A stretch of 64,000 nucleotides of DNA, taken from contig NC_043014.1 of NCBI RefSeq assembly GCF_006345805.1, positions 19,158,001 to 19,222,000 of the forward strand, in the 5' to 3' direction. The notes beneath the pieces are model-generated. The model was not told the origin of the DNA. It was given only the letters and a program-made list of their open reading frames with translations, and made no database searches. Of this stretch, positions 1 to 64,000 are shown one piece after another. Position numbers and translations under genes: made by a program. The first letter of the stretch is position 1, and each line of letters begins with the position of its first letter. The stretch comes from Octopus sinensis. Lineage: Eukaryota.

Positions 1-144
1 TTTTCTTCTGTTTTATTTTGTTTAACAGTGAAATATATTTTTTTCATCCGATCCATCATCACATTCCATTATTCAATAAGTTATTTTGGTATTTTTCAAT
101 AATTCAATTAGGTCTTATATTGCAGTCCCAGTATTCTCTACACG

Positions 145-262
145 TGTATGTATGTATGTATGTATGCATGTATGTATGTATGTATGTATGTATGTATGTA
201 TGTGTGTGTATGTATGTATGTATGTATGTATGTATGTATGTATGTATGTATGTATGTATGTA
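145..262. repeat. (TATG)n microsatellite
   Basis: Directly visible tetranucleotide run; explains the MYVC-type ORFs. Confidence 0.97.
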
Positions 263-645
263 TATAGGAGTGATGTTACATGCGGAAATTTGTGCGTGAG
301 CACTGTGTGAGGGGGAGTGTGAGTGTTTAAGTGTACGTCTATGAGTGCAAATGTTTCTAAGCTAGTGTGTATGTGTGCTTCTCTTCTTTTCAATCCCAGT
401 AGTTTACAACCAGAATACGAGGCTAAATAAAGACAAAAGAAGTGAGCCTTTATGTGGTCGCTCAACATGCTAGAAATAATAACCAAATTTCAGTTAAATC
501 ACACCGTAGAAAGGGAAGTGTATTTGTCATTCAGTAAACTATGTGCTAGTGCTTGTACACAGCTGCATACAGGGCAAACATAAAGTGTTTGCTCATTAGT
601 ATTGGGATGATAGTGCATATAAATAGTGCATTTTTATTCTCCATC

Positions 646-1038
646 ATTTACTTGTTTCAGTCATTAGATTACGGTCTTGATGAATTTTTAGTCGAATGAA
701 TTGACCCCTGGGCTTATTTTTTTCTTATTTTTCTTTAATTCAATGTACTTATTCTATCGGTTTCTTTCCAAAACCGCTACGTTGGGGGGATGTAAACACA
801 CCAACACCAGTTGTCAGTCACTGAAACAATGACATACATACACGCATTTATACACACACATACATATACTCCCACATACACACATACACAAACACTCATA
901 TATATATATATATATGACGGGTTTCTTTGAGTTACTTTTTTAGTTTTTGTTTAGTAAATCCATTCTCGAGCCTTTGGTAGGCCCGAACCTATAGTAGAAG
1001 ACACTTGGGCCAAGCATATTACGCCCCAGCCAGGACTG
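646..1038 (-). mobile_element. Degenerate copy of tRNA/CORE-type SINE (family A)
   Basis: Colinear with the copy at 54553-54972 (TTACTTGTTTCAGTCATT ... TACTTATTCTATCGG ... CTATAGTAGAAGACACTTG). Confidence 0.75.
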
Positions 1039-2795
1039 TTCCTGTATGTGTATGCCACTTGTGTTTGCTACTCTCTTTTTTCTCCTACAACAACTAGACT
1101 TTGGATAAATGAAAAGTGAAGCAGTGGGGATAAATGTTCTGATGGTACACAGCCTCCCTACCAGCAAGACTTTTGCTGAATCACCTCTTTGCATGCATGG
1201 TTACTGTGAACCTCTCCATTCTGAGCTAAAGCATAGGGGATCTTGGAGCTGAAATGGACCGAAGAGGAAGACAGACAGAGTTCACCGGTGCGTGGACACT
1301 CGTTGGTGACACTCAGTCACTGTCCTAGCTAAGAGTTTGTAACAAGTCTAAAAGGGCTTCATCTGTAATTGGTAACTCATCTAGGAGCAAAAAGCACTCT
1401 GAAAACAGCATTAGCAATGAGAGCAATAAGAACATAAAGATTAAACGATCAAACTAGGAGCATCTGTACAAGAGGGGCAAAACTTCATTCGATCAAAGGC
1501 GAATTCCATGTGCTTAAGAACCTGTGTGGAGCATCTGTACTGAGGATAACACTGAATCTTTAATTGCAAAATGCTGGAAATACCTTGTTCACTGGTTAGT
1601 ATTTCTCAATATTTCCTTCGTGTGGCCTTTCGACTCATATCTCAATCAAATCACAGTTTATCCTCAAAAATGATAAAGAGTACATTAGAAAATTAAATTC
1701 TATGTCATTGTTTTTTTGGTTTTTTTTGTAGGAATGGTGCAGAGGGGATAGAAATTGGCGCACTCAAAGTGCCAGATTTAACAAACTATGTTGCCTTTCG
1801 CCCTTTTTGACTTGTGAAGCATCCTGGTGAAGGAAGAAGAATTATATGGATATAAAATCTCTTTTCCCATCTCATTAGCAAAGACTGGGGAGCGATGCCA
1901 GAACATATATCATTCCTATTTTATAAAGACATGCCTTATTAAAAATTTTTTCCTGTAAAAGAAATCGCAAAGGACGTGGTTGGAATGCCTCTGATCATAG
2001 GATTGTTCAATGAGGCCCTTTTCTTTTTTAAGAGACTTCATCAAACATCTTTTTTCATTCGTTAATATAGAGTTCGCCCTCGGAAAGAAGTTTCCATTTA
2101 ACGCCGCTGTTAATGTTTTCGTCTTTAAGTTTCCAGATTAATGCTGAGAGGGTTTTTGCGTGCCTCTTCTCACTGTGCCTAAAGGTGTGCAGGAGCATCT
2201 GTATCTATTTGTGTGTTCATGTGAAAATTTGTCTCTGTGTATGTATCTGTATAGGAATGCTTGAAGTTGCTAATTATAACATGTAACCGAGCTTGTTTAG
2301 TGAATAAGATTTTCTCGGTAATCTAGAAACTTAAAGACGAGAACATTAATTACGACATCAAATCCTATATTAGCGGAAATGGTAAGGTTCACTGTTCAAA
2401 AGGTGTTCAATATACTCACTCGAGAATCTGTACTCTCAAAAGAACTTAAGAACTTCCAATGACTTTGAAGACTACAGAAACGAGATTTTTTCTTTATATC
2501 CGTCTTTAAAGAAAATACATCTTAGCAGAAATTACAGCTCGACCGTAGGACACATCTTAAGTCGTTCGCATCTAGTTGACACCAGATTTGCATAATGTTT
2601 GGTGTAACGGTGTTTTATTTTCTCTGCGTTTACTTCTGTCCTTTTCTATATGAGCGTTCTCATTCAAACGTCAAAAGCTTCGAACGCAGGTGACAAATCG
2701 TCTTGTTGTTTTATCAGCTTGAAAATGGGCGAAATAAATTAAATGCTTCGACCTGAAAACCCTGAGTAGGTGTATTTCATAAAACTTGTGGTTTG

Positions 2796-2808
2796 AATAA
2801 TAATAATG

Positions 2809-2865
<57 letters not shown>

Positions 2866-2941
2866 TAATAATAATAACAACAACAACAACAACAACAACA
2901 ATAACAACAATAATAATAATAATAATAATAACAATAATAAC

Positions 2942-2997
<56 letters not shown>

Positions 2998-3221
2998 TAA
3001 TAACAACAACAACAGCATCATCATCATCATCAACAACAACACCAACAATAATAATGATAATAAATGCCCTGATGCAGTACCAGAGAGTGGCTCTCATGTC
3101 TTTTGATCTTAACTTATTGGAAGTGTTATCATGTTCATTGTTTTGTCTTGGTATAACAGATGGGCTACAGTGTCACTTTGATGGCATGCACTGTTCTCTC
3201 ACTCAATAATAATAATAATAA

Positions 3222-3270
<49 letters not shown>

Positions 3271-3344
3271 GCAACAACAACAACAACAACAATAATGATA
3301 ATAATAATAATAATAATAATAATGATGATAACAACAACAACAAC

Positions 3345-3442
<98 letters not shown>

Positions 3443-3450
3443 TAACTGAT
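2796..3450. repeat. Compound (AAT)n/(AAC)n microsatellite blocks separated by a ~140 bp non-repetitive spacer (3063-3205)
   Basis: Directly visible. Confidence 0.95.
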
Positions 3451-4999
3451 AAATGACATGGAAAACCTCTCAATAGCGAATACCTAAAGGGAGCTAACAA
3501 TGCGAATATTGACAAAGCCCTTATCCATCAATGGTTAATGTCCTCTGGTTTAAAATCAGAAATAGACGGGTTTATCATAGCAGCCCCAAATCAATGCTTA
3601 CCTACGAGAAGCTGTCAAGCCAACATCTTAAAGAGCGGCAGTAGCCCATGTCGTGTATGTCAACAACAAAATGAAACCATCGATTATGTTGTATTCATCT
3701 GCAGTCTTCTTGTGCCAACAGAGTATCTCAACAGGAATGATAGAGCAGCACAGTATATTCACTGGGTAACATGCAATGACATGAACAAGCCCCATGATGA
3801 AAAGTGGTAGGAACACAATCCACATCAAGAGCATGAAAATTGCTACATCTCACTCCTTTAGAACTTCACCGTTCAAACTGACGGAAAGATAGTTGCATAT
3901 AGGCCAGACATTATATTGACATTATATTGGGTTGTCCAGAAATTTCGTGTCGATTTTTAAAGGAAAGAAAAAGCCCCATAAATACTTGCCATTACATTTT
4001 TAATCAACCAAATATGAACCATTTTGTTGCACAATGCGTCTCCATCTTTCCTTTAACTGGAAAATTCCCTCTTCCCAGAATTGAGGTGGTTTCATGACAA
4101 AGAATTCATCAATGTATCTTTTTACGTCATCCAAGGAATTGAAATTTTTACCATTAAGACTATTCTGCAGAGGCCTGAATAAGTGGAAATCCGAAGGAGC
4201 GATATCTGGTGAATATGGAAGGTGAGGTAACACATCCCAGCCGAGCTGCAGCAATTTTTGTCTGGTTCCCAATGCATCAAGTGCCGAAAATGAACTTTCT
4301 TATCTTCCATTTTAAAGGTTTACAGGTTATAGGAACATAAACCTTCTTCTACGAAGAGATAGCTTAAACTGTGCTGTAAATGGAGGTGTAGTCAAATCCT
4401 ATTTTATGGACGCAACCATGTTCTAAAATAAGTCGAAAGATAAGCTACTATAAATCGGCACGAACGTTCCGGACAACCCAATATATGTCTGTCCCAATCG
4501 ACATAAATGTATCTATGAAGACCTATCAAAAAACTGAGCAAGTATGAATATCTTGAAATAGAAATTGTCAAAATGAGGAATCTCAAGATTAAAACAATAC
4601 TTGATATCATAGATGACCTAGTAGTGATAGCGAAAGGGACTAATTGCTACAACGCTCAGATACCAGGAAATCCAAAAATGGAAGAAATCCAAAAATAGTG
4701 CTCATGTGAACTGCCCATATCCTACGTACTATATTGTCTATGTAATCCCCAAAATATTTTAATCCATAAACAGTGTTAAAATACTTTTAGATACATAACA
4801 ACAAATGCATTTTACTGTCATCTTAACATCAGACTATCACCTTATAATCAAATTACAATTAAAACAAACTTCTCATTTGTTTATGCTTTGACTGACATTC
4901 TTTAGAACAATACTCTGTGCAAAATAGAATATATGGCACCAATTTGAACTTCTAACTTGTTGTCACTTGAGGTCTCTGGGTGAGACTTGGAGTCAATTT

Positions 5000-5000
<1 letters not shown>
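3450..5000 (+). mobile_element. 5'-truncated R4/Dong-clade non-LTR retrotransposon (CCHC knuckle + restriction-like endonuclease), interrupted by a mariner
   Basis: ORF 3538-3810 LKSEIDGFIIAAPNQCLPTR...CRVCQQQNETIDYVVFIC...RNDRAAQYIHW; RPDIIL at 3901; resumes after 4483 as MSVPIDINVSMKTYQKLSKYEYLEIEI; flanked by (TAA)n. Confidence 0.88.
3925..4483 (-). mobile_element. Internally deleted mariner (DD34D) element with both TIRs
   Basis: TA-TTGGGTTGTCCAGAAATTTCGTGTCGATTT at left and AAATCGGCACGAACGTTCCGGACAACCCAA-TA at right; ORF 4000-4272 LGWDVLPHLPYSPDIAPSDFHLF...LKERWRRIVQQNGSYL. Confidence 0.95.
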
Positions 5001-5048
<48 letters not shown>

Positions 5049-5060
5049 TAATAATAATAA

Positions 5061-5658
5061 CCAATATAATCACAGACATCACAGAGTTGGGAGCTATACA
5101 CAGTGGAAACTATGCCAACACTATGGAATAACAACAGAAAAAAGATGGTATAAGAACACGCCAGAAAAGGTCACAGAAAATGAGAAAGCAACCATATTAT
5201 GGAATTTTTGCTAATGCACACAAATAGAGAAATTAAGGCCAATAGGCCAGATATAGTTGTCAGAGATCACCAAGAAAAAAATGCTTTTTCATTAATGTAT
5301 CTATACCAACAGGTGACGGTGTTTCTCTAAAAGAAAAGGAGAAACTTTCAAAATACAAAGATTTGGAAATAGAGGTAACTCGAATGCGGAGCCTAAAAAC
5401 AAAAAAAATTCCTATCGTCGTAGGCGCATTATGTATGATAAAAAAACATTCAGACAAAAACATAACATAAAACACCAGGACTAACAAATATACATAACAT
5501 ACAGAAAATTGCTCTACTAGGCACCGCACACATCCTACGTAAAACACTTACAATTCAGTGAAAAGAAGACAACCACGACAAACCACAACACATACCGAAG
5601 GCACACAGAGCTGCGCTCTGTAGTGCAGTGAAAGCACGTGATAAAAATAAGACTACTA

Positions 5659-5660
<2 letters not shown>
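5061..5660 (+). mobile_element. Second 5'-truncated R4/Dong-clade LINE 3' end (RLE domain + 3' UTR) with (TAA)n tail
   Basis: Translates with frameshifts to WKLCQHYGITTEKRWYKNTPEKVTENEKATILW...KANRPDIVVRDHQEKKCFFINVSIP...EKLSKYKDLEIEV...IPIVVGAL; (TAA)n on both sides. Confidence 0.9.
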
Positions 5661-5721
<61 letters not shown>

Positions 5722-6714
5722 GGTTCTTTTTATCCTTTTATTTCCTTGCGGCTATGCTGGAGCATCACGATTTAAGTTTTTACTCAATTAGATCGACACT
5801 ATTACTTTTTTTCTAAAGTTTATTCCATTGCTCTCTCATAAACTATCGAACACAGGTTGGGAAAAAGTGATGTGTTGTAAAAACAGTCATATTCAAACAC
5901 AGGCGACTGTAGAAGACTCATGCATAGAGCACTGCTTGAGTTGACTTAAAACGATACCAGAAGGTTAGGAAGCGAATTTCTTAATCACACAACTAAGCTT
6001 ATCACAAGAATTTAGAAATTGTACATAACAAATCAATTGAAATATAAAATTCGAAGGCTGCTCAAGGGACACCAATGTTTCCTATAAGGGTGACAGACAT
6101 TCTACCATTCGAACAAATCATTCCTTTGAATTTCACTGTGCATTTTAGAAAATCTTTCTCACGAAATAAGTTGGGTTACATGTTATAATTAGCGCACTCA
6201 AGCTTTCCTATATACACTGTCACACACGAAGAAACAAACAGATACACACACACGTACGCACATACAGGGGGTGCATGACTGCGCGGGGATGGGGGTGTAG
6301 TTTAATTTATAGCTAAGAGTGCACAATCTAGTTCTGGTAGTTTCAGAGATGGGAAAATGACAGATGTAATTTGTAAAATTTCAGCTACAAAATTTTTTTA
6401 AAAAGGCATAAATTCTATTTCTTTCCTTGTGTACTTTATGTCTACCTTCTAAACACGAGTTTAGCTAATTATATAAGTATGTTTCTAGCTTTATATGTAT
6501 ATATGTAGGCAGGTAAGAAGCTAAGTATGTATGTTTGTATGTATGTGTGTGTATCTATGCCTGTATATATATGTGACAGATAGTGAATACACAGACACAC
6601 ACACATATATATATATACATGTTATAATTAGCGCACTCAATCTTTCCTATACGCAAAGACACACAGACACATGCTCACATACTCACACACACATAAATAT
6701 TCATATTTAATTTT

Positions 6715-6751
6715 ATTTATATATATGTGTGTATTTATATATATATATTTA

Positions 6752-6787
<36 letters not shown>

Positions 6788-6963
6788 TATATATATACAT
6801 ACATATATATATATATAATATATATATATATATATTATATATATATACGCATACACGGTCATTAGTTCTGTGTAGTAAGAGTCGTATCTGTATATATTTG
6901 TATATTTGTGTGCTCTATGCATGTATGCTTGCTTGCATGTATGCATCTATGCATGTATGTATT

Positions 6964-7009
<46 letters not shown>

Positions 7010-7033
7010 TTATACAAACACACACACACACAC

Positions 7034-7094
<61 letters not shown>

Positions 7095-7135
7095 ATATAT
7101 ATATATATAATATATATATATACATATATATATGC
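6715..7135. repeat. (TA)n-dominated microsatellite
   Basis: Directly visible. Confidence 0.93.
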
Positions 7136-7554
7136 ACGTTTGTAAGTATATAGATACGCACTAATCCATATACATATGTGCGCATGTATCTACATGTCCA
7201 CTTAAGAGAACGCTATTTAATATCTGTCTTTTGCTCCTTTATTATTTCCGATAACATACGTATATGTACACATGTATGCGTGCACGCTTGCGTATGTGTG
7301 TACATGTGTGAGAGTGTATCTCTAGGTATGTCTTTGTGTGTGTGACTGTGCGTGACCAAGTGTATATCTTCGAGTGAACATATCCATAATTGCATAACTT
7401 CTCCATCACTTCAACGTTTATCACCTGTTTTCTATCATCTCATCAAATTAGATACATTCTTTTACCAGTAATTATCTAATTAAGGCATTTCATATGAATA
7501 TACACCTTCAAAATAAATTCCCTCGCTCCTTCATACTTTTTATTTTTTCTACTG

Positions 7555-7969
7555 ATATCATCATCATCATCACCATCATCATCATCATTATTATTTCTAT
7601 TATTATTAGTATCATTATTACTGTTATTATTGTTGTTGTTGTTGTTATTATTGTTATTGTTGTTGCTGTAGTTGTTGTTGTTGCTGCTGCTGTTGTAGCT
7701 ATTGTTGTTGCTGTTGTTATAGTTATTCGTCACATTTAATCACGTATTTTTTTTTAATGAACATTCTTATAATTGGTCGTTAGTATTTTTAGTATTACTA
7801 ATGTTAAGGTTAGCTCGTTATGAATACCATTATTGCTACTACCACTACTGCTATTATTACTACTACTACCGCCACACTACCACCACTAATAATAATAATG
7901 ATAATAACAATAGCAGCAACAACAATAATGATGATGATGATGATGATGATGATAATAATAATAATAATA

Positions 7970-8014
<45 letters not shown>

Positions 8015-8174
8015 TGATGATGATGAGAAGAAGAAGAAGAAGAAGAAGAAGAAGAAGAAGAAGAAGAAGAAGAAGAATATGAAGAAGAAGAAGAAAAAAG
8101 AAGAAGAATGGCACCCACATTTTTCATTTCATCTTTATTTGTACTGGTTCTATTTGGAGAGACATCAAATCAAA

Positions 8175-8239
<65 letters not shown>

Positions 8240-8265
8240 TAATAATAATAATAATAACAATAACA

Positions 8266-8342
<77 letters not shown>

Positions 8343-8362
8343 AAATATTTATAATAATAATA
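7555..8362. repeat. Compound trinucleotide repeats (CAT, TTG, TAC, GAT, AAT, AGA)
   Basis: Directly visible; gives homopolymer ORFs in all frames. Confidence 0.93.
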
Positions 8363-8736
8363 CTGCATGAATTATGAGAAAAGGAAGATGAAAGAGAGAG
8401 AAGAAGAAGAAGAAATCAATAAAAACACGCAAAAGAAGTATTGGAAAAAAGGGAAGATGACATCATATACTAAAGGAGCCGAAGAATTAGACACATGAAC
8501 AAAGACACTATCATACACAGTTCATATTTCACACGAAAGTCAATCGATATCTTTAACTATTTATATATATTGTTAGATTAAGCACTAGCATTATATATAT
8601 GTATATACGTACATACATACATATGTGTGTGTGTGTGTGTAAATATAAATACATATTTCTATATATCTAACCAAACATAGGCATATATATTATATATGTA
8701 TATATACACACACACACACATATATATATATATATG

Positions 8737-8777
<41 letters not shown>

Positions 8778-9315
8778 CTATATATATATATATATATATA
8801 TATGGATGTATATGTGAGTGTTGTGTATGTGTGCAGGTATAATGTTAGTGCTTATATATATACACATACATACACATACATATTCATTCGCATACATACA
8901 TATAAGTACGCATGCAAAAGAAATATCTTTATGGGAATGTGTGCACATATGTATACGTGTATATGTGTATGTACGTATATGTGGATTCTATCATTTGCCG
9001 TTTAAATTTAAACTCTTTAAATATTAAATTTTCCATGAATTTAATATTTCTTCGAGCACACCCGAAACTGAAACTATTTTTATCGAGTGTCGTGATAAAA
9101 ATTGTCAAGACTCCAGAGTTAATAGAATAATTAAAGAAATTGCTAAACAGCAAAATATTATTATTATTATTATTAGTAGTAGTAGTAGTAGTAGTAGTAG
9201 TATTATCATCATTATTATTGTTCAGTGAAAATAGAAAATTTCTGCAGAGTATAACTTAAATGACAAGGATATATTCACAAAAACGCGAACATAAGCACAT
9301 ATATATACATATAGT

Positions 9316-9503
9316 AATTTTGAGGGAGGGGGTAAGTTGTATACATCGACCCCGGTACTCAACCGGTACTTATTTTATCCACCTCGAAAGGATGAAAGGC
9401 AAAGTTGACCCCGGAGGAATTTGAGCTCAGGACTTGAAGACAGACGAAATGCCGTCAAGCATTTAGCTCGGCGTGCTAACGATTCTGCCAGCTCACTGCC
9501 TTA
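9316..9503 (-). mobile_element. tRNA-derived SINE family B, monomer
   Basis: Reverse complement reads GGCAGTGAGCTGGCAGAATCGTTAGCACGCCG...GTCAACTTTGCCTTTCATCCTTTCG, matching copies at 31130, 42893, 59420. Confidence 0.88.
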
Positions 9504-9784
9504 TATATATCTATAATATTGATGAGTAGATCAACTATTTCAGTTTTCTCGGGGACATTTTTCCGTGAGAGTTTTGCAAAGAACTCAATGAAACAAGAAA
9601 AATAATCAAGTTTCGTAGCTATAGTATATAAATACGTAGAAAGAATTCATAAGAAATAACTCGTGGAAACATAAAAATATATATTACATTCAAATAAGCA
9701 TACGTATCATAGATATCCTCTCACTGAAACCGTGCTTGTGGTGGAAAGTGCTGATACAATTATATATATATATATATATCGTAG

Positions 9785-10024
9785 TCGCCCTTTTCAAGCC
9801 TAGCCAGGCTCATGGGCCCGGTTTCCCGGTTTCTGTGGTGTTCCCCGCAGCTGGACGGTCCATCCAGTGTAACTCAAGAAACAGGAAGAGAGAGTAAGGG
9901 AAAATTGTGGCGAAAGAGTACAACAAGCGTTACCCCCCCCCCCCCTGTCGGAGCCTAGTGGAGCTTTTAGGTGTTTTCACTCAATAAACCGCGATCCTCC
10001 GACCGCGAGTCCGCTGCTCTAACC
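9785..10024 (-). mobile_element. tRNA-derived SINE family C (tail type 1)
   Basis: Shares GTTGTGGCGAAAGAGTACA...GTGGAGCTTTAGGTGTTTTC.CTCAATAAAC...CCGCGAGTCCGCTGC.CTAACC with 12393 and 33197. Confidence 0.82.
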
Positions 10025-10391
10025 GAAGATCTGACGCGCCGCAGGTTGGCTATTAAGGGATAGTGTATCTACTATGCCCACTAGCCAGAGATTATGATTT
10101 GTATTTACAGCAAATATATTAACTTAACTGCATGTGTTATTATATGAAGGTAGTCCTAGTAAGTGCTAAAGTGATACATGTGAAATGGTAAGATGTCTTT
10201 ATCCCTTAAAAGGTGGGGAGTTTAACTGCTAGGCAGAAAGAAGGGGAATAGAAACATGTACCATGCAGGTATTGTTTAGTTGATAGCTCTTGAATATAAA
10301 ACATGAGTAAGTAGAACAGAAGCATTTATAATAAATTAAACACATGGAAAACTACTTCTCTACTGAATTGATTCTTTTATCTTTCAACTAT

Positions 10392-10640
10392 TCCTTGTTT
10401 CAGTCATTTGACTGTAGCCATGCCGGGGTACCACTTGAAGAGATTTTAGTCGAACAAATATAATTATTATATACGGTAGGCTTCTTTTAGTTTCCTCCTA
10501 CCAAATTCACTCACAAGGCTTTGGTTGGTCCGAGGTTATAGTTGGAGACACTTGTCTAATGTACTACGCGGTGGGACTGAACCCGGAATCATGTGATTGG
10601 AAAGCAAGCTTCTTACCACACAGCCATGACTGCGCTTATT
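10392..10640 (-). mobile_element. SINE family A, internally deleted
   Basis: Head GTGGGACTGAACCCGGAATCATGTG...CTTACCACACAGCCA and tail CTTGTTTCAGTCATTTGACTG match 54553-54972. Confidence 0.87.
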
Positions 10641-11287
10641 TCACGTTTTAATTTGGGAAAAATTCTGAACAGTTCAGTGGAATGTTTATTTTAATCAACA
10701 AAAGGACCCTCACAATAGCTTCTTCTATATAACCCGTCATCTGTCCACACAACATTCATTACAGAAAACACACATTCAACTGGTGCAGGAGTACTCAGGA
10801 AGACAAAGAATGTAGTCGACTACAATATTACGGTTTGCTGACTAATATATGTCATTTATTAATATTTGTCAATCTTTGCAATGAGTAGCATAATTTGCTG
10901 CTTTTCTTCAAAATGAAGGATCCAAAATAGCAGAAATATGCATTTCAATGTTCCACCAATCCTGCTGGAAAATTTTCGCCTTCTATTTATGTTTTAGTGT
11001 TTTCAACGCTGTGCGTCTATCAGAGTAACTATCTCGGAACGAATACTGCTGCTAATTAGGCGTTCAATGATACATCACAACTGTTTTAAGTGTGATACAC
11101 AGATTGCTATTTTAAGCTAATACAGCTTTGTCACGCATACAGAATATTGTGTGCATGTGTGTGTGTCTGTGTGTGTGTGATTGATCAGTTTTATTTCAAG
11201 ATTTCTTTCCAATAGAGAAAGAGTCAGTTTCTAACCTAGATTAAAGGCTCCTTCATTTGAATTTCAACACCAACAATAAGGTATTTT

Positions 11288-11430
11288 TGTATGCATGCAT
11301 GCATGTATGTATGTATGTATGTATGTATGTATGTATGTATGTATGTATGTATGTATGTATGTATGTATGTATGTATGTATGTATGTATGTATGTATGTAT
11401 GTATGTATGTATGTATATATGCATGTATGC
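11288..11430. repeat. (TATG)n microsatellite
   Basis: Directly visible. Confidence 0.96.
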
Positions 11431-12311
11431 ATGTAGAGTTGTATGTTTTGCTTTATATATGTATTTTCATGCATATAGTTGTATATCTAGACACGCTCAT
11501 ATTTATTTCTTGAAAGTTTTACAAATTTTTACAGTTCTAGTGATGGATTGGGTCTGTAGTCTTCGAATTAGTTTTCTCCTTTCTAGTTTTGCATGTATGT
11601 ACGTATGTATATCCTAGAAAGAAAGAAGTGACATCGAAAATTCTATCATCGTCTCAGAAGCTGCTTATTTCGGGAACCACATGACCCTAAATCAATGGCA
11701 TATTTTCTCAGATGTTTGCAATTTATGGGAATTAAAGGTGACTCAACTAGTAAGCAATGGTTAGCATGAAATGTCTCCTTGATTATATTAATTAACTTCC
11801 GATACTTGTTAAACAATTTTTATTAAAAGTATTTAAATTTTCTTACATTGCGAAGTGCTTTGAAAGAGTAATGGGCGTAAACACCACTAATTATTGGCAA
11901 GTACGTATATCGATCGGTGGTGAGTTGACTATAGAATCTTAGCTTCATTTGAATAAATCCAATAAAATCAAGACTTGATTAGATATACATACATACCTAT
12001 AAACACATACATACATATACGTATATGTGTGTGTGTGTGTGTATACATCATATATATATATATGGCATATAAATATTATGAATATATATATGTGGTGTGT
12101 GTAAATATATATACATATAGAGAGAGGGAGAAAAGAGGTGCGAGCGAGATGAGTAGGGTCATTGATACAGGCACATATTCCAGTGTGTGTATAGAAATAG
12201 AAATATAAAAATATGTACGCATATGAATATATGTATTTTTATATAAGTGTATAAATATACGTATATACATATACATATATATATATATGTATAAATATAT
12301 ATATATACACT

Positions 12312-12360
<49 letters not shown>

Positions 12361-12392
12361 TATATACACATTCATACATATATATATATATA

Positions 12393-12641
12393 TCACCGTG
12401 ACCGACCAGGCTATCAGATATTGCTACACATCGCTGGTCACAATGCGCTTTGCATTGTTTTAGCCTTCAAGTAACGCCACCCTACTGGCTAAGCGAGCAG
12501 GCCAACAGAAAAAAGAGTGTAAGTTGTGGCGAAAGAGTACAGCAGGGATCGCAACCCCCACCCCTGCCGGAGCATCGTGGAGCTTTAGTGGTTTTCGCTG
12601 AATAAACACTCGCAACGCCCAATCTGGAATCGAAACCGCGA
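12393..12641 (-). mobile_element. SINE family C (tail type 2)
   Basis: Same body as 9785 and 33197; B-box remnant GGAATCGAAACC; distinct 3' segment 12393-12505. Confidence 0.82.
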
Positions 12642-13009
12642 TAAATCCTAGAATCTATATCTATATATATATGAAAAATATAAACCTTTGGAAGCTAGAA
12701 TAAACAAAACGACGTTTTATGGTTTGTCTATTTACTTCTATCATGTCTGCATACACATATATACACATATATGTATATATACATACATAAACACATACAT
12801 ACATATATATATATATTTATGAGTGTGTGTGTGTGTGTGCATATATGCGTATATATGTATATTTACACAGACATGACCGAAATAAATAGACAACGCATAA
12901 AATATCGTTTTATGTTTATTCTAATTTCCAAAGGTTTATATTTTTTATTAATTGACTTTTATGTTTCAGGTTTTATATCTAACTATTTAACCATGCTATG
13001 TACAAAATA

Positions 13010-14014
13010 AAACCTTGGAACTGTCTGAATTCCAAACAGGCCGCATTGTGTGTCATTCTGAAGCTGGATATAGCGTAACTTTGCTGAAAATCTTGTGATC
13101 CTGCTTTCTACAGTTAAGAGTGATTGCCCAATTCACCAGAGAGAGGCATTAGTGCACACCACATCGCCCAGATCAACCAGGGCCCTCTGACAAGACCCTT
13201 CTCTTTGCTAAGAGAAGTTTGGAGTATAATCCTCGTTGCAAGTCTTCTGACATAGGCGAATAAGTTGATGTCAAATTCCGAATAGCAGTCAGATATCTTC
13301 AAAAACGTGGATACTATGGCATTCTGCCATAGTAAGACATAAGCCACTTCTTCGACTAACCAACACCAAGCGGAGAACCAGTGGACCAGTGAGATGATGG
13401 AGAGGCCATTAGAATTTTGGGACACTGTCATATTCTCCAATGACTGTAGATTTGCTGTATTTTCCTGACAATGTTCGAGTGTGGATCTGGAGACTTCTGT
13501 GATAAAAATTTGATATGAAACGAATGCAGACAACAATGAAATACGGCAGCTATTCTGTGATGGTTTGGGGAGCAATTTGGATCAATGGTTGATCAGAGCT
13601 GGTGGAGTGTAAGGGAAAGATAAACTCAGATAAATATGTGTTCATATTGCAGAAATGACTCCTTCAAGTCTTCTCCAGTGGTGAAATGCTTAAAAAAGAC
13701 TCTTTATTTATGGAAGATGGGTTTCCTTGTCACACGACTAAAATGACCCAAGATTTGTCGAATGAGAATGGCATTAAAAACCTTTCATGGCCAAGCTAGT
13801 CATCAGTTATGAACCCCATTCAACACTTCTAGCACAAATGAACAGGACACTTCATAAAAAGCACAAGAAAGCATCTTCAAAGTCAGATCTTTAGAGATTA
13901 CTACATGAAACTTGGCAAGAAATTCCGCAAGAGAATATTCGTCATCTGATCAGTAACATGCCTGATAGGGTCCTTGCATTGAAAAATGCAAAGGGTGTGT
14001 CTACTAAATATTAG
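13010..14014 (+). mobile_element. Decayed Tc1-like (DD34E) transposase
   Basis: LSEFQTGRIV near start; VMVWGAIW (13557); FMEDGFPCHT (13707); SWPS*SSVMNPIQ; NMPDRVLALKNAKGVSTKY* at the end; many stops and frameshifts. Confidence 0.88.
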
Positions 14015-14059
14015 ATATCCACATTACAACAATTAATAAATAATTTTAAAAGCCTGGCG

Positions 14060-15690
14060 TCTCTCCAAATGTGTCATCATCCTTTCCTCCACTAACCCTC
14101 TACAGCACTCAAGAGTGGATGTTCTACCGCATTACTCGCCTGGTAGAGGGCAGTGAGTGCCGGACAACATTCCAGATGCCAGTCACCCAGTCTGGGTCTC
14201 TTCTTGACCCAGGACTGCAACTCAGTCAAGGAGACGAGCTGTGGAAAGGCCTGTTTGACCAACAGAGACAACACCTGTTCATCGTTTAGGCAGAATATCT
14301 AGAGATGCCGCAGTCTCAGCGCATGTGTGCATATCATTAGCCATGACATGCCCAGCCTTCCACGTACGGGGTGTTAGCAGCAGCTGAACCTGTTCACTCC
14401 ACATGAATTTGAAGATAAGACACACCAACAAGGGCGTGAAGTTGTCTGCCTTTCACAGCGCTCAGCTTCGGACATTGTGAGATGCGGCAAACCGTCGAGA
14501 TAGTGACTGACGTCCGCCATCATCTCCGCCCTGACACTCACTCCGAACAAACGAGGAAAGAGCTGGCGAAAGGTCTCACACATTTGCCTGGAATCGCTGA
14601 GCTTGTGTCCGTCTCGGTTCGTCAAAAACCTAATTGTGGTTTTGTTACCACGCTGCAACTCCGCCACGCGAGCCCATCGAACAGCTTTGATTCCTTCATT
14701 TCTTAGAGCATGCGCCTTAGCTCTGACATTGAACCTTCTAAGAATTGGTCTAATGCCATTCTCGCTTCTAGAACGTCAGTTGAAATGCCACTACAAATAA
14801 CCACGTCTAGTTTAACTACTAACCCCTCCTCTTTTCTATTTTTTCTAACATTATTTCTTTGCTAAACCCTATCAACATTACTGACCCCCATTCCCTTTCA
14901 ACTTCTGCTTAAGTAAATTGCTAACTCGGTCCCTGTAAGCCTTACGTGCCGGTAACGACATGCTCAGCTTCCGGTATTCGGCTTCTAACCTACGCGTCTT
15001 ATCTAGAATGACCGTACAGATTACAAACTGAATAGGAGACCGTTTTAAAAAGTGGACTTCCGAGATTATTACTATCTATTTTCCTAGTGAATAATCCTGT
15101 CAATATATACGATCTTGATAACCCTAAGCGGTTGGTACTGGTCCACAGTGGTGTATTAGGGAAATCTCGTCGGTAACTGTCAGACAGTTAGAACTGTCTG
15201 ATTAGGTGCTTGAGGATTTTGCCCCCCACTCTTCTATCAGCTACTCCCACGCAATACCAACGTTGATCGAAGATTCCGTTCCAGTCCCCTACTAACAGTA
15301 AAGAGTGAGACGTACCTAGAAAGCCTTCCAGACGCCTAAAGATATCCGGGCTTTTGGCTCCGGTAGACGGCCACCAGTCTAAAGGCAATACCTTCACTAT
15401 TCCTCATGTCCAGGACCATAGCTTCCCGTCCGGGTCCAGGAAGATCGATTTACCTTGAGATCCAGTTCTTTCCTAAACAGCACTGCAACTCCATCTCCCA
15501 TTTCCGGCCGACTAGCGGATGCAAAGATGTGGTAGTCGTCGATCATGGGGGCCAGTGCGCGTGTATTGGAAATCCTGGTCTCACTAAAAGGCAACTATAT
15601 CCAGTTCTAGAGACCTGAGGTCGTTGAGCGGGCGCCCCTGCTTCCAAGGCGACCTCAGGCCTCGAAAAGTTAAAAATCCTACACTTAGTA
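14060..15690 (-). mobile_element. L1/Tx1-clade LINE ORF2 remnant: APE endonuclease and linker, RT apparently deleted
   Basis: RGLRSPWKQGR..DLRSLELDIVAFSETRI; GDGVAVLFRK; LLLVGDWNGIFD; MCETFRQLFPRLFG...HYLDGLPHLTMSEAERCE, then jumps to C-terminal-like sequence. Confidence 0.85.
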
Positions 15691-16002
15691 TGGTAATGTT
15701 AGCAAGCTAAGGAGAAAAGAGAAATGCTTATTTACCTCCCGGTCTTGTAAAGGTCGGGTGGTCGAATTCTGTAATTGGTGGGCTCTTTTAGGAGGAACCC
15801 CTTTATGAGCCTTGATGTGAATCTCACGTTCGAGGTTCCCACGTCCTCCGGAAAGCTCTCTCGGATTTTGTGTAGGAATCGAGCGACATACGCACCAGAA
15901 GTAAATCTTCTGGTACACGAAATATGTTCGATTCGAATATCACCCCCGCCCCGTTTCAATTTCAGTGTTTTGTGTTATAAGGACTATCAGTTCCTCGTTG
16001 TT

Positions 16003-16245
16003 CCAACACCATCACTATCATCAGAATGTCCCAAACGCAAACAACCTAAACTAGAACAGACATACATACAAGCATCTAAAACTGCAGACACCACACTCAC
16101 AGCACACACACATACACACACACACACATACACACACACACACATACACACACACACTCATCAGAGTACGAAGTTGAGTCTTTTGTGTTAGTGTTGTTTA
16201 ATTTGTTTGATTGACTGTAGTTACGATGGTCTTGTTATAGCTTAT

Positions 16246-16290
<45 letters not shown>

Positions 16291-16392
16291 TGCTGTGAGT
16301 GTGGTGTCTGCAGTTTTAGATGCTTGTATGTATGTCTGTTCTAGTTTAGGTTGTTTGCGTTTGGGACATTCTGATGATAGTGATGGTGTTGG
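16003..16392. repeat. Perfect ~109 bp inverted repeat (16003-16111 / 16284-16392) extended inward by (CA)n/(TG)n
   Basis: CCAACACCATCACTATCATCAGAATGTCCC...CACTCACAGCACACACAC is the exact reverse complement of the right arm when read base by base. Confidence 0.95.
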
Positions 16393-17090
16393 TTGTATTG
16401 GTGTTGGTGTTTGGGGGAGATGTTTGCCTGGGTGGTATCTGTATTTTTTTTATTGTGGAGTTTTTCTTGTATGCTCTCATTTTTGACTTTTTTGGACCTT
16501 TTGGTTTTCCTTCATCTGTACTACTTGAGGATGAAGGGTATGTTGCTGTAAGTGTCTCTGTGGCTGTGTGTATGTATATAATCTTGTTCATTTTGTTTGG
16601 TTTGAGGGGATGGGAGGGCTTTCCTTGTTTTCCCCTAGGGTGGTTAATATCATTGGTGTCGCTGATGGTGGTTTTGCCGGTGCTCGTGTTGTTTGTGGTT
16701 CTTGTCCCGGCGTAGGCAGCAGTGGAGGACTTGCACTTTGTACCAGTTGGGGGCAGCGAGTTTGCAGATGAGTCATTTCTCCACATGCGAAACAATGAAG
16801 CTTTTGCTCTCAGTCATATGTATCACCGTCGCATTCTGGAGACGGATGTTGTCTGGGATTATTTTTTTATGTTTTCGGGTCTAATCTGGAGAAGTATCTC
16901 CAGGTATACCCCAAGCCAGACCACCCTGGCAGTTCTTGTCGTTTCCCCATGTAGGAGAGGTACATGATGACTTAGCTGGTTTTGCAGGGGATCATTGAAT
17001 GTGTCATAGAAAGGACTTCTGAATTAAACAGCACGGAAATGGTGCCGTATTATTTGCCCGTATTATTCAGCCATGTTAGGATACAAGTGC
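16393..17090 (-). mobile_element. Decayed LINE ORF1 (gag-like) with CCHC zinc knuckle
   Basis: Minus-strand KLHCFACGEMTHLQTRCP (C-x2-C-x4-H-x4-C) around 16755-16805, upstream of and co-oriented with the APE remnant. Confidence 0.72.
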
Positions 17091-17109
17091 TTTTCTCAGA
17101 CTAATATTT

Positions 17110-17275
17110 TCCTTCTCTTCGGATTTTTCCTCTTTCCTCTTACTGACGAAGAGCTAAGCTCCAAACCCCAAGCCAACTATTTTCCACCTCAAATCTACTG
17201 AGTGTCAACATAACACATTCGCTATGTACGTCCATTTTCCTGTTTTTTATTTTTATTATAAATTTTCATTTGCCT
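17110..17275 (+). mobile_element. PLE-type terminal repeat remnant with degenerate minimal hammerhead
   Basis: CTGACGA-A-GAGC-TAA-GCTC-CAAAC at 17143-17166 (GAAA mutated to CAAA); similar layout to 20425-20580. Confidence 0.5.
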
Positions 17276-17594
17276 ATATATATATATATACATATGTCTG
17301 TGTGTGTGTGTGTATGTAATGCTTAACATACTCGATTTAAAATCGCTGGTACTCAGAGAATCTTTGCACGAATGTCAACCTTTTTAATGTTTTCGAATAA
17401 ATACATCCACTCATTATTGCCTTATACACATATGTCTGCTATTGTATGTAATTTACCTCACTACTCTAAGTGACAATACCACCTCGTCATAAATAGCATC
17501 ACAAGGAGGTTAGCTCCAATATCAATTTATATTACTAATTAAATCTTGTAAGTGCACACCATTAATGCAGCTCTTAATATGATTTTTTTGCTGC

Positions 17595-17972
<378 letters not shown>

Positions 17973-17994
17973 CTAGTAGTCTAGCTTTCATTAC

Positions 17995-18778
17995 GTGCTT
18001 ATTCTGGAAGAAGTGGTAGTCAGTGGGGGCAAAATCTGATGAGTATGGTGGATGATGGAGAACTTTCAAATTCAACTCCTGTAGTTTCGCCAATATCATT
18101 TTTGCGATGTGTGGTCTGGCGTTGTCTTGCAATAAAATAGGAGCGGATCTGTTGACAAATCTAGTCTGTTTGGTTTTTTTTAAGTTTCTGCATCATTTGG
18201 TGCAGTATACTGTGGCCGTAATTGATAAGCCAGGTTTAATGAAATCATAATGGATCACACCTGCGCCAGTCCACCAAATACACGCTGTTAGTTTCTTTTG
18301 TTGAATTTTGCATTTTGAACTGTGTTTTGGTGGCTCGTCTTTGTTCGACCATTGTGCTGAACATTTACGGTTGTTGTATTGGTTCCATTTCTCATCATGT
18401 TACAATTCTATTCAAAACTGATTCATTTCTGTGACGAGAAGGTAGCATAATGCAAGTTTCCAAACGTTGCTGTTTCTGATTTTCATTGAGTACATGTGGA
18501 ACCCACTTATCGAAATTTTTCACTTTACCGATTTCAACTAGGTAAGTCAATATTGTTTGCTTGCTAACACCAAACAACAATGAAAATTCATGGAAACTTT
18601 CAAATGGATCTGGCACAACGGTGGCTTTCAGTTCGTCATTATCCTTCTTTGTTTCTGGTTGACCGCGCTGCTCATTTGTGAGGTCAACCTTACCAGAACG
18701 AAATTTTGCAAACCAATTTGATACTGCCTGCTGTGTCATAACATTAGAATGAAATACTCCATTATAATACTGGCACAA
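17995..18778 (-). mobile_element. Decayed mariner transposase
   Basis: NWFAKFRSGKVDLTNEQRGQP...KWVPHVLNENQKQQRLETC...RIVT; LQDNARPHIAK...VLHHPPYSSDFAPTDYHFF. Confidence 0.92.
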
Positions 18779-18849
18779 AATGAGCAGCTGTTAAAGTTAC
18801 CATATACCTTACTACAAATATCATACTTGACGACCTAATATATACACAG

Positions 18850-20330
18850 ATATACCTCTCTGTACAAGTTTAATTCGTTCTATGACCAAGCTCGTATTAC
18901 GATTTACTCGTTTTACAAATCAGTATTCCTCATTGAAATTAATTAAAATATAAATAACCCGTTCCACCCCAACAAAACCACCCGAAAATAATTTTTTATG
19001 AGTTTTAAAAAATGCAGTTACAAGGAAAAGGACAATTATAAAAGCATAATAAAATTAGAGTGCAAAAGAAATATGTAAACTAGTTTTATTAATTTAATTG
19101 CTTTAAAGATAGGATTTATACTCGAGTAAGACAATGGAGCGGAGAGGAGGAGGATGTTTGGAAGGAGATTCTCCTGCCATTAACACTCCAGGAAAAACAA
19201 TTTCTGCCGTTTTCTTACTTTGTTTTGTTTAGGCCTTTTGGACACACTTTCTTCACTTTTCGCACTTGCAGGTCGTTTCATTAGAGACATATCAAGAGAA
19301 GTTTTCTTTCTCTTGCCTTTCAAAATGTTACGAAAATGCACCAGTGCAGTGTAATCAAATAAGGCAGCCGCACAACCCGTACGTAGATACTTTTTCAGGA
19401 TGATATTTTTCTACAAATTCAGAAGAATACTGCCACTTTGTCAACACTTGCCACTCGTAGAGAAAGGCTTCTCTGTTACACTGTCCTCCTCCGGGGAACC
19501 AATCTCCTCCACCACATCTCAATGCTGCTGCTGCCCCTGAAGCTGTAGGAGTTCATCTGTCGTCAGCTCTTCTGAGTGTTCCTCAATAAGATCGTTAATG
19601 TCCCCATTGTCAACTTCGAGGCCCATGGACTTGCCTAGAGGCACTATCTCCACGACTACAGGTATCTCAGACACAAACCCCTCGATGTCTCTTTCGGATA
19701 TGAAGTCAGAACGCAGTTTTTTCAATGCAGAATTCAGCGTTCTCCTCGTTACACCCTATTGATGATTTTCAGGCAGTTAACAATGTTGTAGTGCTCCTTC
19801 GAAAATTCACGAAGGGGTTAGATATGTATTTTCTGTGACTGGTGCTAAAATTAGAAATCGTTTGTTAGTCCATGAGCTGCAAGACATGGGTGGTATTGCG
19901 TGAAAGGTATAGGACTTTAATGAATCTAAATTCGTTCAGTAAATCATCTTCGAAGTTAGGAAGGTGAACAGGAACACTGTCAAGGATGATGAGGACCTTA
20001 AGAAGATTATTCTCCAGAAGGTACTTTTTCACTGCTGGTCCGAAGATAAGGTTGACTCACTCGGTGAAGAATTTCCCTGTGATTCAGATTTCAATGTTTG
20101 ACCTCCATATGACCTGATGTTTCTCGTTCACGATTTTGTGCGACTTGAAAGCTCGTGGCTTTTCTGAATGGCAGACAAGTAGCGACTTAATCTTCAAGTC
20201 TCCACTCGCACTGGCACAGAAGGGCGAGAGTTAGCCTATTTTTCATAGGCATGTGACCTGATATTTTCTTATGATCTGCAGTTATGTTGATTCTTCTGGG
20301 CTTTTTTCCAAGACAGGCGTGTTTCATCCT
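18850..20330 (-). mobile_element. Decayed pogo/Tigger transposase (DDE_1 domain and acidic C-terminus)
   Basis: GHMPMKNRLTLALL; FGPAVKKYLLENNL-KVLIILD; FIKVLYLSRNTTHVLQLMD; LGKSMGLEVDNGDINDLIEEHSEELTTDELLQL. Confidence 0.88.
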
Positions 20331-20424
20331 AGTTGAATACTTGTGCGATGTACCACTCGGCTGCGATGAACTGACGGAATTTACGGACGAAATCTGCCGG
20401 TAACTCCAAAAGTCTTTTTTTTTT

Positions 20425-20580
20425 ATTCTCTCTCTCTTATTTCCTCGTGTTCCTTTCTGTTGAAGAATGCAGGCTCGAAACGTAAAATATATTCTCACCT
20501 TCCTGAGCGTCAAATTAATACACCTGTTTGTTGTTTATACACCTGTCTTCGTCTGTTGTTTTTCTGTGAATTTCATCTAT
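20425..20580 (+). mobile_element. PLE-type terminal repeat remnant with variant minimal hammerhead
   Basis: TTT-CTGTTGA-AGAATGCAGGCTC-GAA-ACGT-A-AAA at 20454-20487: palindromic ACGT stem III, GUA site, non-canonical core. Confidence 0.5.
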
Positions 20581-20630
20581 ATGTGTGTGTGTATATATAT
20601 ATATATTATATATATATTATATATATACGT

Positions 20631-20738
<108 letters not shown>

Positions 20739-21074
20739 GTATGTAGTATGTATGTATGTATGTATGTATGTATGTATGTATGCGTGTATCTATGTATCTA
20801 TGCACATATAATTAATGAAGAAAATAACACAGAAAACAAAGTGCAAACAAGGTGTAAATACTAGAATTATGCCCAGTCAGAAATTAAGAAAGTAGAAGTG
20901 TCATTTAAATTTTGAGCTGATTCTCTTCATCAGCTAATAAGAAAAAAGTAGATGAATAGAAATAACATATATCCGTATGTGCATGTGTGTGTGTGAGTCT
21001 GTATCTGAATATGTATATATATATGTGTTCGTGTGAATGGTATGGCATGTATACCTCCGTATAGAACCAGAAGT

Positions 21075-21325
21075 GTTTGTAGGAGATTTTCTACGACTTC
21101 ACTCAGCCCCAGTTTCTGGTCTCCCAATTTCCCCGACTAAATCACATGCATCACTATGTACGGTCACAGTTGAGAAAGACACAAAACATTCTTCCTGAAA
21201 CAGCAAGCCCGAGTTAGTGATTAAAATCATGGAGGAGTACGAAGATCTTCGCAAGGAAACATTGAAGGACGCATGCACCAGATTCTGGAGCTGTTTTAAC
21301 GCCATGGAGGCTACTTTGAATAAAT
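21075..21325 (+). mobile_element. Tc1/mariner-superfamily (maT/DD37D-like) transposase C-terminal remnant
   Basis: FWSPNFPD*NHMHHYV (cf. FWPPNSPDLNPxDYxVW); IKIMEEYEDLRKETLKDACTRFWSCFNA. Confidence 0.65.
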
Positions 21326-21949
21326 ATTTAACTCGCAGTCATAATCTAGTAGATAATATTTACTTTCTTTCAATACTTTTATTTTGGGGTGAGATTTTTT
21401 TCTTTTTAAGCAAACTGTTGAATTCATCCCAAACACCCCATAATTCTATTCCCCAGGGTATTTTGAAGATCATCCGTTGTTTCTATTCCCCTCCTTGGTT
21501 ATTCACTATCATACAAAATCTTCGGTAGAAACATTGCAGTCTATAAAATAAAATATTAGCAACATTGGCAGTCTGAACACTGAGAGCTCATATCTATCCC
21601 CGCTTAAACGTGGATGTTCTGTTGGAACAAACTATACTGCTGCAGTTACCACGGGAGAAACAAGAGTGTTTATATCACTAGCGCGAGATCTCCAGATCAC
21701 GTGATTACAACTTTGTTGGGTCTTCTTAATGTGGCCGCTCGACCTCTAGAAATAGCAGCGACTCATCTCCCCACCAGCGATATACAGTGTAGAAATGTAG
21801 TGCCAGAAGAGGCACTGGTGTCGCAATTAGCCAGTGAACTTGTTAATATGTATTAGTAGCAAAGATAGTATTGATATTGAGAGGTAATATTTATCCCCAC
21901 TTAAATATGGATATTCTATTAAAACAAACTGCATGGTAGTTCTGATGCT

Positions 21950-22390
21950 TAGTGGTGTTCAATTTCCATGAATACACTGGGAAAAAAAAGACTCCTGATT
22001 TTTCTATGCCTATTGAGCACGAGATTTTGTTTGCTTCCAACATTACTTATAACACTACCAAGTTACGAGAAATTGTTCGCATTTTTATCAACCTGATGTC
22101 TGACGGAGATGAAATGTTCTGTTGCAAAGTGTATCTGAATCACATTGGTTTTCCTCACAACCAGATTTGAACTCGATTTCTGCTTTTATTAATTTGATAA
22201 CCAGTTATTGCACTTTAACTCTCGCTTCACTCGCTTCTCTCAGGAGTACAATGTCATCGGATGTTTCTTTTCACTCCGCTTATACAGAGATCACACCAGT
22301 TACATTTCTCACCACTAACTCAGCTACAAGTTATAAGGTTCAGTCCTGATGGGCTCCAGTAATGAGAAATAAGTCTTCAATGTGGATTGT
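21950..22390 (-). mobile_element. Highly decayed RTE-like reverse transcriptase fragment
   Basis: Minus-strand DDIVLL and LGSVISN motifs at roughly RT domain 5-7 spacing. Confidence 0.45.
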
Positions 22391-22435
22391 ATCTCTCTTG
22401 ATACAGCCGTTACATGGGTGTGTGTATATGTGCAT

Positions 22436-23212
<777 letters not shown>

Positions 23213-23883
23213 AGAAATGCGGCGTGATTAACTATTCATTGAGAAAAATGCTAAATTATTTGTATTGAAGTGTATTTCTTCAAGTATCCAGTTATTAATA
23301 GCTACTCATTGGTGAATCTGGGGCTAGAGTTCAAGTGTTAAAACAATTAAAGTCAGACAATACACGGTGGTGGCCAGAGGGAGAAAGGTGAAATCGGTAA
23401 TATAGCGTGGCGTGAGTGATAGCGTTACTGGCTAAATATATAGCAGAAAAGATGAATTGTGGACAGGTGTGGCTATTTGAAAATGAATATAATTGAATGT
23501 GTTTAAATGTGTGTGAGTGGAAAGAGGAGAATTGTGGTTATAAATGAAGTAGCTGTAATTACGTATGAATTTGTGACGAGTGTGGGGACGTCAGTGGCTC
23601 TAAATATCCAAGTGGGTACTTGAGTGAAGGCTGGTTGTGGGGCGAGGTTCGTTGAAGTTTTAAGTATTAAAGAATGAAAGCTGGGAGGAGTGGGGTTTAA
23701 GTGTTCATATTTTAGGTATTGGGACTTAAATTAGCGTAAATAGATATAAATTTGTACGTAGACTCATACGTGTAAGTATAGATATACGCAATGGCATACG
23801 GAAATATAGTGTATACTTACACACAAATGCATATAAGCATCTCTCTCTCTTCTTCTCACTCTCTACTTCTCTCTTTCGTTCTC

Positions 23884-23918
<35 letters not shown>

Positions 23919-24061
23919 TATATAATTTAAACGAAAAAGAACACAGAGAGATGACACAGAGTGGCCAGTGACATGTATTTGTAAAGAATAAGGTATATCA
24001 AATACCATTCAGCATAAATTCTTGATTAATGAAAATTATCTCCGCCTCCACAGCATAAATC

Positions 24062-24400
24062 ATAAGAGACCCCCTTCAGTCATGACTGACCGTGGGATTG
24101 CACCTAGAAAGTTACCCTCCCAGGCACAAGTCCGGGCAAGGTTTTTTATGGAAGACCAGCAGTCAACCATGCATACCGGCCAACCTTCTCCACGCCACCA
24201 GTGTTATCCAAGGGAAAGGCAAAGGCCGATACAGCTTGGCACCTGTGACGTCGCAACTCATTTCTACAGCTGAGTGAACTGGACCAACGTGAAATAAAGT
24301 GTTTTGCTCAAGAACACAACACGCAGCCCGGTCCGGGATTCGAACTCATAACCTACGATCGTAAGCTCGACGCTCTAACCACTGAGCCATGCGCCTTCAC
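24062..24400 (-). mobile_element. tRNA-derived CORE-type SINE (family D), near full length
   Basis: Reverse complement: GGCGCATGGCTCAGTGGTTAGAGCG (A box)...GAGTTCGAATCCCG (B box), then GTGTTCTTGAGCAAAACACTTTATTTCAC (CORE-like). Confidence 0.88.
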
Positions 24401-24739
24401 ATATCATAATTACCAAATGACAATTAAGACAAGCTCTACTTGAGAAAAGGAGGTAATCTCAAAATTAAAAATTCTCTAATTTGACAAGCCATTAAGGAAG
24501 TGGACAGGTGTGGACATAAGAGAACAGTCAGAGACACCTTATTTATGTTCAGGAGCCAAATGACTTAGGCTTATACGAAGAAAAGATTAAAACACATATC
24601 CGAAGGAATTTGCTAAATTTAAGCGCAAGTGAGTTAAGACATATATAATATACGTGTCTATGTGCACGCACGTACGCGAATGTTTTAAATATATTAATGA
24701 ACTATAGTTTATTTAAAACATATATATATCAATAGCTAA

Positions 24740-24960
24740 GTGGTTCTACTTTCTCGAACCAATAAGATTAGAAGTTGGCCTCTGGACCTGTTGGAAATAA
24801 CAGTGAATTCACCCTCGACCCAATGCATTGCATCACTGCAATACATTCGATCGCAGACTCGCTGCTCCGGTAAAGCTCTTCCTCGAATGTATTTCCGTCT
24901 TGATGAGTGTTCCAGGACCATCTATCGGAATTGGGTTTCGAAATAAGTTCTCCGCACACA
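24740..24960 (-). mobile_element. Possible Merlin/IS1595-type transposase remnant
   Basis: PIPIDGPG in one frame then SRRKYIRGRALPEQRV...VISNRSRGQLLILLVRE, resembling the ISXO2 signature GGPGxxVEIDES..KRKYNRGR...QWV...VPNRSxxTLL. Confidence 0.5.
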
Positions 24961-25843
24961 CTTCCTTCATCTAGCCGTTATAATCAACCAGTGTTGTGGC
25001 TCCTTTTTAAATCTACCTTACAGAAATGTAACAAAAGCAATTATTTTCAATGTTATCTTAAAATATATAATTCTCTTCTGAAGAATATACTTTCCAGAAT
25101 CCTTCACTGTATTCAAAATGTCTTACAGACTTTTCATATTTTTCATTCGGCCGCTCACGATGATTTTTCACTGTGTTACTCATGGCTTCTTTTCAATACG
25201 CTCGCTATCATACGCTGGTTCAATATGTTGCTATGATCACGTATGACAATTCCGGCACTTGAATGACTGAAATTCGCATTTTTATTTTTAATTTTGCAAC
25301 ATATAAAAAAAATTTTTCTGAAATTCTGAATTAACATGAAAAATTACGTCCGTAGATGAAAATAGCAATCAACTGGGGAAACGAGACCCCGTCGTCTTAA
25401 AAGAATTAGTAGTCATAGATACTCCGAGATGCAACAATGTATCAGAATCATCGATGAGAACGATCGTGGTTGAACTAATTTTGATCTTAAGTCTGCCCGA
25501 TGAAGGCCGACTGAGCTGAACAAATAATTAAAAAATACCTCGTGAATCTAATTTTTGTCGTAAATAAATATTCGAATATAGACATTAAATTTGTTTACTA
25601 AACCAGGTTTTCAGATCATGGACATTATTTGCCAAACACATAAGCGGACAGAAAAAAATTCAATAACCAACAGATAAACAATGCGGTAAGCAGAAATTGA
25701 TTTTAAAAAAATGTAAAACATTTAAATCAACATGTTCTTTATTTTCTGAACGTTTCTTACTTTTTATTGAATATCGTCGACATAATTTAGATAAACATTT
25801 CAATGCAGGCAATTATTTTGTCATAGGATGTGTGAGTTGGAAT

Positions 25844-25966
<123 letters not shown>

Positions 25967-26078
25967 TGCTTGTATACATGTACATGTGTATATATATATA
26001 TGTATATATGTATATCTATACGAATACATATATATATAAACAAATTAAAAGATTGGCTTATTTATTAGCAATTAGAAC

Positions 26079-26112
<34 letters not shown>

Positions 26113-26524
26113 GTACATGCATATATACATGGATGTGCATATGTATATATATTGCTTATTTTCAATGTTATCTTAAAATATATAAATATATTTCACTGAT
26201 GATTAATTTAAAGAAATCCATATAAAGTACGTGTCTTTGTGCCATTTTAGGGTTAAAGTTGTTTTATAAAGAAGACATGATTGAAATATACAAATACATG
26301 CAAAAACACAAAATACTTTCTGAAGACATCTTAAATCTTTCAGAAGTGTAAACAAAATTCTTTTAACAACTCAATATTTAATCACACCAAATAAATACAG
26401 ACAAAGAGCATTTCTTCAGGTAGTGTGTGGGATGGAACATTCCAACATATACACACAAATACATACCTGCGCCCGCATATGCATTCATATGCTCACAAAC
26501 ACACAAACATTCATGTGCCGTAAA

Positions 26525-26960
26525 AAACAACTGCATCCGAGGGCATATTTCGTTTTAAAGTCTGATAATTCAAGGAAAATATTCTCGATTAAGCTTAGAA
26601 TCCTGTGGGAAGAAGGATGTGATCAAGCATTTGAATTAAAGCGTGCCAAATACAAGAATCTTCTGAAGGATTGTAGGGAGAAGGGTTTCAGTCATAAACT
26701 TTTGTAGTAGAATCTTGACAGTAGGGGATCACCTACTCTGTCGGTTTGGAGGATGCTAATAAACATTGGAACGGATATAAAAAACTGAAGTGTGGCTGTT
26801 CGTAGGATGGGAGAGGAAGCAGAAATAGCCTCATTGCTGGTTATAGAGCAAGAAATAAGAGTCAAACTTGAAACTAGGTTGAGATGATGAGCAGTGATTT
26901 GGATACCATTGGTGACCCACGAACGCGATAATGTTATGGTTCGGAGTCAAAACAATCAAT
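26525..26960 (+). mobile_element. HERO/R2-like non-LTR element, RLE-domain 3' remnant
   Basis: FVLKSDNSRKIFSIKLRILWEEGCDQAFELKRAKYKNLLKDCREKG (cf. IELTVPWEE..EAxERKxxKY); AVRRMGEEAEIAS downstream. Confidence 0.72.
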
Positions 26961-27108
26961 GATCATTAGATACCGTCCGGTGACATTAATTTGTCATGAC
27001 AAAAGCTTCATTCGCCTAATTGCATGGGAAAGAAGCACCGTCTTCTACGTGTTATCAATGACATCTATAAGCATGTAATATTTATACATACATACATACA
27101 TACATACA

Positions 27109-27140
<32 letters not shown>

Positions 27141-27252
27141 CATACATACATATATATGTATATATATATGTATATATATATAATTGATATAGGATAAAAT
27201 TTTATATATATGTATATATATGTATATATATGTATATATATATATGTATATA

Positions 27253-27308
<56 letters not shown>

Positions 27309-27629
27309 CACATATATATATATACATATATATATACATATATATACATATATATAAAATTCTATCCTATATCAATTATATATATATATACATATATATA
27401 TACATATATATGTATGTATGTATGTATATGTATGTATGTATGTATATGTATGTATGTATGTATGTATGTATATATATATATAATTGATATAGGATAACAT
27501 TTTTTTCGGGAAAAAATTTTTTATCAATGGCCAGCATATCAAAAAATGCCTTTAAAGGTAAAATTTATACATAATTTACAAGATAAGGGCGTGGGTATGA
27601 ATAAGTATTTCATTTATATCTCGCGTACG

Positions 27630-27688
27630 TGCCGCTGAAGTGGGGAAAATTTCTTGTGAATTAACCCCGAAATTGGACCAATACGGTA
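27630..27688 (+). ncRNA. Type-I hammerhead ribozyme motif, core variant CUGAAGU
   Basis: TGCCG-CTGAAGT-GGGG...CCCC-GAA-ATTGG-A-CCAAT-A-CGGTA. Confidence 0.7.
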
Positions 27689-28094
27689 ATAACGAATTTT
27701 TTAGAGATTTCTATCGGTTTGTTTCGAGACGCATAAATTTAATGGTTATCGACAATTTTTTTGTTTCGGCGTATCTGGCATTAGAATTTTTCTTCTGCCT
27801 TTATCTTGTAAATTATGTATAAATTTTACTTTAAAGGCATTTTTTGATATGCTGGCCATTGATAAAAAATGTTTTCTCGAAAAAAGTTTTATCCTATATC
27901 AATTATAAATAGATTAGTGTTTCACTTCCGGATTCTATCACTCTGTGAAAGTTTCTAGTTCGAATCACACGTGTCTCGAGGTGCGCCTAAGATTTTTCTA
28001 TTTAGATATATTTGGGGTACTTAAGTCGGCTCGGGACTTCGTGCTTGCTTCTTCCGTGGGTATGAATAAGTATTTCATTTATATCTCGCGTATG

Positions 28095-28153
28095 TGCCGC
28101 TGAAGAGGGGAAAATTTCTTGTGAATTAACCCCGAAATTGGACCAATACCGTA
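28095..28153 (+). ncRNA. Type-I hammerhead ribozyme motif, intact core, one stem-I mismatch
   Basis: TGCCG-CTGAAGA-GGGG...CCCC-GAA-ATTGG-A-CCAAT-A-CCGTA. Confidence 0.78.
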
Positions 28154-28277
28154 ATAACGAATTTTTTAGAGATTTCTATCGGTTTGTTTCGAGAGGCATA
28201 AATTTAATGGTTATCGACAATTTTTTGTTTCAGCATATCTGGCATTAGAATTTTTCTTCTGCCATTATCTTGTAAAT

Positions 28278-28280
28278 TAT

Positions 28281-28349
<69 letters not shown>

Positions 28350-28374
28350 ATATATATATAATATATATATATAA

Positions 28375-28439
<65 letters not shown>

Positions 28440-28452
28440 TATATTATATATG

Positions 28453-28499
<47 letters not shown>

Positions 28500-28556
28500 A
28501 TATATATATATTATTATATATATATATATATATATATATGAATATATATATGTATA

Positions 28557-28616
<60 letters not shown>

Positions 28617-28636
28617 CATATATAGATATGTATATA

Positions 28637-28667
<31 letters not shown>

Positions 28668-28694
28668 TTGTATATATATGTATATATATATATG

Positions 28695-28765
<71 letters not shown>
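28278..28765. repeat. ~490 bp (TA)n microsatellite
   Basis: Directly visible. Confidence 0.97.
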
Positions 28766-28768
<3 letters not shown>

Positions 28769-28885
28769 GAGCTGGTAGAATCGTTAGTACGCCAGGTCGT
28801 ATTCTTTGAAGCATTCTATCCGTCTTTACGTTCTGAGATCAAATATCGCCCTTCGGGAGTCGATGAAATAAGTACCAGTTGATAA
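28766..28885 (+). mobile_element. SINE family B, deleted copy
   Basis: GGCGAGCTGGTAGAATCGTTAGTACGCC...GTCGATGAAATAAGTACCAGTT. Confidence 0.75.
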
Positions 28886-29319
28886 GTGATCGATATTATC
28901 AACTCTGAGGGTGGTTTGAGGGTAGTTTCTTTATACTTTGAATAAAATAAGCATGTCTTTTTCTAATGCTTTGTTTTCTGTCTTGATATATTATAAAATA
29001 TCATAGTGGTTACATTTGTATCGAATCGATTTTAACCTTTTAAAATAAGTTTAACTTACATCAAAATCAAGCATTGCAAGCACAATGAATTCAGGAGTTC
29101 TTCAGCAATGGGAGCAGCAAAGAATAGTCAATCTGTTATGCTAGCGATGGGCTGGGCTGGTTTGCTTTGTGGAATATTTCATGTTGCACATCACTCACGA
29201 GTTGGACTTTCAAGTCCAGTCTTTATTAAGCTTCTGAAGACCGTACCAGGGGGAAAAAACCAAAAGCAAACTGAAAGAATTTTTTTTTTTATTTCTGTTT
29301 GTCTTTGGTCAGTCAGTAT

Positions 29320-29620
29320 CATTAACGCCGCCTTAGCGAAGGCGGAGGAATTCTTTTCAGTCGCGTTCGTGTCTTTGTCCGTGGACAAGAACCGGCGGAT
29401 GTATTCGGATGAAACTTTCAGGGATGTTTAGCCTTGTGACTTGCACGGAGTGATTAGACTTTGGGATCGATCTGGAACCAGACAAGGATTCTGGATTATT
29501 TTTCCTGTTTGTTTTTTTTACTTAATTTTTGAGAGCGATCGGATTCATTTTTAGTATTCTCGTTTGTGAGAGCAGTCGAGTTTGTTTCAGATATTCTCAT
29601 TTCAAAAATCCTGTCTTTGC
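29320..29620 (+). mobile_element. Helentron-associated (DINE-1/HINE-like) non-autonomous element, 5' part
   Basis: 5' hairpin CCGCCTT-AGCG-AAGGCGG, degenerate GTCT/GTCC microsatellite, then AAGAACCG..GGAT..ATTCGGATGAAACTTT, the usual HINE layout. Confidence 0.6.
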
Positions 29621-30234
29621 TTTTGTGACATGGACATCAATGTTTTGAAACTGACATTACATTTCAGATAGATTCAGCGTTGAGTTGCTGAAGCAGAAAT
29701 ATTGTTATAGCAAATACTCTTCTCAATACCACAGATTTGTTTGTCAGTTGCTTGACGTTACCCACTTGAGCATGTCCCTTAGTGGTTGAAAATCTGTGCA
29801 TTTTGATCATGAACAGAAGTAATTAGGGAGCATTATAGCCATGTTTTCACAGGGATTCTTCGAGGTTTGAATAAATGTAACAAAAGCAAAGCTTGAATGA
29901 AATATTAATAATTTTTTATGCTTCCTAAGGTTCTGCAAATAGGAAATGACAGTTGCTACCCAACGGTGAAAATCATGTTATACAGTGTAATCAATATTAT
30001 TTAATTCAAACCACACTTTAATTATAAAATACATTCATGTACAAAGAAAACTGTCAAAACTTAGTTTAATCAAAGAGTTCCTCGTTAATGAAGCATATAC
30101 TTGCTACTAAACATTTCCTTGGTAGAATCATAACATGTAACTAAACAGAAGCTTTTTTTTAATCATAGCCAACGAAAATGATAATAAAGAAAAATCCATC
30201 CCCAAACCAGGACTACACCCGCAAACATTTATAC

Positions 30235-30530
30235 TTTGTGTTTGACGGGATATGAAGTGTTAAACTAAGACGAAGCAGATAACGTGGCAAGAGGAAGTGT
30301 TACGCAGAACAATTACAGAAATGGCGCCATCATTGATTACTTGTAAAAGGTTATAACTTTTACATGATAATGCAGGCTTACAATTTCCCATGTCATCCAG
30401 GAAAATAATACGGCACTAAATATGGAAGTTTTGATTGATCTTTCTTACACTTCTGACTTTGCTTCGTCTTACTATCATCTGTTCAGATCATTCCGACGTT
30501 TATTAAAATGGTTTATTAAGTTTGAATAGG
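30235..30530 (+). mobile_element. Highly decayed mariner catalytic-domain remnant
   Basis: LHDNAG followed by MEVLIDLSYTSDFASSYYHLFRS (cf. WEVLPHPPYSPDLAPSDYHLFRS). Confidence 0.65.
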
Positions 30531-31129
30531 TTAAAAAAGATATTCCATGTTCCTTTGCTTCGAAACCTGATGAATTTTACACATTTGTTTCTTTCTCATC
30601 TTGAAATGCGACAGCACCTTCTTTCTAATGTAATATATTTGCAGGCAAAACAGCCGCTGGCTCTCTCCACTCAGAGTTTCAGTCTTATCGAGATTAACAT
30701 TGACCACCATTCTTTCCGGATCGAAAAAGAACATATCATTTGTGTGTTTGTATACTTATCACATTCCGAACGTGTGTGTGTGTGTGTGTCTGTGTGCATA
30801 TGTGTGTGCGTGCGTGTGCAGTGCCATTGTCTTCCTTTGTTTGAAACTCCTAATTTTCCACTTAGACATTTACTAACATAATTAAATGCCCCAATGATTG
30901 TTAGGATAAATGCTAATTTATAATCAGAGAAGAGCAGCTGCAGGTTTCGAAGTAGCTGTTTCGCTGATTTTGGTAGAGAAGTTTACATCAGCAACACAGC
31001 TAACCTCTAAGATAATACATAACTTTTACTTTTCAGGTGTAAAATATCTATATCTGGTCTGATACGCTGGAACTAGGACTAAATGTTGATGGGAATACAG
31101 CAACACTATTTCATATGCATGTAGCGAAT

Positions 31130-31600
31130 GCGGCGAGCTGGCAGAATCGTTAGCATGCCGGGTGAAATGCTTAGCAATATTTCGTCTGCCGTTACGTTCT
31201 GACTTCAAATTCCGCCAAGATCGACTTTGCCTTTAACCCTTTCGGGGTCAATTAAATAAGTACCAGTTACGCACTGGGTTCGATATAATCGACTTTACCC
31301 ATTTGTCTGTCCTTGTTTGTCTTCTCTGTGTTTAGCCCCTTGTGGGCAGTAAAAAAATAGGTATTTCGTCTACCGTTACGTTCTGAGATCAAATTCCGCC
31401 GAGGTCGACTTTGCCTTTCATCCTTTCGGGGTCGATAAATTAAGTACAAGTTACGCACTGGGGTCGATCTAATCGACTTAATCCGTTTGTCTGTTCTTGT
31501 TTGCCCCCTCTATGTTTAGCCCCTTGTGGGCAATAAAAAAATAAGAATCGTTAGCACGTTGGACAAAATGCTTATCTTTATTTCGTCTGTCTTTACATTC
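31130..31600 (+). mobile_element. SINE family B, dimeric form plus a third head fragment
   Basis: A box TGGCAGAATCG, B box GA(C/G)TTCAAATTCC; ~185 bp unit restarts at GGTATTTCGTC (31360). Confidence 0.92.
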
Positions 31601-32768
31601 GTGGTTTGTCTTATGTGTATACAACCAACGCTCGATTTCTGTCCAGCAAATTTTGCTCCTTAGATAGTTGATATAATAGTTGGCACTTAAACGAAGTGTG
31701 CATCGTAGGCTCGAACCCTCTGGTTGTGAAGCAAACGTCTTCCTCTCAAAATTATAGATTTATAAGAGATTAAATTTGATTTCTTTTGAGTCATAAACAT
31801 CACAATTTCCTTTTAATATTTTCCAGCATTTACAAAGTCTCTCTCTCTCTCATTCACACTCTCTCTCCCTCTATCCCTCCATCCCTCCTTGTCTCTCTCT
31901 CTCCGTATCACTATGTGTTTTATGTGTTACTGTTTCCATCATATTGTTTCTTTTTTAGTTAGCTTGGGCTACGAATCTGAAAGAAATTGGTTGTTTTATG
32001 CTGCCAACACATTTACTGCTAAAGCAGTGAAGATATGTTTTATGACACCAACGGCGAAGACGGAGAGTCTCTCTTTATTTACTTACATACTAGAGAATGC
32101 AAACGTGTCTGTGATGGATTAGGGTATCTCTTAATAAACTGCAGAGGGAAGTTCTACAAATTCCCCCTTGTGTGCCCCGTACCATCTTTTAAATCTATAC
32201 TTATTATTTTTTAATTATATTTAGAGACGACTATAAAAGCCTGTAAAATGGTCAAAAACAAACAGGGAAGAGAAACAGGAGATTCACTTCTCTGGTAGTT
32301 TCTCACCTGATTGGTAGTTTCTCCAATCAACATACTTTGGGAGAAATGGAAAAAAAAAGTTACTTGCAAAGAACTAGCATAGATTACACATTTGATGCAA
32401 AAGAGAATAAATAAATAAATAAATAAAAAAATAAATAAATAAATAAATAAACTTTTCGGAACACCTTCCCTTAACAAATGGTATGTCTCAGCGGACGTCA
32501 AATAAACAAATAAAACGTAAAATTGTATCAAAATTTAAAACAGAAAAATTAGCGTACCGAGGTGCATACTGCCGAACATAGTACATCGATCTATAAGGAT
32601 GAGAAAAATAGTCATATTTCGGTCTTATTAGACTTCCTCGGTAAATGTTACTGACACAGATTTGACAATGGCTTTGTAGAGCTAACTATTTTATGTATGT
32701 GAAAGAAAGAATAATTTCGATACGTCTTTTCATATACTGGTTTTAAATCAGATCGCTAGACATACTGG

Positions 32769-32822
<54 letters not shown>

Positions 32823-32939
32823 GTGAAAGGCAATGGGAAAATGAGACCTAGGATGACCAAAAAATATAGAAATCAATGAAGTATTCATATATATGTGTGT
32901 GTGCCTAGACATACATTTCATACATACATACATACATAC

Positions 32940-32973
<34 letters not shown>

Positions 32974-33196
32974 ACACATGTACTATATATATAGTGTTAT
33001 ATATGTATATACTCAAAATAAGCAACAAGAATAACTTCGGTAATTTGGTACGATCGTTTCACGCTACATCATTTTATTAAATGTTGTAAGTATTACAACA
33101 GTTTTAAAATGTTGTGCAATCATCAGCCATTAATAGAGGTTTTCCATTAATAATAATTTTCATATCTTATATATATATATATATTTATATATATAT

Positions 33197-33475
33197 GGCA
33201 CTCGGTTGTGATGACGAGGGTTCCAGTTAATCTGATCAACGGAACAGCCGGCTCGTAAAATTAACGTACAAGTGGCTGGCCCTTTGAAATATAGGTACAA
33301 CAGAAACAGGAAGAAAGAGTGTGAGAAAGTTGTGGAGTAAGACTACCGCAGGGTTCGCTACCACCCGCTGCCAGAGCGACGTGGAGCTTCAGGTGTTTTC
33401 GCTCAATAAATAATCACAACACCCAGTCTGGGACTCCGCGATTCTACCACCGCGAGTCCGCTGCCCTAACCATTG
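33197..33475 (-). mobile_element. SINE family C (tail type 3)
   Basis: Family C body; 3' segment GGCACTC...ACGAGGGTTCCAGTT..TC.GATCAACGGAACAGCC also present (opposite strand) at 38430-38487. Confidence 0.82.
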
Positions 33476-34284
33476 CACCCACCACACACACAACTCCCCA
33501 CACACACACACAACTCCCCCCACACACACACACAACCACATACACACATCAAAGTGGCTGTCGAATGTTATTATTAGTTTAACTCATGCGGGCATGCATT
33601 TGAGCATACATATATTTGTATATTTGTATGCGTGTCTATATGTGTCTGTATTTGTATGTATGTTTTTATTTATGTAGACATGCATGTCATTTTATGCGTG
33701 CGTTTATATATGTGTGTTTTTCGCCTTTAACAAATAAGTTGTATAAGCATATGGCAGGTGGTTTTATACGCGTGTGGCTGTGTGCGTACATAACTATACA
33801 TGCATTTGTATATATTTATAGGCATTTGCCTATATATACCTGTATATGTATGTAGCCATGTACCTACACCTGTATAGTGTATATACGTATATTATAGATT
33901 GTTTGGTACGTGTATGTATTGCTAAATATATATATGTATTTTATCGTCAAAGTCTTTTATTATTATTTTAACAACTAATTATTTACCCTGGGTATTCAGG
34001 CCTTTTTCCTTCTACGTAAGCTATTTTTGACTTTAGATTTTCTTCGATTTTTATGATATGATTTTAAGCCGCAATTGTTATTTCATGCAACCGGTTATTG
34101 TAAAAAAACGTTAGTTGAAAGGATCCCTGAAACAAAACCGTTTTTAAATGTGCATCTGTCAAATTAATTGCATTTCTGTGTATAACTTTATTTTGCTCCA
34201 TTCTAAACAAGATTGTGTCCGCGAACGGGAACGTCAAACTCTGAGTAATAGCTCTTGTGATATTTTTGTTGCTTTTTAATAAAG

Positions 34285-34346
<62 letters not shown>

Positions 34347-34355
34347 GTGTGTGTG

Positions 34356-34387
<32 letters not shown>

Positions 34388-35079
34388 GAATTTTTTCATA
34401 TATTATTCGCCAAAGTACCTTTAATAAATTCAATTGTCGAGAGGTCCTACAGGTGCTTGCACTGGAGAAAACACACCTTTCATTCATATGAATAATGACT
34501 AATATAGATAACCCCCTTGAATTTTAATTAATATATTTCCATTTATATATTTCACCCCTTTAGTTTTTATAAAAAAATTCTTTATGCTTTCAAAGACATA
34601 CTACCCAATACATTGAGGTTTGTTTTGCCTTTGTCCCATTTCCTCGCCCTCCTCTTTCTTTAGTTTCTCTCTCTTTCCCTCTATCTATTGTAATCAAGCA
34701 CACAGACACATATCTGCTACAACACCACTATCTGTTTTTTTGACATCTACCCATCCACATACACATTCACGCACACACATACACACACATAGGTATTAAT
34801 ACAGTTATATTCATTCACTCATACAGACACTCATTCACAAGAGAATTTAATAAAACCCACCATACATACGACCTGTTCCAAATCACCTTACTTTTCTTAG
34901 GCCTTTCTCCCCCTACTTCGTTTGAACTCTTGAACCTTTAGAACCTTCTAGAATTTTCTACATTCAACCAGCTTGGCGTCACTCCTTATAAAGGAATATT
35001 AAAGAGACACTCTTTATCGCTATGCGCTCCGTGAGAGTAGTCATCTAAAAGTTTTTGTGAATCTTGATGTTGACATAAA

Positions 35080-35178
35080 TTCCTTGTTTTTCCTGACGAG
35101 AAAGCGGCATAATGTACTCCTTATTCCTTCACAATTAGGAATATGCAGCCTTCGAAACATATGTCGAAAATAAAGGAA
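35080..35178 (+). ncRNA. Type-I hammerhead ribozyme with canonical core and GUC cleavage site
   Basis: Stem I TTTTC/GAAAA extended by TTCCTT/AAGGAA; CTGACGA 35093-35099; stem II GAAAGCGGCATA/TATGCAGCCTTC (10 of 12 pairs); GAAA 35154-35157; palindromic stem III ACATATGT; C17 at 35165. Confidence 0.85.
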
Positions 35179-35361
35179 ATTTGTTAATTTGTCGTTCAAC
35201 TCCATTCTTTCATTTATTCATAAATTTTATAAAAATATATATGCATATATATATATATAAATATATATGCACATACATACATGTACATATATATGCAAAT
35301 ATATATGTGTGTGTGTGTATATATATTATATGTACATGCATATATATCTGTATGTATATAT

Positions 35362-35460
<99 letters not shown>

Positions 35461-35497
35461 CAGATAGATAGATATGCTCCCACACACATATCTGTAA

Positions 35498-35536
<39 letters not shown>

Positions 35537-36287
35537 CCTAGTGGGATATTTTGTGTTCTGGCAACTACATCAAGGCGTAACACTGTTAGCGAAGGTATCT
35601 TCCAACATACCTGCAGTTCAAGGAGACAAAATAAAAGATGATAATATGCGCACGCGAACACACATATTCACAGAAAAATATATATTATACGGTGGCAGAG
35701 GTGGGAGGAAAGGAGAAAACGAGAGAGACTGAAAAACAAAGTTATGCAAAAGGAACATGCAATAACGTTGCATAAGGGAGATAACTCTTGTAGTTACGTG
35801 ACTAATAATTACTTTAAAATGTTAAGGTATTCATTAAAATACACGTAGCTCGAGTTAATTAAAAAACTAGAAATAAGCGTCATCTTCTTAGAAGATCGAT
35901 GCTACTATCGAAATAACAATATAGTTTTCAAATGCCTTCATTGAAAATATCTTCAGTGTGTATTTATCTAAACAACGTGATGGAGAACAGATACGTTCTG
36001 TATCAGGCTCATTGCTTCCCTTTAATAATAACGACAGCTTTAGTTTCTCCCTCCAAGTTACCGAAAGGAAAACTGAATAAAGCTTGCTTCCCAACGACAG
36101 CGCTCCGCGTTCTGTTCCACAACGTCGTACCTTAAGCAAGGGATGACCAAAGCCCTGTGAGTGGAGTTGGTAGTATATATATATGTCTTGGCTACCGAAT
36201 AATTGTCACATATTATTTTACTGATAAATTTCCTCTAATTACATAATATTGAGGTCTCTTTCTTTTGTTATCTTACCGTTTTTACCA

Positions 36288-36396
<109 letters not shown>

Positions 36397-37115
36397 CAGG
36401 GTGCGCAGGGTATATAGAGACATACCTTTATAGGGTCATTGCTGCATTTTTTGCTAACTCTGTATAATCTTTGTTTCAGAAAATAATAGCTAACTCAAGA
36501 AATGAAGAGCCATGCTGTTATTGTTTATAGAGGCTGAGCTTAGCGATTTAGAAACATCACGATTTTTAAAGGTTGCCAGATATTTCGTCTACAAATTTTG
36601 TAAGGAACTAGAAGCTGAACATGGAAGCGTATCACCAGTATCAAACATAAAAAGCATTCTAAACGCTAAACGCCTTGAAATCATCAGAACATCTGAATTT
36701 ATACAGCAAGTTCAACATACCATTTGATTACAATCCCAGAAAGCCCATCAGGTCAATTGCAAAAGATCTCCGTGTGTCAGAAGGAACAGTCAGAAATGTT
36801 GTCCACGAAGACATCAGATATAAGTTTTATATGATGAGGAAAGATCAATTTGTCAGGAAAAGGAAAAGAAAATCTCTACATCAGATCTAAAAAATCCAAA
36901 AGAGGATTTGATTTGTTTTCTCTCAAACGAGAAAAACTTCGACCAAGATCAAAAGTTAACAGAAGAAATGACATATTTTTATGTGCAGACCCTTCTGAAC
37001 TTCCAAGTATTATGCATAAAAAAATTTTCCTGCAACTGTCATGGTTTTAGCGGTCTTCAGCAGTGAAGGACGTATAATCTCTCCTTATTTCTTTCCACAA
37101 GGACTTAGAGTGAAC
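36397..37115 (+). mobile_element. Tc1/mariner-superfamily (maT/DD37D-like) element, 5' half
   Basis: Begins TA|CAGGGTG at end of (TA)n; NPRKPIRSIAKDLRVSEGTVRNVVHEDIRYK (HTH); NRRNDIFL...FPATVMVLAVFSSEG..SPYFFPQGLRVN. Confidence 0.82.
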
Positions 37116-37384
37116 TGATTTCGATGTCACATTAGTTGCAATCATGCGAAGTAACATGGAAAAGAAAAACAAATCTGCGAAACAAATATCGGTTGGTGGC
37201 AAACTCCGAGGTCCTCTCCCTCTTTTTACGGGAATCAGGAAGTGGCTTACAGCCGGTTTGAAGGTCAGATACGTTGGATGCTCACGAAAAAAATCGTGGC
37301 AAAGAAATTATTTCATACCGAGGTTCGAACGGGTCCTTTACGAAATATTTACATCGAGCATATACATACATACACACACATACA

Positions 37385-37608
37385 TATATGTGTGTTTGTG
37401 TGTTTTGTATGTGTGTGAATGTGTTTGTGCCCCAAGGCGTTTGACCACCGGTGTTGATGTGTTTACATCCCTGTAACTTATCAGTTCGACTGCCTTTAAA
37501 AAAGAAAAGTCCTTGGGTCGATTCATTCGACTAAAAGAAAAAATTTTCCACGTGGTGCCTCAGTATGTCTAATGACTGAAACAAATAAAAGATAAAAGAT
37601 AAAAGATT
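37385..37608 (+). mobile_element. SINE family A 3' half with (AAAGAT)n tail
   Basis: GTGTTTACATCCC.GTAACTTA...GGGTCGATT..TTCGACTAAA...AATGACTGAAACAA.TAAAAGATAAAAGAT. Confidence 0.78.
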
Positions 37609-37884
37609 TACTTAACTCACACATAGCTAAAGCATATAATCGCACACACGTACGCACACACACACACAAACTAGCATGCATACAGACAACATTTTCATGT
37701 CAGAATTTATATCCAAGGGAGACTACTCTTATATATATTTATGAGTTATCTTATCGTACGTTAAAACTAAACGTTATCATTTGACGATTACTCATTACCA
37801 GATTAAAATTGCCTGTCATTGTACTTATCGACCTCGCGTTCTGAGTTCAAACATGTAGTTAAAATTAATTCATATACCTAGTAA

Positions 37885-38095
37885 AGGATGTTAGGCATAA
37901 GAGACGGTGCTTTGTTTCGATTCTCGGACCAGTCGCTGTGTTGTGTGAGTGTTCTTGAGCAAAACATTTCTTTCCACTCTGCACCAGATCACTCAGCATT
38001 GGGCAACCGTGCGACAGACAAGCATTCGGTTCAGGGAAATGCTGTCATCTTGGTCACTTATACGCCATGGAAACTGGGTAATCGGCCTCATGAAT
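37885..38095 (+). mobile_element. Degenerate CORE-type SINE with tail type 1
   Basis: GTTTCGATTCTCGGACC, GTGTTCTTGAGCAAAACA, tail CGCCATGGAAACTGGGTAATCGGCCTCATGA. Confidence 0.6.
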
Positions 38096-38212
38096 TCTAG
38101 GAGTCGATATCCAGGAGTTGATAATAATGATGATGCTCTATGAACCTAATTTCTCTCTGTGAGTTCATTCGCTATTTGACAGGCTTTGTTTTTCCTCCAG
38201 CTGTATGCCTTT

Positions 38213-38487
38213 ATGGTTATAAGCATTCAGTTCACGCTCGTACGGTCGTGCGTTCGATTCCCGGTGGCGTTTTGTGTCCTTTAGTGTTATACTTTATTTC
38301 ATGTTGCCCCAGTCTACTCAGCGGGCAGAAATGAGTAGTACCTATGTTTCAAAGGGCCAGCATTTTCATATTGTGTCACGCTAAATCTCACAGTAAACTA
38401 CATCAAGGGTATATGTGTTGTGGAGTACCCAGGCTGTTCCGTCGGTCGGACCAACTGGAACACTTGTCGCAACCGGCGGAGTGTCAA
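38213..38487 (+). mobile_element. Degenerate CORE-type SINE with tail type 3
   Basis: GTTCGATTCCCGG B box; ACTTTATTTCATGTTGCCCCAGTCTACTCAGC; tail CAGGCTGTTCCGTCGGTCGGACCAACTGGAAC...GGAGTGTC. Confidence 0.65.
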
Positions 38488-39623
38488 TTCTGTCCTAAAA
38501 TACACCTTTTCCTTCATCTAAGCTTGTTGGGGTTGACACTATCGCCGCCGGGCTCACCTATGCGCAGGTTATAGTAACTCCTATAGATACAAGTATCATT
38601 TAACAATCTGATACGGTTCCTGGGCTGAGAAATATGTTATAAGAATCATACTAATAGCAGATCCACCTTTCAGACATACAGAGGGTATCAGTTCAGCAGT
38701 GCTGTCGTTGGAATTGTATACATACAAGCGGACTTCTTTGCTTTTCCATATGTGACCATTCACTTATCGTAAAACCAGTGTTTTTTAATCTAGTGCGACT
38801 TGAAATAGCTTTCGCCGGATTATCTCTGGACTCTTTACCGGCCAAACGGCCAGAAGTTGTTTTGTCATTAATTTTCTCTACTCGAAGCACAGTTCGATTT
38901 TACTCCAACTGCGTGCGGTATTTCTTTGCACTGAGAGATGCTTTCAATAAATATTGCTCATGTTTCTATATTTACGTTTTTTTTTTTTGTGATATCCAAA
39001 AATTTCTAGTTTGTTTTGAGCGTTACGTCTCGTAAGAAATATTTCACCATAAAGTAGTTGAAATCATCAACACAGATTTCGTGATCAACACATTACTGTG
39101 ATATAGTGAGATTCCACGAGTAAAGCAAACTTATTCACTTCTGTACCTCGTCTCCTCTTATTATAGAGCACGATGTCATAATATCAGGATTTACATAGGC
39201 AACAACATGTCTCTGTAACACCAATATGGGACATATTTCAAAAGTTTAGCTAAGTTTAGATCTTTAAACAGTTTATCTTGCTTACAGAGCATGTGCAGTT
39301 ATTTCCCCTTGCCTTCTGTTTTGCTTTCTGTGCCCATTAGAATGTCATTAAGATCTACAACAAAGTACGTCTTGTTTTCTTTTCTTATTTTTTTCCTTAT
39401 CCCCCCCAGCCCCACTTTTTTTTAAGGCAGTGAAGCTGGCACAATTGTTAGTACGCCGGGCAAAATGCTGTGCGGTGTTTGCTCCACTTTTAGATTCTGC
39501 GTCAAATTCCACCGAGACCAACATGCGGAGTCAATAAATTAAACCAGTTCAGGTCTGGGATCAATATAATCCACTACTCCAACCCCGTAAAATATTTCAC
39601 GCATTGTACCTTCAGTATAAAAG

Positions 39624-39695
<72 letters not shown>

Positions 39696-40044
39696 TGTTG
39701 TTGTAATAGTAGTAGTAGTTGTAATAGTAGTAGAAGTTGTAGTAGCAGTTAGAGTGTTCCTCTCACGATCGCTAGATCGTGATTTCCATTCCTAGACCGG
39801 GTGGTATCTTGTGTTGTCGAGCAAATCACTTCATCTCACGTTGCTCTGCGATAACTACAAATCATGACGTGTGGTACACGTCTATTGAATGGAGAGAGTA
39901 AGCTAATGAGCTCATACGTCCTCTTCAACGGGATGGTCCATCAGTAGTATCAATACAGTGAGCAGGTAAAAACATTAGCAAACCAGACCAAATGCTTAGC
40001 GGCATTCCACCTATATTTATTCTCTGAGTTCAAATTCTTCATTT

Positions 40045-40835
40045 GTCTTGCACATTGTGTACAGGACATCACCAACGAATGAAAATACACACGTGAGAAA
40101 AGTACAGGACAAAATACAAAAAGAAGATAGCTCCTCATCAGTTATCGTTCTTTTAACGACAATATAGAGGAACTTCATAAGTCAGCAGCATCCAAAAATT
40201 TTAAAACGATAAAATTCATGCTGACTTAGAGCTTCGAGCGAACAAATAACAACAGAGTGGATGTACAGAATAAACAATCTACGAAGATTGGCCGTTAAGC
40301 CAAGACAAATCGTAATGTGTAACGTCTGAGAGAAATTTTTTCAAGGAAATAGAATAATTAGAAGAGAAGAAAATAGTAAGAGAAAAATGTCGGGCGGCCT
40401 AGGGTGTTTACGTATTTTTCACTCATTGGTAATGTCCCGTACACAATGTGTATTTTTTATTTTATTTATTTATTATCGAACGCCAGTAAATTCGTACATC
40501 TATATACAATTTCTGTCACTACACACCGTTTTCTTTCTTTCTCTCAATCCCACAATAACTTGCTTTGCTTCTCCTGCCTGTCTTTCTTCCACTCCCTACT
40601 ATCTGTCGTTCCTTGTCATTTCTCACTCCTTTTGTTTCTTTCCCTCATCCTCTCACTTGTACCCCTTTCCCTCTGCCTCTGTTACTCACACATGACTACA
40701 GGCCATTTCTCTTGTCTGGACTAGACGTAATGCGTATGTTTTGGGTATTTTGTCCTCTCGTGTGTTTACGCATTTTCACTCGCTGGTAATGTCCTGTACA
40801 CAATGTGTATATTTTATTTATTTATAATCGAACGG
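40045..40835. repeat. Cluster of one inverted and two direct ~70 bp repeats (40045-40100 reverse; 40404-40481 and 40762-40834 direct), PLE-terminus-like
   Basis: TTTTCACTC..TGGTAATGTCC.GTACACAATGTG occurs twice on + and once on -; half hammerhead core CTGATGAGG on - near 40133-40141. Confidence 0.65.
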
Positions 40836-40852
40836 CACGTAGCCTTAACCAC

Positions 40853-41005
40853 AGTATACCCACCAGCCTTCTTCAGGTGTCTTGGCGAAATTTCGAACCT
40901 AAGGTAAATTTCGATGTTGTTGTAATTATTATTATTATTTTGCCTAGAATGGAACTCAGAACCTTGGAGTTAGTAGCCCGCGCTCTCAACCACTACGCTA
41001 TATGC
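40853..41005 (-). mobile_element. tRNA-like head + (AAT)n + 5' half of hammerhead, forming the 3' terminal repeat of the adjacent PLE
   Basis: Reverse complement GCATATAGCGTAGTGGTTGAGAGCGCGGGCTACTAACTCC...CCAAGACAC-CTGAAGA-AGGCTGGTGGGTATA; homologous to 41655-41978. Confidence 0.85.
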
Positions 41006-41560
41006 AATAATGGAATGAATTTTAAGGCTTTTAAATCTAATATTTTCCTATCCTTCCTTAATACCGGTTCCCGTATGCTATTCATATCTGCACACGGTTT
41101 TCGTATTTTCTAGTGGTGTTCACTGTCTATTATTTTAACTTCGTCCTACAGGGGGAGGATGTCTCCATTTTTCCATACGCGATCAGCTATACCCAATTTC
41201 TCAATATCTCCCGTGTCACAGCTTTGCAATATTCCTCCATTTTGAGGGGGCATGTTTCGCTTTTGTATAACCTACCACAACTGCATAGGCTGTAGTACAC
41301 ACAGTTCTTGGTAATATTCTCTTCTATTATTGGTTTTACTCGAAGGAGATATTTGCGAAGTGTTGTATTACTCTTGAATACTGTCCTGATATCATATGGG
41401 CCGCATATCTTTTGTATCTTTTCGGAGAGGACTTTCACATAGGGTAGACAAACTATGGACAATCTGTTGGTTTCATCCCTTCTTTTCTTCATAATTGGAG
41501 TGGATAGTATGTTTTGGGGTTAGTTGCTGCTTAATACATTGTTACTGAGCTTGATCATTT
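40993..41560 (-). mobile_element. Penelope-like element: thumb/linker and GIY-YIG endonuclease remnant
   Basis: ORF 41187-41492 CLPYVKVLSEKIQKICGPYDIRTVFKSNTTLRKYL...KNCVYYSLCSCGRLYKSET..L..EEY.K (cf. VYxIPCxCGxxYIGET.R.L..R..EH); C-terminus PCADMNSIREPVLRK. Confidence 0.9.
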
Positions 41561-41654
41561 CTTCGTGGTGTGTATGTAACACGATTGCTACTTATATTAT
41601 TTGCTCGATGTTTTAGGTACCGAGCAATCCCTCTCTTTACGCTGTATGGATGGT

Positions 41655-41725
41655 GGGAATATGGCGTAGTGGTTAAGAGCGCGGGCTACTAACCCTAAGA
41701 TTCCGAGTTCGGTTCCAGGCAGTGA

Positions 41726-41799
<74 letters not shown>

Positions 41800-41978
41800 T
41801 CGAAAAATACATTAGGAATGAGACCGCAGGTTCGAATTTTTCCCAAGACTGCTGATGTAGGCTGGAGGGTAAATCAGCCGAAACGTTGTGTTAACAACGT
41901 ACAAGATGAGGAGAAATATCCGTCAAATGTAAATAATGCAAATAATGTACATAATTCCTCATCTCTTAAATATAGAAC
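41655..41978 (+). mobile_element. Complete tRNA-head/(AAT)n/hammerhead module, inverted relative to the PLE ORF
   Basis: A box TGGCGTAGTGG (41662-41672), GGG-CTACTAA-CCC arm, B box GTTCGGTTCC; CTGATGT-A-GGCTG...CAGCC-GAA-ACGT-T-GTGT at 41852-41891. Confidence 0.88.
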
Positions 41979-41984
41979 CGAATA

Positions 41985-44576
41985 ATCTGGTTGTTACCAA
42001 CAAACACTCTGTTTAAGCAGAAAAATGAATACAAAACCACCTGGATGCACCCAAGATCTAAGGACTGGCATCTCATAGATTATATTTTAATCAGATAGTG
42101 TGATATGAAAGATGTTTCTAGTGTTCGGGCCATGAGGGCAGCAGAGAGCTAGGCTGACCTTCGTCTAGTGCATGGAAAAATAATGCCTAAAAGTCGACAG
42201 TCTGGTCCTAAGGTACACATAACGTAAAACTTTGCAAATTTCAAATTACGAAGCAGTTTGCAAAGATTCCACGATGCTATGAAATGTATCAATCTTGACC
42301 AAAACATTATGGGAAGATTTCAAATCAAAAGTATTTCAGGCTGCAAGCTCGTCAGAGAGATATAAATATATTAATTTGTCACAGTTCGAAAACTGAGAAA
42401 GTGCCTCAAGACTGGACTGATGCCATTTTAGTCTACTTGTATAAATCGGGGCTATAGAATCTGTGTGGTAATTTTCGGGAGATTTTGCTTTTGTCTGTAG
42501 TTGGAAAAATACTAGCCCACATTCAGTTAGAACGTTTAAACACCTTCATAGTTACATATATGGTATCTGAGTCTCAATGTGATTTTTGCTCCTCCAGGGG
42601 CACAGTTGATTGTACAATTTCAGGAAAAGTGCATTGAACAGAAACTTGCCCTATGCCATTGCTTTGTTGATCTGAGCAAAGCATCTGATATTGTTAATCG
42701 AAATGCTATGTGGCTAATTCTTAGGGAAAAAGGTTGCCCAGAAAAAATTGCAAACACGATCAGGGCTTTGCATCAAGATATGAAAGTTAGAGTTAAGTTT
42801 GATGGTAGGCTTTCTGGATCTTTTGTCGTGGAAAATGAAGTAAAGGAATGAGACCTTGATGCACCCACCCTCTTTGCAATATACTTTGCTGTAGGGCGGT
42901 GAGCTGGCAATATCGCTAGCACGCTGGGCGAAATGCTTAGCGGTATTTCGTCTGCCGTTACGTTCTGAGTTCAAATTCCGCCGAGGTCGACTATGCTTTT
43001 CATCCTTTCGGGGTCGATAAATTAAGTACCAGTTACGCACTGGTGTCGATGTAATCGACTTAATCCGTTTGTCTGCCCTTGTTTGTCCCCTCTGTGTTTA
43101 GCCCCTTGTGGCTAGTAAAGAAATAGGTATTTCGTCTGCCGTTACGTTCTGTGTTCAAATTCCACCGAGGTCGACTTTGCCTTTCATCATTTCGAGGTCG
43201 ATTGAATAAGTACCAGTTACGCACTGGGGTTAATTTAATCGACTTAATCTCTTTGTCTGTCCTTTTTTGCACCCTCTATGTTTAGCACCCTATGGGCAAT
43301 AAAGAAATAAATACACTTTGCTGTTGCGCTGTCACACGCTTTTCAAAACTCCGAAGAGGGTATTTACATAAAATATCGGAGAACAGGGAATGTTTTTAAT
43401 CTGACCAGACTGAAATTCAAAACGAAAGTTTTTATTTCACTCACACTTTAGGGAACACTTATACGCGGACGATTGTGATCTAGTCAGTCATTCTGAAACA
43501 GGTCTGCTATCTCTTGTAGCTGCATTTGTCTCAGCTTGTGATTTTTGGCTTAACCATCAACTTGAAAAAAAAGAACAGTTGTAATGCATCATCTTGCACA
43601 TGGTGCTGTTTGCAACTCATCTACTTGAGGTTGTTGATTCCTTCATCTCCCTTAGAATCTCTGTACAAATTGATGGAAATCTGAACACAGAAATACATCT
43701 GCGAATTCAAAAGGCAGCACAAGCATTTGGTGGCTTGAGTCACGCGCCAACGTCATATGAATAACAACACAAAATTGGCTCTTTACAAATCGATTGTCTT
43801 ACCATCCCTGTTGTATTCTTCTGAAACATGGACATGTTATGAAAGACATTTCAAATTGTTAGAACGATTCCACTAAACATACCTTCATCGCATTTTAAAC
43901 ATTAAATGGAGCCTTTTTTTACTCCAAGCATTCCAATTAAAGCAATGATTCGGAATAACCAAATGAAATGGTGTGGCCATATTTTTCGAATAGCGGATGA
44001 ACACACGCACACAAACAACTGTTGTATGGTGAACCTGCAGAGGTGAAACGCTATCGGTGTAAGCCTAAAAAGAATTTTAAGGACGGCATAATGAGTAACT
44101 TGAAGTCACTTAGAATGGATCCAGAGGACTTAGAAACTCTTGCTTCGGATCGAGCTGGAGGGCGAACAAAAGTGTGGAGTAGAGTGAAAGCGTTTGAAGA
44201 GGCCAGGCTAACGCATGCAAGACTCAAGAGAGATTCAAAGAAGAATATTACGATCGAAAAGTTGAAACACAACGAACTTTTGTGTACACAGTTTGTGACA
44301 GACCATGCATTTCTTTTGCTGGGTTCAAATCTCATTTGCGGATCCATACCTTTCAATGCCGTGTATGCCATAAGGTCTGCAAATCTAGCGGAAGCCTCAA
44401 AAGACATTTTAAGATCCACAAAGATCAGAATTTAACTGCAGCTGTTGGTGGTCCAAATCGGATATGCAAACTATATGGGCGTCTTTCCAAAACATTGTCT
44501 GGTTTAAAAAGCCACATCAGACGCAATGGTGGATATAAGAGGTGGTCAAACTCTGCATAAGGAGTAGATAACCACC
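41985..44576 (+). mobile_element. 5'-truncated RTE-clade LINE (APE end, RT, C-terminal C2H2 fingers) with (TATG)n tail
   Basis: KTTWMHPRSKDWHLIDYIL; QEKCIEQK...FVDLSKASDIVNR; APTLFAIYF; LYADDCDL; LLYSSETWT; LLYGE; ends GGTGGT...ACCACC hairpin then (TATG)n 44577-44650. Confidence 0.93.
42893..43309 (+). mobile_element. SINE family B dimer inserted in the RTE RT, with 15 bp target-site duplication
   Basis: AATATACTTTGCTGT (42878-42892) and AATACACTTTGCTGT (43310-43324) flank it. Confidence 0.93.
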
Positions 44577-45319
44577 ATGTATATATGTATGCATGTATGT
44601 ATGTATGTATGTATGTATGTATGTATGTATGTATGTATGTATGTATGTATGCAAGACAGGTTATTTTCGAGCTACTAGTAACATGATATCCAGTACAACC
44701 TGCTGCATGATCACGTCTTCGATGACTAAACTGGCGACTCCACTAAGTTTGCTTGGTGATGAGATTGAGTGCACACCCTGCAGGATGAAAACAAATCCTC
44801 TCAAAGGACGGATGAACCCTTTAACGTCAGCAGCAATCCATTACTGTATATACAAGCTTAGTCGAGATTGAGAAAGCAACCAACGCCTATGCCTGTATGT
44901 ATGTGAATATATACAATTCTGCATAGTTAGCTAAACTTATAACGTACATTTCTACTCGGCAGTCATTTACCTAAACCACGTGACAGAGACATAGTGAAAG
45001 TATCCTTTGATGACTAAGCTAAATGGAGTGACAAATCACTGGGAGAATATTTACTGAGAAATTTATGGGTAGTAATGTATGTGGTAAACAATTCTCTACT
45101 AATTGAGAGTATCTATTATACTATCGGTTGCATTTTAATACACAATGTGGAATATTCTGCGGTATATTTTGCACTCTGACCTCAAATATACTGCATTATT
45201 ATAAAAAATATTCTGTAATATATTCTATAATACGTGAGTAGATACACAGGATATTTGAAAGCTTTTAACTTCAGTTTGTTATGAACAAAAAAAAATATCG
45301 CTTCACACACATACACACA

Positions 45320-45368
<49 letters not shown>

Positions 45369-46207
45369 CAGTGAAAAGCCGTAACAGATTTGAATATCTC
45401 TGAATCATTTGAATTGATCTCAAATTTCTATGCGCCCCTAACCATCCACTCACCGATCTGCTTTGCGCAACTTCTCACGTAATTTTTCCGACTTCACAGC
45501 TTATGCGCTTAATTTTCAGGTAGTATTGTTTTATGATAGGCAGATTTGCATCGTATTTAGCTCAGAGTTGTCTCCCTTAATATTAGCTGTATCCATCAGC
45601 CTGATAGATGGTTCTCTGAGCTGATTATAGTGTCCTTACACCTGTTTGTCTTAACCGAGAAATTTTATCGAAAACAAACAGCAATGAAAAGCCTTTACAA
45701 ATTCAAATATCTCCCTAACATATTTGAACTGATCTTAAAGTCATTTATTCTTTAATATATATTCTGTAATATATTTTGCACTGTACAATATAGTCCACTA
45801 TGTGTTTGCACTGAATTATACTGTTTAAAAAAACAAAACAAAATTAAACTACGCAATATGTAATGCATTATACCAGCGAGTTTCAAAAGTTACATATTGC
45901 TCACATAGGTGAGCTGCGTACTTCGAAAAATGAAAGACAAAGCTTTGAAAATCCAACTTAATGCTTCAGTGACTGAAAAATCGTTCTATTCATAAAATAG
46001 TTGAACGCAAATATGACAATTAATAGAAACAAAAATGAATACAATCGTTTTATCTACGATTTCAAAACATAGTTACTTTTTGAATATTTAATGCACCAAT
46101 GGTTTTTTTATTTGATTTCTAATGCGCTATGATCTGAAAAAAGATTGCTTTACCATCGTTATATACTATATTCTATACGATTCACAATACGATATTACAC
46201 AACATAA

Positions 46208-47604
46208 TCTATATATAAAGATGAGAATGTGTGTTTGTGTGTGTGTGTGTGCGAATCCCTAAAACTCAAGAACTATACAACCGATTTCATTCAAATTTTA
46301 CATATGCCTTACTAAGGGTCATGGCCCCCAACTCTTCAGCTTCTTGCCTATTGCAAGCCCAGAGCAATCTGTTATCTCTTCCACTATTTCAGTATTACGT
46401 GGCAAAAGTGAAACAAAACCATCTCTCTATTATGTTAGATACATTCACTTTAACAGTTTGACTATTAATACTGAAACTATTATCTATGCAAATATACATA
46501 TGTATAGATATATACATAGATACATAGATACATTTGTATATATATTTATTTTTTAAAATTTTTATCTAGTTTCAGCTCACAAACTGTGGTCATGCTGTGG
46601 CACCGCCATATATATATATGTATACATACATACACACACACATACATACATACATACATACATACATACATACATACATACATACATACATACATACATA
46701 CATACATACATACATACATACATACATACATACATACATACATGCATAAACACACATATATATGATAGATCGCTAGCCACTAAACCTTTTTCTATTGTCT
46801 CTCCCTGTTTATTTCTGGATCAGAGATAGTCCCTAGATGGTAACATTGATTTCAAGGCCTTCCCAGACAAGTGATTGGTCATTCAAAGAGATTTATAGAT
46901 TGCAAATTTATTCTGTCGAGTTACCTATCGGCATAGTGATCATTGGCAAACTCTAGAGATGACACTTTCATTTCCCCTTAGCCCTCACGTCATACAGTTG
47001 TTAATGCTTATTTGAGTTGGGTCACGCCCTTCCAATATCTATAGATCCGTAATGCATCTTACGGCTGTGCCCGTAACCTGTATGGTGAAGAATCCTACAC
47101 TGGAGAGTGGTGACGACTATGGCAAGGTAGCTGACTATTTATTGTGATCATTCGTCTCTTGGTTTCCTGTAGCTTTGCTCTCTTTTACAAACCCAATGAA
47201 ATTCATTTATTTCCGATTTCAAAGAAATTTGAACAATAGATATAAGACCCAAGTTACAAAGAGAGTCCCAACAATTCAACTTCTCTGGTTGAATTTTAAA
47301 AAAACCTCCCACATTTTAGAGCTCCATGTGCTCCATTTTTCAGGAGCAAGAACATTTGAATAGGTTTTATATGATTTGGATTTTGGAATCTGGGCATAAA
47401 GATCAGAAGTATGGGATAAATATGTCAGGATTAGAATTTTTGTTTAGGTGTGTAAAGAGGGAAGGAACCCTCATTAAAATACTAAATCTGCAATTTTGAT
47501 GAAATTCGAACCATAGCTATTCCAGTTCATTAGAGAAAATATTTACAGAAAAGTATAATTCTTCAATTCCACGTGACACGTGCAAAGCCGGATATCTCTT
47601 CTAG
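46208..47604 (+). mobile_element. Non-autonomous Helitron
   Basis: A|TCTATATATAAAG...GAATGTGTG microsatellite at 5' end; CGTGCAAAGCCGG imperfect hairpin then CTAG|T at 3' end; removal restores colinearity with the neighbouring tandem duplicate. Confidence 0.75.
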
Positions 47605-48007
47605 TAAATTATAAAGTATGTAGCGTATTATTGTGTAATACGAGGGAACAGGAGACACTTTTTGTGACGGTTTGATTTGATAGATATGCCCTTCAGTTTA
47701 CATCCTGCTGTTTTGAATTGAAAGACAATACTTTACAAATTCAACTTAATGCTTCAATGATTGCAAAATCGTGCTATTCATAAAATTGTACAAAAAATTT
47801 GACTAATAATAGAAAATCGTTTTAACTACGGAAACGTTTTAACTACGTCTTCAAAACCTGGTTACTTTTTAAATATAGGAAATGCACCAATGGTGTTTTA
47901 CTTGATCTCCAGTGCACTATGATCTGAAAAGAATTGCTTTATCATTGAATTATACTATAGTATTCAAATATATACCATACTATTCACAATACAATACTAT
48001 ATAATAT

Positions 48008-48181
48008 TTAGGTTTCGAATTTTGGCACAAGGCATAAAATTCCTGCGAGTAAGTCGATAACCCTAAAGGATGAAAAGTAAAGTTGATCTCGGCGGAATTT
48101 GACCTCAATACCTAAAGACGGACCAAATACCATTAAGCATCTTTCCCGTCGCGCTAACGAATCTGCCAGCCCACCGCCTCG
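48008..48181 (-). mobile_element. SINE family B, degenerate monomer
   Basis: AAAGGATGAAAAGTAAAGTTGATCTCGGCGGAATTTGA...GCTAACGAATCTGCCAGCCCACCGCCT. Confidence 0.8.
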
Positions 48182-48627
48182 CTCTGTATAATATATTATA
48201 AAGTAAATAGTGCATTATTCTATAATACGAGCGAATCGGAGAACCTCTTTGTGATGGTTTGATTTGCTTGACATACCTTTCAAATTACATTCTACTGTGT
48301 TCATTTAGGAAATAATACATTCAAGAAAAACGACAGGATGTTCACAGCTGGATCTGTTCGTTCAAGTTTGATTTGAGTTTTAATGACATAAAAAAATATA
48401 ACATTATACTCTATTCTGTACTATCTATTGTATTTAACACTACTTACCCCGTCGTGTTGTTAACAAGCTATCCCTTTCTTTCGCCCTCTCGTCTCTATCC
48501 TTATTATACATTTCTCCATACTTCAGTATTTTTCCTCTGCCGCTTCACCATCCTCTTTCGTCGAATTTTCCCCTCATTTTCCTGGCTGCATCTATAATTA
48601 GAACCCATCTCTATTCTAATTGTGTAT

Positions 48628-48825
48628 TCTTGAGATGAGGAAATTTTATATTAAGTATTAGTCAAAGTGGTGTCCTCAACTTGATTGCTGCTTTCAATAC
48701 GTTTTAATACGCTCCAGCCTTCTTCAAGTGTTTTGTGATTCAGCTCAGTGCTTTTCCTGGGATTGAACTCAAAACCCGTAGGTGACTGCACTACATTAAC
48801 AAGCGCCTTTATCCACTACGCTAAT
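48628..48825 (-). mobile_element. Old, degenerate copy of the tRNA-head/hammerhead module
   Basis: GAGATGAGGAA...GTCCTCA.CTTG...CTCCAGCCTTCTTCA.GTGT...GATTGAACTC...CCACTACGC in the same order as 57286-57578. Confidence 0.6.
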
Positions 48826-49866
48826 TCAATATCTGTCCCACACTTTTTTCTCCTCGATCCTACTTTTCTCCTCAATGTTCCTCCAACACCAGCCCGCTAT
48901 CTCAAACCTGGTCCCTACTTCAGCCATTACCTCTGCGTGTAGTTCTCCATAGCCTCAACCGTATTTGATTTATAAACATATGTTTAGCAACATACCTACC
49001 AACAGCACCTCCCTTTACAATACTACCCATCTCACGCCTTCTTCCTTCTCTCTTTACTCATCACTTCTAATTCCATTCAATCCATCCCTTAGTCACTCAC
49101 CTACTACTATCTCTTGCTGCCCTTCCTCTGCTTCAATACTTCCTTCCTCTGCTTCAATACTTCCACCTGCATCGTCCTTCTACTGGCTTTTTTTCACCAT
49201 CCTCTTCTCCCATTCTACCCTTAAATTTTCTCGCGCCATAATAAGTTAGGATTTTACTTTTCATTAATATTGTTAAATTTTATTAGATTATTTATTATTA
49301 AGATACATATATTTCTATATTTATTGTTTAATTATTATATATTCATTTCACTTTTAATATTATCGATTTTAATAATATCGATAGTCACGAAACGCGCGTA
49401 GTCAGTTTAATGTTTATTTAATTTAGTAATTTTTAGAATAATATTTATTATAATATATTTAAATTCTTTCTATATGATTTATTATAGTTAATATCTTTCA
49501 CTATTAATTGAATTACTTAGAGGTCTTTGTGTCTTAATTATGTATATATATTGATATATATATGTATAAATATATATATATATTGATATATATATATATA
49601 TATATTGATATATATATATATATTTATATATAGAGGGCATTATACATACATGCCAGAAGGCATTATACATACATGCCACACGCTAAGAGGGACAATTAGT
49701 CATTTCTACCAAAAATATTACTAATCCCACCGAATGCAATTTTTCAAAGTAAGACATTTAAAAAATATAGACCTGTATCACAGTGATTTCATACTTACGT
49801 ATTCATCAGCAGGCCTGAATGTATTATAAATAAACATATATTATATGTATAAATATATATATTGAT

Positions 49867-49900
<34 letters not shown>

Positions 49901-49917
49901 GTGTGTGTATATATATA

Positions 49918-49974
<57 letters not shown>

Positions 49975-50015
49975 TATATATGTATGTATATATATGTGTA
50001 TATATATGTATATAT

Positions 50016-50640
50016 ACAACTTATAAATAAGGGCAAACGAAAAAATTTCTAATGCTAAATATGCCGAAATTGGACATATTGTCCATAACCAAATAATTTT
50101 TCACAATACGCACGCTACTCGAAAAAAGGTCGACAGAAATTTTCTAAAAAATGCCATTATTACCATATCGGACCGATTTCAGGGTTAGTTCGTTACAACC
50201 ATCCCTTCGTCAGTGATAAATGTGGCAAAAGAAATAAATAAGATACTTACTCATACCCATGGAAGAAGCAAAACACTAAGTCATGAGCACAATTCTGTAC
50301 CCCAAATATATCCAAAATAGAAATAGTCCAGCCCATTCAAGACACGTGCGATTTGAACTGAGGGTCTCACAGAGAGAGAGTCCGGAAGTGAACTAACCCT
50401 GAAATCGGCCCGATAATGCAATTTTTTAGAAATTTCTGTCGACCTTTTTTCGACTAGCGTGCGTATTGTGAAAAATTATTTGGTTATGGACAATATGTCC
50501 AATTTCGGCAAATTTTGCATTTGAAATTTTTTCGTTTGCCCTTATTTATAAGTTGTTTATAATTTTAACCTTTAAAGGTATTTTTTAATAAAAAATTTTT
50601 TCGAAAAAAATAAATTATCCGACATTAAATATAAATTTTA
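50016..50640 (-). mobile_element. Non-coding PLE-like unit (minus, 50390 to 50016) with inverted partial copy (plus, 50390-50640), in (TA)n
   Basis: 50016-50191 and 50390-50556 are inverted repeats; the minus unit aligns to 27923-28280. Confidence 0.85.
50160..50219 (-). ncRNA. Intact type-I hammerhead ribozyme
   Basis: Minus strand TTATCA-CTGACGA-AGGG...CCCT-GAA-ATCGG-T-CCGAT-A-TGGTAA; 6 bp stem I with one G-U; AUA site. Confidence 0.87.
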
Positions 50641-50647
50641 TATATAT

Positions 50648-50723
<76 letters not shown>

Positions 50724-51125
50724 TGGACAACTCTCAGATACCCTCTTCTAACCCCAATTATGAAACACTTCTCCAGAGCTCTTCAACCCCCATAATGTCA
50801 GGGTAAGCTACTCTTTCTTAGACAACATCGCAACTAACATTGCACGCGTGTGTGCTGCAGCACGGAATTTTGTTAGTGAACAGGTTGCGGACTAAAAGCG
50901 ATGAAAATATTTTGGCAAATTAAATTTATATCTTGAAATTAATCTAACGGTTTTTGTGTGATTTTAAATGGCTTATAAACACCTTCCTAGCTGCAATTGT
51001 TTTTGTTTCAGCACACAATCTCAGATCAGGTCACTTGCTATGCAAGTACCTCTCTAATATACATATACATACATACACATGGTGACGAGATATATATATA
51101 TATATATATGCATATGTATATGTGT

Positions 51126-51172
<47 letters not shown>

Positions 51173-51190
51173 CATACATATAAGCATATG

Positions 51191-51277
<87 letters not shown>

Positions 51278-53216
51278 TATATATATATGCATATATATAT
51301 GCATATATGGGTATAGGGCGTCATCAATTGTGCAGGCAACATGAAATACGTAAAAGCAGGTCAAGTAAACACACGGAAAGGACCTTCATCAGTTGTCAGC
51401 CGTCTATCTACTCCTCATTTCGGTCTTTCAACGACAATATGATTTTTCAAAGATAGTTGCTCCCATAAATTCTAAAATGAAATTTAGGATTTATGGCGGG
51501 TCAAAGTTGGGAACAAAAATATGATGGCGGAGACATACAAGGAAATTGAACGAAAACAAACAAGGTTGGGCGCTATCCAGAACGTGAGAAAATAGTGAGC
51601 GCTGGGAGAAATATTTTCTTTGAAAAGAGATAAGATAGAAGAGAGAGAAATAAAACGTCCAGTCTTTGAACGTCCGTGCAAGAAAAAAAAGATGGTATAC
51701 AGATATAATTGTGAAAGATGTGTAGAGGAAAAGAACGTTTGAAAAGCCCGCTGGAGGAGAAGCATCACCGTCTTTTATATTTTACTAAAATTCAAATCAA
51801 TGACATTTAGAATTGATTCTTATTGCTGCTGCTACGCTTTAAGACACAATTTCAGTGGCAGGACCAATATGAAACTTTGTTATAAACGCAAGATAGATAA
51901 GGAGAGAATAAAAGCTCTCTGGTGATGTTTTTTATAAACGCTGAGTCATGTGTGTGCGCGTGTGTGAGTATGTGTCCGTGCGAGCGTATTTGATATAAAT
52001 AAATACACACAAACACAGACATTGATACTATATAAATACAGGCACAGAGAGACACGTCACATGTGTGCGTATATCTTTGATGTGCATGTGATCGCATATA
52101 TAGTCTGTGTCTTTTTTTTTCTCTTACTGTTGTCTCTGCTGATTATCTTTCTTGCGTGACTTTTTGTTCTTTGTTTATATCGATCATGAAGCACACTTTA
52201 CTATTGATTTCCTATGTCTTTCAAATACCAACAGAAAAGACAGCATAACTGATTGGTCATGATGTGAGTGACAGTGGGGGGGTGGGTGACGGCGGTTGCT
52301 GAGGAAGATACGATGTGGCTGGGGGTAGGATGAACTAATAATGATGTAGGTGCTGTTGTTGAGGACGATGATAATATTGATTAATATTGATATTGATGAT
52401 GGTGGAGATGTTGAAGGCAGAGAAGATGGCAGATTCCTGTTATAGTGGTGATGACGGTGATGTTGGTGATGGTGGCAGTAGTAATAATAGTAGTGATTGT
52501 GGTTGTGGTGGTGGTGGTGATAGTGGTCGTCTTCATAAAGATAGTATTAACATTGGTTATGGCGATAATGATGATGTAGTACATAGTGATTATAAGTGGT
52601 GAAAAAGTGTCACAGATCTAGTGAGGATGAGAGCTGAGAGCTACCGATTAGATTTCCCGAATGCACAAATTTGGATGTCATGGGCAAACAGTTTCAGGTC
52701 ATTAGAATCGCTTCTAGACAGAATGGTTTGTCGGTCGGCGGACAAGAATAGCATAGGGAGTTCACAATTCAAATTGGTGGGATACACAGACTAGAAAATT
52801 TTAATTTACACGGTCGGAGGGCCTCTTCCTGGAAAATGAATGCCTTTTCCCTTGAGTATAATGTCCTGTCAACCCTTTACTGTAAATTTGTTGAAAGGTT
52901 GGTGACCCTGGCGAGAATGAACCAAGTTCATGGGGCTATCCTAAGTTGATGTCTCAATAATGCAGAGAACTAATGCAAAAGAGACACCTCTTGGTAGTCA
53001 GGCTGATCCAGGGGCTGTGGGTTCCTTGATTGCTCCCGACGGTACACACCCAGCATTTTTAATAACTTTCTGGTTATTATTGTCTTTATTGCTTGCACTC
53101 GTTTATGTAAATGTCCACACTCGTTTGTCTTGGTATTGGCCTTTGATTTTGCACCCCTTTTGGGAAATAACAAAATTATCATCATCATCATCATTATTAT
53201 ATTATTATTATTATTA

Positions 53217-53260
<44 letters not shown>

Positions 53261-53264
53261 TCAT

Positions 53265-55470
53265 TAACGACCAATAGAATAGATTATTATCAAAGAATTC
53301 CTAATATTGGGCTACAAGTTACCATACATGCCAAGTACATTCCTGAGTATCCAGACTGTCCTTAATAACACTGTTCTCTGGAGCTGCAACTTGTTTTATG
53401 TCTATTTTCTCTATTGATCTGTTAGATTCATTCAGAATATTTCCTTCTGCACCAATAACTACTGGAGTGCATTTTTTCCACACTTTCCATAAACTCAGTA
53501 ACTCAATACCTAGGTCCTGTTGCTTTGCTATTTTCTCTACACCTCTCATATTGACTTTCTCCCCATTCATGACTGTAAAATCAATTACCAGACACTTTCT
53601 ATTCTCTTTGTCTACTACTACTAAATCAGGCCATCTTGCTTCTATTACTCTCTCAATCTGAATGTTAAAATCCTACATCTAATATTTCTTACCTTCTAAC
53701 ACTTTACTAGGTCCGTGCTCATACCATTAAAATCTTAGCTCCCAGTGGATTATTCTCCTTAGGTTACCATGTCCTTTCTTGTATTCTTTCTGTGCCAGCA
53801 TATTGCATTCACTAACTATATGTGTAACACTTTCCTTCTTTGATAAATATAGCCTAAAATGGGAATCTACCTGGTTTTTTATCTACCTTAGCTTTTATCC
53901 AATTAGTCTACAATACCTGATCTTCTGCTGCTACTAGCAAACCTCTCTCATTTTTCAGCCTTCCTTTTTGCTACCACGACCAATCTCCGTCACCCTATTT
54001 CCTGCAACTATACTTCGAAAGCTTTCCCTTACCAGTCAGATAACCTCGCTTCTTTTTTGCTGGTTTTAAACTTGATTTAGCTTTTCGGTTTCCCTGTCTC
54101 CTACTTTTACATGAGCAGCACTTAATACAGTTTCCTTACAGTTTTCTATATATGATGCCATATCTACTCTTACTAATTTCACACAGTCTTCAACTCATAT
54201 TACACCTTTATCACCTTCCTTTCTAGGTAAAGTCAATCTTGCTACTCCTAATCTAGGATCAATTCCTCCATTCATATTGAATTCCGTACTAGTTCTGTCT
54301 AGATTTAGTAATTCAGATTTTGTCCTCTCTACAAAGACTGTGGAATAACTGAGTAACGATAGTGCCCAAGTATTTAAAACTTTCTCTAGATTCGGACTAT
54401 TTAGCTTTGACTGCATTAACCTCTCCTGCACTCTTTCATAATTTTCTCATCCATTTCTATAGTTAGTACTCTGTCAGATTCTAATGCTTTCACTGATTTT
54501 AATATCTGGCCATCTGGTAATTATCCAATTACCAGATGGCCAGATATAACTCTTTTACTCTCTTTTACTCTTTTACTTGTTTCAGTCATTTGACTGCGGC
54601 CATGCTGGAGCACCGCCTTTAGTCGAGCAAATCGACCCCAGGACTTATTCTTTGTAAGCCCAGTACTTATTCTATCGGTCTCTTTTGCCGAACCGCTATG
54701 TGACGGGAACGTAAACACACCAGCATCAGTTGTCAAGCCAATGCTAGGGGGACAAACACAGACACACAAACATACACACACACATATATATATACATACA
54801 TATATACGACGGGCTTCTTTCAGTTTCCGTCTACCAAATCCACTCACAAGGCTTTGGTTGGCCCGAGGCTATAGTAGAAGACACTTGCCCAAGATGCCAC
54901 GCAGTGGGACTGAACCCGGAACCATGTGGTTGGTAAGCACGCTACTTACCACACAGCCACTCCTGCGCCTATAAAATTCATTAAAATCATTAAAATTCAT
55001 AAAATGCCTTCGTTGCTGACCGTCTTTTTTATGACTAATATTGCGCACTTATCAATGCCAAATTCCATGCCTATATCTTTGCTGAAGTGTCTTACAGTTT
55101 GAATTAAGATAGCTATCTCTGTCTATTCTTATTAAAAAGCTTCAGATCATCCATGTAGAGCAAATGGTTAGTTTTCCTTTACTATTTCTAAACTGATACT
55201 TGCCTTTGCCTTACTTAAAACTGAACTGAGGTGGACTAGAAATAACACAGATATTGAGGGCGATAACGAATCACCTTGAACATTCTGTTCTTGATATCGA
55301 CTTTCCCAAAGGCTGTGTCATCTGAGTAAAGATCTACTTTACATTTCTTCATGCTATTGCTAATTAATTCTCTTATGTTGTCTGTAATTCTGAATATACT
55401 CAAACTTTCACTCATCCATGATTGTAGAATCACGTCTGCTATAGGCTTTCCTATAATGTATCCAGGATAC
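53265..55470 (-). mobile_element. R4/Dong-clade LINE remnant (RT to RLE) ending at (TAA)n
   Basis: NHLLYMDDLK at 55140-55169; LNTWALSLLSY...RLTLPRKEGDKG; WPDLVVVDKENRKCLVID; TPVVIGAEG. Confidence 0.9.
54553..54972 (-). mobile_element. Full-length tRNA/CORE-type SINE family A nested in the R4/Dong element
   Basis: Reverse complement GGCGCAGGAGTGGCTGTGTGGTAAG (A box)...GGTTCAGTCCC (B box)...CTTGGGCAAGTGTCTTCTAC (CORE-like), internal (TA)/(TG) tract, (AAAAGAGT)n-like tail. Confidence 0.93.
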
Positions 55471-57285
55471 ATTTCCTACAATCTATCTTGCACCCTTACT
55501 TGTTAGAAGCTTATAGTATTCGTGTGCGAGAATTGTATAAGCATTATATTTGTTTATGTGTAAGCAAGAAACATTAATATACAAATGTGTAGAAATAGGA
55601 ATGTATATGTGATTAATTTTCATACTCACAGTTTTGGTCGTAGCACCGTTGTATACGAATCGCACAGCTACTCGTATTGTTTATACTTTTGCGCACGTGC
55701 TTTGCCGCGACAACGCATCTGGATGAAGCTAAGCTTCATATACATCATATATGAAAGAAATCTTTCAGGTTCCTGAAATGATTTACATTAAAACAGTTTT
55801 CTTTCATATTTTTGCGGTTTCTTAAATTCTTCTTGACGATGATCTCAGATTTAATCTTTCCACACACGGAGTACTCTGATATAAGATTGCAAAAAAGATA
55901 AAAAATAAAAAGAGATGAAACAATTTTCCACAAAATGTAAACACACAACGGAATGCAAAAGAAGATGAAGGAAGTATACGTTTTGGTGAACATTAATAGA
56001 AGAAAACGCTGAAATTCTCGAATAAGTAGATAATGACACTATTAACAAAAACAACAGAAGTAGAGGCTCTCTTATACGATTTCAAAGTTTGCGGTTCGTT
56101 AATACGAATGTTTCATGATGATAAATAGAAACTAAGCAGAGTTTCACACTGTTACATAAAAGAAGCGTAGGTGGGAAAATTTTAAAAAATCGATCGAGCA
56201 ACTTTTCTTCGCCCTATGAGATAATCCGGGAGAAAATAAGAATAAAATTATATCTGCTTGTGAAAGACGGAAGCGGGCTAAATTTCACTCCTGACATCAA
56301 GTAGTACAACCGGCTGTCTAGGACATATTGCATGAACTTTTCTTAATTGAAAAATGGCAAAAGTGATGCCACTATCTATTGTATCTTTAAAACTAAAGAT
56401 GCAGCCAAAGCATTAGCTGAAGCTATTAGATGTATCTTTTGTCTGTTCATTTGTGTTCCGGTACAATGGTCCAAAGAAACACGAGTGACAACATGAGATA
56501 TAAAAAAAATTATGTTGAACTGTAGTTAATTGTGACTTTTACATCGCAATATGTGGGAGTGGTCAAAGAAATACTAAGAAAAATATGACATATGGTTAGG
56601 TGCCATCAAAAGGGATTTGCAATTCATAATGACACTCAAGGGTCACAAAGCCATAGTGAACTTGTGCCAAATAGAAAGCGCCATGGCAAGGAGAATTAGT
56701 TAGTTATACAGGACAGAATTCCTAGTTGCTACGTAAAACTTATCTTAGAGTTGAATATCTGGAAGATTTGTGAAGATTAGTTATAGGGAAAACAAGCCAA
56801 AATAATGATCGTTAACAGCAACAACCGAAAGAACCAGAAATCTCAATTTCTAGGCCAAAGACGTCAAAATTCTGGAGGTGCTAAAGCATCTGTTTACCCA
56901 TCGGCAATGATAGATGAGTAAACGCTTCGTCTCCAACAGTGTCAGCCTGGAATGATACAATGCAGATAAAAATCTACAAAACATCGGTGAAAGGAGAAAA
57001 TAAATTATATAAAAACAGAAAAAACAAATCAACATAAAACACAGAAAACAAGTGAGGAGGAACAATTACTTCTAAGAGTAAAGGAAATCTCTTCTCAGAA
57101 AAACAAACAAGAAAATAACGGAACGATGATGAGATAAGATATGCTACAAAGCTACATCGCATTTGTAAAAAGAAACTTTCCCGGAGAGTACATAGAAAAG
57201 TCATAGGTACAGAACAAATAGACAAACCCACAAATACCCAAAGTATGGGTGATGTATGTGAACCTGGAAGCTAAGACAGTAGTTT

Positions 57286-57607
57286 AGTTCTGTATTTAAG
57301 AGATGAGGAATTATGTACATTATTTACATTATTTATATGATTTACATTATTTACATTATTTACAATTGACGGATATTTGTCCTCATCTTGTTTTTTGTTA
57401 ACGCAACTTTTCGGCTGATATACCCTCTGTAGCCTTCTTCAGGTTTCTTGGGGAAATTTCAAACCTGGGTTCTCATTCCTAAGATTGTTGTTGTTGTTGT
57501 TGTTCAGGTCACTGCTTGAAATCGAACTCGGAATCTTGGGGTTAGTAGCCCGCGCTCTTAACCACTGCACCATATGCCAGTGGGCATATGGCGTAGTAGT
57601 TAAGAGC
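57286..57607 (-). mobile_element. Solo tRNA-head/hammerhead module with a short head-to-head inverted head fragment
   Basis: 57286-57578 is the reverse complement homolog of 41655-41978 (CTGAAGA-AGGCT...AGCC-GAAA); 57583-57607 GGCATATGGCGTAGTAGTTAAGAGC restarts the head on +. Confidence 0.88.
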
Positions 57608-57699
57608 TTGACGTGCGCAGTAGCGAAGGCAGTGCCAATTTCCCTGACACGCATTTAGCGCAGGATTCCTTCGAGGTCTTGAAGCTTTTTAAGAAAGTT

Positions 57700-58690
57700 A
57701 CACTCTTTAGAGCGCAGAGGGAGAGTGTAATTTACATTTCAGACGCAGATTTGGTTTCGGAAAGGCTAATTATTATAAAAGTTTTGAAAATCTGCTTAAA
57801 TAATCCCAAATGTCTTTGCAGGTACCGACTAAATCCCCGAATGTGTATCGTGAGTATGGGGTAACAGTATTAATTCATCTAGAAGGCATCTAGATAGGGT
57901 TTTTATTATTGGGTGGAAATATAGGTTATTACGAGGATCACAAATTTTTAATCTATAGAGAGAGATGATAAACAGGTATTCAGTGGATCGTAAAGTTTAT
58001 TGCGATCGTATTAACTAATTAATTAGTTGATTGTTAATGAGGAAAAACGTCAACAACCAATGATACAACTCTCAGAAAAAGAATGGGAACGAAAGTGGGC
58101 TAGTGAGGAAATCACAGGAGGTAATTAGAAAAAGCATCGCGAATAATGTGCTGGCCTTTTCTGTTTCATTTCTGCAACACGAAACTCGAAGGTTGTATTA
58201 CAAGGGCTAACGCACAGTAAGACACAGTGGAAAGAAAGCCGTTTGACCGGTTGGAGTGGAGAGGCGTAACGAGGCAAGGGTTTGGATTTTGACCCGATTT
58301 CAAGAGAATATGCGCGGATTTCCAGCGGCACTTTACTCAACTGCTCATGGTGAGCGATGGGCTAAAGATAGAATTTACTTTGAAGACCTACTGCAAACAT
58401 TGGTTGAAAATTAGTGAGATACGGATGGTAGTAATTAGCTCTACGCGGGGCAAATCACTTAGTTTGGATGCTCTACCCTATAAATGCGAGACGTCTTCAC
58501 TCAGTTGTGTAAATCGATGCTGAGAAAAGACATACACAAGATTAATTTACTAGACAAGTTCCGGTCAACGATTTCGCACAATGCAGAGCACAAAATTTTG
58601 ATCATGTTGTTAGCAAACAGTTTGTTATCAGTAGTTACCTCGTTAACGAGCAAGCATGCAATCAGATCTATCTACGACATCCCACACTTT
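57700..58690 (+). mobile_element. Decayed L1/Tx1-clade ORF2 (APE end to RT N-terminus)
   Basis: HLDRVF...DHKF; ICADFQRHFTQLL; RGKSLSLDALPY (cf. GKSPGLDGLP); LRKD...KFRSTISHNAEHKILIMLLANSL (cf. NFRPITLLNxxxKILAKVLAxRL). Confidence 0.72.
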
Positions 58691-59419
58691 TTTTAATATA
58701 TTATAGAGTAGATAGATAACAAACCTGGCTGTCAATGAGGTCCCATTTTCAGAGGCTAGATCGCAAAGTTATACACTGCTGCCTACCCGAAGGTTAAATT
58801 TGTGAAACGTTGTAGGTTCCAACTTAATTGTTACCGTTTTAATTCTGCCACTTTTGGCAATCTCGTTAATAATTGGCCGATTTGTATTATTAGTTGTGTT
58901 GACGTTGATAAATCGAATTAGATAAAAAAAAAATTACAATATAAAAAAAAACCTATTTGTTCACATAATTCACAATTTGAAATTTAGCTAAAAATTAAAG
59001 CAGAAACATCAATTTTGCTTTTACAACTGAAATTTTTAAAAAAATTAATGGTAAAACGGTGTTGGGAGGAAGACACTGAAGTTAAGAACGAATATTAATG
59101 AAAGATGATGTAGTATCTACTTTAATAAGGATAAAAGCATTAATGTTTATAGAATAAAAATATATACTTTATATGATGAAGAAAATCTAGAAAAAAATGT
59201 ATGTAGACACGTATATGTATACCAAGATACGTTCAGGCATACAAACGCGCGCACACAGGTAAACGGTTTGATAAGAGATAATAAGAAGGGGAATATAAAA
59301 TATGTATAATGATGATAGAAATATTGATAAACGCTGTAGTAAAAAAATATGGCAAACAAAAAATAATATAATACTATACTAAGACTGAAAGTGAAATATC
59401 AATATTTAAGGAAGTAAGA

Positions 59420-59880
59420 GGGCGGCGAGCTAGCAGAAGCGTTAGCGCGCCGGCGAAATGCTTATCATTATTTCGTCTGCCGCTACGTTCTGAGTTCAAA
59501 TTCTGCCGAGGTCGACTTTGCCTTTCATCCTTTCGGGGTCGATTAAATAAGTATCAGTTACGCACTAGGGTCGATATAATCGACTTAATCCGTTTGTCTG
59601 TCCTTGTTTGTCCTGTCTGTGCTTAGCCCCTTGTGGGTAGTAAAGCAAATAGGTATTTCGTCTGCCGCAACGTTCTGAGTTCAAATTCTACCGAGGTCGA
59701 CTTTGCTTTTCATCCTTTCGGTGTCGATTAAATAAGTACCAGTTACGCACTGGGGTCGATATGATGGACTTAATCCGTTTGTCTGTCCTTGTTCGTCCTC
59801 TCTGTGGGTAGTAAAGAAATATGTATTTCTCCCGTTCTGTGTTCAAATTTCGGCGAACTCGACTTTGCTATTCATCCTGT
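59420..59880 (+). mobile_element. SINE family B, dimer plus partial third unit
   Basis: Units restart at GGTATTTCGTC (59652) and TGTATTTC (59822). Confidence 0.9.
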
Positions 59881-59971
59881 CTGTTTAAATAAAATACCTA
59901 CCAACTTAGCTGATACCCGTAACTTGCTGGCCTTGTGTTAAAAATTTGAAACAATATTTAAGGTAGTAGTA

Positions 59972-60185
59972 AGGCGGTTAGCTGGCGGAATCGTTAACAC
60001 GTGTGGCATAATCCTTAGCGGTACTTCGTATGTCTTTACATTCTGAGTTCAAATTCCGACGTGGTCGACTTTGCACTTCATCCCTTCGGGGTCGATAAAA
60101 TAAGTACCAGTTAAGCACTGGTATTGATGTAATCGACTTACTCCCTTCCCCGATCTTGCTGGACTTGTGCCGGAATTTGAAACCA
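59972..60185 (+). mobile_element. SINE family B, monomer subfamily
   Basis: GGCGGTTAGCTGGCGGAATCGTTA...GTCGACTTTGCACTTCATCCCTTCGGGGTCGATAAAATAAGTACCAG. Confidence 0.85.
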
Positions 60186-62236
60186 GTATTTAAGGTTTTG
60201 TGATTGAAGCTGAAATTTGCAAGGAAAGTTAGTAGGTTTATTGTCCGAAATATTGTTGTTTCTACCAGTATACACTACTGTTTTATTGTATTTCAATATT
60301 TTGTTAGTTTTATGTCTACATTTGTAGGCATAGACATGGTTGTTTTGTTCAAAATGTTCCATTTGCAATGACGTGGTATCGCGTTTGATCGCCACCTCAG
60401 GTTCCTGATTGGCTCAGAGTTACTCCAAAAATCTCTTGGTATATTTCTCACCGTCACAATAAATTTCTACCGGATTTTAACATTCTCTGCAGCTGTCGAG
60501 TCGTCTGGTCGCTGCCTGATCGCAACCACCTCATACAACACACAGCTCACCTTAGCTCTTATATCCTTTTAAGTCAGCTAACTGGCCGGAACTTTTAGCT
60601 TTGCACCTGATCTAATCGAAATAGTTAGGCAGGTGGCCAAAACTATCCTTCTAAGCACTAACCACACAACTTCATGTTTTACCCACCCCCTCACACACAC
60701 GCACGCACACACACACACACAACACACACACACACACACACACAACACACACACACACACAAGTAACATGGAAATAAAATAATACAATTACTTGTTTAGA
60801 ATGAAAACTAGGCGTACAAAGTCTGGAGAAACTTAACCTACCACGCAAAGTTATGCGGCATTTAACTAGAAATGCTACTCTAGTAAGACCACTAATTGAA
60901 TCACGAAGTATATATCATCGTGCACAGCACAGATCTCAATCTGTTCAGTTTGCAAAACTGCTGCTGATCGTCCAAGGCCTTTTATTATCAAAATAATCTC
61001 TTACAACTTTACAGAATTTTTACAGAAATAGACGGCTTTGCTCCCAGTTTTTTACTCGACACCGCAATGCGTAGGTTTGGTAAGTCTCCTTCAAAACTAT
61101 CTGCTACCAACCCACTAGATTCACTAACTTGCATACATACATGGTTCATGCAAAGGTTTCTCATGTCGATTTTCAAACAAAGAAAATCTTGGGGTCTTAT
61201 CAACATCTCTTCCATTATCTTCAAATATTGCGCCCAGAAATAAATCCAATTCTACCTTACACTTCACTTCCTCTCTCTCTCTCTCTATAGATATGTATCA
61301 TGATTTTTGGAAACATGCTGTATCCCATTTCTAAGAATTACAAACACTGTGCACATCTTGCCGAATCGCATTCTAATACATTTTTAATATCTCTTAAAAG
61401 AAAAATGAGATACGCTATCAAGAACGACGGTCTTCAATGCCTTGAATATGCTTATCATCTTTATCGATCGCCAGAACAGCTTCCATCAAGATAAAAATCA
61501 CTCGAGAAATAGGCTCTCAAGAGGAATTTTATGCAGCTCAAAGAAACTTCTCTACTTTTCGGAATTTGAGTGTTTCGAGTTACTTCCTTTCCGGCACTCC
61601 AAACTCGCTCGTTTCTTTTATTTTCCCCCCCACATATTGCTTTTAACACTCAAATCCTCGCAGTAACCACTAAATCTAACCAGTAATCCTTAAAACATTA
61701 GCCCTCAGGATCTTCCAGTATGTCTTTCCTACAAGGGTTGACTTGTAATGGTTTAAGTGGATCGTTAATGCTATTAATTTCACGATTGCCGGAGGGTATG
61801 AAAAGGTCACATGCACTGTCCTTCAATCAGATCCAGTAAGTAAAAGATGCATTAACAGAAATAATAATATTACTTCACAGCGTACAATCTGACTTGCTCT
61901 GCAGTTTGATCTAACTCCTTACTCTATGTGGAAAATACAACTTTCAGAACAAAGCAACTACACAGCCAAGGATTAATGTGCAGTACTGTTAGTTTTAGTC
62001 CTTCTGAAAAATATAATAATGATTAATATTTTTCAATGCTATGGTGTATCAACATTTTAATAATCATTTATATATTCGTTATGCTTTGTAACAGAGATAG
62101 GCAACTTTTGTGAGAAGCGGGCCGTATGAAATGTGAGTGATCATTAGTCGCGGGCCGCACAAGTAAAAACAATTCAAGATGATTTTTTACGTCAGCTGTG
62201 CCATTCGGAAAGTCTTTCGGCCCATGGCTGATTTAT

Positions 62237-62275
62237 ATCATCAACGTCGTCGTTGTCGTCGTTGTCATCGTTTTT

Positions 62276-62312
<37 letters not shown>

Positions 62313-62342
62313 ACATCATCATCGTCTTCGTCGTCGTCGTCG

Positions 62343-62388
<46 letters not shown>

Positions 62389-62450
62389 AATCATAATCAT
62401 CATCATCATCATCATAATCATAATCATCATCATCATCATCGTCATCATTC
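62237..62450. repeat. (CAT)n/(CGT)n microsatellite
   Basis: Directly visible. Confidence 0.95.
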
Positions 62451-62749
62451 ATACTAGCTGGACGTTTGTCGTATCGATCGAAATTTTATCTGTTTATTCG
62501 TGTCTCCAAAACTTGTTAATTGTTTAATTTTGTTACAAAACGTTTGTTGATGCGACTAACATTGCACAGGCCTGGTCTGCTTGCCTGTTTGTTTCCCCTT
62601 GCGGGGTTAAATTCGGAAACAAAATTTTCATTTCTTTTTCACGGAAAAATAATATTTAAAAGAAGCATGGTGATGTCTGCCCTGCTCGATGACATATAAT
62701 AGGATGTCAGAGGTGGCTACCATAGTGAATTGCAATACACGTCAGTGCC

Positions 62750-64000
62750 ATTCGCTTCCAATCCTCAAATGCAAATGGAGGAAACCACTCACCAAGTTCA
62801 GAGTCCAGTGGACTACATTACCACTATAATGACTAACAGCAGCAGCAACTGCAACGACAAAACAGCACGGGAATTTAATGCCAGCTATGAAATTGACTTC
62901 CTCAATGAAATTGACAACACTGCAGGCATCAACCAACATAGTCTGCACCAACTTCATCACCACCACCGCTACAACAACAAAAAGTTTGTTTGAAGGAAAA
63001 GAGCAACAACAATGCAACACAAATGCAAATTTATTTCTGCAGCACAAATGCAAATTTATTTCCAACATGAATAGCAATAACAAGACTCAATACAATAACA
63101 ACAACAATGCATTCGCAGCAACGGTCGCTAAGGGTATTGAACTGTATAATATGGATATCCTACAAAAAGACAAGCCTGGCCCAAGTAACCAAATTAATGA
63201 AGCTGGAAAAATCACGGGCCTGAAAACCATCCCACCCGAGGTGTTGGCAGAAACACTAAAAAAAACAAACAAACAGTAAATGTTTTTCCATAAACAGAAA
63301 ATGGCCAGAGGCAGCTAGTCAGGCTAAAAGAAATAATGCTTCACATTCAATATATGTTCGCGCATTTCATTGCTCTTCAAGAGTGAAGTTGTGGTCGCCA
63401 AACACTCTGTGGTTCCGTTAGAGTAAAAATATGTTCCCCGTCAACCATATTTAGGAAGGCGGATGGTGAAAGGGAAGATCTCAGAAATTCCACCCGAGCT
63501 GAATATAGGATGGATTTTAGCTTGCGTTGTCTTGAAAGGGAATATCTGCCTCCTGGAAGTGAAGCGAACCCGTCATGAAAATTGGTCTCGGATCAGTGTG
63601 GAGGTGCTATTCAACATCAATCCAGACATAATCCACAATATCCTAGACCATTTTCGCTTTCGGGAGGGGGGGGGTTTCATGATATAGTTGAGGATAGAAG
63701 GCTTCAGTACCAAATTTTTGGAAAGACAGGTCACTTGAATGCTTTTTGCCTTCAACGTAAAACAGAGAACTATCTTACTGATAACATCAGATCCCCAAAG
63801 AAACAACAAAATCGTCAGCGAACAATGACAAAAGCGGCACCAATCCCTGCAAGAGCGGCAACCTCAACGTAAGGAACATCAAAATCAGCAACTGCTGGAA
63901 GGACACCAGCACAAGTAACAACTGAAACACCAGCAACAACACCAGCAGCAGATGCACTATTATTTCTTCAACAGCAGAAAGAAAAATGACGCACACATAC
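62750..64000 (+). mobile_element. Probable decayed LINE ORF1 (gag-like)
   Basis: Low-complexity N-terminus, FAATVAKG, ISEIPPELNIGWILA, then IVEDRRLQYQIFGKTGHLNAFC (degenerate CCHC knuckle after a VEGR-like motif); several frameshifts. Confidence 0.55.

Follow-up and report, generated by a model that had tools for sequence, protein, structure and literature searches.

The 64-kb window, by which we mean the whole stretch of octopus DNA analysed (64,000 nucleotides), contains at about 50 kb two joined copies of a repeat that we refer to as family A. The minus-strand copy (50016-50393) extends from the unit head at 50393 as far as 3' end site 1, some 150 nt past a predicted ribozyme cut, where its junction with (TA)n can be read, and it is 93-94% identical to two natural full-length family A copies used for comparison (L005 and L013). 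Fused to it is an inverted, 5'-truncated plus-strand copy (50389-50640), which starts inside helix II of the hammerhead and reaches to 3' end site 2, where (TA)n follows; the 3' half of its hammerhead is damaged and its 3' domain carries a deletion. The span 50016-50640, which the initial annotation had treated as one unit, is therefore two copies in opposite orientations. A (TA)n-rich target tract lies to the left (49850-50015) and a (TA)n tract to the right (50641-50721). Close by is a 5'-truncated copy of another family, C (49635-49835, minus strand), with its own type I hammerhead (core from 49809, cleavable A at 49776) and the same insertion style. The 50 kb locus holds only one complete hammerhead, and it is likely a dead-end insertion of an ORF-less, high-copy repeat.

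That complete motif occupies 50219-50160 on the minus strand. Its parts are helix I TTATCA/TGGTAA (50219-50214/50165-50160), the core CTGACGA (50213-50207), helix II AGGG/CCCT (50206-50203/50184-50181), GAAA (50180-50177), the palindromic helix III TCGG-T-CCGA (50176-50168) and UA at 50167-50166, which belongs to an AUA triplet; A50166 is the cleavable base and the cut is predicted between 50166 and 50165. A CUGANGA and GAAA core, an NUH triplet, a three-helix junction and an open helix I make this a type I hammerhead, and the motif and cut site originally proposed were recovered with all core parts and helices. Descriptor scans of the 64-kb window gave two strict and three loose matches, where 100 block-wise dinucleotide shuffles averaged 0.00 and 0.03, and the exact A/B motif pattern (family B being described below) matched 1,165 times in the genome (2.72 Gb, 13,516 contigs) against none for the reversed pattern. 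The shuffles and the reversed-pattern control thus place the hammerhead at 50219-50160 beyond chance, and core-intact A/B motifs number at least 1,165 in the genome. The proposed check against Rfam did not bear the motif out: no hammerhead model matched 49650-50640, even at E<=10, and no hammerhead was among the 150 of 173 matches listed for the whole window. ARAGORN found no tRNA within the window.

The initial annotation had also aligned the minus-strand unit with sequence at 28 kb, and this relationship holds: 27921-28278 aligns with it at 70.6% over 385 columns (E 1.7e-37). The 28 kb locus, of family B, begins with an inverted tail, after which a truncated unit and a further unit follow in direct tandem. 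The inverted tail (27472-27590, minus strand) ends at site 2 before (TA)n; the 5'-truncated upstream copy (27590-27914, plus strand) is joined tail to head, with a 465-nt period, to a unit (27915-28288, plus strand) that runs from its head to site 1 and then (TA)n and is 94-95% identical to the B copies L041 and L048. The first hammerhead (27630-27688, plus strand) has helix I TGCCG/CGGTA and intact helices around a broken core (CTGAAGT); the second (28095-28153, plus strand), inside the region aligned with A, has an intact core and a helix I mismatch (TGCCG/CCGTA). The B hammerhead as first quoted is thus a composite of two separately damaged copies and occurs in neither of them, but it is the natural sequence of other B copies (for example, L033, L041, L046 and L047). 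A 465-nt circle cannot come from the 50 kb or the 28 kb locus itself.

The window is AT-rich and rich in microsatellites. It also carries a dispersed repeat of about 180-190 nt in tandem and single copies that are 75-92% identical (31127-31544, 42891-43310, 48061-48179, 59400-60147 and 9324-9523), a short remnant of a Neptune-type endonuclease (2061-2186, minus strand) and a broken fragment of a Poseidon-like Penelope-like element (PLE; 41098-41655, minus strand), whose family has 2,295 candidates. Further ORF remnants, at 4000-4299, 17728-18790, 14374-14775, 42552-42851, 44001-44560 and 53319-53672, are presumably mariner transposase-like and LINE reverse transcriptase/endonuclease-like.

From cut to cut, natural units measure 474-480 nt in A, 498 nt in subfamily A2 and 465-467 nt in B, so the length of about 465 nt first suggested applies to the B period and not to A or A2. 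The A/B units have a GC content of 31-35%, are rich in hairpins (circular fold z between -2.2 and -5.4 relative to 25 shuffles each) and contain one type I hammerhead per non-coding unit; the earlier statement that no ORF is present was confirmed, as stop-free stretches reach only 53-73 aa in the five units tested. DNA searches returned 2,361 first-look candidates for A and 2,255 for B, with 40 scored in each case, and these figures are not copy numbers. The motif pattern of subfamily E matched 79 times in the genome against none for its control, and an A/B-like pattern with a purine at helix III position 2 gave no match. Family C (L121-L150) is an ORF-less hammerhead unit of 480 nt whose best copies are 99-100% identical; its arrays reach four or more units, and it has two 3' end sites in (TA)n. 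It is probably the youngest family and the best suited to experiments. Families D and D2 (L012:1796-2028, L091-L120 and L260-L289) have only the 3' domain in common with A/B. Their cores are often non-canonical: 10 of the 27 D copies have C at position 4, the D2 copies seen have U at position 3, and the families have amplified regardless. Another hammerhead type, with core CCGATGA and helix III CAC-GTG or CAC-A-GTG, was seen on the minus strand of L100 (at about 1200) and L144 (at about 2222).

Between the A and B hammerheads, 8 of 26 helix positions differ and 13 of 13 pairs are kept; the sixth helix I pair of A is not kept in B. These differences comprise three two-sided changes, one per helix, and two one-sided changes, both in helix I, so the claim of compensatory changes in all three helices stands for one change in each and fails for the remaining two in helix I. 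In a simulation, the probability of keeping 13 of 13 pairs given eight changes was about 5-7e-4, a post hoc value because the structure was chosen first, and the A-B covariation represents about four independent events, not many. In subfamilies A2 and E there are further changes that preserve pairing, namely a G-C to A-U swap in helix II of A2, and TATCG/CGATA (helix I) and GGAG/CTCT (helix II) in E. Across an alignment of 80 of the 105 parsed copies (those left out were mostly repeated sequences; 74 rows are distinct), 96.9% of cells were paired, against 91.7% when shuffled and 32-45% when slid, and five pairs showed two-sided change. The percentage paired and the covariation score exceeded all 500 shuffles, but two counts stayed within the range of the shuffles, covarying pairs at 41 of 500 and pair types at 326 of 500; the kinship of the copies inflates such measures. 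Hammerheads are intact in 60 of the 105 parsed A/B copies (three mis-parsed B copies were counted as broken) while pairs are kept between subfamilies, which supports the view that selection acted on the source elements and that inserted copies decay neutrally. Selection on the ribozyme fold, as proposed initially, is accordingly favoured at the level of subfamilies, where all 13 pairs survive eight changes, and not for individual copies.

Helix III is palindromic around one base in A, B, C, D and two autonomous families, N1 and N5, that are described below, and around two bases in E. The initial annotation had deduced dimeric folding from the 1-nt loop. The loop alone does not imply a dimer because a 4-bp helix with a 3-nt loop is possible; dimeric folding is nevertheless supported, since in A the hairpin is predicted at 0.0 and the duplex at -13.9 kcal/mol and since the palindrome recurs in unrelated families. 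The corresponding hairpin and duplex energies are +1.8 and -8.9 kcal/mol in B, +0.8 and -10.1 in C, +2.4 and -7.6 in D, and +2.1 and -7.4 in N1. The innermost helix III pair is predicted to be unable to form in a monomer, yet it is G-C in A/B and C-G in C, D and N1. In addition, in the minimum free energy fold of the A monomer (-16.6, as opposed to -11.7 for the catalytic fold) the core is paired with helix III, and the same pairing appears in the consensus fold of nine A/B copies. The hammerhead is therefore predicted by these folding models to cleave only as a pair of copies; hammerheads acting as dimers with a palindromic helix III are already known, according to the portions available of two earlier reports (PMC4209133; PMC3088659).

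The insertions were analysed in 81 A/B loci (90 minus 9 duplicates). Among the 3' ends that face outward, 101 of 122 lie at two sites, about +156 and +235 from the predicted cut in A and +141 and +226 in B, and none lies within 10 nt of the cut. (TA)n follows 81 of the 122, compared with 171 of 4,050 background positions. Inversions are found in 44 of the 81 loci, with arms of unequal length at every locus, and a tail-to-head junction in 40; the tail measures about 80-85 nt. Two outward 3' ends are present in 42 loci, 29 with both at defined sites and 13 with at least one end elsewhere, and all 29 of the former have one site of each kind at the two ends (0.5^29 = 2e-9). The same rule holds in 8 of 8 two-ended loci of family C and in 6 of 6 cleanly parsed two-ended loci of N1, whose 3' ends lie in (TA)n at +36/40 or +107. 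A bias towards microsatellite targets, 5'-truncated partial tandems, inversions and two fixed 3' ends, which serve as criteria for PLEs, are all present in A/B; tails, inversions and two start sites of reverse transcription are given as PLE hallmarks in the text available of PMC8557442 and PMC11167929. Our search of the literature for the one-site-per-end rule yielded nothing beyond the known observation that the tail is often at one end.

Only 1 of 101 5' breakpoints falls within 5 nt of the cut, against 2.6 expected. Because the insertions read through the cut and past the head, the template covers the uncleaved cut site and more than a single unit, and is either a ligated circle or an uncut multimer; cleaved linear RNA is ruled out by the lack of a breakpoint pile-up at the cut. 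The divergence of tandem copies within and between loci (0.060 and 0.085 in A, 0.039 and 0.050 in B, 0.012 and 0.013 in C) does not separate circle from multimer.

Both end sites lie in the 3' domain. Ten copies were chosen from A, B, E, D and D2, and in eight of them this domain is predicted to fold into a four-way junction followed by a long hairpin, with site 1 in the junction loop and site 2 just past the hairpin. Fold z-scores of the chosen copies range from -0.9 to -6.5. Both sides of the closing helix have changed between A/E, B and D, and D matches A over only about 70 nt, all within this domain. A joint RNAalifold prediction, in which the families were misaligned, did not recover the four-way junction, and the plus-strand copy in the window (50389-50640) has lost it. 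In this, the A/B end sites parallel the two internal start sites of reverse transcription described, in the portion available of the report, for an anole element (PMC11167929).

A Neptune/Nematis-type endonuclease fragment adjoining a B copy led to N1 (L181, G000:C5:61732500-61740500), an element with an intact ORF of 717 aa, 270-bp pLTRs and a type I hammerhead with a non-canonical core. A search with N1 gave 21,736 candidates, with 150 near-identical top matches, and its public homologues number 120 among the matches listed, all without names. Its protein has a CxC-CPL-C linker ahead of the GIY-YIG domain, and its probable placement in the Neptune/Nematis clade is based on that linker as described in the available part of PMC8557442. 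Pfam gave no family for the PLE ORFs tested, including that of N1. N5 (L303-L332) is a second intact Neptune-type family, of 727 aa, 44% identical to N1, with a palindromic type I hammerhead; the copies of both N1 and N5 are near-identical. One N1 copy, in L323, has an inverted tandem of family C directly against its 3' end. N2 (L244-L259) is Neptune-like; its linkers are long and Asn-rich, its open frames reach 1,124 aa, and its 3' region is long, with no hammerhead core seen within 900 nt of the endonuclease.

As a source of the A/B pLTR sequence, N1 gave a best match of 18/20 nt (E 0.02), and N2 and N5 have no pLTR sequence in common with A/B. The Poseidon-like family, traced from 41187-41519 in the window, has its own minimal hammerhead almost without helix III and no similarity to A, B or C (30 loci). 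In L290, an old Neptune-type ORF lies by an E copy with (TA)n between them and no matching 3' repeat. An autonomous family carrying the A/B pLTR sequence was thus not found among the four families tested. Fragments of PLE ORFs occur in only 4 of 102 A/B/E loci (L011, L045, L052 and L301), the first three being separated from the unit by (TA)n or other sequence, and a reverse transcriptase/GIY-YIG ORF contiguous with the unit head was seen in none of the 102.

We consider it likely that the A/B unit is a non-autonomous PLE, that is, a non-LTR retrozyme copied into (TA)n by a Neptune-type reverse transcriptase/GIY-YIG protein, with a hammerhead predicted to act only as a dimer. The two-site ends of N1 in (TA)n and the palindromic hammerheads of N1 and N5 were counted in favour of PLE mobilization. 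A tandem source locus would be transcribed; in the transcript, a lone hammerhead is predicted to adopt an inactive fold with its core paired to helix III, and adjacent copies to pair their palindromic helix III strands and cleave, releasing unit-length RNA. This RNA may then be ligated into a circle, a step to which we give about an even chance; otherwise the uncut multimer would be the template. A dimeric PLE protein would bind the 3' four-way junction and hairpin, nick both strands of (TA)n and prime at two internal sites, one per strand. The expected products, which end at +156/+235 (A) or +141/+226 (B), read through the cut and past the head, and are partial tandems and inversions whose two ends use one site each, are those observed in the insertions. 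Several findings count against this explanation: the want of a matching autonomous family among those tested, the often non-canonical core of D and that of N1, covariation in so far as it rests on about four events, B 3' domains only weakly more stable than shuffles (z of -0.9 and -1.2), and two same-strand hammerheads in only 6 of 81 A/B loci, not all of them intact. Published results weigh on the same side, since only one of nine retrozyme dimers cleaved in one study (bioRxiv 10.64898/2026.07.22.740005) and insertion in vitro could dispense with hammerhead cleavage in another (PMC11167929). A more specific and tentative proposal, in our judgement somewhat short of probable, is that these are PLE-parasitic RNA circles built of two separable modules. 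One would be a hammerhead that is gated by dimer formation and counts units; the other, a four-way junction resembling a tRNA together with a hairpin, would have a structure conserved between the unrelated families A/B/E and D and would dock a dimeric Neptune-type reverse transcriptase/endonuclease, each subunit priming one site on opposite target strands. If so, asymmetric twin priming could be read from the genome in the one-site-per-end rule, which would also be direct evidence for the movement of retrozymes by PLE machinery. The repeat family is present on contigs of three sequencing runs, whose RNA origin is a guess; such contigs cannot reveal ends or circles and speak neither for nor against expression.

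The initial annotation had left a choice between solo pLTRs and retrozyme-like units, and the ORF-less units of 465-500 nt with one hammerhead each fit the latter. That A/B are solo pLTRs or 3' truncation products of another autonomous Penelope-like element would agree with the hammerhead, tail and inversions, which are pLTR features, and only 61 of 36,722 first-look candidates from the Neptune-type protein search were scored. We nevertheless regard this origin as improbable, because a unit head is preceded by the unit's own tail in 40 of 81 loci, no ORF occupies the parent position in 102 loci, and none of the few PLE ORF fragments is joined to a unit as a pLTR would be (three inspected). More serious, and still doubtful in our view, is the possibility that A/B are non-autonomous PLEs in which the hammerhead is a retained structure or a late, protein-assisted cutter, so that uncut multimers serve as templates and no circles form. 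Inserted copies that all read through the cut without a breakpoint pile-up, deviant D-lineage and N1 cores in families that amplified, and insertion in vitro that was unaffected by hammerhead mutants (PMC11167929, from the text available) are what it would lead one to expect. It accounts less well for helices that differ among the common forms of A, A2, B and E, their pairing preserved, around an unchanged core, or for a palindrome favouring dimers that recurs in families otherwise dissimilar.

The least credible reading, to which we attach very little weight, is a satellite or MITE-like DNA element whose hammerhead match is incidental to its hairpins. The unit is indeed rich in hairpins, inverted copies resemble terminal inverted repeats and the Rfam models found no match; however, the 5' ends are variably truncated and the 3' ends fixed, a polarity that retrotransposition also shows and that contradicts a DNA transposon, the inverted arms are never of equal length, and a full catalytic core with three helices is kept across subfamilies.

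As judged from sequence, the class to which A/B belongs is already known, a non-autonomous PLE that fits the description of non-LTR retrozymes, and the family itself may already be catalogued under some name. Derivation of non-LTR retrozymes from PLEs has been proposed, in the portions available of the sources (PMC7229834; bioRxiv 10.64898/2026.07.22.740005). According to these texts, metazoan non-LTR retrozymes resemble A/B as ORF-less, low-GC, self-paired units of a few hundred nucleotides with one type I hammerhead, found in head-to-tail repeats and coexisting with PLEs. They differ in unit size (170-400 nt in PMC7229834 and 51-972 in the preprint, against 465-500 nt), in forming long arrays, whereas most A/B copies are scattered through (TA)n as partial tandems and inversions, and in having a helix III of 1-2 bp with a tetraloop, whereas A/B have a 5-bp odd palindrome. 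PLE-type two-site 3' ends are read directly in A/B; in the preprint, Li, Clavereau and Pollet reported cleavage in one of nine retrozyme dimers. Cephalopods are not mentioned in the searched text of the 2020 paper (Cervera and de la Pena, PMC7229834) or among the groups sampled in the 2026 text. Our search of the literature on octopus and cephalopod hammerheads, Penelope and repeats, with Repbase, Dfam and subscription papers outside its scope, returned no description of A/B, and the available part of an octopus repeat annotation (PMC13282606) makes no mention of ribozymes.

Comparable parallels exist among PLEs, as far as the available portions of the reports describe them. The pLTR hammerheads of Neptune/Nematis EN+ PLEs are, as in A/B, of type I with a palindromic helix III suited to dimers, and these elements likewise form partial tandems and inverted 5'-truncated copies with a tail at one end in microsatellite targets (PMC4209133; PMC8557442); A/B differ in having no ORF and a tail of about 80-85 nt rather than 30-40 (PMC8557442), and they match none of the four tested autonomous families in pLTR sequence. 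In the Poseidon element PAc of the green anole (Frangieh et al. 2024, PMC11167929), two start sites downstream of the hammerhead define the tail and the target is AT-rich, as in A/B, and PAc extends both target strands. PAc is autonomous, with start sites located within its ORF, whereas those of A/B are in a non-coding junction loop and after a long hairpin; hammerhead cleavage is dispensable for PAc insertion in vitro. Chlamys elements such as MRC1 are also ORF-less PLE dependants with pLTR-like and head-to-tail insertions, but most of them have no hammerhead, and a known autonomous partner has 3' sequence in common with them (PMC8557442); no such partner was found for A/B among the four families tested. 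To the link between retrozymes and PLEs, which the available text of the 2026 preprint argued from phylogeny, A/B add direct evidence in the form of insertion signatures. They offer a short non-coding substrate with two mapped putative priming sites, in a genome that also holds intact Neptune-type ORFs and the very young sister family C, and thereby make testable the role of the PLE hammerhead and the choice between circles and uncut multimers as template.

Follow-up and report, generated by a model that had tools for sequence, protein, structure and literature searches.

The module at positions 57286 to 57607 of the 64,000-nt stretch of Octopus sinensis DNA analysed here (the window) can be identified as the pLTR, or terminal repeat, of a Penelope-like element (PLE) of 2,649 nt, whose open reading frame (ORF) encodes a reverse transcriptase (RT) plus a GIY-YIG domain. 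The reading that we favor, with a probability of about 0.62, is that the PLE is headed by a tRNA-like sequence, that solo copies of the pLTR come from RNA starting just upstream of this head, at a predicted polymerase III start, and that the head-to-head joints arise from twin-primed cDNAs.

Parsing of the locus against the consensus of this family, hereafter family A, confirms that a minus-strand solo module is joined head-to-head to a plus-strand restart of its own head, as the first-pass annotation had it. The 25-bp arms that it described (57554-57578 and 57583-57607) are present and match at 22 of the 25 pairs. Its 4-nt spacer does not stand; by the family consensus and the ORF-linked copies, these bases comprise the 2-nt loop of a native hairpin and one mutated base pair. 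The true arms comprise head +1..+26, with G1 of the minus arm at 57579 (mutated relative to the consensus) and G1 of the plus arm at 57582. The features of the locus are as follows.

57286..57581, minus strand: solo pLTR of PLE family A, from consensus +271 back to -2 (head, microsatellite, ORF start, hammerhead, tail)
57507..57579, minus strand: tRNA-like head, with the A box at about 57562-57572 and the B box at about 57518-57528
57580..57581, no strand: 2-nt loop of the native leader hairpin and centre of the palindrome, complement of the element's own leader
57582..57607, plus strand: short inverted arm, head +1..+26, then joined to the flank (consensus parse)
57474..57476, minus strand: ATG of the PLE ORF (consensus +110, by alignment), inside the pLTR and upstream of the hammerhead
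57400..57447, minus strand: minimal type I hammerhead with a CUGA-GA core, 5-bp stem II, GAAA and a loopless stem III (read from sequence and alignment)
57286..57335, minus strand: PLE tail, ending at the distal 3'-end cluster (+271; consensus parse)

Stems I and III of the focal hammerhead carry substitutions, and this ribozyme is likely inactive. Comparison of the flanks and parsing of the palindrome reveal no target-site duplication (TSD) and no recognisable second cDNA for the focal copy, and no empty site for the insertion is seen among DNA contigs. A contig from a sequencing run spans 57549-58200 with zero differences, and may be the assembly's own source. Neither in the window nor in the scanned copies do ARAGORN and Rfam call a tRNA or a hammerhead; the motifs were read from the sequence.

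The family A consensus unit of 2,649 nt contains a single 836-aa ORF, with its ATG at +110 and its stop 29 nt before the next head. The consensus translation includes the RT motifs GLAMGSP and YVDD and, at C-terminal residues 728-743, the GIY-YIG motif VYSIP..YKGET. One fragment gives a weak RVT_1 match (E=0.002), a Pfam scan of three longer fragments gives none, and a search of solved structures returns no match. The protein has 1,583 homologs, with PF00078 on most of those listed and PF01541 on 3 of 120 among the matches listed; the N-terminal peptide encoded by the hammerhead is also found in 2 of 22 full-length homologs. Family A is represented in the window by a second insertion at 41 kb, made of two parts.

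40855..41658, minus strand: 5'-truncated family A PLE, with the ORF 3' end including the GIY-YIG region (41032-41658) and the 3' pLTR (40855-41005)
41655..41988, plus strand: inverted pLTR partner arm (about +1..+280) of the 40855..41658 insertion (consensus parse)

The inverted copy at 41655 begins at the head (+5), as had been noted, and is joined to the 40855-41658 PLE through a shared 4-nt match; a TSD was looked for in the flanks of this copy and none was found. The ORF-bearing copies recovered with the 41-kb ORF fragment have the module at their end, and near-full-length copies have it at their start, which identifies the module as the pLTR. Its order is head (+1..+73), microsatellite, ORF start, minimal type I hammerhead and tail, and in ORF-linked copies a native 5-bp hairpin with a 2-nt loop lies directly before the head. 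The pLTRs stand in direct or inverted orientation with an optional tail and carry the minimal type I hammerhead, as in PLEs (this motif was read from the sequence, Rfam being silent). The resemblance to Poseidon PAc is one of architecture. In six loci (L150, L156, L158, L162, L169, L178) the pLTR microsatellite is split by 0.3-2.1 kb of other sequence, and it is possibly a hotspot of insertion or expansion. Long family A copies (e.g. L098, L100, L165, L184) show many small internal deletions, mostly of 8-30 nt.

Among 20 distinct tRNA sequences of the genome, the head best matches tRNA-Arg(TCT), with a score of 59 against a shuffled maximum of 44.5. The unit contains the A+B box pattern a single time, at +8, and 10 of 2,000 shuffles contain it. 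Both boxes are kept between family A and a second, ORF-deleted family (family B, below), though their spacing differs by about 10 nt. Neither ARAGORN nor Rfam calls a tRNA fold in the head. The sense strand of the 2,649-nt consensus unit has zero runs of four T (T4), against 2.9 expected in the ORF by synonymous codon shuffling (P=0.026) and 4.7 in the unit by base shuffling (P=0.004), a modest result that rests on a consensus. On this indirect evidence, together with the pile-up of 5' ends described below, we predict that the module is transcribed by polymerase III. The T4 result was set against 33 related metagenome ORFs (79 loci gave 44 long ORFs, of which 11 were removed as redundant). These are not T4-depleted, with 331 runs observed versus 302 expected, and a single one, in L295, has zero. 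L295 (4001-6100) is the closest metagenome relative, with a T4-free ORF, a similar hammerhead and T runs in the 3' region; as no tRNA head is visible in it, the link between T4 absence and polymerase III is weakened. The A+B box pattern was not found near the 33 related ORFs. When a distant PLE protein was used to query the source genome, family A only was returned among the 30 loci examined, and the genome therefore supplies no internal T4 control. Three raw RNA runs are uninformative on this point, as their reads fall equally on the two strands and none of the runs reveals a start at the head. The loose ends of reads before the head are the inverted head (531, 409 and 384 reads); they represent copies inside host transcripts or library artefacts and are not taken as evidence of expression. 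One locus (L251) carries seven tRNA-Cys-like genes clustered within 3 kb of the genome.

The family is abundant, and thousands of copies of the module lack the gene: an exact 28-mer in the module has 8,001 matches in the source genome, a head 24-mer has 3,221 exact matches, and the ORF-end-to-head junction has 282. The exact 26-nt head-to-head pattern gives 53+67 strand matches and its reversed control 0, which corresponds, as counted from the listing, to about 95 sites because self-complementary sites count twice. The 5' ends were tallied in the first 100 of the 8,001 28-mer matches, all on one contig; 98 fell within 90 fetched loci, one duplicate was removed (n=89), and four loci were hand-corrected. 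Fifteen of these 89 begin deep in the ORF, 2 at -100..-13, 39 at -12..+6, 7 at +7..+70, 14 in the microsatellite, where ends are not placeable, and 12 further in. Put differently, of the 56 copies that extend to +6, 39 end within -12..+6, versus 7 of 63 in +7..+70. Random 5' ends of solo copies, which the first-pass annotation had named as contrary to its reading, are not seen in the sampled 89, where the pile-up at the head is sharp. Its view that the RNA 5' end is fixed at the head start is upheld by this pile-up (39/56) but has to be shifted, for the end is not fixed at tRNA +1: only 6 of the 39 head-starting copies begin exactly there and 25 begin upstream, the hairpin blurring placement by a few bases. 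Since the leader dinucleotide is also retained in 22 of 28 parsed junctions, the template RNA likely begins a few bases upstream of the head. Cleavage exactly at tRNA +1 was rejected on the same retention of the leader, and hammerhead cleavage as the source of the 5' ends was rejected because family A has no clear pile-up at +180.

A set of 59 loci selected by their ORF, 33 of them with a partner arm, bears on the nature of the pile-up. Here partner arms on long templates stop at the head (+1..+7) in 4 of 21 cases and pass it in 17 of 21 (P=9e-5). The head is therefore no general roadblock to RT, and the pile-up looks like an RNA start. Upstream continuation is nevertheless seen in 3 of the 7 near-full-length copies that reach the head and in most family B copies, which run on upstream of it; read-through RNA thus appears common, and this counts against the explanation that we favor.

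The first-pass annotation proposed that the module moves without the ORF. This is true of family B, which is ORF-less and propagates separately, but the focal module is a family A pLTR and gives no sign of a solo-specific lineage. The "older copy" placed at 48628-48825 is likewise real (score 106.5, while 289 random segments of the window reach at most 55.5) but is different from the focal module, being a member of ORF-deleted family B.

48618..48823, minus strand: family B copy, a 299-nt ORF-deleted derivative with head, hammerhead and tail (alignment to the family B consensus)

Thirty family B loci were chosen by similarity to this copy at 48.6 kb. Their 299-nt unit has the ORF start fused to the ORF end, a joint covered in 14 of the 30 loci, and no RT match is found across the 30. 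Family B is older than family A (87% versus 94% identity to consensus). Its unit retains boxes A and B as well as the leader hairpin, the core of the hammerhead and the tail, and is free of T4; the copies are arranged mostly as partial tandems, with no full multimer in the 30 loci. Judged by its sequence, family B is a true non-autonomous derivative that arose by ORF deletion and has its own masters. In four further loci (L211, L221, L222, L224) the ORF start, up to about +500-680, is succeeded by a further tail; these internally deleted, tandem-like forms resemble putative steps toward family B.

Within family A, solos (68 heads) and ORF-linked pLTRs (60 heads) share common variants, with no variant private to solos, and the two are alike in divergence (4.8% vs 5.3%, P=0.24), so that solos may derive from the 5' pLTR of full-length RNA and not from solo masters. 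Internal deletions occur in 6 of 39 solos versus 10 of 17 body-linked copies (P=0.003), which suggests that the two were copied from different templates; small internal deletions in the pLTR run at 2.7 per kb in body-linked copies versus 0.5 in solos. Full-length RNA, through its 5' pLTR, and solo transcripts are thus both possible sources of the family A solos.

Two other accounts of the solos have to be weighed against these data. That the focal module represents a SINE or retrozyme family in its own right, with separate masters and mobilised in trans, we consider somewhat unlikely. It would fit the 39 of 89 insertions that are head-starting solos, and family B, with its deletion joint in 14 of 30 loci, demonstrates that ORF-less masters can amplify; the focal module, however, retains the ATG and lacks the joint of family B, and no solo-private variant is found among the 68 solo and 60 ORF-linked heads. 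The alternative in which the tRNA head is a passenger, such as an old SINE in a UTR, with transcription by polymerase II and with solos as 5'-truncated copies ending at an RT stop or an RNA processing site, is in our view unlikely. In its favor, solos and ORF-linked pLTRs form a common population, the L295 ORF is T4-free without a head, known PLE promoters lie in the pLTR and have TATA/Inr-like motifs (PMC3846280), and autonomous retrotransposons are described as polymerase II-driven (PMC10886601). An RT stop at the head is nonetheless difficult to reconcile with the long-template partner arms that pass it in 17 of 21 cases, and a cut at tRNA +1 would not leave the leader dinucleotide seen in 22 of 28 junctions. 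The lower frequency of internal deletions in solos, suggesting a different template, and the conservation of the boxes between families A and B also argue against a passenger head.

Mobilisation by a PLE is supported, as are an excess of inversions and the lack of LINE-type tails. Inversions make up 58 of the 89 sampled insertions (65%), and the 3' ends fall in two clusters, +217..+256 and +266..+288, inside the ORF start. The first-pass annotation had named ordinary LINE-type TSDs and tails as contrary to its reading. TSDs exist and go with inversions, and hence do not discriminate PLE from LINE products: TSDs of at least 12 bp are present at 19 of 72 loci with non-simple flanks, all inverted (0 in shuffled pairs), and TSDs of at least 10 bp at 20 of 50 inverted versus 0 of 22 non-inverted loci, the length being 12-17 bp as called. 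Three of the 89 loci (L092, L097, L191) have a long palindrome at the head, and several others retain shorter remnants of one. The homology between primer and template at the priming sites is weak, with a mean overlap of 3.3 nt versus 1.8-2.1 simulated.

The paired arms of inverted insertions end at two sites about 40 nt apart. In the 43 inverted loci with both arms complete, the pairing is long/short in 38, short/short in 5 and long/long in 0 (P=1e-7), and this rule of one long and one short arm points to twin priming. The ORF-selected set yields 10 mixed, 2 short/short and 1 long/long among 13 pairs; the long/long pair counts against the favored explanation. Arms are joined over 0-5 nt of shared sequence. 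In 23 of the 43 loci, the second arm (that with the later 5' start) has 3' sequence absent from the first, so the second arm was not copied from the first and simple fold-back cannot give it.

These last data weigh on the idea that inverted arms form when one cDNA, or an antisense RNA, folds back at the native hairpin and primes itself (self-priming, or fold-back), which we regard as unlikely to account for the inverted arms. Self-priming has been proposed (PMC3846280), and the native 5-bp hairpin stands at the joint and is kept in family B. In 24 exact palindromes, moreover, one arm is 12-24 nt long in 23 and then jumps to a downstream segment or to the flank, a short arm of the same kind as the 26-nt arm of the focal copy. 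The loop lies where fold-back predicts in 11 of 17 readable cases, the orientation of the focal copy included, but is opposite in the other 6 (P=0.33), so that annealing of two leader-bearing ends is needed for some palindromes. Most inversion joints are far from the hairpin. Pure fold-back as the general route was rejected on the extra 3' sequence in 23/43 and the opposite loops in 6/17; it may explain other palindromes, the focal copy among them.

In the twin-priming reading that we prefer, the protein of the element would make a staggered cut of about 11-12 nt in the target, after which the cDNA from one cut end would be primed at about +272-280, the distal site, and that from the other at about +230-248, the proximal site, on the same RNA, and the two cDNAs would meet via 0-5 nt of shared sequence. 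When both cDNAs reach the RNA start, the self-complementary leader hairpin would yield a near-perfect palindrome, one arm of which, usually 12-26 nt, would come from extension of a folded-back end or from a jump onto the final bases of the RNA. As the promoter would travel in each copy and priming would be internal, a solo pLTR would be a self-sufficient SINE-like template, and it is through such a template that family B may have become an independent parasite. In L1 twin priming, both target ends prime, and the outcome is an inversion with a microhomology joint and a duplication. The L1 arms copy separate parts of the RNA, whereas those of family A overlap, with starts about 40 nt from each other, and are found in the majority of insertions.

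Several of these properties have precedents. In vitro, both strands are extended by a Poseidon protein, which begins synthesis at two neighbouring internal sites (PMC11167929). Family A is like Poseidon PAc of Anolis in that the ORF starts at the hammerhead and two adjacent internal RT starts define the tail, and we count as further likenesses that in PAc both target strands are cut and extended and that hammerhead cleavage is dispensable (PMC11167929). In contrast to family A, PAc is described with no tRNA-type promoter, and no start-site pairing within one insertion is reported for it; the ATG of family A, unlike that of PAc, lies about 35 nt upstream of the ribozyme core. The Penelope elements of Adineta vaga share with family A inverted pLTRs, head-to-head palindromes, a tail on one arm, solo pLTRs in trans and the presence of TSDs, there of 8-10 bp, but have TATA/Inr-like promoter motifs and low copy number, and their inversions are explained by self-priming on an antisense template (PMC3846280). 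A tail on one end of PLE insertions (PMC8557442) and minimal hammerheads in PLEs (PMC4209133) have already been reported. The SINE-like SM-alpha and Sj-alpha repeats of schistosomes likewise place a polymerase III promoter before a hammerhead, in tandem (PMC6765202); no autonomous PLE partner is named in the available part of that source, whereas the head of family A sits in the pLTR of a protein-coding element. Family B resembles non-LTR retrozymes, which are non-autonomous hammerhead units of about 300 nt related to PLE pLTRs (PMC7229834; bioRxiv 10.64898/2026.07.22.740005). Retrozymes are defined there by tandem arrays and circular RNA, whereas family B, as known from its sequence, is dispersed with partial tandems; it also differs, by these descriptions, in its tRNA head and its origin by ORF deletion. 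A small-RNA-derived promoter in a terminal repeat, possibly from a SINE insertion, is likewise found in the TRIMp3 elements Helenus, Ajax and Cassandra, which differ in being of the LTR class and non-autonomous only, their autonomous partners being expected to use polymerase II (PMC10886601). The available text of two cephalopod repeat papers mentions PLEs and SINEs only as classes (PMC13282606, PMC6962438). In openly available papers we found neither an autonomous PLE with a tRNA-type promoter nor a twin-priming account of PLE inversions; the family may be catalogued in Repbase, Dfam, subscription papers or supplements. Head-to-head palindromes and TSDs are known PLE features; the element behind them is a probable new variant.

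These results link PLE terminal repeats, hammerhead SINEs and retrozymes, which are usually treated apart, in that one genome carries an autonomous element, its solos and an ORF-deleted derivative. The rule of one long and one short arm offers a direct mechanism for the long-unexplained PLE signature of inverted pLTRs plus a tail, and can be tested on thousands of copies. We also entertain, tentatively and at less than an even chance, a further-reaching proposal, in which the autonomous element, having acquired a tRNA promoter in its terminal repeat, would be transcribed by polymerase III from end to end (2.6 kb, with no terminator), would shed both the solos and the ORF-deleted parasite and would integrate through obligate twin priming from two start sites of a single RNA. 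If polymerase III makes a coding RNA, the usual division between autonomous elements transcribed by polymerase II and SINEs transcribed by polymerase III is broken, and how an uncapped RNA gets translated becomes a question.

The window holds other repeats. A decayed LINE-like remnant at 42000-44400 (plus strand), which we take to be RTE-like, adjoins the inverted pLTR arm of the 41-kb insertion and is interrupted by a SINE at 42893-43310. This SINE belongs to another abundant SINE-like family, with copies at 31130-31544, 42893-43310 and 59419-59806 and an internal tandem duplication of about 184 nt. Finally, an open frame at 17728-18192 (minus strand) resembles the catalytic end of a transposase, presumably of the mariner type by its motif.
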